Position numbers and translations under genes: made by a program. A stretch of DNA of 63,999 nt, filler included, from Sphacelaria rigidula (Eukaryota), in assembly GCA_964200075.2 (NCBI GenBank). It is 3 parts of 3 records of this genome, joined end to end, with 100 filler letters (N's around TTAATTAATTAA, not from the genome) between each part and the next. Parts side by side here need not be neighbours in the genome. Positions count along the whole stretch, not along the records: positions 42,828 to 63,999 come from CAXNAA020000458.1; 2 more parts are not named here. One strand, 5' to 3'. Every line of letters starts with the position of its first letter. Position 1 is the first letter of the stretch. Positions 1 through 63,999 of the stretch are shown in pieces. Under the pieces are notes generated by a model. It was not told where the DNA came from. It saw nothing but the letters and a program-made list of their open reading frames with translations, and did not search any database.

Positions 1-234
1 CAAACAAAGAGGGTACCCAGGTTTGTCGCTAATGCACCATGGTATACCCTACTGTGATGTTTGCCCAAAAAGAAATCAAGGGGGGGGGGGGGCGTGATAT
101 AGTAGCGTCTTCACAACATACCTCATGCACATCGTGTCAAAATTTCATGGAAAAAGACCTGAAATTGAACCGAATGACCGCGATTCATTTTTTCGTGGCT
201 GGTGCATCTCTACATAGGAACCGGTCTTCGACAC

Positions 235-515
235 GAACACACGATTATGCAGCTCAATTTTGGGTCGCTTATCTATGAAATTTTAACACGATGTACAGGA
301 CGTATGTGCGAAGACCCCATCATCTCCCCTCCACATTTTTCTCCCTAAGTTATTGGCGACTTGAAATTTCAGAAGAGATTCTCGGAACTAAATCGTGAAT
401 GACTCACGAAAAAAAAAATGTAGGGGGGAGATGGGGTTTTCGCACATACGTCCTGTACATCATGCCAAAATTCCATAGAAAACGGCCCAAGATTGAGCTG
501 CATAATCGCGTGTTC
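235..515. mobile_element. Foldback/MITE-like long inverted repeat (~105-bp arms)
   Basis: 235-340 (gaacacacgattatgcagctcaat...gatgtacaggacgtatgtgcgaagaccccatc) is the reverse complement of ~410-515 (gatggggttttcgcacatacgtcctgtacatc...attgagctgcataatcgcgtgttc). Confidence 0.8.
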
Positions 516-1787
516 ACATTCCTGTCCGCGTCTTGGGCGGCTCGGCCTGTAGTATCGGGTGATCTCATTCCCTGTGATGTGACCAGATTATCTCCCTGAA
601 CATCAACACTTGGATTAGGTGAACGTGACTACAGGTGATCAGGCCGTCCAGATTGCTTTTTTCAGCCATCATGTCCGTGCACAAGAGTAGGCCTGAGGTG
701 ATTGCATCAGTAGGCAGGTGATCGAAATAAAAAGGAAGGGTAGATTTTGACGTGCTTCACATACGTACGATTGCTCCTATGCACGCGGATTGCGCATATG
801 CTCCAAAATGCACGTCAACCCTTGAAGCGCGCAACGATCTTTTGTTTTTTTCTAATCGGGGGTTTGGAATAACTGTTTTCGGCGGGGAGACAATGCCTCC
901 CTAGAAAACAACCGTGGCCACCCAAATACATGCCGCGCGCCACACTACGGTAAAGTTATTATTCGTGCTTACGCCAGGGCCACCAGCATTGCCGTCTCAC
1001 TATTCTAAACAGTACAGTACAGCACAGTATCTTGACTCCATAATGTCCTGTTTTCGAAGGGATGGTAAAGAACGTGACACTAATCTACTTGCCACACTAT
1101 CTGCCAGTTGGCCACGGGCGCTGAAGCAGTTGTTGGCGATGTGTGTTTATTGATATGATCGAAATACGCAATGGGGGAGACAATCACGCGTCACTGTATT
1201 ACGTTTTACTATAAACACCCATGCGTAGGCGAGTACTGGTGGCCTACCCCTAGCGCGAGGTACCTACAAAATGGACGTTACATCCACCTCTCTGCTCTGG
1301 AAATGCAGATGCAGTATGTGAAGAACAACCTCTCGGAACACCACGTCTGTAAGGGGTTGGGCACTACGGATCGCACGGTATCTCAATATCGGGGCTCGTG
1401 CTCGATAGCTGTCTAGCTATCGTATTGGGGTCTATGGACATCGAAAAGCAGCTGGCGATGCTATTCCGAAAGGCGACCTCCACCCCATCGGGTCGAAACT
1501 TGGGCGCGCGATCTATCGAACATGACCCAACCGATGTTTGAAAAATCAGCACGCTAACGCCCATGTAATGAGGGCGTGTCGGGAGGCTGTGTCCAGCACA
1601 GGGGAAACTCAAAAAAATCATACTCAAATATCGCAGTGCTCTCATGAAAATAGATCCGTCCCCTTTACCCGTGATCTATGTGGCGGCTGGAGCTTTCACA
1701 CACTGCGCTCTACTGCCGCTGGTACGGTGCCGCGGTAGAGCTGAAGATGCTCGAACTGAGACTTGGTTGAACGCTGAATACACGTAC

Positions 1788-1913
1788 CTTATTTTGTCCT
1801 CCTCCTTGCGCACCTTCGCCAGATGCTGCAGCTAGGGGACATCTGAACGAACCCACGAGAAGAAATATGCCCGAAGCTGCTATCACTAGTCGCTTCCTGA
1901 GATAAGCTCCCAT
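1788..1913 (-). CDS. Candidate first exon of a secreted/membrane protein
   Basis: MGAYLRKRLVIAASGIFLLVGSFRCPLAAASGEGAQGGGQNK has a basic-hydrophobic-AxA signal-peptide-like pattern and ends at a good donor AAG|GTACGT. Downstream exons were not resolved. Confidence 0.3.
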
Positions 1914-2748
1914 GTTGGCGCGCCAGGCATGGGATTCGCTCTGTCGTTCGAGGAGTGTTCGGCAAGACATGTTGCATTTCGCCAAATTACGCACCTCTCT
2001 GACCCGGCGTGGCCTTGGACCGGATGAGCCCACTTCGCAGTTGCAGCTTTGGCTGCACTGGTTTCCAGCTACTGCCGTTTGTCTGTACAAGGTGAGCGAA
2101 GCATGTATGTTTTAGATAGTTTACTGTTCCTTTCTGTGTTATAGTGATCCGTAGTGAAGACAACATGGCGCCCTGAAAGCTGTTTCATCTCTCCGCACAA
2201 CGGTGCACCCACAGCACCTTTCCGTTTCACCCGAGTTGGTCCGTTTGTCCGTATCCCCATACTTCAGAACTGCTGTACAACAGTACATGACCAGAGCTTA
2301 CGGCACGTTAAGTCCCACGTATGCACTCACTGCTGCTGTACTTCGACAGCTAAGCGTTCACCCTTGGAAAGCTTCATCATGATTTATTGACAGCATGCCC
2401 TGACCATATATCGTGGGGGTATCGAGGTCTTCGCCCAGTCAAGATACGGTAGGCTGCGTACCACACCGCAGCTGCTGTGGGTAGAGTACAACGAACGCAC
2501 CCCAGTTGTTGAGTTTTCGTGACTTCCAACCAGATTTTTTCACGGGAAGGAGGCCGGGACGGGACGCAACGTGACGGGAAATTGGAAAACGTTGACTCCG
2601 CGCCCCAGTGGTGTACGCGGTGCAACTCAAACCGGTCAGGTCGCAAAAACGGGGGTTCGATTCCAAAACATGCGGATTCAGGTTTATGTTTGAAGAAGTC
2701 CAAGTATACGATTTCCGTGGTCGTGAACGTGCGGACGTGACCATAATA

Positions 2749-4360
2749 CGAACTGAGCCGGCCTAGATACGAATTTGGGGTTTGCGGACCCCGTCTCGCC
2801 TCAATTTTGCAAGTTGTAATTTGAAATTCGGTACGGAGGAAGAATAGGGCGACTCTAATGGGAGCCGTTCACAATTCCTATTTAGAACTGCCTATTTGGC
2901 CCTTATCCGCCGTTTCATGCCTGAAAAGAGCGCTAGGCGGATGTTGACGCCGTGGAATGACTTTACTCAACTCATTGAGACTGTTCCAGGGCAACTTAAA
3001 GTTAGCATCTCCTGCTGGCTGCACTTTTTTTCTTTTTTTGCCAAACACGGACTTTCAACAAAAAACGATCAAGAGATGAAAAAACAGGGGAAATTTTGAA
3101 ATTTTGATCACCTGACCGTTTTTTACTGAAAATCCGTGTCTTACCTCGTTTGGCCACGAACAAAATTGCGGCCAGCGGGAAAAGCAGAGTTGCCCTGGAA
3201 CGGTCTCAACGAGTAGAGCAAGTCATACCGAGGTGTCTACATCCGACTAGCCCTCTTTTCGGGCGTAAATCGACGCAGAGGTGCCCAAGCGGCAGTTTTC
3301 AACAGGAATTTTGAACGGCTCCCATTATTAGAGTTGGCCTCGACAGCTGTCGATCGGGACGGATTTTTGTTTTTTATCGTGAGTTGATGGCAATAATCAG
3401 TACCTTCATATCAAGAAAATACCGTAAACTCACAAAAAACAAAATATTTCCGTCCCGATCGACAGCTTTTTAGCACGCCCTTTTCTCCCCCCGTTCCAAA
3501 TGTCAAGTCCAGCTCGCAAAATTGAGGGGCGACGGGGCGATTTAGAAACCGGGCGGGGCGAAACTCGGAAGAATATTTCTCAGGCCATTGATCGGCCAAG
3601 GTTTGGTATTTGTGTTTTGAATATTAGTTACTTTCTTCACTTGTTGGGGCGTTTTAGTGTAGTATAGACAACATTTTCACGAGAACGCCCGATCCTCTCT
3701 CAGAAAATAATAAAAGGCCTATTTATTTTCCTCGGCATGCCTTTGCGATTCTCCATAATAAGTATCAAATCTCAATTCTCAAAATTGAGCTGAAAAACTG
3801 AGATGAGGTCCAAGAACATTGTCCATTTTCCCTTAAAACTTCCCTAAAAAACGAAAGAAAAGAGAAGACAGAAAGGGAGAGACGTTTTGATTCATTATGC
3901 ACTAGCGATTCTCCACAAGAAATTTCAAAAGAAAAATATCAAAAACTGAGACGCTATATCTAGATTTACTGCATTTAGCGCCTTCGCTCGAAATATATTG
4001 ATTTCAGTGTAGGATATTATGTTCGCCATATATCGAGATAGGTAACGAATTGAGCGAAAGTGAAGTTATCGATCGTTTCTCCGTGCTCCAAGGAATACCG
4101 ACCCAAAATCGTCTTCATCCGCTGTATATATCGTTCGGGGTTTCATATAGACTTCAGTATGGACGCTACCTCCGTATGGTGTAGGAATTACTAGGCATGG
4201 GATTTAGTTAACGAGAAAAAAATGGCCCAGACTGTTGAGCACATGAGCACCTTCCTCTTGATCAGACGATTAATATGACATGCGGATCACGGCCAAACTC
4301 GTCTGTGTCGATGAGATATTGCTTTGAGAGCTTAAATCCGCGTCTGCGCGGCCCAGCTCG
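2749..4360. mobile_element. TA-flanked CGAGCTGGGCC-TIR MITE family, copy 1 (composite)
   Basis: Left end TA|cgaactgagccggcc, right end gcggcccagctcg|TA. The body at 3900-4360 is clearly homologous to 17230-17702 and 44750-45213. Confidence 0.6.
2852..3334. mobile_element. Foldback element with ~145-bp arms, nested in the previous MITE
   Basis: actctaatgggagccgttc...gactgttccagggcaact (2852-2998) pairs with agttgccctggaacggtc...gaacggctcccattattagagt (3188-3334). A related element lies at ~36290-36735. Confidence 0.75.
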
Positions 4361-4420
4361 TAGCAAAGTGTATAGCTGGTAATGACTGCGAAATATACCG
4401 GGAATCTCGAGTTTGAGATA

Positions 4421-5144
4421 TAGTGGGGGGCTCTCAGTAGTGCCGGTATGTGCCCACCACGGACACCGGCACTACTCAGGGATTCCGGCACTACTCTGGA
4501 AAGTGCCAAAACAGGTGCAATTGAGGGCTCTGAATACCTCAGTAGTGCCGGTTCTGGCACTACTGACGACCGTCCGTTCGTACAGTGCTACGCTTGCCCT
4601 TTGTGGGACCAATCAAAGGAAGCACAAAACGAACGAGGGCCTTTGTTTCAAGGGGTTTCAATAGGATACGCCACGTACGGTTTCGGGGTAGCAGAACTAA
4701 ACCCGATGTTTTTTTTGTTTTTCACATTCAACTTGATTGATCCTGTTCACAGGTTGATCATTTCCTTACGTACTGGGGAGAGGTGAACGAAGTAATAATT
4801 GATTTATGCCATATACACCACACATACCTTCCTCTACTCAGTACGACCAGGCACAGTTCACCTTCCGCACAAGGCATGTTGTGTCCCTACGTTGCAAGGT
4901 CTGCACCAGCAAGTACCCTGCTGTACCCCTACTGGTGCTTGGTTGGTAGGGGGTAAGGCGTGCGTGAGTGTGTCCGGAACCGGCACTGTTGAGGGTACCA
5001 AACCGTTCAAACCGGCACTACTGTGGGTCATCTGTCAGTAGTGCCAGGCGGCACTACTGCAAGCTCTGGCTGTGCCCGGAGATTTCACCGGCATTATATA
5101 GGTCGTTGGCACTATTCAACCGGCACTACTGAGAGCCCCCACTG
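4421..5144. mobile_element. Tc1/mariner-type MITE with TA TSD
   Basis: ~27-bp TIRs (t/c)agtggggg(g)ctctcagtagtgccggt / accggcactactgagagcccccactg, flanked by TA at 4419-20 and 5145-46. There are many internal ggcactact sub-repeats. Confidence 0.85.
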
Positions 5145-5169
5145 TACCTCTAATGAAATATATATATAT

Positions 5170-6220
5170 ATACTGTAATAAAATCGTCGCAGTGTGGAAA
5201 TGCTGATCTAACCCGCAATAGCAAAATGTAGGACGTGTTTCGGGGGGGAGATGGACAGGTCCCTCGAAACGATGGACTCGTCACGAGGAATGAGAGTAAT
5301 GGAAAGTGTTGAGAGAAGAAAAGAGTACCAGGTCGACACTGGACGAGAATTCCGCCGCTAAACAACTACGGGACGAAACCGGACGGGAAGCAGGGCGTCG
5401 GGTGTCGGGACGGGACGAGAATACTATCTCGTTTTACCCCGTCGGCGCACGTCCGAAGAGTCCGAGTCCGACAAGTGCCGACTTGCGATCTGCTTTCAAA
5501 ATGGCTCTCGGGGAGCTCTTCGTTCTCGTCTTCATCTTGACATACGACTCGCGTCACGCGCGATTCGTGTGGGTCCGGCATACTACGCATGATATTGACT
5601 GTCCCAACTTCACGTTGCCTAAATTTACGCCGTTCACTTTCAGCGCGATATAATAGCGGAAAATGCCTCGATGAAAAGTGACTACACAAGTATACGAGGG
5701 ACAACCAAGTATGGCATGAGGGCACGGTGAACTCATACTCAACAACACCGTTTGAAACGTCGAACAGATGAACAGATGAACCGTTCCGTTTGATTAGCCC
5801 TTTCCGATAGGTGAGTTTTTCACCGAAGTAGAACTCACCGTTTCCTCGCAGGTGCTGGACCTCACAGTCATCACAACCTTCAATTTTCCCCACCGCATCA
5901 GACTCGTCTCTCGTTGTCCCATGATGACTCGCACGACTCGAGTCATACTCATCTCTTGTTTTGCTGAGTGACTCGTCATGACTCGAGCCATACCCGTTCC
6001 TATTCCCCGGAGGTGGCTAGCAATGACTCGAGTTGTACTCTTCCCCTTATCTGAAACTACTCGTGGGACTCGGGTCAAGCTCGCCCTCATTTTCCGAAAT
6101 GAGCCGTAGGGCGCGAGCCATATCCGTCCGCATTTGCCGACAAAACTCGTAGGACTCAAGTCAGTACGAGTCGCAACGCATCGGACATTTGCAGGCTGTG
6201 ACGAGTCATTCGCATGAAAA
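5170..6220. repeat. Motif-rich non-coding repeat (GGACG / GACTCG / CGAGTC arrays)
   Basis: Dense recurrence of gggacg, gactcg and cgagtc words, typical of subterminal repeats of a non-autonomous DNA element. The ORFs here are low-information. Confidence 0.4.
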
Positions 6221-7623
6221 CAATGACCGGTGTTCACAATCAATAGCCGGCAACGACGCTTACATGGAGCCATGACAAGAGCAACCACCGACACAGTAGC
6301 ACCGAACGAAGTAGTGCGCCACAGCAGCCAACAAGTATTGTGGAAGACTATCGGAAGACGGAGCAACGAACCAGGCAAGCGCCCGATGTAGGAACAAAAC
6401 AGCACAATTGAACTTGGTTGGTCAAGTTCCTCCGATTTCGGTCGTGTAATCGTGCGAATGGCTGTTGCGGTTCATACAGCATCGAACTATCGACAGACAG
6501 AATATTCACTGCGGCGTTTCGTCCAGTCAAAGAGCGTCCCGATGATCAGTTCCGAATAACCTCTGTTTTCGGTTTGGCATAACCCAGCTTTACCTGTTCG
6601 CGCGGAAGCTGTTTTGATGGTGTTGGTCTGAGGAACGGCAGTGACACACACGTACCTGGGTATCGGTATCATGCGTTGCAGTACCGGAACGGATTTCGGC
6701 TACTGTAGCTTCCCCGAAAATGACGCGCTTCATGACTGCTCTGCTTCTCTAGCTTCAAGACATTTCCGTCTGTGACAGGTTAATCCTCCCCTTTCGCCAA
6801 ATCACTTCCTACTGCCACACCGCAGTTTGTACTACACACAGCGAAAATGACGCACTGTTTCCCCAGGAAAATGTACTGGACTTTTCGATATTACAAATCA
6901 TTCGTCACTGGAACAGCTTTGGGTGCAAAATACTATGGTTTATGACTTGTGTTTGTTTTGTTTCCCAGGGCGTTCTGAATGTGCTTCCAGGATGGATCAT
7001 CCGTTGACTATGCATTCTTATCATAAGAATGGCTGAAAGACCGAACTGAGACATCTCAGCGGTCAAAGGGTTTTGCCGACCTGGGAACATTGACACAGTA
7101 CTTCATTGCGAAGCACAAAGCGGCAGATGCAGATCAACGCCGAACTCGGGGCCCCAACTCCAGCAAAGCCCGACGAAAACTTCTAGGATGCCTTCAGTGG
7201 ATAGTTTCAGTTGTCACCAACCCCGTCACCCTTTCACTGTGAGTAAGCGCATCGGCGCATTACCCATGAACCCCCTGTTGGAGCAACTGACGTCGTCCTC
7301 ACTGTTGTTATCTGAAAGTGTCTGGTCTAGACGCCACAGAGGTCGACATCGCCAACAACTAAGGTGTAGGCGCTAGCAGCCTAGTGCATTGGCATGAACA
7401 CGATTGGGATTAAGGTTCGGAGATTTGCACTCACTGGTGATATGAAAAAATTAGCCAATCATATGTCTCCGTCGAATACTGGGGTACTAGCGTCCGCGTT
7501 TTGTTTTTGGCGACGAATGCAGGTAGCCACTTGATCTTCATATACACATGTGATGATCGTTCACTTGACCGGACCCCTGTCCCGTCCTGCCGCCTTCCGC
7601 CGGTCCCTCTTATCGACGCCTAG

Positions 7624-7963
7624 CGCACGCGACAAGGCAAAAAAAAACTCGCGTAAGCAGCACCATCACCGAAAAATGAACCTGCCGCCTAGTGCCCTGC
7701 TCGGGCGTCTCCAAGCCTTCCTGCCGGAGATGGAAAAGGCCAACAAGGCCACCGAACGGCTGCTCGCAGACGGTAAGCTCGACGTGATCGATGCAAACCT
7801 TCAGGTCGCCACGGGCCACCAACGAGGGGACGAAAGCGCAGAGGAAACCGACAACGAGGAAGTTGAGGGGGAGGCAGGCGAGGAAGACGCGGAGGAAGAG
7901 GAAGATGAGGACGGACCAGAGACGGGTGGTGCGGCGGGCGCAGATTCGCGAACTGTTGAACTG
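7624..7963 (+). CDS. NOPCHAP1: NOP protein chaperone 1 (C12orf45/DUF4598)-like, conserved exon
   Basis: LPPSALLGRLQAFLPEMEKANK matches the DUF4598 core (S.LL.R...FLP.M..AN) followed by an acidic tract. Donor CTG|GTGAGG at 7963/7964 is phase 0. The 5' start is uncertain (acceptor at 7623 or ATG at 7676). Confidence 0.75.
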
Positions 7964-10900
7964 GTGAGGGTCGGGATGGTTGTGCGTTTGCTCACAATTT
8001 GATGGTATCGTTAGCAGAAGCGTGGCGAAAGGAACTGTGAAATGTGTTGGAATTCGACCTCAACACGTGTTCACTTGCTGTCGGAAATATGGTGAAAGAA
8101 ACCGTGAAGAAGTTTGGACTCCAACCCCCAGTTGGGTCCCTTCCGGAGAAACGACAGCAACCCATGCCTCATAGGTCTCACCATTTCCGCCATGAAAAAT
8201 ATTCGTGGAGTAACGTGGAAGATAAGAACTTGTGCCAGCGCCTCACACGAACAGTTGTTCGATCTGGAGCGCACTGTAGCAGGTGCCACGCGATCAACGG
8301 GAACTGAAGGAGGCAAAAGACGAAAACAATAGAGGCAGCTTCGACTCCCGACCAAATCATTGTTCCTTTCGCGCTTCTTCGCTGCCGGAACCTGTATCGC
8401 ATGTGCACGAAACGAAACTAATGCCGCACAACGCCTCAGGGCTGACATGCTCATGTAGAGACGTGCTGCAGTGATCTCTGGGTAGATATTCGTGTGTTTC
8501 TACTGTATGTTGTGGGACGATGTGCACAAACATGTCGCGACACAGTGCATCGCTCGTAGACCGGACCGGCCGGCCGCCTCTCCCTGCTTTTTTCGGAGGA
8601 AACCTGAATCCCTTACTCTTACAACCACCACCGCTGCACAGCCTGCTTGCTTGTCGCTTGGTGCTTGTTGCGTGAGAAGGGATGTGCGGTGATCATGCCC
8701 GGTGTTCTGTGTGTGTCTCGGTTACTGTGCCACTATAACGATTTGAAATTTGCGACACAAAGGCATCGCCATATGCGGGTGTGTAGAGTTGACTCACGGT
8801 GACTCAAGATTTGACGTGATGAGGGGCTTGTTTACCTAAATCCCTCCTTTGTGCCAATTGTTGCTCAGCAACACTCGCGGCACGCCGCACATTGCTTGAT
8901 TGATTGCTTGTTGCTGCTGCTGCTGCACGCTTTGTGAATAACGTCCGCAGTATGCGCCGATGGATGACTGTTTCTCATATCCACAGTTATTTCGATGTCC
9001 ACGTCATACAAGTTCCCAGTGACCGTGATCACACTGTAGAGGGGAAAACATCACCCCGTGAGAAAGTGTTCGTCATCAAGCTTTCACTGTCAAAGCTCTC
9101 AGTTCCTGCGCCACACCCATTTTTTTTCTATAAACCCAAATTTAGTGGGGAAAGGAGAGGAGAGGAGAGGGGGGGTGTACTTCAACAACTGCAGACGATT
9201 TCAGACCTCTGGGTGCCTGACGACAAGGAGATTGTAGAAGTCAAGCGATACAAAAAAATCCCAGTATTGAATGAGGCTGCCAGGCGTAGCCACATCTCTG
9301 AAACTGAAGTTGGTTCACGTGTTGAGAGTACGTCCCTTGAATCGGAGCAAGGGGTGTGATACTGTTGCTTCTGAGAGGTTGGTACGAGTTGACTGCGAGT
9401 CAGGAAGATCGAACCGATATGGTGGTTCAAAGGGATCATCAAGATAGCTGATATTTGGAGATACCTGGCAGACCGCGCCGCACCTTGCGGGGGGGATGTA
9501 GGAAAAAAACGCTTCGCCTCTCCAGTTGTCCATGTACTGACTGGTCACTTCTGCAGCTAATGCAGCTGCTTGCAAGACTCTTCATAGTGCTTTCATGATA
9601 GCTTTCGGCCGATGTCTACAATTTTCGTATGAGGCAAAAAACAGGGGAATGGGTGGGTAGAGAATAACTGAGATATGCTAACCTTTCGAAGTAGACATAT
9701 GTCAACGATATTTCTTTAGCGACACAAGTTTTGGTGTCACTACTCTCGTGCCGTAGTCGTTGAGAGACTTCGGAGCTGGAAATATTATCATTCCTTCGAT
9801 CTGTTGATGAGTGATGGCCTCACCTCGATTGATCGGCTACGGATCCAGTCATGACTGAACGCGTACAACGAACATAGACGGAGAACATTTTATTACAGGG
9901 AATGTCGGTGCCTTCATCAGTATCTTCACCGTGACAACACTCGTCTGCGAGGTCACATTATGACCCAGGGCTTAGTGTGGAACCATTGCGAGGTACTGGC
10001 TGTGCGGAGCTTGGTTACACCATCAGGAAAGCGAAGCTACGCGTACGAGTAGTTGCCTAGTAGATGAGAGTCAGGTCTTGGCCGCTTTCCACCAGCGCTT
10101 GTTTTCCCGGCGCTAAGTTCGAAGTTCGATTGCGTATGTCGTGCCCATCAGGACGACGGGAATTTTATTCCAAAATAATCTCCGCTTGTGAATCGTCGCG
10201 GCGATACCCCCCTCCCCCCCTCCTCCTCAAAAATAAGCGCATTCGAATGCGACTTTCGGTTTCGGGAATGTGATTTATTGAAATCTTCTTAGGCGTCTCG
10301 GAAGTCATATTCCTCGCAGGCTATTGGGGAACGTGCAAAGTGCCGTGCAGCCACTACACTATTCCTCTGGCATCCCCAAGACACGCGCCGCATCACGTCA
10401 CCTGCGACAAGTATGTAGACCATCACTCCTCGTTGAGTAGGTATTGGTTGGCGTCATGTGGCTAACACGAGGTTATGAATCTGAGACAAGGCCCAACCAT
10501 GTGCATCGTCGACTGCGTCCAATAGATACACCTGCTAACGTTAGAAGAATGTCCAGCTGCCGCGTCTATTACTTTGACGTCGCTGATAGCTGTCGTTGCA
10601 CCGATCGCCCGATGGCGGAGCTTCGGACGGGGCCCTCTGTTTTGGCAGGACGAGTCGTAGTGTACAGAAGTGTACTGCTGGGTCCCAGAATGTCCAATTC
10701 GCTGATTATTCGGCCACGTATCTCTTCGGTGCATGAGTCATCGCGCTGAGTGATTTTTTTCGTATATGGGGTTTCAGGGTAAACACGAGGCTCTTCATCA
10801 TGAGAAAAAAAGCACACCCTGGATAATGACAGCATATTATATCGTCGAAACGTGTACTGCGTACAATATGGACTCTTGCGTATATTGAAATATACAATAG

Positions 10901-11505
10901 ATTCTATACTGTACGCAGTACATTTTTTCAACAGTGTAATCTTTTGTCCAGGATGTGGAAAAAATTCCATTTGCAAATTTGATTGTAAAAATGTGATTTT
11001 GCTGTCCCGATAAGATACGCTCGCACGGCACGAATGGTGAACCCAACAAAGCTCGTAACAAGTTCATACATACGAAGGGTCCATCTCCGTTGACGCCCGG
11101 GGGAACACTCGAAATTGCGAGGAGTCGGTCATGATTGTGTACTTATCGAGAGGGAGAACGCTCACCCGCTGAAGGTGTCAAAGTCAGGCCTGTTGGCTTG
11201 AATATATAGTCAACGCCGTTGGACTTCGCTGCTTAAAAAGGGTGCACCCCCTGCATTTGTTCATACTTCACTGGCCAATGTTCATGTGTAGCAAGGTGTG
11301 ACACCAGAGGAACAGTTCGTCTTTTGTTCAGTACCGCCTCATGATGTTTTTTGTTTTTCAGCATGGCAGTATTGCGAAAGATTTGCTTCCTGAGAATGAT
11401 CCTGTGCTAGCTCAATGTTCGGTCGTCAACATGCGTCAAGCTACGATCCGTCTGTAACTCCATGTTGGCTCACCCGCAACCTCCTGCTTGCTGTTTTGTT
11501 TGCAG

Positions 11506-11703
11506 GACTTTGCGCTCGGTGACTTCGATGATAATCCAATAGCCAAGCTAGAGGAAGAAAAGGAGACGGAGGAGGTTGCGGCAGCAAGCGAACACCAGCA
11601 AGATGCGGAACAGGTTGCTGATGCGGAGATGTTGCGGTTGCCAGGGAGTAGTTTTACCGGGTCCCGGAAGGAGAAGGGCAAGCCGTTGATAGAGGAGTTG
11701 TGA
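11506..11703 (+). CDS. NOPCHAP1: NOPCHAP1-like, last exon
   Basis: Acceptor ttgtttgcag|GAC is phase 0 and joins to give TVEL-DFALGDFD. The protein ends KPLIEEL*, the typical family C-terminus. Confidence 0.75.
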   Translation, partial: DFALGDFDDNPIAKLEEEKETEEVAAASEHQQDAEQVADAEMLRLPGSSFTGSRKEKGKPLIEEL

Positions 11704-13284
11704 GGGGTGTGCGTATGCCGTTGGGCTTGTATGAGATTTGGTCGGGTCGAGTTGTCATGCTGGGGGCGGGTTTGGGCCTTATCAGATGTCCGGGTGTGCG
11801 TGGTGACATATTATCATAATTTCCGTACATGAGCAAAATAGCTGTTTTTTATTGGTTGAAGAACTTGCATGGTTTTAGCGCGCGTGATACAGAGGCGCAA
11901 ACAATAATGATATTGCATGGGTTATGGGAGCTTTGCACCGATTTTGGCTGTCAAGCATTGTTAGAGGCACAGGGAACAGGAGAAGGAAAAATAAGTCGGA
12001 GAGAGCGGGGGGGAAGGGGAGACTGCATCATCACCAGAGACGAGACGAAGATGGAGGAGTCACGAGACGAGATTCGCGAAGGGTTGGTCGTAGCTCCCCC
12101 TTTCTCTCTCTCCCGCTTGTGGTGCGATAACTATTTTGTTATTGAAGTATTATCGTTCCTCGACACGTCCCCCTCCTTTCCTTTTTTCCTTTTCTCTTGT
12201 TTTGGTGTTACTTGTCTTTCCTTTTTTGTAGACTCGTACTTACCAGTGTTTTCGTGAGATCGAGAGTGAAAAGTGGTCAATTAGTGAATGAATCGTTTCA
12301 GTTCCGAAATGCCCCTCCACAAGGTCCAATATGCTTTCTGTAGCAGCTGGCGACTGAGTCTCTCGATATCACTCACAGCAGGATATCGACGTGTAGCTGC
12401 AAGCACACGGAAGAGATCGAGGCGAAGAAAAATTCACACGGAATTGAAAAATGGCGAAGTTGAAGCGAGTGAACAAGGCCATACTCAATCAGCGCTCTAC
12501 TCTCAATCTCACGAAATCCTATGGGCCTTGTCGCGTCGTCTTGCCATGCCTTGTCTTCCCTTGTTCGGTGTGCCGCATGCGTAATTTGGGATTTTCGATC
12601 TCCAACATCCCGGTCACGTTATGCGCATGCACTTTGCAACAGGCCCAAAGAAATGTTGGTACACGATGGTCGGTACTCGGTTTTACCCGATTTCAGAGAG
12701 TAATGACAAACAAATGTTTTGAGAAAGGTGAGCAGTAGACCCAGCTATCCAGAACGTGTTTTCGTCCATGATCGGCGCCTGGGCGTCAGGGTGAGATCTG
12801 GCAGCGCATACTGTACTTTACCTAGGAAACACCTTCTACCTCCCTTGTCCGAAGATTCTCGTACGCCTTGCGCTGGGGTTAGGGTCAACGGCATCTCCAC
12901 AGCATCAATCTTACGGGCATTTCTTTGGGTGCCTCAGCCCCCTGCACGATCGACACCTCCTCGTCCTCTTCCGTTACAAGGAGTGGGAAGGAGAACGGCA
13001 GGCCGACCCGCGATATACCTCAAACAGTGTCCGTCACGGAGTACTGCTGGCCTCAGCATTTACGCGAAGCACCCAACATGTATCCCAGAGTTACCGTATG
13101 TTAGAGGAAGGGGTCACGGCCTGGAAGAAGACACGGGGTGAGAGGGCCCTCTTTCTAATCTCCACACTCGGGCTATATGTCTTTCGTAGCACCGTCGAAA
13201 CGGAAACAGATTGTGGAGTCGTTTTCTCTCTCGAGTATGGTTGCCTGCTTCATCCTAAAAAACTTAGTGTAGGTATCTGTGAGT

Positions 13285-13445
13285 TGTTGTGTTGTCGTCC
13301 CATCTATTCTGGACGCCGGTGTACACCTTTCGGTAATCGTGGGCGCATCAACCGCGGTCACACAGAAGCTTCTTTCAAACTTGTTTTTGATACCCCTCGT
13401 TCCTTCTGCGGTGCTTGCCTTCACTTTTTATCGCGAGAGGGATTC
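13285..13445 (-). mobile_element. SINE family 3' portion (5'-truncated copy)
   Basis: Reverse complement of the ctctcgcgata...ggcaagcaccgcagaagga...ccgaaaggtgtacaccggcgtccagaatagatgggacgac tail seen at 38230-38410 and 57500-57680. Confidence 0.75.
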
Positions 13446-16400
13446 ATTACCAAATCATGATACAAGCTCCACCTGTAGCGAAGGCTTTCATTGTCAAATC
13501 CCCCAAATGGGGATCGCAAATGGTGTGGGCAATTGGTTTACTTTCAATGGATTTAATGTCCATTGTTCGAAATTACCCCGCCAAGCAACATGGACTAAAT
13601 TCCCTGATATCCAATAGAAAAATGATCGATAAATGACCCAGATGACATGCATTTTTTTTTGGTATAATTTTTCGTCTGTCATCCCATCATGTGCTGTTGC
13701 AATTCCAGACCAAATTCTTCTGCACCAGCGATCAAATTTTCCTCCCTGTTGAGCAATCAGGCTGAAGAAATCGTGAATTTGGTGATTTTGAGTTGTGTTG
13801 ATTTGTCCTCACCGTGAAAGGTTTCGAGGTCACCAACTGGGCCACCGGAGTAAACAGTGGTTGAGTATGTTATTTGACCCTTACTTCGTAGTCATGTCAG
13901 TTCCTTAGGTCAACTCTTGTGGGGACGTTCAAAATTTTATTTTGCAACAATTTCAGAGGAGTTTTTAATTCTTGTTTGTCATCATGGTGGACGGGCCCAC
14001 AATACCCAACTAAGCCAAAACAAAAAGAAAGCCGTTGAGAGTCATTGCATTTTTTTTTCCAAACGCTCCCATTAGAGATGGCCTTACTACTCTTGTGCCG
14101 AAATAATAATATTTATGGTGATGATTGCGTTTTTTCGTCGCTTCATTGGCAACCCGGTTTAATGCAAAAGCCATCCCGACCAACTTGAGGGGACACTTTC
14201 CCTCTCGTGTTTTGGATAGGAATACACGAATATTTTCCGAGATGAGAATTGTTGGAAGTGTTCTTTTTCAATACAAAACACGACTTTGGAAGTATGGAGG
14301 TGCGCAGGAATCACCATTATGACGTGAGAAAGAATTCGCCAACGGAGACGCCAGACCCAGACAAAGTTGTGCATGACGAGTGCATCCCTACGGTAGCATT
14401 ATTGAACGAGCGTTTCACCTCATATGAGCAGCAGTGACTGGAAAGGAAAGACGAGACTTCACACATGACCACGGGTTCGCGTGTTCGGGCTGTTGTGAGG
14501 AAACAATGATGATATGACCCACGTACCACGTAGCTGACCATATGTTTTCTATTTGGTCACGTATATTCTCGTGTATCTCATCTTCTCCCCGACAATATTC
14601 TGTAGAACCACGCCTTCGGGGCGCCGTGTTGTCCTGTCCACGGGCGGTTTGTCCATGCACAGTACTTGTTTCCTGTCTTCTTGGGGTCATGGCACTGGGA
14701 CCACGGGCTAGATTTTTGGAAAGGGGGTGGTGTGAAAAACAAGATTGGCTGTGCAAATATATGAAGCCAAAAATCTTGTTTTGCACACCATGTCTGCGTG
14801 CGGACACACTGCGATTCCCTCCGATACGATGAACCAGTTGTCACTGGCGTCGGTGGAATCCTGTGGTGAGTGCACAAGCACGCGGCAAAAAAAGTCAACG
14901 TGCCTTTTTAGCCCGCAACTCATGCACGTGGAACGTACTCCGTTCAATGTGATGGAGCATCGGCGAGCCATCATGGTGGGGAAACATCTGCCGATTAATT
15001 CATCAGCTAAAGGGACAACATGGACATAGCAATCAATCCCCCGTGTGCTGTGATTATTCCGAGGTGGCCCTGCACGCTTCATAAAGAAGCGAACTACACG
15101 AATGAATTGGACAAAGGTTCATCCTCCACGTGGAGAAAACCAACTCCGCCTTCCTATTCCGCTTCATTTTGCAGCGGCACTCTCCACGAATTTTCACGAT
15201 GCAAGCACCTCGCCATGCGTTAGAGTTCGGCCTCATCCTTCTTTTGCACAAGGCACGTGAGGGCCTCGTCAGCCTCTCCCTGATTTCACAAAAAGAGACG
15301 GGGGAGTGACGGAGGCCGGGGCGGGAGGAGGGAATACAGTGTTATTCCTCTTCAGTGTAATGGATGCGGTATTTGGGGAGATTAGGCACCCAAACTATGC
15401 GCACCTGACGTCTAATCATGCTGACACTTTACGAATGTGCGGCGTGAAGCCGCGGGTGGGTGTCGGCACAGCATTTTCGGCGATACAACGCATTTTTGCG
15501 CTGCGCGGCTTGAAAGTATGCTTGTGGACGATGCATAACTGTTTCGGGACATTTCCCACTTTCTCAAGGCAACCATACGAAATCCGCGAGGAGGCAGCGG
15601 CAGATGTCGCCAGCGTTGCCTATTAGGTCGTCCACTTATTGGTCGACGCTTATAAAGATACAGAAAACAACCACCATTCAGGGTTTGTTGGGAATTGGAG
15701 GTGGATGCCCTTGGGGGTTTCATCTGCCGTCTCGCCCGCAAGACGCAGTCGCACAGCCGAGCCGAGGATGAGTGTCTATTGCCAATGATCACCGTGAAGC
15801 TGTTCCGGAAGGGGGCAGCGTCCCCTTCAGACACTAGTAGACTTGGCGAGCCGGAGACCACGACAGTCTGATGAAGACGTGGGCGGGTGGAAGTGTCCAT
15901 CATGATCAACCTAAAATACTCGCAAATAACGCTCTCACGTGAATATCTCAAGCTCAATCGACGTTTCACGAAGCTGTTTCATACCATTCTGCTCGTTGCG
16001 GAATTGGACAGAGTGCACGTTGCAATTCTCATGGCTTGACTCTCATCGTACAGTCATACCTAGGAGCATGGCCGTCTCCAATGGATAACGCGGACCATGA
16101 ATTATGACTTCGAAGGGGGAAGTAAGACTAGGTGAACGTGTGGTGACCATGTCAACTGATTCATCATACAGATGATTGCTCATGGGACACGAACGACGAC
16201 AACAGCCATTTTCATCGAGAATTCGATGGAGATGAGGCACTTGAACCCTACATCGCCCCCACCCCATGCGAGAAAACCCACCCGCGTGAGCTTTCGATCA
16301 CACCACATCGAATCAACAGTCTCATTTCTTCTACTTCACGCTTTCCCCACTCACCCTGCTGCGCAAGTACCCCGCCAGTGCGTATACATCCGACTCTCCG

Positions 16401-16869
16401 GTGAAGGTTCCCGACACAGGGTCGAGCTTTCCTACGTTGATCTGCGAAGTCAAATGAAAGCCGAGGGCAACACGCGGACAACAACAGGACACGTGACAAC
16501 ATGGCATTGAGGAGGAGGGTCACGACAGAGGGGCACGAAGAAGTCAACGTCAGTGCGTTCACCTCTCTCATCAACCACGCATTACATCGTCTCAGTAGTG
16601 CTTTTCTTCACCATCTACACTGCTACTCCACCTGATACAACTTTTGCCAGCAGCGACTCAAATACAACGATACAATGAGCAGGTCACCCCTCTCCAATCA
16701 ACAGTCTGCTGTAGGCTCACGGCACATTTGCTCAGGGTTGCACGACAAAACTACAGTATCAAGTACGTTGACAACACAAGAGGGGTCAGAAGGGGGGTAA
16801 GGACTACGGAGAGAGCTAAAAGCACTTCTTTGCATATGTATTTTCCAAGGTTGTGTTCTGTAGGGCATA

Positions 16870-17702
16870 CGAGCTGGGCCAGCCGAGAGGCGGATTTGAA
16901 GTTTGCAGGCCCATGCTCCGCCCAATGTTTGGAGTTGGAGCGTCAAATTTGGTATGGACAGTGCGTAGGGCATGAAAAAAATACGGCTAGTATGATACAG
17001 ACTGGTTCTTTACGAGAACACCCAAACCTCCATGAAAAAAAAAGAATGAAGGCTCATTTTTTTTTGGCACACTTTTGTGGTTCTTCATGCTAAGCTTCAA
17101 ATGACAATTCCAAAAATTGAGCCAAAACATCGAGATAAGGCTCAAGAGTCATGTTCGTTCCTCCCCAAAACTCCACTAAAAACACGATAAAAAATGAAAA
17201 AAAGGTAACAAGCTGTTTTCATTCTTCTCTAGTATGCACTAGCGGTTCACCACACGAAACTTTATGGAACATCTCTCAAAAACTGAGACTCGATATCCAG
17301 ATTTAGGGCATCTAGTACCTCTGCTCGTGATATATTGATTTCAGTATAGAACCTCATGTGCGCCATATCTCGAGATAGGTTACGAAATAGGTGAAGGTAA
17401 GGGTATCTATCGTCTTCCCCTGTTCCAGAGAAAGTACGCACCAAAATTCGTCGTCACCCGCTGAATGCATCGATCGGGGGTTACATGGAGGTTTTACTAT
17501 GGACGCCATCCTCGTTAGGTATAGGAATTACTGCACATGGGGGTCTCATCACCGAGAAAATATGGGCCCAAAATATTGAGCAGATGGGCACCTTCCCCTT
17601 GGTTAGACGATTAATACGATGTGCGGATCACGGCCCAACTCGTCTGTGTCTATGAGATATTGCTTTTAGAGCTCAAATATGTTTTTAGGCTGGCGCAGCT
17701 CG
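16870..17702. mobile_element. TA-flanked CGAGCTGGGCC-TIR MITE, complete copy
   Basis: TA|cgagctgggccagcc ... ggctggcgcagctcg|TA. The internal sequence is shared with other copies in the window. Confidence 0.85.
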
Positions 17703-19045
17703 TACCCGGCAGTGGAGAATTTTTGGCTGGTATACTGACCCACGCTGAAATATGTATCCATCATGCCCCTATGGCTCGACACGGTCTCGAGCCCTGTTCC
17801 GGATATTCCGGTATGGCCCGGAAGGTATTTGTATTTGTCGATAGAATACCTCTTCCAACAGGACTGTGAATTTCCGAATTTCAGCCGATTTACCCTACCG
17901 AACACAACCTTGATATTTGATATCGTCGAGTAGTCGTTACCTGAATGGTCAAATACAGCCACGTTGCGCGGCGGGTTATCTGGCTTCCTGTAGGGGGGCC
18001 AAGTGACGAAATTAATCCATCACCACTGTCACGATGATCACCCCTTTTCTTACAGACTTCATTCCCTGCTTGGAAATTCTCTGGAGACTTTGAACCACGG
18101 AAGGTCGACTTCGTGAGCGTCTCGGTATTCTGGGAACATGCAGCCCTCCCCCTCTCCAACGGCTCATAGTTTAGGGAGTTGAACTATTGCGAGGTGATGC
18201 CTCGCAGCTCAAGGGTTCAACAGGAAGCGTGTCCCTTCCAATTATCGAGTCGGTCACAATACCAAAGCAGGAAATATCCTAGAAAATCAACCACTAGAAA
18301 AATTCGGACGCTCTTCGGGTTGCGACTTCGCGCTAGCCCCACTGTTGAACAGGTTCGGTAGCACAAGCACCGCGCCTCCACGGTGTAACCGTTTGGACTG
18401 TCAGAGAAGACAACTTTGACCCGAGGCGGGGTGCAGATTCTTCACATGTACTGTAGTGACACCTTTCCAGGCCATGCATGGCCTACGACAGCTAAACAAA
18501 GACGGGCCCGACAGACCTGTGTGGCAGAGTGGTCCTTGGCCTGCAGCAGCCTGTTGGTCCAGGAGCTGCTCGAAACGTAAGCATATGTAGGAGCAGCCGG
18601 GAACGCAGGTACGCGAAAGGGGTAACGATGAGGTCACGATTTGAATTTCGAGCTCGCGCTGTGGGGCTTTCCCACACTACTTGATCGCAACGGGACTGTC
18701 TGCAGCTGTACAGTACAGTAAGGATATTCACGTTGAGTAGGCACCAACAAGACTTCCCTCATGGAGTCGGCCATTTTGATACGTCAACATTTTCTGGCGC
18801 CAGCATGTGTTATGAAATCGGCTGAATGAAAAAAGATGTGCTAGTAACCATTGTGAGCGGTCACCATTTTGCCATCAAACCTTTCGCCGCTAAGTGAGGT
18901 CGCTCATTGGATCCATGTTCTTTTACTCAACATATCAAGTGCAAGACCGAGGTGACCTATCCTAGGGGTCAAAGGATCGGTGTAAAGAACGCCTCGTAGA
19001 AGTCACCCTGCTGCTCAGTCAGGCTGTGTGTGACGATCCGAGCGG

Positions 19046-19123
19046 CCAGTGGCATGGCGAATGTTCACGCGACCACACTTCGCAACTACACGCAAGCACC
19101 GGCCATTTGATTACGCAAACATG
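19046..19123 (-). pseudogene. Degenerate SWIM zinc finger (MULE transposase relic)
   Basis: HVCVIKWPVLACSCEVWSREHSPCHW resembles CxCxxWx4-5PCxH, with the last His displaced. There is no long ORF. Confidence 0.4.
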
Positions 19124-20393
19124 ACTGGATACTTTCTCTTCGACATGTACGCTGAGCAACACTATTCGAGATGAACAACCGTGTCTTCCACTGCACTGGT
19201 ACATGTCAGGCACAGTACAGCCGAAGCCGTCGCGCAGCTGGCTGCCCAGGATCTGTACGTACGCTGCGCTGTCCTCATTTACTGGCAATGGCGAATTGTT
19301 AGTAGTAGTGTGTAGAAATATTCAGCAACGATGACTTCAGATCAAACGTTGTGAATTCATCCCTCTGGCAGTACCGGCACCCAGCAATGCTCACTCGTCC
19401 ACCTCATGTGCAAGTGACCGCTTACAAGAGTACACCATACCTCGTGGACCACAATGTATCATGCTGTATAACACCCCTGGGACAGCTTTTTGAACTCGAT
19501 CATCTCAACAACTACGATATACGTGATACAGGAACTTGTGTGATTTCAACATCCAACCAACATCCATACACTCAGTGTATTCCTTTAGCATTGCCTTCCT
19601 CCCCGGGAACCTCAACCATCACAACCTCACCATCACGATGGGGGTGTTATACAACGTGAACTACTACATAGGCCACGATCGGAGAGGCATCAACGAAGGA
19701 AGATAATACGCAGCATCTAGAACGACCTGCAGCACTGAGTTGTCGTATTCCTAATAACATTACTCATGCTACATATATGGCCACCAGAGAGGAGCAGCTA
19801 CAACCGTGCGACAGCCTGTATCGGGTATGATGACTCTTTGCCCTAAACAGTTTCACCATCAACTGCCAACCAAATACAATTGTGTGTGCCGCCAATGAAG
19901 CAAGCGACATACAGTTTCCACTCACCACTTCCTGGGGATGTAAAGGTCAACGTTTGATCCCGCCTCGTTTTGCATCTTGAAAAGGAAGGCTAGGCTGGCT
20001 ACAGAACACAACGGGGAGAACCGACACGGGGTGCGAATGGTCGGGCGTGGGCGAGAGATTGCCCACCATCGATCTCCGCCATCATAAAACCCAGACGATG
20101 ATTTCTCATACCCGCAATCAGGGGGTGGAGTGCAAAACCTAGTTCGTTCTGGTTATCACTTCTATACTACTAGGTTACTGTTGGTTTTCATCGACGTATA
20201 GATAGCTGTGCGCTTAGTTTTATTCAAAATCATCCAATTTCAACTCTGGGTATCTCCTACATGCATTCAGAATGAGTCGCTTCCGATCATAACGCCTTGA
20301 CAAGGATGAAAACCCGAAACCGTCGTGCTTTCGTCCAAGGACGCTATATCATTCAGTATAGCACAACATTCAGTACAGCACAGACACGCAGCC

Positions 20394-20790
20394 ATGACTT
20401 CGACCCCGAAAGACGAAGGTCGGGAAGGAGTCGATACCCCAGGTGGGGAAGAAATGGGGGCCGCCGATGATGTCACAAACGCTGATCCTGTCCGTGTACC
20501 ACTCGACCCTACCGCCGCCGAAGTCGAAAACGAACCGGAAGTCATTGGCGAAGATCTCGGATATCCTCACGTCGACCAAGACACTCGTGCACGAAAAGTG
20601 GCAACATCCACCGGTGCGTTGTCTGGGCAGGCATTCGATGTCAACGGTACCAGCGTAAACCACGAGTTGAACATCCCTACCGCCTATCACGGGGATGGAG
20701 AGCTAGCCGGGGAGGAGTCGCCGCAATTGTTGGAGCAACATCACGGTGGCGACGAAGTGGGCGCAGACTTCGGTCGAACCCAACAGAAAG
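20394..20790 (+). CDS. Candidate acidic low-complexity exon (gene probably truncated by the contig gap)
   Basis: Open frame MTSTPKDEGREG...FGRTQQK with coding-like composition and a possible donor near 20790. No domain recognised. Confidence 0.35.
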
Positions 20791-21318
20791 GTGCAGCCAT
20801 ATGTACATAATGCTAGCTTGATGGGTGCCACGGGTGAAGGCATGAAGACGAATGGAGAGATATTGGGCGTGATGAACCTTATGCCAGTCACGTTAAAACC
20901 ATGGCCTGAAAACTAATGTATACATGCACAACGAAGACCTGGACTCGAATAAAGGTGAGCAACAGCAATACAACAGCATACAGTATACACACTAGACTGG
21001 TCCGATAGCAGTAACAATGGGAAACTCTGGTTGAGTTTTTATGTCGTCTTCGTCTTACATGACGGGGGTCACGGTGCCTTGTTAACGTGTCACATATCCC
21101 CTGAATCGGTTCAAAGGATGCCATCTAAAGTTTCCACCTTTTATTACAATACGCCCGGGTCAAAGATAGCCGTGTGAAACTTGCGCCCGGTTGGGGGATG
21201 GTCAAGTGGGATTTTCCAAGGTTTTGTTTTGTAGGGGGTACGGTTTCCTAGGAGCTGGGCCAGCCCAGAAACGGATTTAAGCTGGCAAAGCAAAATCTCA
21301 TCACCGGAAACGAATTGG

Positions 21319-21418
21319 NNNNNNNNNNNNNNNNNNNNNNNNNNNNNNNNNNNNNNNNNNNNTTAATTAATTAANNNNNNNNNNNNNNNNNNNNNNNNNN
21401 NNNNNNNNNNNNNNNNNN
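21319..21418. other. Artificial contig-joining spacer
   Basis: 44 N + TTAATTAATTAA (stops in all six frames) + 44 N = exactly 100 nt. Confidence 0.97.
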
Positions 21419-21572
21419 GTGATAGTCCGCCGCCATCGGTTGCTGGCAGCACGTGTGAATCATGCAGACGAATCGTGACAGCTATCGCTACTGCAACCAA
21501 TGCCCGCCACGACGAACGCACACCACACTCAGCCCATGACAACTTTTGTTCCTAGCAGCAAAATCGTTGCAA

Positions 21573-24500
21573 CTATTCAATCATAGTTACGCCTTTTTCG
21601 GCCGCCTGCACGGCACGCAGGGGTGGCAAACACGCAGGAAACGGCTCGCACAACTGCGTGCACGTAAGCAACACCCCTTCCGCTTCATCCCCCCCCCCCC
21701 CCACCGACCCGTCCCCCTCTCGCCAGACGCAACACGGGTCATACATGCGAAGCTGAGAGCCGGGGCCTATGTCTAACGCCCGTCTAGTGTCCATCTTGAA
21801 CACAACACCCGCAAGCCCTCCTTCCAAAGCGAGCAACCTGTGAAACCCTATTCCCAGCTCCCCATCGACCCTCTGCACCCCCAGCCCCTCCCCCCGCACG
21901 TCAAGTACCGCGTGAACAAAGCACGATAAGCGCACTAGTCCCGAAGCGACGCCTCCAGCCTGCCCGACCCCCGCCCCACCCACCGCAAGGTCATCTGCCT
22001 TGCTCGTGGCGCAGGGAAGCACTGTGATGTCCAAGGCGATGCTGCATCGTGTGCGTGGATCGCCGTGATCTCGACGACTGCCGACGCTACTACTGGCACT
22101 GATAGGCAATCGCCCCCCTGCTCCAAGGCTGTCGTTACCAGTGTCGAAGCTGGCCGCGGACGCCAAGTGTTGGCGAAATGGGAACTCGCCTGACAAGAGC
22201 TTCGCCTCGCCACTGTCAAAGCGCCCTCGTACCTTCAAACCGATACGTGTGACGATGCGACCCGCGGGAGAAGGAGCGATGCGAATTGTGTGCACTTTGC
22301 TACGTTTGTGGGCCATCTACTACCAAACAAAATCACCAGTCTAGACGTACACTCAAACACGAATAACGTCCACTGGTGAAGGGATACTTGGAATTCATGG
22401 AAATCCATGAACAATTGCCTATATTCGTGATGCCGCAAGAAACGCGATATCCTCACCCTATGCTGAGCGAGAATTCCAGACAAAGATTAGCTGCGGTATT
22501 ACACTTCGTAGGTCAAGAGAGCGCGGCAGGATATCGACACGAAGTTCTTTCTCACCACGAACCGTTGCGCGGGAATATTTCATCTGGTACTCGTATACGC
22601 GCAAACGTTACAAATCCAACACGTCGCACCTTCTGCAAAAGCTTTCCCATCGGCCCGCTCCCCGCGCCGCCCCCCTTCCTACGCCTAGCACTCGCGGACC
22701 CCGTCGTCCCAAACCACGACCCCATCGACTGCGTAGCCTCGCTACTCGCCGCTCCGCTCCTGGATGGTGTAGAAAACGCCGCCGCTGCTCCCCAAGGTGC
22801 TGGCATACCGCCGTCGCCGCCGCCGCTATCACCACTGCCGAAGGAGGGTCGCCAGCTGCCCTTACCCTTCATACTTCCCCCCGAAGCGGCGGGAGTACTT
22901 GTTGCGGTGTGTGGGGGTCCGCGGGAGAAACCAGAGCTTGAGAACGATCGTGGTCGCACTGGTGTACGGGGTGGAGGGCTTAGCGGTCGGGCGTGTGATT
23001 TCTGCGGGTCGTGCTGCTGCTGTTTTTGTCCGGGACTTGCTGCGTCTAGTACTGGTGGCGCAATCGGGGCCTTGGCAGGGTGTGCTTGGTCAGCGGCTCG
23101 AAGCGCTTGCTGCTCGTCTCTCCCTTCCTGCAACTGCTGTTGTGCTTGCAGCCGCCCGATGCCACCTGATGGCTGTTGCCCCAGCTGTATTGTGGTACGG
23201 TCTCGATTCTCCCCTGCCGCCTTACTCTGTAGATCATCTCCCACTATCTCCATCCTCTCGCTTCGCTCGCCCCGATACACATCCCCACTGATCACTGCAT
23301 TCATGGTTCCGCTTCCATCTCTTGTCTTCATGTTTCCCATGTCTCGCGATGAGTCGTCCGGACTGCCTCGCGCTCGTCGATTGTGGGGGCCTTCGTCAGC
23401 TGAAAAATATCGCGGATGTTCTGGTGCGGTCGGCCGGCCATCAGATCCTACGTGCCACTCAGGGCGTCTCGTGTCCATATCGCGAGCCTGGTGTTGTTGT
23501 TGCCAGCTACCAACGTTCGAATGATCACCCCCAGCAGCAGGCCAATCAGCGTCATCGAAGTCTTGCGGTCCGTCATCGTTGCTAATGCGCATCACACCTC
23601 CACCACCATCATTGCCACCATCAGAAGCAGCTTCTTCAATGTCTTCAGTTTCCGCCGCAGCCAAGCCCGAGAAACGCGTCGGATCGGGTATTCGAATTGG
23701 TGTAGAGGAGCTCCCCGGCAAGCTCGCGTTTGCGCCAACGTTGCCAGCATGCGGGGATCGGTTCCAGCGTTCTCGGGATCCGGTTCCTCTAGGGCGGAAT
23801 GATGAATTAGAAGATGATTGAAATACTGAGGATAGCTGTGGGTGCAGGCACAGGAGAGGGGCAACGCGAGACGCAGACGAGATGGGTGCGCGGGAGTTGC
23901 GATGCGCTGTGGAATTGGGGTCGAATGCGTTCCGAACCGGGGTCTTTGAGTTTGACGAAATCATGAGCGTCAAGTTTTCTGCAGCATAAAGCAAGAAGAT
24001 AGGTGAAACAGGCGCCAGGGTCAAGCCGTGGTGCAGAGCGGACAGAACTTCCTATTGAGCAGTCTAATTCGATGGTTGACTACCGGCTATAGACCGTCAG
24101 AGGTATTGATAGGGACCTGTAGCCGCTGAAGTGTTTTTCGTCACATAGACGTGAACTTTGTTGACACGAACCACACTCATCACCAGGGCGGTGCAGTCAG
24201 CTCCCGCAGCACTAGAACTGCAACCCATCGCCCTACAAGAAATTAGAGATATGCTGTGCACTGGAAAGCATGCGACCGCGCCACACAGCAGAAATACGTC
24301 ACGTTCAAGTGCGCTTGGTTTCAAAACAACATATGAACTGCCGCCTTGTTCCACGATACTCTTACCTTGAAGGTGCGCACTTGGGCCTCATCGTGGCGAC
24401 CCCGTTCTACACCCTTAGACCTTGCTCTTGGTCCTATATATCTCCCTGCCGCGTCTTTACCGCCAGAACCCCTCGCTCCTCCCGCCGATAGTGGTGTTCT

Positions 24501-27500
24501 AGATACCGTTGATCCTCTCGAGGATGAGGCCGACATCTTGACAGCGTTCACGCTGTTGTTCCTGACTCTTTGGTGGACAGGAGATCGAAGGCTCGAGCTA
24601 ATACCCTGGTGTTGCAGAAGCAAGATAAGATCCGAGGCGTGATGGGCGTACCGCCGCAGTCGACCAAGGCATATTTCAATCCAGCACAGTATAGTTCAAT
24701 GCATCGGAGAAGTTCCGTACAGTTCAGTCCAGTGTTAGGGAGAAGCAGGGGATGGCACAGCAGTCGGTACAGTGCAGTGTAGCACAGTAATATCAAAGCA
24801 TAGATGTCGAGGAAATATATACGACACAAAACATACAGTATGATCGCTTAGAGGACTCCATATTCGGTTCAGCAAAACAAATCAATAAGAGGTGTATACT
24901 TCCGGACTACGGTGAGGGGATGGCGAAGCGCAATCTCTGCTCACGCCTTCTCGCTGCCCCCTTTCACAGGAAACACGAGTCAGCGAGATTCCCTCGGCTA
25001 CCTGATTTTTTTTAGATCGGCTATTTCTTTATGTGCTTTGCTTTTGTTGACATTCTATTTTTATTTTTTCACGTCTTAGTCTACTATGTTGTTCTATTCG
25101 ACTTTTTCTGTCCTTTTTTCTTCTTCAGCGAGTGCTTGAGTTTTGTTTTTCTTGGGCACGTCCATCATGTGACCACGGCTGGATCATGACCCCTGGGGGG
25201 TCAGTTAAAGTGCGACAATCAATCAATCAAACGAGCACATTGAGAACCGTTTGTCGATTTACTCGTAGGAACCACGCTGTACACTTTAGTTACATAAATC
25301 ACATGAAAGTCACAACGGCCACCGATGCGATCAAGAGATGCATGCATACGACAAGGGAACGTGAAACACAACGGGAATCCCCCAAAACAAGAGCGAAGGA
25401 ACAGTTTGAACGCGCAGCCCGTGTCCGTCACAATGTAGCACTCCAGCACCAGGCACACCACCAGCGGCGACAAAAATACCAGCTTCTGCAAACTCGACGA
25501 TTCTTCCCCAAAGATCGTTCATTCACCATCACCTACAAATCCGTCCCGGTTTTCTTACCTTCCCGCCCCACCGAGCCGGTCTATCTGTCAAGCTAGGACC
25601 CCGCGATGCGTCACCAGGTGAGGCAACACCGTTCTGGCGACTGCTGTTGCCGTGGTGTGCTCGATCGCCATGCATCCCCCTTTGTCGGGGAGCAACGTTT
25701 GTTGCGGCGGGCGATTTAGATCTCCCCGGAGTTGCAGGTGAACTACGATTGCTTGCGGTGCCATTCTGGGTAGATGGTGAGGGAGATGACGATCCTGATT
25801 TGGATGGCTGCTCTCCTTGCTGTTGGTGTTGACTCTGATGTTGGTATTGGCGTTGAGACTCCTGCGGAACAGTTCACCAACGCAGTGTAACAATTACAGA
25901 GGCGGCGTATCCTGGACGATGAGTACGGGTTAGTAGATCAATACCTCACGACGAGTGCAGAATCGAAATGACGGGTGAAAAGCGCAGGTCATTGATCAGT
26001 AGGTGTCATCTATTCAACTGCAGATGCTTGGTTTGGTGGCGGATAGGTGCAATTGGAGACGTGAAGGGACTGGGCCGGGAGTTCATGTGCCGGGCGGGAG
26101 GCGGCATGGGGAGCTGCCTGACATACTACAGTACTGTAAGGCCATAAGCGATGCACACTCTCCAAATAGTCTTCCGCGTGAACTTCTCGTAAAACCACCA
26201 CCATTACCACCGCAGAGTAGTAGGTGGATATGCACGAGAAGATCTATTTGACCTAACAAAACCTGTGGGTGCCAACGTCCGTGCACTGCCACAATGTCGG
26301 ACGTAGTCCAAACATGAGGTCCTGCAACACGGTTACGTCGCAAACCCGATGTACCTGAACCCCGTCGTTCTGCGAACAGTTGTGCTCCACGCCGTTCACC
26401 CGAGGTCTTGCTATCGCCGGCGCCGGATCGGCTCGTCTTCGCTTTTGCCTCCCTTCGTCTATTTCATGCCCATGGCGATGCTGTGTGTTGCTAGACTTGC
26501 CCCCTATTCTATCTTGGCCGCTTCCTGCAGCATGAGTCATATAATCGTCATGCTCTTGCTCAGAGACGGGGTGTCGGCGAAATGGGGGTTGCTTCGGTGG
26601 AGTAGAGTGCTCCCCTGGCAGCTTCGGCCAGGCGCCAGGACCAGATCTTGGGGGTGAAAGCATGGGTATCCATAAGCATTGGCGACGGGGGCATACGGGA
26701 AAAGCTCTGCTGGGATACATTGCAATGCTCATTTACGGTTCGTTTGACGTAGCATCGGCACTATTTCTGCGCCCATTGTATTGCTGCATCAGCTGCCTCA
26801 CTTCGCTCGGTTCACAGCAGGGCATTGTCCCTCAAGCGGTGGCGTGCTACAAAGGTACTCTCGGCCCTTCTGATTGCCGCCGCCGCATAAAAAGAGCGGG
26901 TCGAGCGTATATAACGGCTTTATTTGACAGAGCAACACGTTGAAATCAACGGCAAGCAGCGGCATATAGCTACTCAATCTATTCAGGAAAGAGGGTGCTA
27001 AACTCTGCAGAGCAAATCTCCCAAGCATAAATCACCTCTGGCCAGGAGAATCGTGCGCTCTTCGCCTTTTCCCAGGAACACCGCTCCTCGCACCGCAGAC
27101 ACTATCACGACCCACACTTTTCCCTCGAGAATTCGCGTTGATCCCCCCAGTACCATCCCCGGTTCGGCCACCACCTCGGTCATCAGATTCTGGACGAGAT
27201 AATACAGAATCTAAAGCAGACTCTCCGTGTTTACTTGGAGCGGCGGAGGGCGGGCCCTGTCTCTTTTGCTTGTTCGCTTGTCCGCCTATCTTGGGGAATC
27301 TCTCGGCTTTGAAGGGTGAGGCGCTGGCAGGCGACCCAGCCGTCTGCTGTGTGTATATTGGGGAAATGGGAACGGCGGGTGGTGTCAACTTCGTTGTTGA
27401 GCATTGCACAGTAGATACGAAATATAGGCGAAACAGGGGAAACCACACGGGGGAGTGTCATAAATCACATGTCTGCAACCCTCCGTGCTGTCCTACGGGT

Positions 27501-30204
27501 GGAGAAAACAAGCAAATATGAATAAACCTTGTTAGTCATATCTCCTACGCGTTGTGTGTTCTTGTCCACAATCAGTACGCCGGCCGTTCTTCCACTAGTA
27601 TGCGAAGTACTTGAATGTTGAAATTATCGACTGATTTGGCAAGACGCACCCTTCCTAGCCTCCCGGGCCCTCCCGCTTGAGAAGAACTCCTGAGGGACAC
27701 CAGACTAGAGTATCCCGTGAGAGTGGATTCAGTTTCTCTTGGAGACTCCCGATCGCTAGTCTGTGGGGATGCTGCACTACCGTGCGCAGACGGTGACACT
27801 GGAGGATTGCGCGCTGCCTATGTTGCAGAAAGCAAGGTTCCGGCGTTGGGAAAAAGTATTCTCAGATAAATTGGAGCATGACGTTATGGTCCACTACGTC
27901 ACATGATGTTATGGTCCACGACGATCATGAAATGGTACGAGGGGAGGACGAGAACATAAAAATCATGCTTGTCACGACTTGTAGGTGCTGCGGGTGAAAG
28001 TAGTATGGTGGATACCACACAGATAGCCTCATATGATGAAAAAAACAAGGAGCCGGGAGAGTGCAAGTTACAACGAGTGTCTAGTTCCGCGTAGTAGACA
28101 TTGATCGGATCTTTGATCGGATGGGAACACCTGTACCTCCGCAGGTAAGGAATCGTCGCAGGCCCCAGCATCGTCTTGCATTTTTTGCGGCGGAGAGGGT
28201 TCGGCAGACGGAGGCATCGCCGGCCCGAGCACAAAACGGAGGCTGCTGCTGCTCCCGTCCCCAGAACATGCCGCTGATTCTGGGGACACATTTTTCTCCA
28301 AGCTACTCGGCGGTACACGGGAGGACTGCCCTTGATCGCCACTGCTGTTACTGCTGCTGCTGCTGTTGTTGGCATGGAGGATGTCGGTGGCAAAGGAGTC
28401 GAGGACCTCGAGATTGGAAGGCCGCAAGGCACGCATATGCCGCATATTCGGGACCTGGTATAAGCGCGGGTAACCAACGTGTGCGTGGTGCAAGCTGTAG
28501 TGGATGTGTTCGTGCTGCAAGGTTCGTCCTCGCAACATGCATTTCGTGTAGTGTATTTGCACCATCCAGCAAAGGAGTTTCATGAGAACGCAAATATGCG
28601 CAACGTCGTCGGTCACCATGACGTCAACATCCTAATTGTAGGCAAACTTACATATGCTCATCTCGCAGTCAAGGAAAGTCTGAACATTCGCATATACATG
28701 AAAAAAAACTTCGACAAGTTGCCGTCTGCATTGCGGCTTGACCTGCCTACAATTTTTGTCCGGTCGACTTATTTTTAGCCGGGAGGAAAATATCTCGTGC
28801 TGGGGAATGAATTATTCGGTACCACGGTCACGATGGAAATGACGTATACTACATCACCTTCATGTAGTGCCCCTTCGTTGGAGTACGATCGCGCCCGCCG
28901 CTCTTTGCCGCACCGCCCAATCCTCCTGTATCAGCACCGACTCTAAGCTCCACCATACTCCCGTCACTATTTTGCCGCTCCATTGCTTGCGTATTCCCTT
29001 TTGCTCCGATTGTGTCCTCATTGCCTTCCCCTGAAATACACCACATAATACACAGCAAATTGTCATGCATGATGAAAAAACGAGAGGACAGGCCAGCGAT
29101 GGGCGCGTGCCTTCACGAAGAAACACGTCAAAAAGAAATTAAGGTATATTTCGTTTCAAACATGGTGAACTTGGCCTTGGAGAACGGGGCTCACTTGAAC
29201 GGCGCACGCTAATTCCTAGTTTGTAAAACGTAATAGGAAACAACACAAGTCAGGATTTTCATTAGTGAGACCGGCCATTGACGATGGGGGGGTATTTGGA
29301 AATAATCCTTCCATCTTCCATTTAAAAAATGGAAAGACAACAGTTTAATTCAAAATGGTTTGGGTTCACGCCCCACGTACCGCGTCCCAGAACACGGTAT
29401 TATGTCAGCAGCGCATATGCGCAATATCATTATCAGCACCCCAGAAAAACACCAAAACCGTATCTACCTGCAGTGCCGTCGTGGTGTGTGCGGTATCGAG
29501 ACTGCGCGGCACGAAACAAGCAGCAGTGGTAATTTTTGGTGGTGCCCACTCTTCAAGTCTGGAAGTAAGATCGGGTACCGAATTGGGCTCAAGGCACGAC
29601 CCGAGGTTGTGTCTGTGACTCACGAGGTCTGGCGGCCGGAGCGTAGTAAACATCGTCGTCCCAGTCCTCATCATAATCCGCACCCGACTGCGCAGCGCCC
29701 AGGATATCTCGGCCGACATCTCGGCTCCCCCCCCCGCGATGCCCATTCACACGCTGTTGGCGCTGATGTTGTCTGAGGCCGCTTCCGTGCATTTCCCTTG
29801 TATCGCTATGAGACTACACAACAAGGTTCGGTGCAGCCAGACAGGTGTCTTCAGCCGCCAAGGATCTGCGGGGTGTCAGTAGCTTTTATCCACCACACCG
29901 GTGCTAGTCTGTTCATGAAACGTCACAACGATCGACATTTGCAAGTAGCACTGCACAATGCCACGAGATTTCCCAGCCTCCACCTTCGCCGAGATTGAGG
30001 CTGATGGTCAATACTGGTTCTTCAAGCGGTTTCCAATCAGTGGATGACCGACGCACCGGGCGCCCGCACGGTCGTTTCCCGGACAGTAAATCTGTCCAGC
30101 CATCGCAAGCATTGATCGTGATTCATCAGAGTTTAACAAGTAGACAACGTTAGTTCCCTTAGACTGCGAGGGTAGGTCGCCTGCTGAATCGGCATCAATA
30201 TTCA
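21573..30204 (-). CDS. Multi-exon gene, ~1350 aa, disordered, with a C-terminal SPIDR/DUF4502-like OB-fold; 5' end not found
   Basis: Phase-consistent GT-AG exon chain: 30204-30015, 29772-29624, 29030-28858, 28454-28137, 27817-27611, 27346-27036, 26646-26355, 25861-25559, 24605-24366, 23835-22630, 22232-21573 (stop). The product call comes from motif recall only. Confidence 0.75.
25012..25230 (+). mobile_element. Retroposon 3'-end fragment with (AATC)n tail
   Basis: ttagatcggc...catcatgtgaccacggctggatcatgacccctgg...gtgcgacaatcaatcaatcaa. A second diverged copy is at 34547-34770. Confidence 0.7.
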
Positions 30205-32211
30205 CTTGAAAAAAGTATGTGGTATCCAGATGGACTACCCGCACCGCGGTTCAAGGGTGAAGGCGACTACTTTCATGGTACAGCAAATGGGGTAGCTTGC
30301 ATATTTTAGTGTATAGCCGTGCAGTTCGTGCACACGAAGCACACATGAGACGGCGTAACACCGACAGAAACAACTATCAGAACAACAATACAGTAGAGCG
30401 CCATATTCGTGTCTCATGATCGATGATGGACGAATGTACGGTATCGTTGAGAACATGACAGCTGTGCTGTGCTGGTTTTGTTGTCTGCTGTGCGGGTTAT
30501 TCCATCCTTGGAGTGACACCATTTCACTACGCTTCGTCTCCTGTCATGAACAACGGTAATTCCGACGCGTATACGGTTACCGTGCTGATATAGGGGTATA
30601 AATTGAAGGTATAGCATATGGCATGGTGGCGGCGTATACTGGTACCAGCGTCCTGATGGACGCTGCGTACTGCTTTGTTATACCGACTCAACCTGCTACT
30701 TTCAAAACAGGAGATCGATTTGAAATCGTAACTTATGCGCGGGCCTACACTGTACTGCTGAGACGAAGCAACAAGACTATGCCGAACAGTACATGCAGAA
30801 TCAAGCGACACTCACACGTTCACAACAGCGTAGTCCACGCCAGAAGAATAGCCAGTAGGTTGTTGATCTAACAGCCCTCGGCTCCCATAGCTTGCCTCGC
30901 TCTCGTTCGCGCTGAAATTGTCGTCGTGTTTTTCGTGATGTTTTTGGTTTGAAATATTCAGACCCGCGACCAGATAACAGAAGTTCGTACATCCCGGAGC
31001 GAGAGTTGAAAACTAACGAAAAAAAAAAGCTGAACATGCCGAGAATATCACACCCTTTGCTTGCCCTTTGACTAGTAGAACAAAGTCATGGACAAGAACT
31101 TTAGGAGACCCACCAGCGAAACTTGGCAAAAACTAGACTTGGACTTACCAAATTAGAAAATGACAACTTTGTGTAGCATTTGATATCCTGTCTTCGTAAG
31201 CGAAAGCAGGAACAGCACAGGGAAAGAGCGGGTGCGAGATAGAGAGAGACGAGGCGAGACGAGGCGAGACAAAGCAGAGAGGAAAACAGATATACAGATG
31301 CAGCGAAATATATAAAAAGGAAGAGCAACCCCAAAAGGTGCTACGAAAAGAATGTGGCGCCACCAGTTATTCATTGACGAGAGCCCCCGTTTGGTAAGTA
31401 GCCAGCAGGGACACAGATGCGGTTTTACTGCATCTGGAGAAGCCCATCTGTCGCGACGCGATTGCCAAGATGCGCAATCAGGGCGATTGGCCGAGCATAT
31501 TCTTAGTGCACAACATATAACCGGGACTTCTTCTTCGCTGTCGCACAACATGCATCGTCTTGGACGAGGGTGGCTTCTGTGTTGGCGGCATTGTACTACT
31601 GTCCTGTTACAGTACTGTTACAGTCAACTGCTATAATACTGTACTGGACTCGTAAAAACATAATACTTTCCGGCTGTGCGGGATGATCCTCATGTAAACA
31701 TGAACATGCTACGATACACCTTCAAGGGAAGCAGAGGCGATGCCCGTGAAGCGCGAACGGCCACCGTAGATAGCTGATGAGTCAATGGCTACCGCGGAGA
31801 TAGTTAATTCTGCGTTTGCCGTCGTACGTTATTACTGCTATGGTGTGAGCGTGATGTGCAATCGATCCACTTCACTGGTGCGTCCACCAGTACCGTCCAT
31901 GACAACCCCGGCTGTAGATGGTATTTTGGCGTACTGTAGAGTTTACTTGAAAGACAACACAAACGGCCTGGTGGCTTCATTCCAGGAGGCGGTACCCATT
32001 CCGCGTTCACGATTCGCTTGGGACCTATGTATCGCAAACCACCCCTTATCACAGGCCCAAGTGGATATGAAGAAACGTCGTGTCTAAAACGATATTTATG
32101 AAAAGTTTGCATCCCCTTCACACTCTTCGTTCTTCCATGATTTCTTGTCTCCAGTTGCATTTTAGGCTAGTGAGAGGCCGTTTCCAAAATCTCGGAGCCT
32201 ACAAGCGTGCA

Positions 32212-33253
32212 CGAGCTGGGCCAGTCGAGAGGTCCTGTAGGCGGTTGACAGGTGATGCGCAGCTTAATTTGGGGAGTTAAACGCTGAAAATTGACGCGAG
32301 ATTTTGATCAACACGTGAAACATTTTGGAGTTAACCCAAAAAAAAAACGGACGTTCGTGAAGCGATCTGAAATTTCAGCAGAAACAAGATAATGACATAA
32401 CTCCATGAAAAAAACGGAAACTGGGGATTGCTTTTGTCAACAATTTTTCACTTGCGCGTAGAAGATCCTTGTAAAATTTGAACTCAAAACTCTTAGAATT
32501 GGACTGCGCGTGCAACGTTTTGTGTGACACTGCTGCGCCCCGGTGGTCCGACTGATACAGAAGACTCCAGTTGCAGAGGGCACGAGTTCGCATCCTGACA
32601 TGAAGCTTTTTGTTGCACAATCGAGTTGTTGAGATGTTTTTATGTACCGAATATTCTTCTTTCAGTTCAAAAAAATGATTTCGGTAGTTTCGCAGGAGCT
32701 TCCGCCCCCCAAATGCGCGAAACTGGTCTTTCTCGCCCCAGTGTGGGGTGGGCATTTCTCCAAAGCCTGTCTAGAACAATTTTCCGCTTCCCTGGAGGCC
32801 CCGGTGCCGAATATCACCATCAGCATTTTTTTCACCAATTGTGAAGAAAACGATATTCATCGGGGATTGCATAGAAAAAAAGCATTGCAGCCCAGTCCTA
32901 GTTGAATACTTGTGCCTGTGCTCGTTTCATGTGTCAATCGGCTCGGAGGTCCTGTCCCATGATGGGGCTGCTGACGAGCTTGAGGCCATCTCGCAGCATT
33001 TCCGGTGCACTCTTGACTATGCGTGTCGAAGTTGTTATACGCAATGCCGCTGCAGAATACTCAGAACACGATGTCCCGCCAAGAAGTGAGACGCATCCGG
33101 TACTCAATGCAGTACAATAACACCATCGCCAAAACTGCGCCAATCGAGAGGCGTCGGAGCTGTGCACAGCGATATGCTTACATCGGGCTGATTCAGGGAA
33201 CTGAAAAGGTTATTGTGCCCACGTGATCTACGTTTCACGACCGGCCCAGTTCG
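32212..33253. mobile_element. CGAGCTGGGCC-TIR MITE-related element
   Basis: Left cgagctgggccagtcg, right cgaccggcccagttcg|TA. The termini match 16870-17702 but the interior differs. Confidence 0.6.
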
Positions 33254-34274
33254 TACAATAAGCGGGTCGGTGAAGTAGACTAGGCTCCTTCCGACAAGCT
33301 GATGCATAGTGTCCAAGACATTTGCTGGTGATATTTTCTGTTATGGTTTTCAAAATGGTATCAGATGTCCCAAAAGTCAAAGATTCACTCCAACTCTCAG
33401 GAATGCTCTGGGTTCTGGTTTTCGTCTTTGGTTGTCACGCACCCTAATCATCGAACTCTGCGTCAAAGGAAAGCTCTGTTCAAGGGCTTCCCAGCCTATA
33501 CATCTGCACCTGTCACTGTTTGAATTAAGGGCGCCAAAACACGCAGAACATATCTCGTGTGAATATAAAATCAGTTTTTTTCGCGGTTTTCTCGGCATCA
33601 ACAACAATGTCGCACATCTTATCGATGTAGGCGCAAAGCCTCTTAGGACTTTCAACCAATACTTGGCTCGTGGTGTGAATCGCGGGGCTACACGGTCTAA
33701 GAAACCAGAGAAGATCGGTACCACTTTGCTGGTATGAATTCACAAAACGCATATAGCGGTCAGTCTCCATCTCGATTTCACAACACATTATGGTCAGTGC
33801 TATACTACACAGAATGCAGGAGCTCAGCTTTGCGTGCCACATTATGCAGTCATGCATCTTTTGCTAGCCGCTGTGCTGAGCATGCTGCTCAAACAACGTG
33901 CGCTGCAAGTAGTTAGACCGTATGTTGATCACGCTGAGAGAGCTCAAAAGCGGAGTGCGTCGCTTCATTTGGACAACGCGGATAGGACGACAGCGCAATG
34001 GTGGCGATGTATGTGATTTTGATGGTGGCGGCGATAGCTTCCGTTGTAAAGTGCTACTCTTGCAATCTTGTGCCAGCAAGTACACACACTAACTTGCTTT
34101 GCTTCAGGTACGGTGGATCGGAGTGTATTTTTCGGCGTGGGTGCCGTGGGCTTCCTATGTCTGTGCGACAACATGCCAGTTTTGGCTATGCATGTACGTG
34201 CTGGTGTACAGCGCAGAATGTCTCGATTCAACGAAAAAATAGGATGGTGATGCTTGATCCGACTCGGGAGTTTG

Positions 34275-34528
34275 CAAGTTGAATTTAGTTACATCCAACT
34301 CCATTCAACAGTACCTGTCAGCGTTCGTCCCATGAACCTGGTATGGACACCACAATACCCGGAATACGCTAAATCCGTCCCTAGTCATCGTCCAAGACAT
34401 CGCACGGTGCAGACGGCTCCGTGGCGGACGAGAAACGTGCTTGCTACAAGAAGTGCCAAGAAATATCGCACCCGAGTTGGATTCAACTAAATCAAACTCG
34501 CGGCTTGGATGCAACTAAATCCGACTCG
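34275..34528. repeat. Short inverted-repeat element
   Basis: agttgaatttagttacatccaactc vs gagttggattcaactaaatcaaact (the latter repeated twice). The internal 60-mer recurs at ~34847-34910. Confidence 0.55.
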
Positions 34529-34546
34529 CCATTTTCCTTCTTTTGT

Positions 34547-34770
34547 TTAGATCGGCCATTTCTTCCTGTGCTTTGCTCTTGTTGACTCTTTTTTTTTCAC
34601 GTTTTAGTCTACTATGTCGTTCTGTTCGACTTTTTTCTGTTCTTTTTTTTTCTTCAGCGAGTGTTTCATTTTTGTGTATCTTGGGTACGTCTATCATGTG
34701 ACCACGGCTGGATCATGACCCCTGGAGGGTCAATTCAAGTGCGACAATAAAGAAACCAAACAATCAAATA
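34547..34770 (+). mobile_element. Retroposon 3'-end fragment, copy 2
   Basis: Colinear match to 25012-25230. Confidence 0.7.
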
Positions 34771-36228
34771 ATTTCACTGTTTTCTTGGCGTTTGTCCCGT
34801 GAGCTTCGTAGGGACACAACAACAGCCGGGATACACTCACACAGTCCCTAGCTATCGTTCAAGCCATCGCAAGGTGCAAACGGCTCCGTAGCGGACGAGG
34901 AAACGTGCTTCAGCTGTCTCCATGTCGTTGCATAGCGCCAGTTTGTGCCCGCAAATACTTTAAATTTCAAACTTTCAAGTTTTGGATGACGTGGACCTCA
35001 CGACAGCAGCAGCGTCTCGCCGGAATGCAACTATTTCGTTACGGTTACGGCTTACGGTGAGAGCTAGGTGCAGGTTACGGGAGCACTTGATACGTGTGCC
35101 TGCTTTTGATAGCGGCAGCGTTGCAGGCAATGAGAAGTACAACACCTACACAATCAGGCGGTCGCTGATTATGCTACCCGCAGCTTTTTGTCGATTTACG
35201 CAGCTTACAGGCAGCTTGATCGTGTGCGTATAGCGTTCATCAGACTGCAAATGCACACGTTGCTGACTTGATTCGCGTTGTACTGCATAAACGTCATAAA
35301 CCTGGCTATGCCCTGGGACTCGCTTTACCAGCCTGATACCAACTGTTTGTACATGACCCACTGTCTGTATAACCTGGGGACGTTGGGCAATAAGTGCGGA
35401 TGACGCATACCAGTGACCACCTTACCAGTCCTCCCCTTCTCCGTGGCAAGGTCGGTGTCGTCGACGCACAGACTGTGTGACGATTTCCAACCTCTTTGGG
35501 AGCTGCGAAATGAAAGACTATTTCCCTACCTCTCGTCCACAACTCCAGGGCACCGCGGTGGAGCTCCCGTGCCATAGTTGAGCAACGCATAAAGTTCAAA
35601 GTTTGCTGTACAACTTGCGGTATATATTTTCCGTAGCACCGACGCAGGTGGCTATGTTCGTGGGGTCAGTCAGCGGGATGGCAGTGATGGTGAGAACATG
35701 ATGAGTCACGTTCATTTGGATATAGGTATGCTGAACCCAAGGAAGGGACTGCGTAATGCGCATCGTTCTTCTTTACTGCACTACAATCTATGTTTCCTGT
35801 GTTCGTACGAGCTCTCCGTGCCGGGCAGGGGGGTCGTGGTCCTCGGGCGCTAAATCGGACGTGAATGTAAATCTTTCTTTGACTAGAGTATGCCAAGTGT
35901 AGCAATATATATCCATGGTTGAGCACGCTGGTCGGACTTCTGGGGGTCATCGTGTGTCTGTTGCGAAGACTCACAGCGGCGCGCCCATATGTAGGCTACC
36001 GCCTGTGAAACCTTAGTGCATGTCATACCACACACGGTGGTGGCGCGATCACGGCTAATAGTGGTCTTCACTCACCCAACATAAAGTAGATGTACTGTAT
36101 GCACCCTACTGTGGTCAGTTCTGTACTCGCTACAAGGCGGATATACATGCGTGGGTGGTAACGGCCCTGTGGGCCCAGACCCTCCTGTTTCTGTGTAGGC
36201 GTTGGGTTTTTCGTCATGGCAGCTACTC

Positions 36229-36926
36229 CAAGGGTGTGTTAGGTAGGGTATTTACCACATTTATTTTTTATCGTACTCCAAGACCACCCCTTATGTGACA
36301 AGAAAAATCTTGATCAAAACTGTTTTTTCGGCCCTTCTCCGTCGCTTTACGCTCCAAAGGACCAAAGGAGGGCTGGGCGGATGGATATTGACGCCTTTGA
36401 ATGACTTGTTCTACTCATTGAGACCGTTCGAGGGTACCGTTGCGCTTTCGGGTGGTTGCAGTTTTCTTTTTGACCAACTTTGCATTTTCAATAACAAAAG
36501 GCCAAGTTAAAAAAACGGAGGGTAAATTGCCATTTTTGTATAACTTGACTTTTTTTAATTGAAAATGCTAGTTCAGAAAAAAAAAACGGCAACCAAAAAG
36601 CGGAAAGGTTCCCTGGAACGAGTAGAGCGAGCCATTGTAAGGTGTCAACGGCCGCCTAGCCCTTTTGTCGAGCGCAAAACGACGGAGAAGGGCCTTAAGG
36701 GCACATTTCAACAAGGTTTTGGTTTACACACAAGAAGCGCCATAAGTCCCCAAAACTTGGGTCGAGTATCGAGATCGTCCTCAACAATAACCGGATACTG
36801 TCTCGAGCATTGCGATCGTACCTAACTGTACACAATATTTGGGTAGAGTTTTTAGATTGGACCATCGCACCACAAGAGTTGTGCGAGTAAAATACCCGGG
36901 TATTTACCCTACTCAACACACCCTTG
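36229..36926. mobile_element. hAT-like MITE with nested foldback
   Basis: TIRs caagggtgtgtt..gtagggta / taccctac..aacacacccttg, with flanks agctactc / atctattc (6/8 match, degenerate 8-bp TSD). It contains an inverted repeat at ~36290-36735 related to 2852-3334. Confidence 0.7.
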
Positions 36927-38058
36927 ATCTATTCAGAATCCACAAAATAGTCATGCCAACACAAGACCACCTGCACCACCTGGTGCTATAAGGGCTAAGG
37001 ACGGCCCTTACTCGAGTAAAAAATCGCATAGCTAAACTCTGAGCGGGTTGCGCATTATTTTTTCGTGACTCGGCAGGCATGCTGATCTGAACCCCGCGGC
37101 GGAGGCCCACGTGCCGTTGCTGAGAACAACCGCGCACTACAGCGAACTTTAGGCCACGAGGACGGAGAAGTCGCTACTACTTGTCCAGGCTACGAGGCAA
37201 GGGGTTCGTTCACTACCACCTTCAAAGACTAGGGCGACCTGCAGCAGGGCCGTGGCCGGCGTGATGGCCATGGCCACTTCAGCTGTGCCCCCCCCACCTT
37301 TTCCCGGCCAGGATGTGAAACGTCTTCGAGACAGCACGATTTTGCGCGGTAAGGTCGTCGTCTATGTTCACGTCACCGCGGTGCATGGGTATGTAGGACG
37401 ATTGACTTTGAGTACTTGGTTGGTGTTTCGAAGACGATCATGATTACTTTCCACCGTTGAAAATGTGCCCCGGTGGTATTTGGTATAGTTGTCGAGCTCG
37501 TTGGAGGGGTAGTGGAGAAGCCGATGTCTCCTTGAATCAACTGTATCGACGCACCGGCGATGATTCGTTCCTGGAATTTTGTTGCAAATAGAGTCGGTAG
37601 TCCTGATGTGATTGGCTGCCCAGAGAGCGTCCAGCGCTGCTGTCCAAGGGGCATGACGGGAATTTGAACAGCATTATTGCCCTTAGTCAAACTTACCGTA
37701 CCCCCAATAAAAAGTTTGCACCTGGACATTCCCAGTCTTACCGTACCTCAGTTTTTTCCGTACAGTAATCCCATGACTACTACCAAATCCAACCCCAGTT
37801 TTGCGCTTTTTAACATCACGATCTTGTCTACGCTTCTGCACGCGTCATATCACAACAGTTGATGACGGAGCAGCGGCAGCGTTGGTTCTGATCCCCTATG
37901 GTCAGGGAGGACCCCACTTGACATGCTGGGTGTTTCTGAAACACCTGCCACCGGGTATTGGGTTCGCGGGGAGTGATGACAACACAGTTGAGGTATATGA
38001 ATGCCGCTGTATCCTGATGGATCATGTCTATGTTTTTAGACTATGTATAACGCCGGTC

Positions 38059-38410
38059 GCCCCGGTGGCTCAGCTAGTAACCTTGGAACCCTCAGACGGT
38101 TGGGTCGTGGGTTCAAATCTCGGAGCGATCTGGGATTTTTCTCACACAATGCCCAACAGTGAAGAGCGGTTATGCCGTAGGTATACAAATTCTACTCAAT
38201 GGTCGTCGAGGGAAAGGGACTGCTGAACCCCTCTCGCGATAGAAAATAAAGGCAAGCACCGCAGAAGGAAGGTGGAGAACTAAAACAAAGTAAAAATGGA
38301 AACACTCCTGTGTTCGCCTTCGTCCTGTATGACCCCGGCTGGTGCGCCCACATACACTGTAAGGTGTAAACCGGCGTCCATAATAGATGGAACGACAACC
38401 CACACAACAT
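38059..38410 (+). mobile_element. tRNA-derived SINE, full-length candidate
   Basis: The head gccccggtggctcagctag...gtcgtgggttcaaatctcggagc carries a Pol III A-box (38066) and B-box (38110). It is followed by a body/tail shared with 13285-13445 and 57500-57680 and a CA-rich end. Confidence 0.75.
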
Positions 38411-38719
38411 ACACGTATAGATCGCCGGTGGTGGCATCCGGCGGTGAGTGGTTCATGACGTTGAAGTCTCTCACCAGTTGTTTGACGTATTTCGCAATGA
38501 GCAGGTATGGTGTTGAATATTCCGCACTCGGGTTGCAGCCGTTGTCGACAATGATTGCTTTTGTTACACGTAAGCATGAAGCATTCACTGTTCCTACACT
38601 TAGTACTACCGTCGTTACCTGCCGATGGAAACAGGCCTAATGTAGATGCAAAATCCGAAGCACGTGCTATGGTCATGATCCAATGGTACCCTCTTCGTGA
38701 AAATTGCAAACCGGGATAG

Positions 38720-41267
38720 AAAAGCGCGAAGGAGCGAGGCATTATCAAGAGAGACAGTCAGGATCGAGGGGTGGACAGCGACTTGAGTTCCGGCAAAGAC
38801 GACCGCGGCGATGATCACGTCAGTTCTTTGAGCTCGTGTCGCTCGAGAGACGAACGGAATAACTCGGCAGTGGAAGATACGGATAGGTATACTGATGTGT
38901 CGACGGCTAGTGTCCGTGTGTCGTCGGAAGATAGGTTCCTGCTATGTTCGGAGTGCTCGGGGAGCGCCGAAGAGTCGACAGGAAGCGCCGGTGAATTTGA
39001 CCACGCGTACCAGGCAAGTGACGATACGCCTGACCACCAGCTTACGCCTACGAGCGAGATAGACTGCAAGGTGGATGGCGACACAATGGCTGACGCCGTG
39101 ACGGCATATTCGGAGCGTGGAGTGGAGGAGTACAAACATGCGGAGGGGGCGCCCCCGGTAGCGGTAGGAGGAGGAGGAGGTACAAGGACTTACCAGATCG
39201 ATGGCCGCGGGTACGGACAGCATGATCCCGGCAAGCAGGAGGAAGACCCTCCGCTGGACTCGCACTGCGCAGGCACGATGGAGCGTCTTTTGGCTAGAGG
39301 GGGTGTCTTCGACGATGACAGACTGCCACATCTGTACACCGTTGCCCAGGCCATACGAAGCGAGCTGAAGGAAGCTGAGACGAACCGCAGCCCCGCGCAC
39401 GATGCTGCAGATGTATCTGTAAACTCCTTCCCCGGGGATGACGGGGCGCGTCTCACGTGCTCTGATCAGAAAAGATCTTCGGCGAACTTGCATCGCGGCG
39501 ACGAGCGAGGGGATCACGGAGAGCAGGATGCACTCGGTACCCGCAGTGATCGCGGGCAATGCGACGATCACGACCACTGTGATGATGACGACCTTAGCAG
39601 TGACGGGGTTGGCATGATGTACATTAGCGACAACTCATCATCGGAAAGCACCCCATCGCATCCCCCACCGCGCCCTCGCAGAGTCATCTCTGAGCCAGTG
39701 CGTACTGCAAGCCCTACAGCCTGTCCCGTTAGTGCCTCCACCACGGATCGAGCTCGAGACACGGTGAGTTATCCTGTACCAGATAATGATCACACCATGC
39801 CCAGCGGCCAGTCAGCACTAGCCTGTCCTACCTCGCGCACTCCCTCGCTGACGGAACCACTAGTGCTACCCCGGATTGATGTCCCGGGGGTAGGCGTGAG
39901 GGTGAGCGACGCTAGCACGAGACGCGGAGAGGGTGCTAGTGGAGGGGCCGGGTGGGGGGTATTCTGCGCAAATCCTGTGAAGCGAGGAGAAGCAGTCTTC
40001 GAGGAGGAAGCGTTATTGATAGTGTCTCGCTACAATGTGGAGATTGCTGAGTGGGAGGTTGTGCTCGACGCCGCAGAGAAGGTGTGTGTGTGCTTGTGTG
40101 TGCGTGTGTGTGCGTGTGTGCGTGTGCTGGATGTTCTGTTGGTGTATGCAGCGTGTGTGTCAGCTTAGGCGATGCAGTAGGTGCAGATATTTTGCTCGAC
40201 GGCGTGTGCTGGTGTCTCAGGGCTTGTCGTGGCTGCGCTCGGCCTGTGTTGGCGTGTCAGATGTCAATTAGAGTGGAAATGATTATGTTGTACTTCGTTG
40301 TTGCCTGCGGAGAAACCTAGAGCCTCAAAACTGCTGTTCAGGGGTGATTTTTCGTGTCCTGCATGGTCCTCCGAGTATTCATGTGTTTGATTGACCACTG
40401 GTTCCATGTCTTCAAGGTTTGGACACTCTTCTGTCAATGTTTAATGCTGATGTTCATCTGGGCCTGCGTACTCACTTGTAAATGACAGGCGTCAGCGCAG
40501 GCAGGTTTGGGCCACCCGAGACTGGAAGCGATGGAGCTGATGCAGGCGGTAGCGTGGGACCAGGTCAACCCGTCTGTACAAGAGCGTGTTCAGCAGCTGG
40601 TGAGATAGGGATACGTAACACATCAAGGTGTGTAGGGTGGCAGGTATTGAGCTCGCCCTGTTGAGTGCGAGACGCACAGCCACTGTATGATGCTAGCAGT
40701 AGCCTACGCTGTATACTGATCTTCTTGTCTTCGTCGAGTTGACACGAATAACGCCCTTATTCCTGCATGTTCATGTCTTCCTCCATCGGCTGGATTGGCC
40801 GGCAAAACCTCTACTCATCGGATGCATCACTGGACCATACTGGGGTGTCCAGCGTGTGTCGCTCGGTGGAGGATGCATCAATCCCTGTACGTCAACTTTC
40901 CACCATGATGCCGTGTTGGTCATCTCCACCATGATGACCTCCATTTCCTGTGTGGGCTCTGCTTGTTGTTTGTTTTTGACAGTCCGCCCCGGAGGTGTCT
41001 GCAATACCGTCATCTCAGCTCAAAGCTTGGCGCGTGGCCCTCGAGTTCTTGCGACAGAGAGGTTTCCTTGGCGATAGTAGTAGCGCCGGTGAAGGCAGTG
41101 TTGGAAAGGGAGGACGAAATTGTGATATTGACAGCGATAGGACGGAGGAGCAAGTGGCGGAGCTGCTGAGAGTGCTAATGATCTGCGAGGCCAACATTTT
41201 CGGAACGGAGGAGGATGAAGAAGAGGGTGAGGCTGAGAATCCGAGGTCACTATCAGCATTGATACGC
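38720..41267 (+). CDS. SET-domain protein (SMYD-like, split SET), partial
   Basis: Exon ~38720-40081 ends with the SET-N motif GWGVFCANPVKRGEAVFEEEALL. Phase-0 exons 40489-40563 and 40983-41267 give LRVLMICEANIFG...SALIR, the segment that precedes the NHSC motif. The NHSC exon is not seen and may lie in the gap. Confidence 0.65.
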
Positions 41268-42224
41268 GTGAGGTTGTTATTAATAGTTTTTCAATCTTTT
41301 TTCTGTATATAGTTTCATGTCATGACGTGATTTCATGTAGAAAACGTCCTTGTGCTGTCGGTGGTATGGATGTTGTCAAATTGTGGTATGAAAATGTTGC
41401 GGTTGAAATGAACGGGCAGGCGTGAGAGAGCTCGATCCTCCTCGCATGAAACTCCTTGACAGCTTGACAAGTCAACGCAGGAACCACAGGCTGCGCGGCG
41501 AAACAAACCTTGAACGCGGAGTGTAGTGACTGAGGTCGGAACAGATCAAAACAACCCGGAGTCGCCTTACGACACGTGGTATGTCGCGACACACAAAATA
41601 TCGCAGTGTTGGTTAGTCTAGGATGCGGCAGATGCCGGCGTTTTGGCACGGGAGCGTGATGGGAGCATTTCTGCCATTTCATGACAAGGAAGAAGCATTC
41701 TGATAGTGGCATGCTGTGTTTCTTATGTCGTCCTGGGTCCTCTACATAATTATGCGTCCTACTTGGACCTCTCTTGCGGTGTCTACAGGTGTGTAGAAGG
41801 GGTGGATTGCCACAAGCACCCTATGAGGAAAAAAATTATTTTCCCCCACTTTTTGTGGAGGCCAATAAGAAGAAAATTACATAATCTGCCATGCATTGGC
41901 CACGATAGGGCTGTGTTTTGGATGTTGAAAACTATCGTCGTCGTTCAACCAGCAATTTGGGGTTGTCGTATACGAGCCGGCAGCATGGAAACCTCGAATA
42001 TATCATCTGTTCATTTTTGTTTCACCTCGTTTTTTCACCGCTTTCGGATTCCCGATGTCGAACGTTGACGAAGAAAATGTCGAGTATTTTGCATTGTAAC
42101 GGTCCCAATCTTGGCTGAAAAAAAATCAAGATAGACGACAGTCGTGTTCATCATGGAGTCCAACCTCATCGAAAATAACACGGTGGTTTACCTTTGCAAT
42201 TTTTCAAGATTTCCGCGTTTTTCG

Positions 42225-42225
<1 letters not shown>

Positions 42226-42267
<42 letters not shown>
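42226..42267. repeat. (CA)n microsatellite
   Basis: Perfect CA run of ~21 units. Confidence 0.95.
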
Positions 42268-42268
<1 letters not shown>

Positions 42269-42354
42269 AGGAAATGGAGAGTGACAGCGAAGATTAACAA
42301 ATGAGCGATACCTATATGCAACGAAGATAAGAACAATCCGATAGACTTCATATG

Positions 42355-42680
42355 AAAGTGGGGAGAAGAGGACTTGCCGATCGTAGACCAGTATACATAC
42401 CTTGGGGTATAGATCTAAAAAAAATGTTCGTGGGATACACACATGAATGAAGTGTTAGAGAAGGGTAAGGCACAGATAGGCAGGATAGACGTGATCCTTA
42501 GAGACTCGCACCTAGATACTAGGATTAAGAGATACATCCTGATGAACGTGATTGTACCTGAGCTAAAATATGTAGGGGAAGTATGGGAGGGGAACGGGAA
42601 GTTGGCGAAGAAGTTGGAAACAGTACAGCTGGCAGCAGCTTAGAAAGTATTTGGATGCTCGAAAACGACGAGTAATACTT
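42355..42680 (+). pseudogene. Non-LTR retrotransposon (LINE) RT thumb fragment
   Basis: GEEDLPIVDQYTYLGV*...WDTHMNEVLEKGKAQIG...IVPELKYVGEVWEG...LETVQLAAA*KVFGCSKTTSN contains the classic YLG and P.L.Y..E.W motifs with stops/frameshift. Confidence 0.85.
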
Positions 42681-42727
42681 CCTCTGTCCCATAAGTCTGT
42701 ATCGTTATGTTGGTACGAGCCCTTAAC

Positions 42728-42827
42728 NNNNNNNNNNNNNNNNNNNNNNNNNNNNNNNNNNNNNNNNNNNNTTAATTAATTAANNNNNNNNNNNNNNNNN
42801 NNNNNNNNNNNNNNNNNNNNNNNNNNN
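42728..42827. other. Artificial contig-joining spacer
   Basis: 44 N + TTAATTAATTAA + 44 N. Confidence 0.97.
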
Positions 42828-43347
42828 AAGGTACGATTTTCTGTATACCCGGGGTATTTTTTCGGGTATGTACCGTACCCGACAGTTCTGTAATCTCTGT
42901 AAGACTTTCATACCCTTACCCGATAGTCCTGTAAATTCTGTACAATACATTTACCCGAACCCGAAGGGCGGGTATACTTGCAAAGAGTTACCCGATTGCC
43001 GGTACCAGTTCTCTGTAAGCCTCCCGTACCGTACCCGACAAGTTCTGTAAAGTCTGTAAGACTTTCATACCGGTACGCGACAGTTGTGTAGGTTCTGTAC
43101 ATAACATTTACCCGAACCCGAGGTGCGGGTATACCCGAAAAGAGTTACCCGACTGTCGGTGCCGATTCTCTGTAAGCCTGCCGTAGCGTACCCGACAAGT
43201 TCTGCAAAGTCTGTAAGACTTTCATACCGGTACGCGACAGTTCTGTAAACTCTGTGATTTCCAAACCGGTACCCGATATTTCTGTAAACTCTGTACGGAA
43301 TCTCATACCCTACAGAACGTACCCGTACCTTACAGAACACACCCTTG
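42828..43347. mobile_element. Non-autonomous element with internal ~160-bp tandem units
   Basis: Repeated gtacccgacaagttctgtaaagtctgtaagactttcatacc. It ends aacacacccttg, the same terminus as 36229-36926. Confidence 0.7.
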
Positions 43348-43764
43348 AAACTATCCGTCTTCGTCACAACAACCCTGCATTTACATACGCGGATTTTCAG
43401 CAACACGCCACTGTTTCGTGCAGACGCCAGACTCGTCATTCCTGACCAGCCTCATTGGTCGTTCTGGAGGCCCGGTCCCAAAAGGGTTATGGGTAAAAAA
43501 CAATATCCAGGTTTCATCACTAAAACGTCCCCACCTCATGAAAAACAAACCAGGGAGCTATTTTTTTCTTGATTGTCATACCCCATACTGATTCTTCATA
43601 CCAAATTTTAAGGTGGAACTATCAGAGTTGAAGTCAGCATCCAAATATTCAGGTTGATGAACCAGCCTACAAACGGAGCTGTGTGTTGTAGGGCATTTAG
43701 CAGCTCAGTGTTGAAACATATGATCGAAATTTTGTGTAGGGATCCTGAAGAGCGTAGGGCGTCC

Positions 43765-44557
43765 TTACAATTGATATTGGGAGGGGATCCATTTCCCACT
43801 TTTGGAATATTTAACACGGTTTTTCGCCCCCAAAGAGGGAATGTCGTCATCACACGTCTTGGACAAATTGCGTTGCTCCACCAAGAGGAGACGAGCCCAC
43901 TTTTCCGATTCCCTTGGCTGCGAGGTTTCGAGGACGGCCTCCGTACTAATGTGCCACTGGAAAAAATACCTGTAGACGCCGGATTTTTTTTCCGGCCGTA
44001 ATTTTGTCCAGATGCTGTTCTCGAAACCCTGGAGCGAAGCGAATCGGGAAAGTGGACTAGACTCTTCTTGGTAGGGCCTCTTGGTAGGGCGATGCAAAGT
44101 GTCGTGTGATGAAAATATTCCCTGTTTGGTGGCCCAAAACCGTGTCAAATGCCCCAAAAGTGGAAAATTCTCCCCCCCCAAATACCAACTGTAAGAAACG
44201 GTTCAGCAACGAAGGAACAATATGCGGGATACTAAGTTTTTTGTTCCGTGAGTTGACGTTTGAGTGCAGTCAGGACCATTTTTCACGAGTCGAAATCCTG
44301 GAGCCAAGGGAATCGGGAAAGTGGACTAGACTCCTCTTGGTAGGGCCTCTTGGTAGGGCGATGCAAAGTGTCGTGTGATGAAAATATTCCCTGTTTGGTG
44401 GCCCAAAACCGTGTCAAATGCCCCAAAAGTGGAAACTTCCCCCCCCCAAATACCAACTGTAAGTAACGGTTCAGCAACGAAGGAACAATATGCGGGATAC
44501 TAAGTTTTTTGTTCCGTGAGTTGACGTTTGAGTGTAGTCAGGACCATTTTTCACGAG
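43765..44557. repeat. Near-identical 269-bp tandem duplication plus a diverged inverted copy
   Basis: 44028-44296 and 44297-44557 are almost identical. 43765-43935 is the diverged reverse complement of 44020-44195. Confidence 0.85.
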
Positions 44558-44599
44558 AACTTCCTTAACTCACGAAAAAGAAATTCATGGTCCAGGCAG

Positions 44600-45213
44600 C
44601 CTCGTTTTCAGTATGCCCTTGCGATTCTCCACGGTTAATTTCAAAGCACCACTCTCATGACTGAGCTGAGAAACTGAGATAACAGCAGAGAACAAAATTC
44701 AGGTTTAATAAAAACGTCACTAACTCATGAAGAAAGTGTTTTTTAGTAATTATGTCCTACTGATTCTCGGTACCATATTTCAAGGTAAAGCTCTCAAAAT
44801 TGAGATGAGAATCCCAGCTTCCGTCATATTCAGTGCCTCTGCTCGTAATACATTGAGTTGAGTACTAAATATTGTTTGCGCCATATGTCTGGATGGGTTA
44901 CGAATTAGATGAAGAGGAGGGTATCCATCGTTTCTTCGTGCCCCAGTGAAGGGTCACACCGAAAAATATCGTACGCCCTACATATTGTTCGAGGTTTCGT
45001 ATAGATTCAGTATGGAGATATCTCCGTAAGGCAAGGGATTTACTCGACATGACGTTTTATCAACGAGATTTTTTCTTCCCAAGCTCTAGAGCAGATGGCC
45101 ATCTGCCCCTTGATTGGACGATTAACAAGACGTGCGGATCACGGCCAAGTTCGTCTTGACCGATGAGACATGGCTGTGAGAGCTTAAATCCGTTTCTAGG
45201 CTGGCCCGGCTCG
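44600..45213. mobile_element. CGAGCTGGGCC-TIR MITE family, right half
   Basis: gacgattaa...gtgcggatcacggccaagttcgtc...gagagcttaaatccg...ggctggcccggctcg matches 4265-4360 and 17607-17702. Confidence 0.75.
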
Positions 45214-46081
45214 TGCATCTCGAGGAAATTCCTTCAATGCACATCTGCCGGGATTTCCACCCGCAATCTTCGGCCCCAACTGTGTCGATGGTACCATTAT
45301 AATTTAGACCACCAGGTTGCGGCACCCATGTAGTATTGTTTATTGCTGTGTCCTTCATGACTGTAGAATCAAATGGTAGGATGCGGATATTGCCACCACC
45401 CCACATGAAATGAAGTCAAGAAGGGTGCAAACCTTATAGATAGCTCAAGAGAAGTCTCCAATACGCAAGAAAAACGGCACTGCTAGGACCATATGTACAC
45501 GAGACACCATCTACACCTGTGAACTCTGTTATTCGTAGAAGGAATCATATACTCGTCCATTCCAGTGGGGAATAACTCTAAAACGAGTATAGAAAATGCG
45601 ACGAGCCCTGCGCGAACTATACCCTGAAGCACGTCTTCGCATATGAACCAACGCCAATTTTTTCGGGAATGAGGCATGAAACAAACCGTGCAGCCCAAGT
45701 TATGCCCCTAATGGTCAATTTGGAATGGAGGGCCCGGACCAAAACGAAGCAATTGACTTATCCTTGTAAAGGGCGTTGGGCAAGCCAAGCGAGAAATTCC
45801 ATTTCATCCATGGAGATTAAACCCAGAGGACTCGTGTCTGTGTGATGTCCCGAACCTCTGGTTCTGCGGCTATCCGCCCCGAAAGCGCCTGGTCTGTTGC
45901 TGGTACAGTGCATTGCGGTGGCGACCAGCTGGTGTGTATTCACCCCAAGAGCTGTATGTCATTTTCCAAATCCGGAGACCATCAGTTTCTCATCTCGGAG
46001 CAGTCATGTTTGAACGTTTCAGGGGTCAATACCAGGTGCTGCGCTGCCCCAATGGCATACTAAAGCTGGGTGACATAGAGT

Positions 46082-46156
46082 CGCGTGAATGCAAGAATAC
46101 CCGACACTGGTCCATCCTATCCAATAACAGGTGCGGTTGGCAAGATCTACGGTCAT
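46082..46156 (-). pseudogene. Degenerate SWIM zinc finger of a Mutator-like transposase
   Basis: MTVDLANRTCYWIGWTSVGYSCIHA vs consensus VDL..RTCxC..W...G.PCxHA (second Cys TGY>TGG). It is not in the ORF track. Confidence 0.6.
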
Positions 46157-47590
46157 GGATCTTCTCTTACCACTGAATATTTGCTCGCACCAGTCTTGTT
46201 CCTTGAGTGCCGTCTTTTTTTTTTTCGAGCATTAAGGCGCTGGTAGTTGCGCGATTTGGGTATGCAGAGCGAGAAAGGTCCACATTATTGGTACTGGAGA
46301 AGGATTTTATGGCGTAGGCGTGAATGATGGTCAGTTGGAGGCAAACGTTAACGGGGTTTTCTCAACAACACGCAGTACTGGGCAACGATGTTGGGTTCTG
46401 TCGCAGGACTGTCATGTGGTGGGTGTCATGGTCGATCATCATAACCAGCTGCTTTAAGGTGGATGTTCACTCCATCCCAGGGCATGCAAAACTGCGGGAC
46501 CGTAGCCGAACGACTGGAAAAATATTGTACACGACACGTATGACTGAGTACGATGCCTGCACGACCGCGCCTAGTGTGGTCTCCGCCCATATCGGCGATG
46601 TGATTTCATCGTGGCTCATGCACAAACAATTGTGACAAAAGAGAAGCGTGGCAACCGCACCTTTCCGCCCCCAAACCACGCTGTTCCTGTGTTGGCTTTA
46701 CCTCTCCATCGAAATTGCCTCTTGACAGAAGAAGGAGACATGACTCGTCGAAAAGCCCCTCTACTTAAGTTCCAACTAGGCATCCGGGTGCTGTGAAGTT
46801 CAGGTTAACCTGAGCAGTGAGCGGCGAGCCTAGCAGTCCAATTTCATGCTGATGAAAGCTGTTGTTTCCTATATTTGTTGGTCGATATATAGACATATAT
46901 GTGTGAGTGAATATTTATGACGGTTGAAGGAGGAAGTAGCCCGCGGATGAATCTTGTGGTGGCTGACAAGTCCACCGCTCACCCTGAAGTATTGTGTTGC
47001 CTATTTAGTTGTCGTCTTAAATTTGCCCAGTGAGCATTGCCACCCTGACCCTGACCCCAACCGTAATGGCGCTAACACGCCAGAGTGGCGCCCCCGTATC
47101 AGTAGGACAGTACCGCGCGGGAGACACTCCTGGTTGAGTTTATACAGAAATGGAGATGCGACGCAAGCATTTGCGATTGTGCACTGAACGGCACGGCACT
47201 GCACTGTACTCTAATCTGGTCTGTTTTGCTCTGTTTTGCTCTGCTCTGCTCTAGTCTACCTTACTGTCGTGTTCCACGTACTTTTGGTGGCCGTGTGAGC
47301 CTGCGTAGCTGGTAACGTTTTGCGAACCAGTCTGCACTATTTGCCTTTTTCGAAATGGTGATAGTCAGGCGGCATTGTCCACAAACGACCCACTCTGTCT
47401 CTTACTGCCCGCACCTGGCTATCGCTATGGAATGGTCCATTTCTGTGCGTTTACCATTTCTGTTTACTCATCACCCCCAAAGCACGGCGCGATGTATTTT
47501 TTGTTGCCTTGTACATCCCAACACAACCGTTGACCATTTCCAGTTCATACTCACAATTGCAATCTCGTGCTGCTGAATGAACCTCAAAAG

Positions 47591-48743
47591 GGTTTGCGAA
47601 CGGGGGACACGACGAGATCGATAGCGGTAGCGAAACCGACACAGTGGCAAATGATGTCGACGAAGACCGCGACGAGCAACTGGGAAGCCAACACAATAGC
47701 GCCATGGATGCCGACGAAGACCCCGAAAATCTTGAGAATTCCCCGCGGGACACGGCCCCAACGCAGGTCGACAGCCCAGATCACCTTTCCGCTGCCGTCG
47801 CCGAGCAAAATCCGCGCAACGGAGAGTTGCCACTCAACCAGCAGGTTCCATCGTTCTCACTTTCGTCTGGCGCCGGCGGCGCTCATGACGGCAACGATGG
47901 TAGTGGAAGAGGGGGTGATGATGATCTACCGGGCGAAGCTCAGGTTACGGCTCTATCTCGCCTTCGTGCCGCCAGCTTATCGTCTTCTGAGCGTCAGCAT
48001 AAAGTAGCGAGGCGCTCGTCCTCGCCCCGCCCCACCGTCCAAGGCAACAGCGCTTTTCTCGGCAGCAAGGATGACCTCGCATCGTCATCTGCAGCGCTTG
48101 AGACGACCACCGTGACGTCGCATGACCACGGGCCTTCTCCGTCGAAACGTGGCGCCACTTCCTCCCGGGGGGTAGCATGGATCCAGGCCGCTAGGGCAGG
48201 CGGTGACGGTGGCAGTGCTGGAACAGATCGAGACGGGGCTGACGAGGAGAGTCATCACACGCAGAGCACTTCGCCATCGCAGAGCATTCTTGCTCTCGGT
48301 GTGCCGCCAAATCGCCGAACTTCGTCGGGGGTAGCAGTCATGAGCAATGACAGGAGTAATAGTGAGAGGTGGGATGTTCGGGGGTCAGTGCCTAAGCGGC
48401 GAGGAAGTGCCGAGGACCGAATAGGGGAGAAACATCGAGAGGAGCAGACAAAAGGGGGAGAAGGAGAACCCCGCGCTGGGGCGGACAACTTGATGGACAC
48501 GCAGCAGTTACGGAATAATGACGATGTTTCGCAGCTTGAGAACGTTCATCCTCGACAGCTGACGGACAACATGATGGACACTCAGGAGTTACTGGAGAAT
48601 GAGGACGTTTCGCAGCTTGAGAAAATCCATCCTGAGCAGCAGCGAAGACAGGATGAACGTATCGAGCGTATCGTGCGTCAAGCCGTGCCTGGAGGTCGCG
48701 CTGCCAAGCAACGGGCTACAACAAGAATAGAATGGCTCGCAAG
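47591..48743 (+). CDS. 53BP1/Rad9-like BRCT protein, upstream disordered exon
   Basis: Long open frame with SQ/TQ motifs (MDTQ x2, DVSQ x2). Donor AAG|GTACGC is phase 2 and matches phase-2 acceptors at 49142 or 49199. Confidence 0.75.
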
Positions 48744-49142
48744 GTACGCGTGCGTAAATCTATCCAACTCTGTCCTGTTTTCCGGTTTCTGTTGAGTTTG
48801 ATATCCCGCACTAGGCGCACTAGACTTCAATTAGAGCGAGGGTGGCTCCAATGTGTCTGTGCTGGGGGGGGGCGGTATATGCTTGTGCTGTGTTGCGTCA
48901 TGACTGCTACCATGGAGGATATGCCGAAAGATTCGTTGTGGACTATGAGAGCATGATCGCCGCCTTTTCATCTATAAACGTGAACATCAGCAAGTAGGGA
49001 AGAAGTTTTCGAGCGGCTTTTGCTGCTTTTCACTCTTCGCGCTCATGTTTTCAGTGACGAGGACGACGCACGTAGCAATATACGAAACATGCGCGCTCGT
49101 CTGACAGTTTATCTCCAAAATTGTGATCGTGTATCTTGACAG

Positions 49143-52100
49143 CTCACATGGCATCGAATGTCCTGGAGCTAGCAGCGACGACATTTTTTTATTCCACAGC
49201 GACGAGGACGACGACGATGGGCGAGTTGCGCAAAGTCCTGCAAAGCGAAAGCGTGATAGTGTCGGCAGTGCCCGTGGCGGAGGTAAAAAAAAGGTGGCCA
49301 AAGGTGGAGGTGCCCAGCCCAGTTCTTGTGCTAACACCGGTGCGCGGGTCAACTCGGTAGGCGGTATCAAGAGCAGCAGTGCTACGCGAAGAAAATCCCG
49401 GACCGGTGCCGTCAGGCGAGTCGCTGCCAAGGCCACCCCCGTAGCCGTCGAAGACCACAGATTTCACTCGAATGATCGCAAGCCCCGTGTGTCGCCAGCG
49501 GAAGCTGCACAGCTTGTTACAATTGCCACGGAAGCGATTCGCAAGTCTCACGTAATCTTCGGCTCTGGTGCTGGCTCTCGCAGGGGGGGAAATGTTGCTG
49601 CTGATGGTGATGGCGCGGACGAGGCGATGGACACAGCCGGTGCCGAAAATGGAGATGCAGGTGATGTTTTCACGCCGAGCCGACTCGCAGCCGCAGCTGA
49701 AACTCCGGCGACAGCCACTGTCCAGCCTGTCGCTTCTTCTGCGTCCCGACCACCTCGGCGCAGAACTCCTGTTCGTGCTGCGGTCACCGGCGCCGCGGCG
49801 GCGGTAGCGTCGCCTGTCCAAGCAACGGAAACAGCAGCAGTGGCACCTCGGGAGGAAAGGGTTAGTTGGCCGTTACTGTGGTCGTTTCTCAGGGACGAGG
49901 AAGGATGGTCGAGCGCGGCGGGCGAAGGTGTGTTGAATTTTACATATACGATGCCGGCCCAAGGTGAGGGACACCCCGCCAGGACTTTCACGACGACACC
50001 TGAAGCGACCAATTACGTGAAGGGAATCAGCGACCTCTTGGCGCGCTTTCGGGTGTACGAGGCAAGAGGGAAGGCGGAAAAAAGTGGTGTCGGCGGCGGC
50101 AGTGTTGTCCGTGGGAGGAGTTCCTCCAGGCGTAACGCGTCAAGGTTCAGGGCAACCCGCAACGGTGGCGGCGCTGGCGTGGGTGTTGCTGCTCCTAACG
50201 AGGCCGACGCTAACACAGACGAAGTACGTGGAAATGTCTCTCGAGATGTTAACCGTGCTAGCAACTGTGGTCGAAGTGTCCCTCAGAACAGTGATTCTTC
50301 TGCGCCTCAGATGACGGCGAGTTTTGGCGGTAGTTCCCCCGAGGGAAGAGCAATTTCTTTTAGTGAAGCCGACGCTATCGCCGACAAGGAAAATCGAGAT
50401 GCTCCTGGAAATGGCAACAACGATAGCGAAAAAGATGCAGACGCTCCTCGGAAGAAGGATGTTAGCGCCGACGGTACCTCCAACGAAGTACATCGAGATG
50501 ACAACGATGATAACGCACGAGGTGGAGATGGCCCTCGGAAGAACGATGCTAGGGCCGGCGTTTCCCAAGGCACCGGCGAACAGCCCAACGGGCCCGGAGC
50601 GACGGAAGAGGTGAGAACTTCAACCGAGACGCCTCTTTCTGACGCTGAAAGGTGGGCCAAGGCCAAGGTGATCATGAATAGGGAAGGGTGGACGTGTGTG
50701 AACGGAAAAGGGCTGGTGCAAAACATGTGGCTGAAGAAGGGTGTGAAGAAGAAGACTGCAGCGTGGGGCACGAACTGCTTTCTTTCTGAGCTGGAGGTGC
50801 TGCGGCACTTGGGGCTCGCCCCAGCGGAAAAGGTGCCGTCTCCTGATCTAGGTGAGGCACGTATTGAACCCTGGGCACTCTCAAAACACAGGGGGATCCG
50901 ACCCCGAAGGAACTCTGCGGGCAACGCCCAACCGGCGAAGATGGAAACGCAAGTAGTCAATCGGCCAAAAGAGCGCCCCTGTGAGCAACCGCAGAAGAAA
51001 ACACGAGATGGCTCGAAGATCAAGCGTACCCCGCGGAAACAGCAAGCAAAACCACGCAAGAAGCGAGTGGGGGCGCTGGCGAAAGCGCAGCCGGCGGCGG
51101 AAGTAGAAGCGGAGAATACACACGGTGAAGGTATCGACAGAGATTTGATAGAATCTGATGATATTATTCACAACCCACTCCAGAGTGATGATGATGGGCA
51201 CGCGAAGCACGAAACGCAAGGGCAGCATGAGCTGCATTTGGCGTCGGCGGAGGCAAAGGCACAGGATGGCTCCAAGACCGAGGATGGCTCCAAGACCAAG
51301 CGTACCGCCCGCAAACAGCAAGCGAAACCACGCAAGAAGCGAGGGGGGGCGCTGGCGAAAGCCGCGCCGCCGTCGGAAGTGGAAGCGAAGAGTACGCACG
51401 GTGAAGATGTGAACGGAGAATTCGGAGAACCTGATGATATCATGCACAACCTGCCCCAGAGTGATGGCGATGGGCACGCGAAGCATAAAACGCAAGGGCA
51501 GCATGAGCTGCAGTTGGCGTTCGCGGAGACAAGGGCACAGGATGGCTCCGAGACCAAGGATGGCTCCAAGACCAAGCGTACCACCCGCAAACAGCAAGCA
51601 AAATCACGCAAGAAGCGAGGGGGGGCGCTGACGAAAGCCGCGCCGCCGTCGGAAGTGGAAGCGAAGAGTACGCAAAGTGAAGATGTGAATAGAGAGGAAT
51701 TGAGGGAAACTAAGGATACCATTCACAACCTACCCCAGAGTGATGGTGATGGGCACGCGGAGCGCGGAACGCAAGGACAGCATGAGTTGCAGCTGTTGTC
51801 GGCGCAGAGGAAGGCACAAGATGCCCCCAAGACCAAGCGTACCGCCCGCAACCAGCAAGCAAAACCACGCAAGAAGCGAGGGGAGGTGCTGGCGCAAGAG
51901 GCCGCACCGCTGGAAGTGGAAGCGACAAGAACGCAAGGTGAAGACGTGAATGGAGGGAAATTGAGGAAACCTAACGATATCATTCACAACCTACCCCAGA
52001 GTGATGACGATGGGCACGCGGAGCACGAAACGCAGGGGCAGCATGAGCTGCAGTTGGCGATGAGCGTGGCGCAGTTTCAAGGGAGGGGCGCCGTCGCCAT

Positions 52101-53586
52101 TTCCCCGCCGGACGCTCCAGCGCATTTGTCGCCATACGTACCCGCGGGTGATACTCGGTATTACCGGGACAGAGGCGGTGGTACCTCGCCGAGGATTCCC
52201 AGCGAAAAGTCTGGCGGTGACGATGCTAGCCGCGATGGGGACGGGGTTGAAGGTGGTGGCCACAGCACTAATGCGATTGTGTTGGGAACAGCGCTTAACC
52301 CGCGCGGTCTGCTCACAGCATCGAGTGGCCCATTGAGTGGTATGGGTGTAATCCTGACCGGTTTGCGCAGCGACACGTGCGACCTAGTTGCCGCTCTGGG
52401 TGGGACCGTGATAGTTTTTCCGCCCAAAAAAGGCGCCAATCACCTCGATTGGTTTTCTGACGGTGTTGGGGCTGGTGGTGCTGGCGACGCCGGGAGCTCG
52501 GGCGCGGTTACACTGAAAGTCGACCGCCGGCGAGTTCTTGCCGTGGCCGCGCCGGAGAGCTACAGGACGTGCAAATTCGCCTTCGCGGTGGCCGCCGGAG
52601 TTGACATCGTGCATGTGAAATACCTTGACCACATAAAGGGATCACGCCCATACTCCCCAGCAGACACTGCCAACTATCTGTTACCGATCGGGCGGTCTGC
52701 CTTAATCAACCGCGAGCTCATCATTCCCCACTCCTCGAACTTCGGTCGGAGACAGGGCTCTGAACCCGTCTACGGTGGTGGTGGTAGTCATGGCGACGTT
52801 TGCTCAGCCGGAGGGCGTCCTTTCCAGGGGAAGAACGTGCTGCTGCTGCTTGGTGAGCGGCAGCGCCCGCCGCCCAGCTGGGAGATGATTTTGTGGGTGG
52901 CGGGAGCTAGGGTGGCGACGATCGACAAGGATGGTGATCATCTGGGCGGAAGTCTCAGCGATATCCGTGTGCTTGATAAGGTGCAATACGTCAAAGACCG
53001 CATGGTTGACTACCATTTCTTCATCAATCTCGATGAGAATGTCACAAACGAAACGAGAAAAAGGCCCGCGATGGAGTTGCCCTGGGCCGCGCACAAGGCC
53101 GGCGTGCGGCAAGGCAGCATGGAGTGGGCGGCGCAGTGCATCGCGCACGGGCGAGACCTTCCGTCCGACCGGGATACGTGTCCGTGGTTTTGCGTGGAAA
53201 AAGTGTCGCTCAGCGGTGCGGCGCCTGGTGGTGTCGAGGGTACCGCCAGGAACTCCGCTGAAGAGAACGTTTTCTATTGCTTGACAACTGGCGGCCGCAT
53301 GCGATACGTGGCGGGCGACTACGTGTTTGTCCACAAGCCGCACGGAGCGACAAAGGTGGTGGCGCGCCTGGAATCTTTCGAGCGCACGAATGATCGCGTG
53401 ACGGCGGTGGTTACGGAGATGAAGGAACAATCGGGCAACATGCTATCGGACGGAGGGGTGACGCAGCGGGTGGAAGAAGCGTGGCTCGGCAGGAAAGTGG
53501 TGCTGATTGCCGACAGCACATTTGGTGCCTTGTACAACAATTCCGACCCCTCAGTTTTTTGTAAGTTTGTCGAAGCCGATGAGTAG
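49143..53586 (+). CDS. 53BP1/Crb2/Rad9-type tandem-BRCT protein with C-terminal BAH-like domain, giant last exon
   Basis: 1487-codon ORF. BRCT1 LSGMGVILTG...RTCKFAFAVAAGVDIVHVKYL, linker NYLLPIG and BRCT2 PFQGKNVLLL...WEMILWVAGA...EWAAQCIAHG parallel the 53BP1 motifs RTRKY, YLLPAG, PFQNLKVLLV, WSEILMTGGA and EWVIQCL. The ORF then continues RYVAGDYVFV...VVARLESF. Confidence 0.85.
51007..52058 (+). repeat. Coding tandem repeat, 4 units (spacing 276, 276, 261 nt)
   Basis: Units start at 51007, 51283, 51559 and 51820: DGSKTKRT.RKQQAKPRKKRGGAL...DIIHNLPQSD.DGHA.H.TQGQHELQL. Confidence 0.95.
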
Positions 53587-54558
53587 AATGCCTTGTGCAA
53601 GGCATCGTGATTTGACGTTTGCATTTTGTTTCCCGTACCGCAGCCGGCGATGGGAGGCGGCGGCCACACAAAAAGGTTCACCGAACACGCGATCGAGTGT
53701 GCTTCTGCCACCCGCACAGCGAGCAGGGACCTCTCTCGCCTTGGGGTAGTGTTCGCTTCGCGACCGCAACATGGGAATGTGCCAAATAAGTCAACTATGA
53801 GGATAGGTTTGAGTTTGATCGCGACGGTTCATTCAGATGTATAGGGTGGGGCGGGTGAGGGGCCGGGGGGGGGCGCGGACTGCTTTCGACGTCTTTTACT
53901 TTCTTTGCGTGGCGAGTAGTTCATGTATTTTTGGCAGTATTTGGATTGTTGGCCGATGTGTACAGTTGTATTCACAGTGGCCTTTTCGTATTCGAGCAGT
54001 GTGTTTCGTTTGCCGAGCACAGGGAACGCCACATTTATCGCTTGCCGCATGCAACGACGGCTCCAGTCTCTCGTGCCAACATACTGTTGCATCTTTGAGG
54101 TATATTATACATACATGGATGCGTTCGCCAGCACTGGTGCGAAAAATTGTGCCAATAGCCCTGTATAGATCATGAGTCGCTTGGCTGCATGTATATATCG
54201 CTGTGGCTGTTCATTGCCCTCTCTCCTGTTTTTGCGTTAGTATTGCACAGTAGTACCCAGGAGAACAATCTACAAAGAGTGCCTTGAGTCGTTTACCGGG
54301 CACAACTACTGTTCTCGGGCACCCTACGGGCGGCGATGGTGGCGCCGAATAGATTCAACATCGTTGCGCTGTTCCCGAATTCTCGCGCTTTGTTTTTCAT
54401 GTTTACGAGACAACCATGTCCGAATCAAGCCTTATTTTTAGCAACCGTGTCCATAATCAAGTACCTCACACGGTGCGTAAGACCAGAACTGAGACATTGC
54501 ATCGTGCGGCCCTCCGATCTTTGATATTTGCTGTACTGGCGACCTACCCTCAGATTGG

Positions 54559-54561
54559 ATG

Positions 54562-54594
<33 letters not shown>
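54559..54594. repeat. (GT)n microsatellite
   Basis: Near-perfect GT run. Confidence 0.9.
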
Positions 54595-57183
54595 TTTGTG
54601 AAATCGTGATGATTCATACCGCTCGATCTATACATATATAGTGTATATATATGCTCGCAAGGGGTGTCACTGTTGTTGTTGTTGTTGTTGCTGGTGGTGG
54701 TGGTATAGGTTTGTCTTCAGGTGCAGTTTTCTCCGCCTTTCGTGATGGTTTAGTGCCGGGGTGAGCAGTCACTAGTATCTTCGCCTATCTTGGGACTCTG
54801 TTGAAGCAGTACGTTGTGGCGCTTTTTCGTTTGGGATTTTCGCCTCCTTTTTTTTTTTTTATTTGCCGGTATGGCAGGTCCGCTGTACTCCACACCTTTC
54901 AATATCATTTTTTTGTGTACAAATGAAAAAAACACAATACGTCGGTGGGCCGGGGAGAGGGCATCGCCATGCGACAGTTACTCGAATATAAACTTGTTGT
55001 ACACTTTGGAAACAACAGTGCGCCGGTCGTTGCGGTGTATGGCGGTTGTTTTGTTGCGGAACATGATGGGCGTTTTGATGTGACGTGGTAGCTCGATGTC
55101 GAACAAAAATGGGGAGATGCGCAGGTGGGAGCTTATGACACAAGTAGGGAGGCTTTTTTCACGTGACCGGCGTTTGATCTCTCTCTCTCGCCTTGATGTT
55201 CCTGAATCGGTTCGAAGGCGGATTTGTGCAATTTTCAGGCTCGCCCTTCGTCTCGAAGATAAGCATGTACGGATTTTCTAGGGGGAGCTGAGTCATGAAT
55301 TTTGTGGTTCCGGCCGGGGTGGATCTGCCGAACCGGCTCGTCATCTCAGGAGCCCATTATCGGTGTAAAACTCGCCTTTTCGGGACAGCAGGTCCCGTTT
55401 CGGAAGGAAGGAAGGGATGCCGGTTCAATGGCGTTTGTTGCAGTTGAGCAAAGTTACTTTACATTTCTGGATATCTTGCGCGTGTCCAGTAGATTGCACA
55501 CGGCCATGTGGGAGTGCCGTCTGATTAGAAGATATGGGTCGTATGTGCATTTTCTCACTATTATCGCCTGGTTCAGAGATGATGCTGTGAAAACTTGCTC
55601 TACACACATGAGAAGCCTTTGTCAGTAGAGCGTAGAAGTGACGTCTTGGTTTTACAAAGGCGTTGATATTGGTATATTTCGCATGTACAGTACATGTTTA
55701 CCGTTGTCATACTAGAGTTGACGTCGGAGAAAATTTCTGCCCTGTTGCCGGACTGATGCCGGAGACGTGAGAGGCATTTATTTGGTCGTGGTGAAATTTC
55801 TGTTGGCGTTGAACAATCAAAAACTGTGTCTTGTTTCGCCCATGGCAGAGCGAGAACAAAGGCAAATGAACCATCAAATACATTCGCGAGAAGTGGAGCC
55901 CGCAGTTTTTCCAGCCTTGGTCGACTGGCTGACGTAATCCATGCAGTGGTTGACGTAATCCATGGATACAGCACCACATGTTGGCGGAGGGAATTCGAAC
56001 CTGGATGACGTCACCCGCGAAGGGGGTTCGGTCAATCAGGGATTTTGGAGGTATGAAAGAAACTTGTCGGAAACCCAGTCACGACCGATGCGAACCAAAG
56101 TGACAACGATACGCGGAGTGTTTCCATGATCGAAAACAGAACATGGGCACACCGATCGGTTGAACAGCCGAGGCTTTGTCTCTGCTGAGAGTGTATATAG
56201 TAGACAAACTTTGAACAAAATGTTTTCGATTGGAAGCGATTTTTTCAGCTTTTTTGGTTACCACCACTCATCACAATCCTCGTTTGATCCCAAACTTTGG
56301 GAATCGCGAGACATGAGCACCCGACACAACTTTCGAGAAAAAAATGTAATCCACGACCACTTTTGGACGAGTTGTGGGCTCACCGATCTCTGGCGGTTCT
56401 ACGAGTGTACAGCCCCCGAATCTCGCCCTTCGATATTTTTTCTGGACCGAACCGATCCTGATCTTTATAATGAACAAGTCCATGCCTTCGGTTTTTCATT
56501 TTCTCGGCATTCGTTGCGCTACAGCCGTAAAACCGTTTTTTCGGGCCATATACGACCAATAACACCCTCGATAAACGGGGTTTCATTTTGTATCGCTCCG
56601 ACAACAAGAAAAAAAATGGGAAGGTGTGCCCTGAGGACGACCTGCTTCTTTTTCCAACGCCTACCCACTCTCAAATTCTGGAGTGAAGGTGACGAATCGT
56701 CCGTGAAAAAAATCCCGATTGACTGAATACCATACCTGAAGTTTGACCGCTGCATCGCAGGTTCATTGACGATGGCGACGATGACCATGATATGAGTCTA
56801 TTTTTCTTGTAGAATGGATCTCATGGGTCTCTTGTCCGGATCTGAAACCTTGGCAACTAACCATGATGAATGAACGCCAAGTCCATGACAGTCCGCGAAG
56901 GAATAAGATGATGGAGAGGTGCCTGTACTCGCGGGAAACGATAGCCGCATTTCTCGTATTGAAGAACGTTTTGGTGTAAAGAATCGATCAGTCGACCACG
57001 TTATACTCGCGGCTGCTGAGCGACGTAGTCTCTCACTAACCTTTTTGACAGCGAGGGTGGGTCGTCTGTTCCATCGGCATCATTTTGACTCGGAACAATG
57101 AGTAGGAGCTAGATGACCCACCCTGGCGATGTCAAAGCGCTGGTACACGGAGTCTGTCGACTACGCACACACAGCGTTTTGAG

Positions 57184-58219
57184 AAGGCTTTTACGTATTA
57201 TGCTAGTAAGGTCACATTTTTATGCTAGTAATCTCACCAAAAATTATGCTCGTAAAGCGGAATTTACGCCCCGCGGAATTTACGCCCCGATCTATGCTCG
57301 CATTTCCCAAAAATTATGCCCGATTCATGCTCGCAAAGTGGGAGTCATGCTCGCTTATGCTCGTAACATCCGACAAGGGTGCCATTTTCGACCAAAAACA
57401 GACCCACCGATCACTATATGCATGTTATGTACATACGAAACACTTCCTGCCTGCATTAGGACGTTTGAATGCCGTATTTTCTCGTTGTCGTACACGTTGC
57501 ATCACGATAAAAATAAAGGCAAGCACCGCAGAAGGAAGGTGGGGTACCAGAAACAAATAAATAAATAGAAAAAAGTCCCTGTGTTGACCTTCCTCCTGTG
57601 TGACCCCGGCTGGTGCGCCCACATATACCGAAAGGTGTAGACTGGCGCCCAGAATAGATTGGACGACAACACACACACAGACGAGAAGAATAAAGTAGCC
57701 GGAGAAAGTACAGAACCAGAACACACAAAAAAACAAATGGGAAGCCAAGATAAAAAACATATATACGTGAGCTTCCCACCTACCCCCAACATCCCACATC
57801 CAAACGGTTCCGAGATGCCCTTCATCAAAGTTCCTCGAATGCATGCCAAGCAATACTCGTACACTGGTACCCTTTGCTTCGCTTCTTCACAACGGTACTG
57901 CAATGTTTTTCAGACCTGCGATCGATCACACTGGCAGTTTGAATGTCTAGTTCCAGAGCATACACGTATTTCAGACCCGCGGTTGATGACAGCAAAGTTT
58001 TCGCCCAAAATATCACAGCAGGTCAGCATTTAGACCAGTATTACCACCCCTATGGTGAAACAATATGCTCGATTATCCTCCTGACATGAAAAGTATGCTC
58101 GATTATGCTAGTTGCTGAAACGCTATGCCATTTATGCTACTTGCTGAAACGCTATGCTATTTATGCTACCAAGGTGGAATTATGCCAGAAAATATACTAG
58201 CATAATAAGTAAAAGCCTA
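57184..58219. mobile_element. hAT-type MITE with perfect 8-bp TSD and a nested SINE fragment
   Basis: TIRs (a)aggcttttacgtattatgctagta / tactagcataataagtaaaagccta, with gttttgag at both 57176-83 and 58220-27. It has ttatgct subterminal repeats and a SINE tail at 57500-57680. Confidence 0.9.
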
Positions 58220-58292
58220 GTTTTGAGCGGTGTTGAATTCGTGATTCGATACGGATGACGGTGCCCTGGTGACTACCCGGGATGCACGATCA

Positions 58293-61200
58293 TCACCCTC
58301 GGCCGATATGCACCCAAGTATCAGGACGCAACCGCACGGGCACCTCACAATCCCACACGACTCTTCTCGCACCCTCCTCTTCGAAGGGCAAGACACGCCC
58401 AGAATTCGCCACGAAACGGATCGTGCTTTCGCTGCCATCGTTGCTTTCACTGGTGGTACCAGCAGTTTGGGAGGGTAGAAGAAGGGGTGCGATGAGCTTC
58501 CGCGCTTCCTCGAGCCCCGTTTCGTTTGTCACCTGCGTGAGATGCAATGCAGTGGGTGCAGTCTCACAATTAATTCAGGGTGATGTGTTGATGGATTCCC
58601 GCTCCGAATACTTTTTGTGATACCTCTACCAAACAAAGCTTGCTCTCTTTGTGCTGCTCGCGGTCGCCATTTTCGAAATATGATGAAGTGCAGTACCTTT
58701 TAGTTGCCGCCAGAACTTGCACAAGAAAATGCCCGATGCGTACAAAGTATCTGACCTATACCCCGCCGTGGTATGCGTGTTATTTTTTTTGTCCCACACT
58801 ATTACCAGGATACGATCGAAGAAAAGCGAGCAGGTGCATAAAACAGCGACCTGTGGTAAGACCACTGGACACTTGATTTGTTTATTGTTCGCGACCAACA
58901 CTTGTTTTTGGTTTCCCTGGTCGGTGCGAGACACTAACCGTTATGCTTCCGATTATGTTGTCCTTGCGCCCCATTGCAATTGGCACGCTTGTTTCTTGTC
59001 CTGGCGCAAGTCGCACGGAAGGCAAGGCCCCCTGAACAAGGGAACAAATTCAGCAAAGATACCGCATCGAATCATCATTGTGAAGAATGCTGCTGCTGCC
59101 TAATCTGAAGCAAACGCGGTGTCGAGCTAAGCTCCTTCCGCAGCACCCACCTCTCCACCACACGAAACGATTTCATCGAGTAAAACATGGATTCCGTGCG
59201 CGATCAACTTAGCGCGCGGCCATGTGTGGTGCCGGAGGCGGCAAAAACAGCGCCTTTGCACAGGGCGAAGCAAACCGCCACAAATATGTCAGGGCAGAGA
59301 AAGAGAGGGAGAGAGTTATATCCCTGTGTAGGGAATTCACCGTGCTGAAGTTGAGTTTCCGGGGGGTCATCCGTCTTCGTAAGGCTAAAACCTACCCAAT
59401 AAACTATACCAAATGCAGCACCTGTGAGTTCATTCCAGTCAGAACGGACTGCGATGCCTCGTCCGCCCCCTGGATTACACGAGCGCATGCGTCCATTGAC
59501 CTTTTCACCTGAGGCGTCGACAGAACCGATACAGTTAGCACGCCCCATCTCGTGCTGTTGTGGTAGGCGTGCCGATCCATCAAACACTTCCAGACTTGCG
59601 CTTGAGAAATCGAAAATAACATCGTTCGTTCAGGTTGTGTTTGATGCTATAAAAATATAGTCAGGGTTGAGGCAGTGACGCCGCAGGTAGTCATGTCCAC
59701 TGGACAAGCAGAGAGAGCAGCGTACGTCATATTTACCTTTTCAAGCAGCACTCGGATGGATTGTTTTGGCCTTCCCATGGAGTACTCGATCTCCTCCAAC
59801 ACGTCCACGCTCAGATGGTTTCTGTCATATAGAATACACCCAAGCGTGTCGTTCGCCTCGATCGCTTTCGCTACTGTCCTGAACGCGGCATCCGTCCCTC
59901 CGCACTCTGACACATTCAGCTCTAGTAAGGTTCTGGGGTGAAACACACGACATAATAAACGTAGACAGGCAACGTATTCTGATTTTCCTATCCGTTAATA
60001 CCATTTGTGTACTCGCAGTTCTGGGCGGTCGCGCTGCGGCTCAAGTAAACATCTTGCGACAATATGAAGACGTTCATGCGCAAACGCTGGAAAGGTATAA
60101 AAAGACCTCGCTCCGATATTTGTCGGGTTGAGAGGGACTTATGCGTCTCTTGCCGCAAATCATTAGAACGTGCTCCGTTTGTTCGCAACACCTTGGTCTC
60201 CGGCGCAAAGCCAGCATCAGTTGTCGGGCCAATCAGCGCTTCATCGTCGTGGGAGTAAAGACCACCGGGATATATGGACCTTGGCCAAACTGACTGTACA
60301 TTTCTGTTCAGTTACCCATTCATCGACAACTGTATGAGTGTCGGCCGCAGACAGGCTTAATTCATCAACTGTGGACCCGGAAAAAAGCACGGTGTGAAGC
60401 TACGGAAGGGGTGCACAAATATTTTCTGGCGTTAGAATCGTTAGGAGCCCTTTATCTCATCCAAAACACGAGTTATGAAATATGTGAGAGTACGTCAGGA
60501 TTACTATTTCAATACGCTAGGGAGATCCCGAATGAATTTGCAAACGAGGATGCCCTGTCGCATATTCTTGTGCATCTAGAATCGTTGGGAGCCCCTGAAC
60601 CAGACAAGATTCTGCGCAAAAAGTGCACCCCTACCGTGGCATTACTCCACGCAAGTAGATATTAAGAGATATTCTTTATTAACCACACATTGCTCACACA
60701 AAACTGTGTTAACACACACCGATACCAGAGTACTATATCCATCAAAAGTAGAATCAGGTAGACCCCGCCTTGGACGACTGGAGGAGAGGACCAGTGGGCT
60801 AGTGAACTAGTGGACAGATGGACTGATCGTGTTGGGGGAAGTGTTCGCAATGACCACAACAAACTACATAATCACGATCATGTTCCAATACATCGTTACC
60901 GGCTCTTGCTCCAAGATGTAACTCTCTTCATTGCAAGTGCCTACACATACACCCAGAACAAAACGTGGGATCTGAGATCTCTTCTTTCCGATTTGGGAAT
61001 TGACCAATCAATATCGCTCGCCCCCTTTCTTCTCAAAACGCAACGATAGACCATCCCTACCCCGGCCACGATAGACAATCTCCACCCCCCCCCTCTATCC
61101 CCCGTAGAAAAGCAGAAGCACTGCCTGCTTGTCGCCCAAGGATGGGGAATTGGATACCCTCCAACTTGAACAACGCCTGATCATTCTCCCGTTTCCATAT

Positions 61201-62660
61201 TGTATCATTCGTTTACCTCCTTCGCCCCTTTCCCCCCTCCCCCCCCCTATGTAGCGCGGCTGCCCTCATAGGTCATCATCCTCGTTTCGACTGTAAATCG
61301 TTTCTCACGTATTCTTGGCGATGGCACTCGCCACGGCCTCTATTCCCGCGGAACCGAGCCAGTTTCCAGACACATCGAGGTGTAAAAGAGTTTCGTTCGA
61401 CATGAGCATTCCCGCCAGCGCTTTCCCGCCCGGTGCTCTCATGTTGTTAGCCGGGAGCATGAGTCTGTCAGGGGACGAATGCGATCGACATGGGAACAAT
61501 TCAAAACTATAAGTTGCTTTATCGGCCACTGCACAGTATGCGTATGGGATGGTTCGAGGGTAGGTGTTACGAACGATATAACATACATATCACGCCTTGC
61601 TTTGTAGTATGGGCAGTAGCGGCGACAAGCGGCGTCCTCCACTATCTGATGGCCAACGGCGTTTTCTAACAGCGCAGAGAGTCTAGAATCTGACCCAATT
61701 CCCGCCGTATATTGTCGAGAGAGGACAGTGTTGCTGTCCTCCTTTCCATGTACTAGAAAGCAAGCGGATAATACAAGCGTGGAGGGTGCTGAACAAAGCT
61801 GCCAGCTTTCGAGTGATTCAACAGAGCTGACCTGCAGCTTAGGGTGAGGTACAATAGCAGCGGGCATTCATTCATCTCAGGTTCCCCTAGACTCCACCCT
61901 TTTCCCTGGCCACGCTTCGACGAATCTGGTCACTTTAACATGTTGGTTTGGCCATCGGTTCACTATTTCGTGCCCACCACCGATGTGCCGACCCGGGCAG
62001 CAAAAATGATCGATCGCGTCACAATGACGGTTACCGCGTGGTTGTTGTTGGGACACGTGATCGAGGGTGATTGTTGCCCCCCTTGGACACGTTATCGGAA
62101 CGCCGGCAGAGAAATTTTGCGTACGCACGATCATGCTCACAGATAATTCTTCAACCTTGCGAAACCACACCCTTTATGGTTTACGTCACCTGCCCCCACC
62201 CGCACACAACAAAACTTGTGCCCAACACACACCTACCTGCACCGTGAAAACACACGTGCGTATGGCAGACCAGTGACAGAAGGGCACTGGCAAATCGCGT
62301 CGGTACGCCACGAAACAACTGAGGCGCGGTTGTTTTTAACGGAAATGAGTTGTGTGCATGATGAAGAAAGGGTATAGTCGTTTATACTGAAACCCGGGCA
62401 TGTGGAAACGTGAACTCTGCCTCATGATGAGGCATAATTAAGCACACCTTTGCATTCTCTCTGCACGTAGGGCACATTAATACAAACCTGCCTTCTGAGA
62501 GCTCGATTCTCGGCCAGAGCGCGCGTCAGCGCTGATACCCCTTCGTTCCCTATGGCATTTTGCCCGAGCCACAGTGTTTCCAGATGCATAGCGCCTCCCA
62601 GCACATTTGCTATCTGCTTTGCGCCGGTGTCGCCGAGTTCACATGTGCCGAGGTGAAGAC
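58293..62660 (-). CDS. RI-like/NLRC3-type leucine-rich repeat protein, 3' part
   Basis: Exons 62660-62492, 61464-61309, 59932-59737, 59508-59422, 59031-58939 and 58532-58293. They encode 28-aa LRRs (LETLWLGQNAIGNEGVSALTRAL, LLHLDVSGNWLGSAGIEAVASAI). Phases are consistent if the first donor is GC. Confidence 0.85.
60388..60650. mobile_element. Small intronic MITE
   Basis: cacggtgtgaagctacggaaggggtgcac vs gtgcacccctaccgtggcattactccacg (imperfect TIR), with an internal direct repeat tagaatcgtt.ggagccc. Confidence 0.55.
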
Positions 62661-63999
62661 CTATGATGTGTTAACAGGGAGAATTGATCAATAGATTTAG
62701 TGATTGATTATCGCACATGAACCAATACGCCGTACGAGTTGTGAAGTCAGCCGTCGTTACAACATGGACGTGTCAGACGTGTCTAAGATAAATTAGCAGA
62801 GACGGTCGCTGAGGGAAACTCGAGTAGAGCAGAATAGAGTAGATAAGGAATAACGAACGAAAACATACATATATATATATACATATACAAGATTCCCCTT
62901 CGGGAGATTGGTACGGGCCTCCCGGGGGTGACGCAAGTAGAAAATATCTGGATAAGAGATGCTGTTGTATCTCAATGTACAGTAGTGATCGTGGCTGTAC
63001 AAAACATCGCATGTGTCATCGGATGTCGTTCGTAAATATGGGAATTCGGACGGAGGCCGACGGCGGAATCGCCGGCGTAGGACGTGTGCGGGATTCGCGA
63101 GGTGCCGGAGTGCGAAGTAGCTCCCGTGCCACAAAGACACGACAGCGCGAGATACTTCCCGAAATTTTGGAATGCGTGGAACATTCTTGGCAGGTTCTTT
63201 GTTGATCACTTCGGCTTCCACATCAACGGACCTTTTTTCAAAACAGGGTAATTGTGTTTTGCGCAGATCATTCCTGTGCTGCCGTGCTGCCGTGCCTTAT
63301 TCAAAGTCGCCAACGGCCCATTGCACGGTCTTGTGTTTGCTCTTGACTAAGGCCAAGGCAGTGTTCAATTGTTTTCAACTGCTTTGCCCTCATGTTCTCG
63401 TGACCTTGACGGCATAACCGGTATGTTCGTGCTCCCAAATGAACGAGAACGCGACAAAGAGAAACGCGGGGGGAAAACACCCCGCCAAAAGTAATCCTGT
63501 TTGAAGTTTTCCATGATCCCCAACAGACCCTTGTGGTTCGGGTTTCTGTTTCAAGTTCTCCATGATATTTAAAAGGCTTTTGCGGTTCGGGATCGACACC
63601 CCGCGAAAAAGGGCCGATTTGAGCGACTTTCGGTGGCCAGAACACGCGCCACAGGTATCAGATGACGCCCCAACCCGAACGGTATTGTACCGCTGAGCCT
63701 TCTGAGTGCGCTGCAAAAGGAGGCGCATGAAAAATGCCTTGTCGCCAGAGAAAACTCGGCAAGAGTGGTGAAAAATATTAGATAATTTGAGTTGTGACCT
63801 GGTTCGGCTAATCAGTTACCTGGTTGCAGAAAATTATGATCAGTTACAGTTACCACTTGAAACTGGATAACTAGCGGCGGAGTCGCCTGAATGCCCCCCC
63901 CCCCCCCCCGCCGGGGGGGGGGGCCCCCCGGGGGGGCCCCCCGGGGCCAAAAAAATACGCCAATTTGGTTTAAAATTCCTCAAAAACCCGGGAAAATCT

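Follow-up and report, generated by a model that had tools for sequence, protein, structure and literature searches.

A 53BP1/Crb2-type tandem BRCT followed by a predicted BAH-fold domain, without a detectable Tudor, in a transcribed gene of Sphacelaria rigidula

Two-point reading of nucleosomes at DNA breaks has its textbook example in 53BP1, Crb2, and Rad9, which combine a phospho-H2A reader with a methyl-histone reader. To our knowledge, nearly all work on these proteins has been done in animals and fungi. Here we analyzed a 63,999-nucleotide stretch of Sphacelaria rigidula DNA (referred to throughout as the window), which contains a gene ending in a 53BP1-like BRCT pair. The question raised by this locus is which module, if any, takes the place of the tandem Tudor beside the BRCT pair, and what kind of protein results. 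The coordinates of all features are collected in Table 1.

The long stop-free frame of the gene runs from 49105 to 53586 on the plus strand (1,493 codons), and the segment to which the initial annotation was confined, 52330-53586, is its 3′ end. In contigs of three sequencing runs (X1, X2, and X4), position 48741 was joined to 49141 (skips 399, GT..AG, cut +2), whereas the DNA run X5 was contiguous across the 399 bases and had zero contigs with the spliced joint. Runs X1 to X4 were labeled "RNA?" by guess, no run being on record as RNA, and X1, X2, and X4 belong to one study; we treated these three as transcript-derived because the spliced joint is present in them and missing from X5. Transcript-like contigs also spanned exon B to about 53830, and their sole breaks fell inside a tandem repeat. 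We conclude that the BRCT-BAH gene is transcribed and spliced. Because the upstream exon A is spliced on, the gene is longer than initially annotated, with a joint frame of exons A and B that is open over 1,866 codons. Exon A matched no Pfam family at E ≤ 10, and BLAST against the homologues described below returned short, weak matches only (best E = 0.007 over 32 aa). The 25-letter contig end preceding 47587 had no match in the window on either strand with up to one mismatch, and its longest word in common with the window was at most 10 letters. Apart from this gene, 20 long frames in the window were searched against Pfam and yielded no family at E ≤ 1e-3. Exon A and two conserved DUF7650-like modules in exon B were both missing from the initial annotation.

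Table 1. Coordinates of the gene and of the observed and predicted features of its product, counted along the whole window
Feature	Position	Strand	Remarks
Exon A, upstream coding	47587..48743	+	386 codons, acidic and low-complexity; six S/TQ sites clustered; in frame with the long ORF
Intron	48744..49142	+	399 bases, GT..AG; spliced joint in X1, X2, and X4, one contig per run
Exon B, main coding, stop codon included	49143..53586	+	Stop-free frame 49105-53586
GW module 1, DUF7650-like	49867..50046	+	P0001 residues 255-314; conserved block, 17-sequence alignment
GW module 2, DUF7650-like	50659..50895	+	P0001 residues 519-597; conserved block
Tandem repeat, 276 bp x 3.9 copies	51007..52059	+	TRF score 1298, 83% matches
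Acidic-TQxQxEL motif, last copy	52024..52068	+	P0001 residues 974-988; conserved block
BRCT1	52342..52644	+	AF2 model; T-G loop (VILTG), RTCK phosphate-binding motif
Inter-BRCT linker	52645..52830	+	YLLPIGRSAL, then low-confidence loop (pLDDT <50, residues 121-161)
BRCT2 (RPFQGK ... GSMEWAAQCIAHGR)	52831..53154	+	AF2 model, family profile, Foldseek, alignment
BRCT2-BAH linker, predicted disordered	53155..53262	+	pLDDT <50; G- and R/K-rich
Predicted BAH-fold domain (RYVAGDYV ... VVARLESFER ... LGRKVVL)	about 53263..53580	+	AF2 core pLDDT 79-92

The C-terminal part of the protein belongs to a conserved family. The last 418 aa (52330-53583; P0002) had homologues at E = 1.1e-89, 3.7e-76, and 1.5e-48 with coverage of 94-98%, and 18 matches at E ≤ 1e-3 were found among 1.84 billion representative proteins. 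The BAH was present in 17/17 homologues with a complete C terminus, brown-alga proteins included, and all 17 kept the order of BRCT pair, flexible linker, and BAH; this set comprises 14 homologues with a visible BAH and three more from a BAH profile search (coverage 91-94%). The BAH block and the BRCTs were about equally conserved (mean column identity, 0.52-0.55 versus 0.53-0.69). Known BAH proteins differ in that none with the BAH fused behind a BRCT pair was found in the literature searched. Nor did these searches bring up work describing a BRCT-BAH protein, a stramenopile 53BP1, or DUF7650, and the matching passages of PMC11377751 had no bearing on the BRCT-BAH question.

Unlike 53BP1, Crb2, and Rad9, the family shows no sign of a tandem Tudor. 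The window protein had no Tudor, PWWP, or chromo match to Pfam at E ≤ 10, and none of the 18 homologues had one at E ≤ 1. These searches agree with the initial annotation, in which no Tudor was visible, and support the conclusion that none is detectable in the window protein, as far 5′ as its sequence reaches, or in the 18 homologues. In a 17-sequence alignment, the only conserved blocks 5′ of the BRCTs were two modules of 60-80 aa (GW modules 1 and 2) and a motif of 15 aa. Matches of the modules to DUF7650 in Pfam were weak (six homologues; best E = 4.5e-4, below the cutoff) and by position fitted module 2 in homologue P0022 and module 1 in others; the window protein itself had no Pfam match at module 1. 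The two modules could bind chromatin as readily as the BAH. We think it unlikely, if the best of the alternatives, that these two modules, possibly MBD-like binders of DNA or chromatin, have taken the chromatin-reading role of the Tudor and that the BAH is a structural or partner-binding appendage. The modules are homologous to each other (hhalign probability 98%, E = 1.4e-13), they are the sole conserved, presumably folded blocks 5′ of the BRCTs and so would parallel a tandem reader placed ahead of them, and an Atlas query with module 1 led to MBD clusters (scores 0.79 and 0.78, MBD on 24-27% of members). However, Atlas scores below 0.9 count as leads only, neither Pfam nor profile searches of the PDB gave an MBD or other match (for module 2, six PDB matches at E = 0.22-1, none of them MBD or chromatin-related), and about 200 aa lie between the modules, with the BRCTs far away.

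The remaining conserved block is an acidic-TQ motif (consensus, D/E-rich followed by ATQPQFELSSAxN), recognizable in about 12 of the 17 aligned sequences. It occurs once in the homologues versus four times in the window protein, where the tandem repeat and the motif at 52024-52068 together yield four copies of a basic stretch, an acidic stretch, and a TQGQHEL motif. S/TQ sites numbered 17, a modest excess of about 2 sd over the 11.1 ± 2.8 found in 500 shuffles, and six of them fall between residues 225 and 342 of the product of the spliced frame (about 120 aa, exon A). The very long, low-complexity N terminus, with S/TQ sites that may form a cluster region, resembles that of 53BP1, Crb2 (Rhp9), and Rad9; the two DUF7650-like modules upstream of the BRCTs set the window protein apart from them, and no UDR or oligomerization region stood out among its features.

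The BRCT pair, initially placed at 52330-53151, was located in essentially that place, at about 52342-53154, and the AF2 model of the C-terminal region shows two BRCT units. Searched against the PDB, the family profile matched 53BP1 (1gzh, 1kzy, and 5ecg) and Crb2 (2vxb and 2vxc) at E of about 1e-8 (9.3e-9 to 1.2e-8, 37 bits) versus 0.03-0.04 for the next BRCT proteins (PARP1, 0.026; DNA ligase, 0.037; TopBP1, 0.038), a lead of about 22 bits. The significant match to 53BP1 was carried mainly by the stretch from late BRCT1 through the linker into early BRCT2; in it, RTCK aligned to RTRK and YLLPIGRSAL to YLLPAGYSL of 53BP1. With the BRCT model as the query, Foldseek placed 53BP1 at ranks 1-5 (1gzh best, 3.7e-8; then 5ecg and 1kzy) and Crb2 (including 2vxc) at ranks 6 and 9. 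The T-G and RxxK residues, which we presume to bind phosphate as in 53BP1 and Crb2, were each present in 14 of the 15 sequences covering the site, the exception being homologue P0008. The window protein on its own gave sub-threshold Pfam BRCT matches only, and phmmer with its C terminus against the PDB gave chance matches only (E = 0.66 and 1.4). In its C-terminal position, RTxK and T-G residues, and YLLPxG linker motif, the tandem BRCT is like that of 53BP1, Crb2, and Rad9, and the profile and model comparisons support its assignment to the 53BP1/Crb2 subtype, as initially proposed, rather than to other BRCT families.

It is improbable that the protein is functionally unrelated to 53BP1 and Crb2, that is, a scaffold like Brc1, Rtt107, PTIP, or MDC1, or one of replication or silencing, that shares the linker motif by chance. 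In Foldseek all tandem BRCTs look alike, with TopBP1, MDC1, BARD1, and BRCA1 within 2 logs. The other BRCT pairs that bind phospho-H2A (MDC1/Mdb1, Brc1, Rtt107, PTIP, and MCPH1) share the tandem arrangement and the intact phosphate pocket with this protein, and Foldseek reported similarity to MDC1 (3k05, 4.5e-6), MCPH1 (3szm, 7.6e-6), and Brc1 (3l41, 4.4e-5). The Pfam family RTT107_BRCT_5 reached 26.6 bits in homologue P0007 against a cutoff of 27 (14-16 bits in the window protein), and replication and silencing proteins typically carry BAH domains. Against this stands the profile search of the PDB, in which, beyond the lead of 53BP1 and Crb2, matches to this group were far weaker (Mdb1, 0.45) or missing from the matches listed at E ≤ 1 (Brc1, Rtt107, MDC1, PTIP, and MCPH1).

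Whereas 53BP1, Crb2, and Rad9 end in the BRCT pair, the window protein continues past BRCT2 into what is predicted to be a BAH fold. The intervening linker measures 27-88 aa across the family and carries 5-13 RG/GR dipeptides in 8/18 homologues, with no repeated RG/GR in the window protein. This linker is long, variable, and predicted to be disordered, so the BRCT pair and the BAH could act independently of each other. The stretch that opens with MRYVAGDYVFVH (from about 53299) lies inside the conserved C-terminal domain of ~105 aa. With the model of this region, all Foldseek matches among those listed were BAH domains (best, EBS 5z8n at 7.7e-5, TMq 0.65; TMq 0.58-0.68 among the matches listed). 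VIA-align likewise put BAH domains at ranks 1-19 (Z = 12.1-8.3; 87-114 residues aligned; rmsd 2.3-3.5 for most rows), with Tudor and PWWP at 6.9 or less, and language-model features in the ESM Atlas agreed for 24/30 matches (top scores, 0.92, 0.91, and 0.90). These model-based comparisons support a BAH fold for the last ~105 aa and bear out the BAH-like domain of the initial annotation. Over about 100-105 residues the predicted fold is that of other BAH domains (PF01426; EBS/SHL, BAHCC1, AIPP3, ORC1, Sir3, PBRM1, MTA1, and DNMT1/MET1), and two of its motifs, RYxxGDYV at the opening and VARxxSFxR on a strand, look like those usual in BAH domains. It differs from them in being compact, with one loop that takes a variable low-complexity insert, and in being missed by sequence searches: the Pfam BAH model matched 1 of 15 members (E = 0.16, 12.3 bits versus a gathering cutoff of 30.8), and a profile of the BAH region returned six PDB matches at E = 0.87-3, none of them a BAH chain.

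The further proposal that this BAH reads H4K20me or H3K79me, as the BAHs of ORC1 and Sir3 do, found no support in this form. We take the methyl-lysine cage of reader BAHs to be formed by a Tyr before the central strand and by a Trp and a Tyr ending the next strand. When these positions were mapped by motif correspondence only, from the EBS and BAHCC1 motifs (the EBS motifs against VVARLESFE and VVTEMKE of the window protein), the three putative cage columns held V/R/Q/K and T/E/P/M/K, with an aromatic residue in 0/15 members. The evidence thus tilts toward absence of the canonical aromatic cage that distinguishes reader BAHs, and since its columns appear to be non-aromatic, reading of H4K20me or H3K79me is unsupported. 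That the BAH is nonetheless a true methyl-lysine reader (its mark being H4K20me, H3K79me, H3K27me3, or some other) and, by way of a noncanonical pocket, takes the place of the tandem Tudor directly seems very doubtful, although its nearest structures include readers (EBS, BAHCC1, AIPP3, TNRC18, ORC1, and DNMT1 BAH1), the BRCT-BAH family is without a Tudor, and the invariant or near-invariant F5, Y21, F40, and Y92 could form another pocket, because under this motif-based mapping the canonical positions are non-aromatic throughout and Y21 and F40 fall in motifs that are presumably core positions of other BAH domains.

Because a BRCT pair is followed by a BAH and no Tudor was found, the protein looks like a differently built DNA-damage scaffold. 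On balance, we consider it somewhat more likely than not that it is a large chromatin scaffold with the build of a 53BP1/Crb2/Rad9-type DNA-damage mediator and another set of reader modules. In such a scaffold, the BRCT pair would bind an epitope with phosphoserine or phosphothreonine; as for 53BP1, Crb2, and Rad9, this would most likely be the H2A(X) tail in its phosphorylated form. The BAH, tethered beside this phospho-reader, would provide a second contact to chromatin or to a partner, giving two-point binding. With the usual aromatic cage apparently missing, this contact would more likely be independent of lysine methylation than a reading of methyl-lysine; it could engage the nucleosome surface or an unmodified tail, as in Sir3 and yeast Orc1, or a protein partner, as in MTA1. 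The long disordered N terminus, with its S/TQ sites and its conserved acidic-TQ motif (four-fold here), may serve as a phosphorylation-dependent platform for downstream factors.

A bolder reading, which we consider less likely than not, is that stramenopiles, or at least brown algae and S. rigidula, possess a mediator of the 53BP1/Crb2 family where a C-terminal BAH has taken over from the tandem Tudor and the BRCT-BAH cassette reads phospho-H2A together with a second nucleosome feature. If this is true, the 53BP1 family reaches beyond opisthokonts, and reader modules have been swapped within an ancient checkpoint scaffold. The analysis points to a conserved family outside animals and fungi that appears to keep the BRCT reader and to carry a BAH fold instead of the Tudor. 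Should the function hold, this family would add a type of BAH that sequence profiles miss and would give brown algae and related organisms a candidate damage mediator, none having been found described for them in the literature searched. It would also amount to a natural experiment that shows what in the two-point reading mechanism is essential.

The putative BRCT-BRCT-BAH region, 52330 to 53586 on the plus strand, forms the final 418 codons (P0002) of a long frame without stops (49105 to 53586; 1493 codons, encoding P0001). The gene is transcribed and spliced: contigs of runs X1, X2, and X4 (three runs of one study, guessed to be RNA) join 48741 to 49141, skipping 399 bases with GT..AG ends, and the DNA run X5 is contiguous across 48741 to 49141 with no such skip. 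Once spliced, the frame continues uninterrupted through 1866 codons to a stop at 53584 to 53586, and the transcript-like contigs extend to about 53830, broken only within a tandem repeat. The 25 letters preceding 47587 in the X1, X2, and X4 contigs are absent from the entire 64-kb window; they could stem from a 5′ exon that is far away or missing from the assembly, from a leader added by trans-splicing, or from an error in assembly. No AG lies immediately before 47587, and the frame remains open through the 25-letter stretch. Run X4 differs at many bases in the repeat and in other parts of the gene, which points to variation between strains.

Features of the gene under study (positions along the window)
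Feature	Position	Strand	Remark
Upstream exon A	47587-48743	+	in frame with the long ORF
Intron	48744-49142	+	spliced joint in X1, X2, and X4 contigs
GW modules, two, ~60-80 aa	49867-50046 and 50659-50895	+	pattern W..lWp.L...GW.w..G.Gl...YlkPG....G.d.F.S...V..hv
276-bp tandem repeat	51007-52059		3.9 copies, 83% matches

Sequence comparison shows that the gene is real and conserved. The C-terminal 434 aa matched three proteins over 94 to 98% of this region's length (E = 1.1e-89, 3.7e-76, and 1.5e-48), and 18 matches at E ≤ 1e-3 (15 at ≤ 1e-10) were found among 1.84 billion representative proteins, one of them (P0006) an identical 414-aa prediction. Searches with sub-profiles added further members, including "unnamed protein product" entries from Ectocarpus spp. 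and Scytosiphon promiscuus. By these matches the family is present in brown algae, so the stramenopile setting proposed in the initial annotation is reasonable. Elsewhere in the window, 20 other long frames (163 to 499 codons) matched no Pfam family at E ≤ 1e-3; the remainder looks gene-poor or occupied by lineage-specific genes only, and an intergenic (GT)n microsatellite lies downstream of the gene at 54540 to 54600.

The initial annotation saw no Tudor upstream of the BRCT pair, and this held for the two recognised exons: Pfam detected no Tudor, PWWP, chromo, or Agenet domain in either window exon (E ≤ 10) or in any of 18 homologues (E ≤ 1). In a full-length alignment of 17 sequences, conservation ahead of the BRCTs was confined to three blocks, P0001 residues 255 to 314, 519 to 597, and 974 to 988. 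The first two are the GW modules, a homologous pair (hhalign 98%, E = 1.4e-13) that drew weak DUF7650 matches in six homologues (best E = 4.5e-4, below cutoff). They are the obvious candidates for a rival binder of chromatin or DNA, and their sequence pattern, together with language-model leads from the Atlas, hints at an MBD-like nature. That look-up gave leads only, to MBD-bearing clusters (0.79 and 0.78) in which 24 to 27% of members carry MBD, and a profile search of the PDB with GW module 2 returned nothing related to MBD or chromatin; we consider it unlikely that these modules are the real readers and the BAH an accessory.

In the third block, TQxQxEL (ATQPQFELSSAxN in most homologues) comes directly after an acidic stretch. 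Homologues carry one copy of this motif, whereas the window protein carries four, through the tandem repeat and a copy ending just past 52059; each repeat unit of ~92 aa combines a basic KTKRTARKQQAKPRKKR stretch with the motif. The protein has 17 S/TQ sites (11.1 ± 2.8 expected), six of them inside a stretch of about 120 aa encoded by exon A.

The proposed tandem BRCT of 53BP1/Rad9 type was supported. The window protein alone drew only RTT107_BRCT_5 from Pfam (E = 0.009 to 0.035, 14 to 16 bits against a cutoff of 27), and phmmer of its C-terminus against the PDB gave chance matches only; Pfam BRCT (PF00533) reached cutoff in seven homologues from a set of 15 and in two from a further set of three. 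The family profile A1 (19 sequences), compared with all PDB chains, matched the human 53BP1 BRCT pair (1gzh, 1kzy, 5ecg; E = 9.3e-9 to 1.1e-8) and Schizosaccharomyces pombe Crb2/Rhp9 (2vxb, 2vxc; E = 1.2e-8), followed at a distance by PARP1 (E = 0.026), DNA ligase (E = 0.037), TopBP1 BRCT7/8 (E = 0.038), and Mdb1 (E = 0.45). This alignment extends from RTxK...AxG.P.V via YLLPxG.S as far as RPFQ.K, at the beginning of BRCT2. When the 418 aa were modeled with AF2 (mean pLDDT 67.9; both BRCT cores mostly 75 to 91), the five best Foldseek matches were 53BP1 BRCT structures (3.7e-8 to 4.1e-7), with Crb2 in sixth and ninth place. Other tandem BRCTs followed within about two logs, as might be expected if the protein were another class of BRCT scaffold, but the profile separation makes that improbable. 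T-G, which follows strand 1, and RxxK were each present in 14 of the 15 sequences covering the site (exception in both cases, P0008); we take T-G, along with Arg and Lys of RxxK, to be the phosphate-holding residues known from 53BP1, Crb2, and BRCA1. Because the pair is of 53BP1 type and these residues are conserved, it likely binds a phospho-epitope.

Behind a disordered linker, a domain of ~105 aa is kept wherever the C-terminus of a family member is complete (14 homologues plus three found by the domain's own profile at 91 to 94% coverage); P0017 ends within it, and P0019 to P0021 are fragments stopping before it. Its mean column identity is 0.52 to 0.55, and the BRCTs are conserved to a similar degree (0.53 to 0.69). 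The linker is G-rich with 5 to 13 RG/GR dipeptides in 8 of 18 homologues (including P0010, P0012, P0015 to P0018, and P0023), resembling the glycine-arginine-rich motif preceding the Tudor in 53BP1; the window linker has a single RG. Modeled alone from a 15-sequence alignment, the domain reached a mean pLDDT of 74.7 (79 to 92 at residues 31 to 100). Foldseek against the PDB gave 24 matches at E ≤ 1e-3, every one listed being a BAH-containing entry: EBS (5z8n; 7.7e-5, TMq 0.65, rmsd 2.7), BAHCC1, MET1, AIPP3, PBRM1, MTA1, SHL, DIM2, DNMT1, ASI1, ORC1, and Rsc2. As an independent structural comparison, VIA-align (48,161 chains) ranked BAH domains 1 to 19 (Z = 12.1 to 8.3; 87 to 114 residues aligned). 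After a gap, PWWP, Tudor, and chromo barrels followed at Z ≤ 6.9, covering only 51 to 81 residues (53BP1 tandem Tudor, Z = 6.4). Language-model features placed 24 of 30 matches in BAH clusters (0.92, 0.91, and 0.90; 176 to 187 features in common), and the Atlas's own model of the domain aligned with BAH clusters at TM 0.68 to 0.71. On predicted structure, the BAH-like assignment held: the modeled fold is a full, very divergent BAH, not a bare Tudor-like barrel. Sequence methods recovered little, Pfam BAH appearing in only 1 of 15 members (E = 0.16, 12.3 bits against 30.8) and a PDB profile search finding no BAH.

In reader BAH domains (EBS, BAHCC1, AIPP3, ORC1), the methyl-lysine cage comprises a Tyr immediately preceding the central strand and, at the end of the next strand, a Trp-x-Tyr. 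By motif correspondence we take VVARLESFE and VVTEMKE to be the window counterparts, in agreement with the modeled hairpin (strands 47 to 58 and 61 to 68). In the domain alignment (A3), the cage-equivalent columns, as placed by these motifs, hold V/A/R/Q/M/K and T/S/E/P/M/L/K, with an aromatic residue in 0 of 15 sequences. The BAH thus appears to lack an aromatic reader cage, and the evidence, on this motif-based mapping, leans against the proposed H4K20me/H3K79me reader. Methyl-lysine reading through a noncanonical pocket is an improbable alternative; binding to a partner, or to the nucleosome regardless of methylation as in Sir3 and yeast Orc1, would be compatible with these columns.

The window protein shares BRCT subtype, pocket, and general build with the 53BP1/Crb2/Rad9 family but has no Tudor and is therefore not filed as a canonical member; its terminal domain shares the BAH fold but falls short of the Pfam model and apparently lacks the cage. 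Full-text literature, mostly outside subscription journals, yielded neither a BRCT-BRCT-BAH protein nor a stramenopile relative of 53BP1, and a search for DUF7650 listed no paper on it. Family members share the same architecture, a 53BP1/Crb2-type BRCT pair and then a tethered BAH fold, and this arrangement is solid and conserved, with a predicted function. We lean slightly toward a reading in which the BRCT pair would recognise a phospho-epitope, with the phosphorylated H2A(X) tail as the most plausible one; the BAH would touch the nucleosome or a partner at a second point, probably independently of methylation; and the disordered, S/TQ-bearing N-terminus with its acidic-TQ motif would act as a phosphorylation-dependent platform. 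Within this reading it is possible, though less likely than not, that the BAH truly replaces the Tudor as the nucleosome reader.
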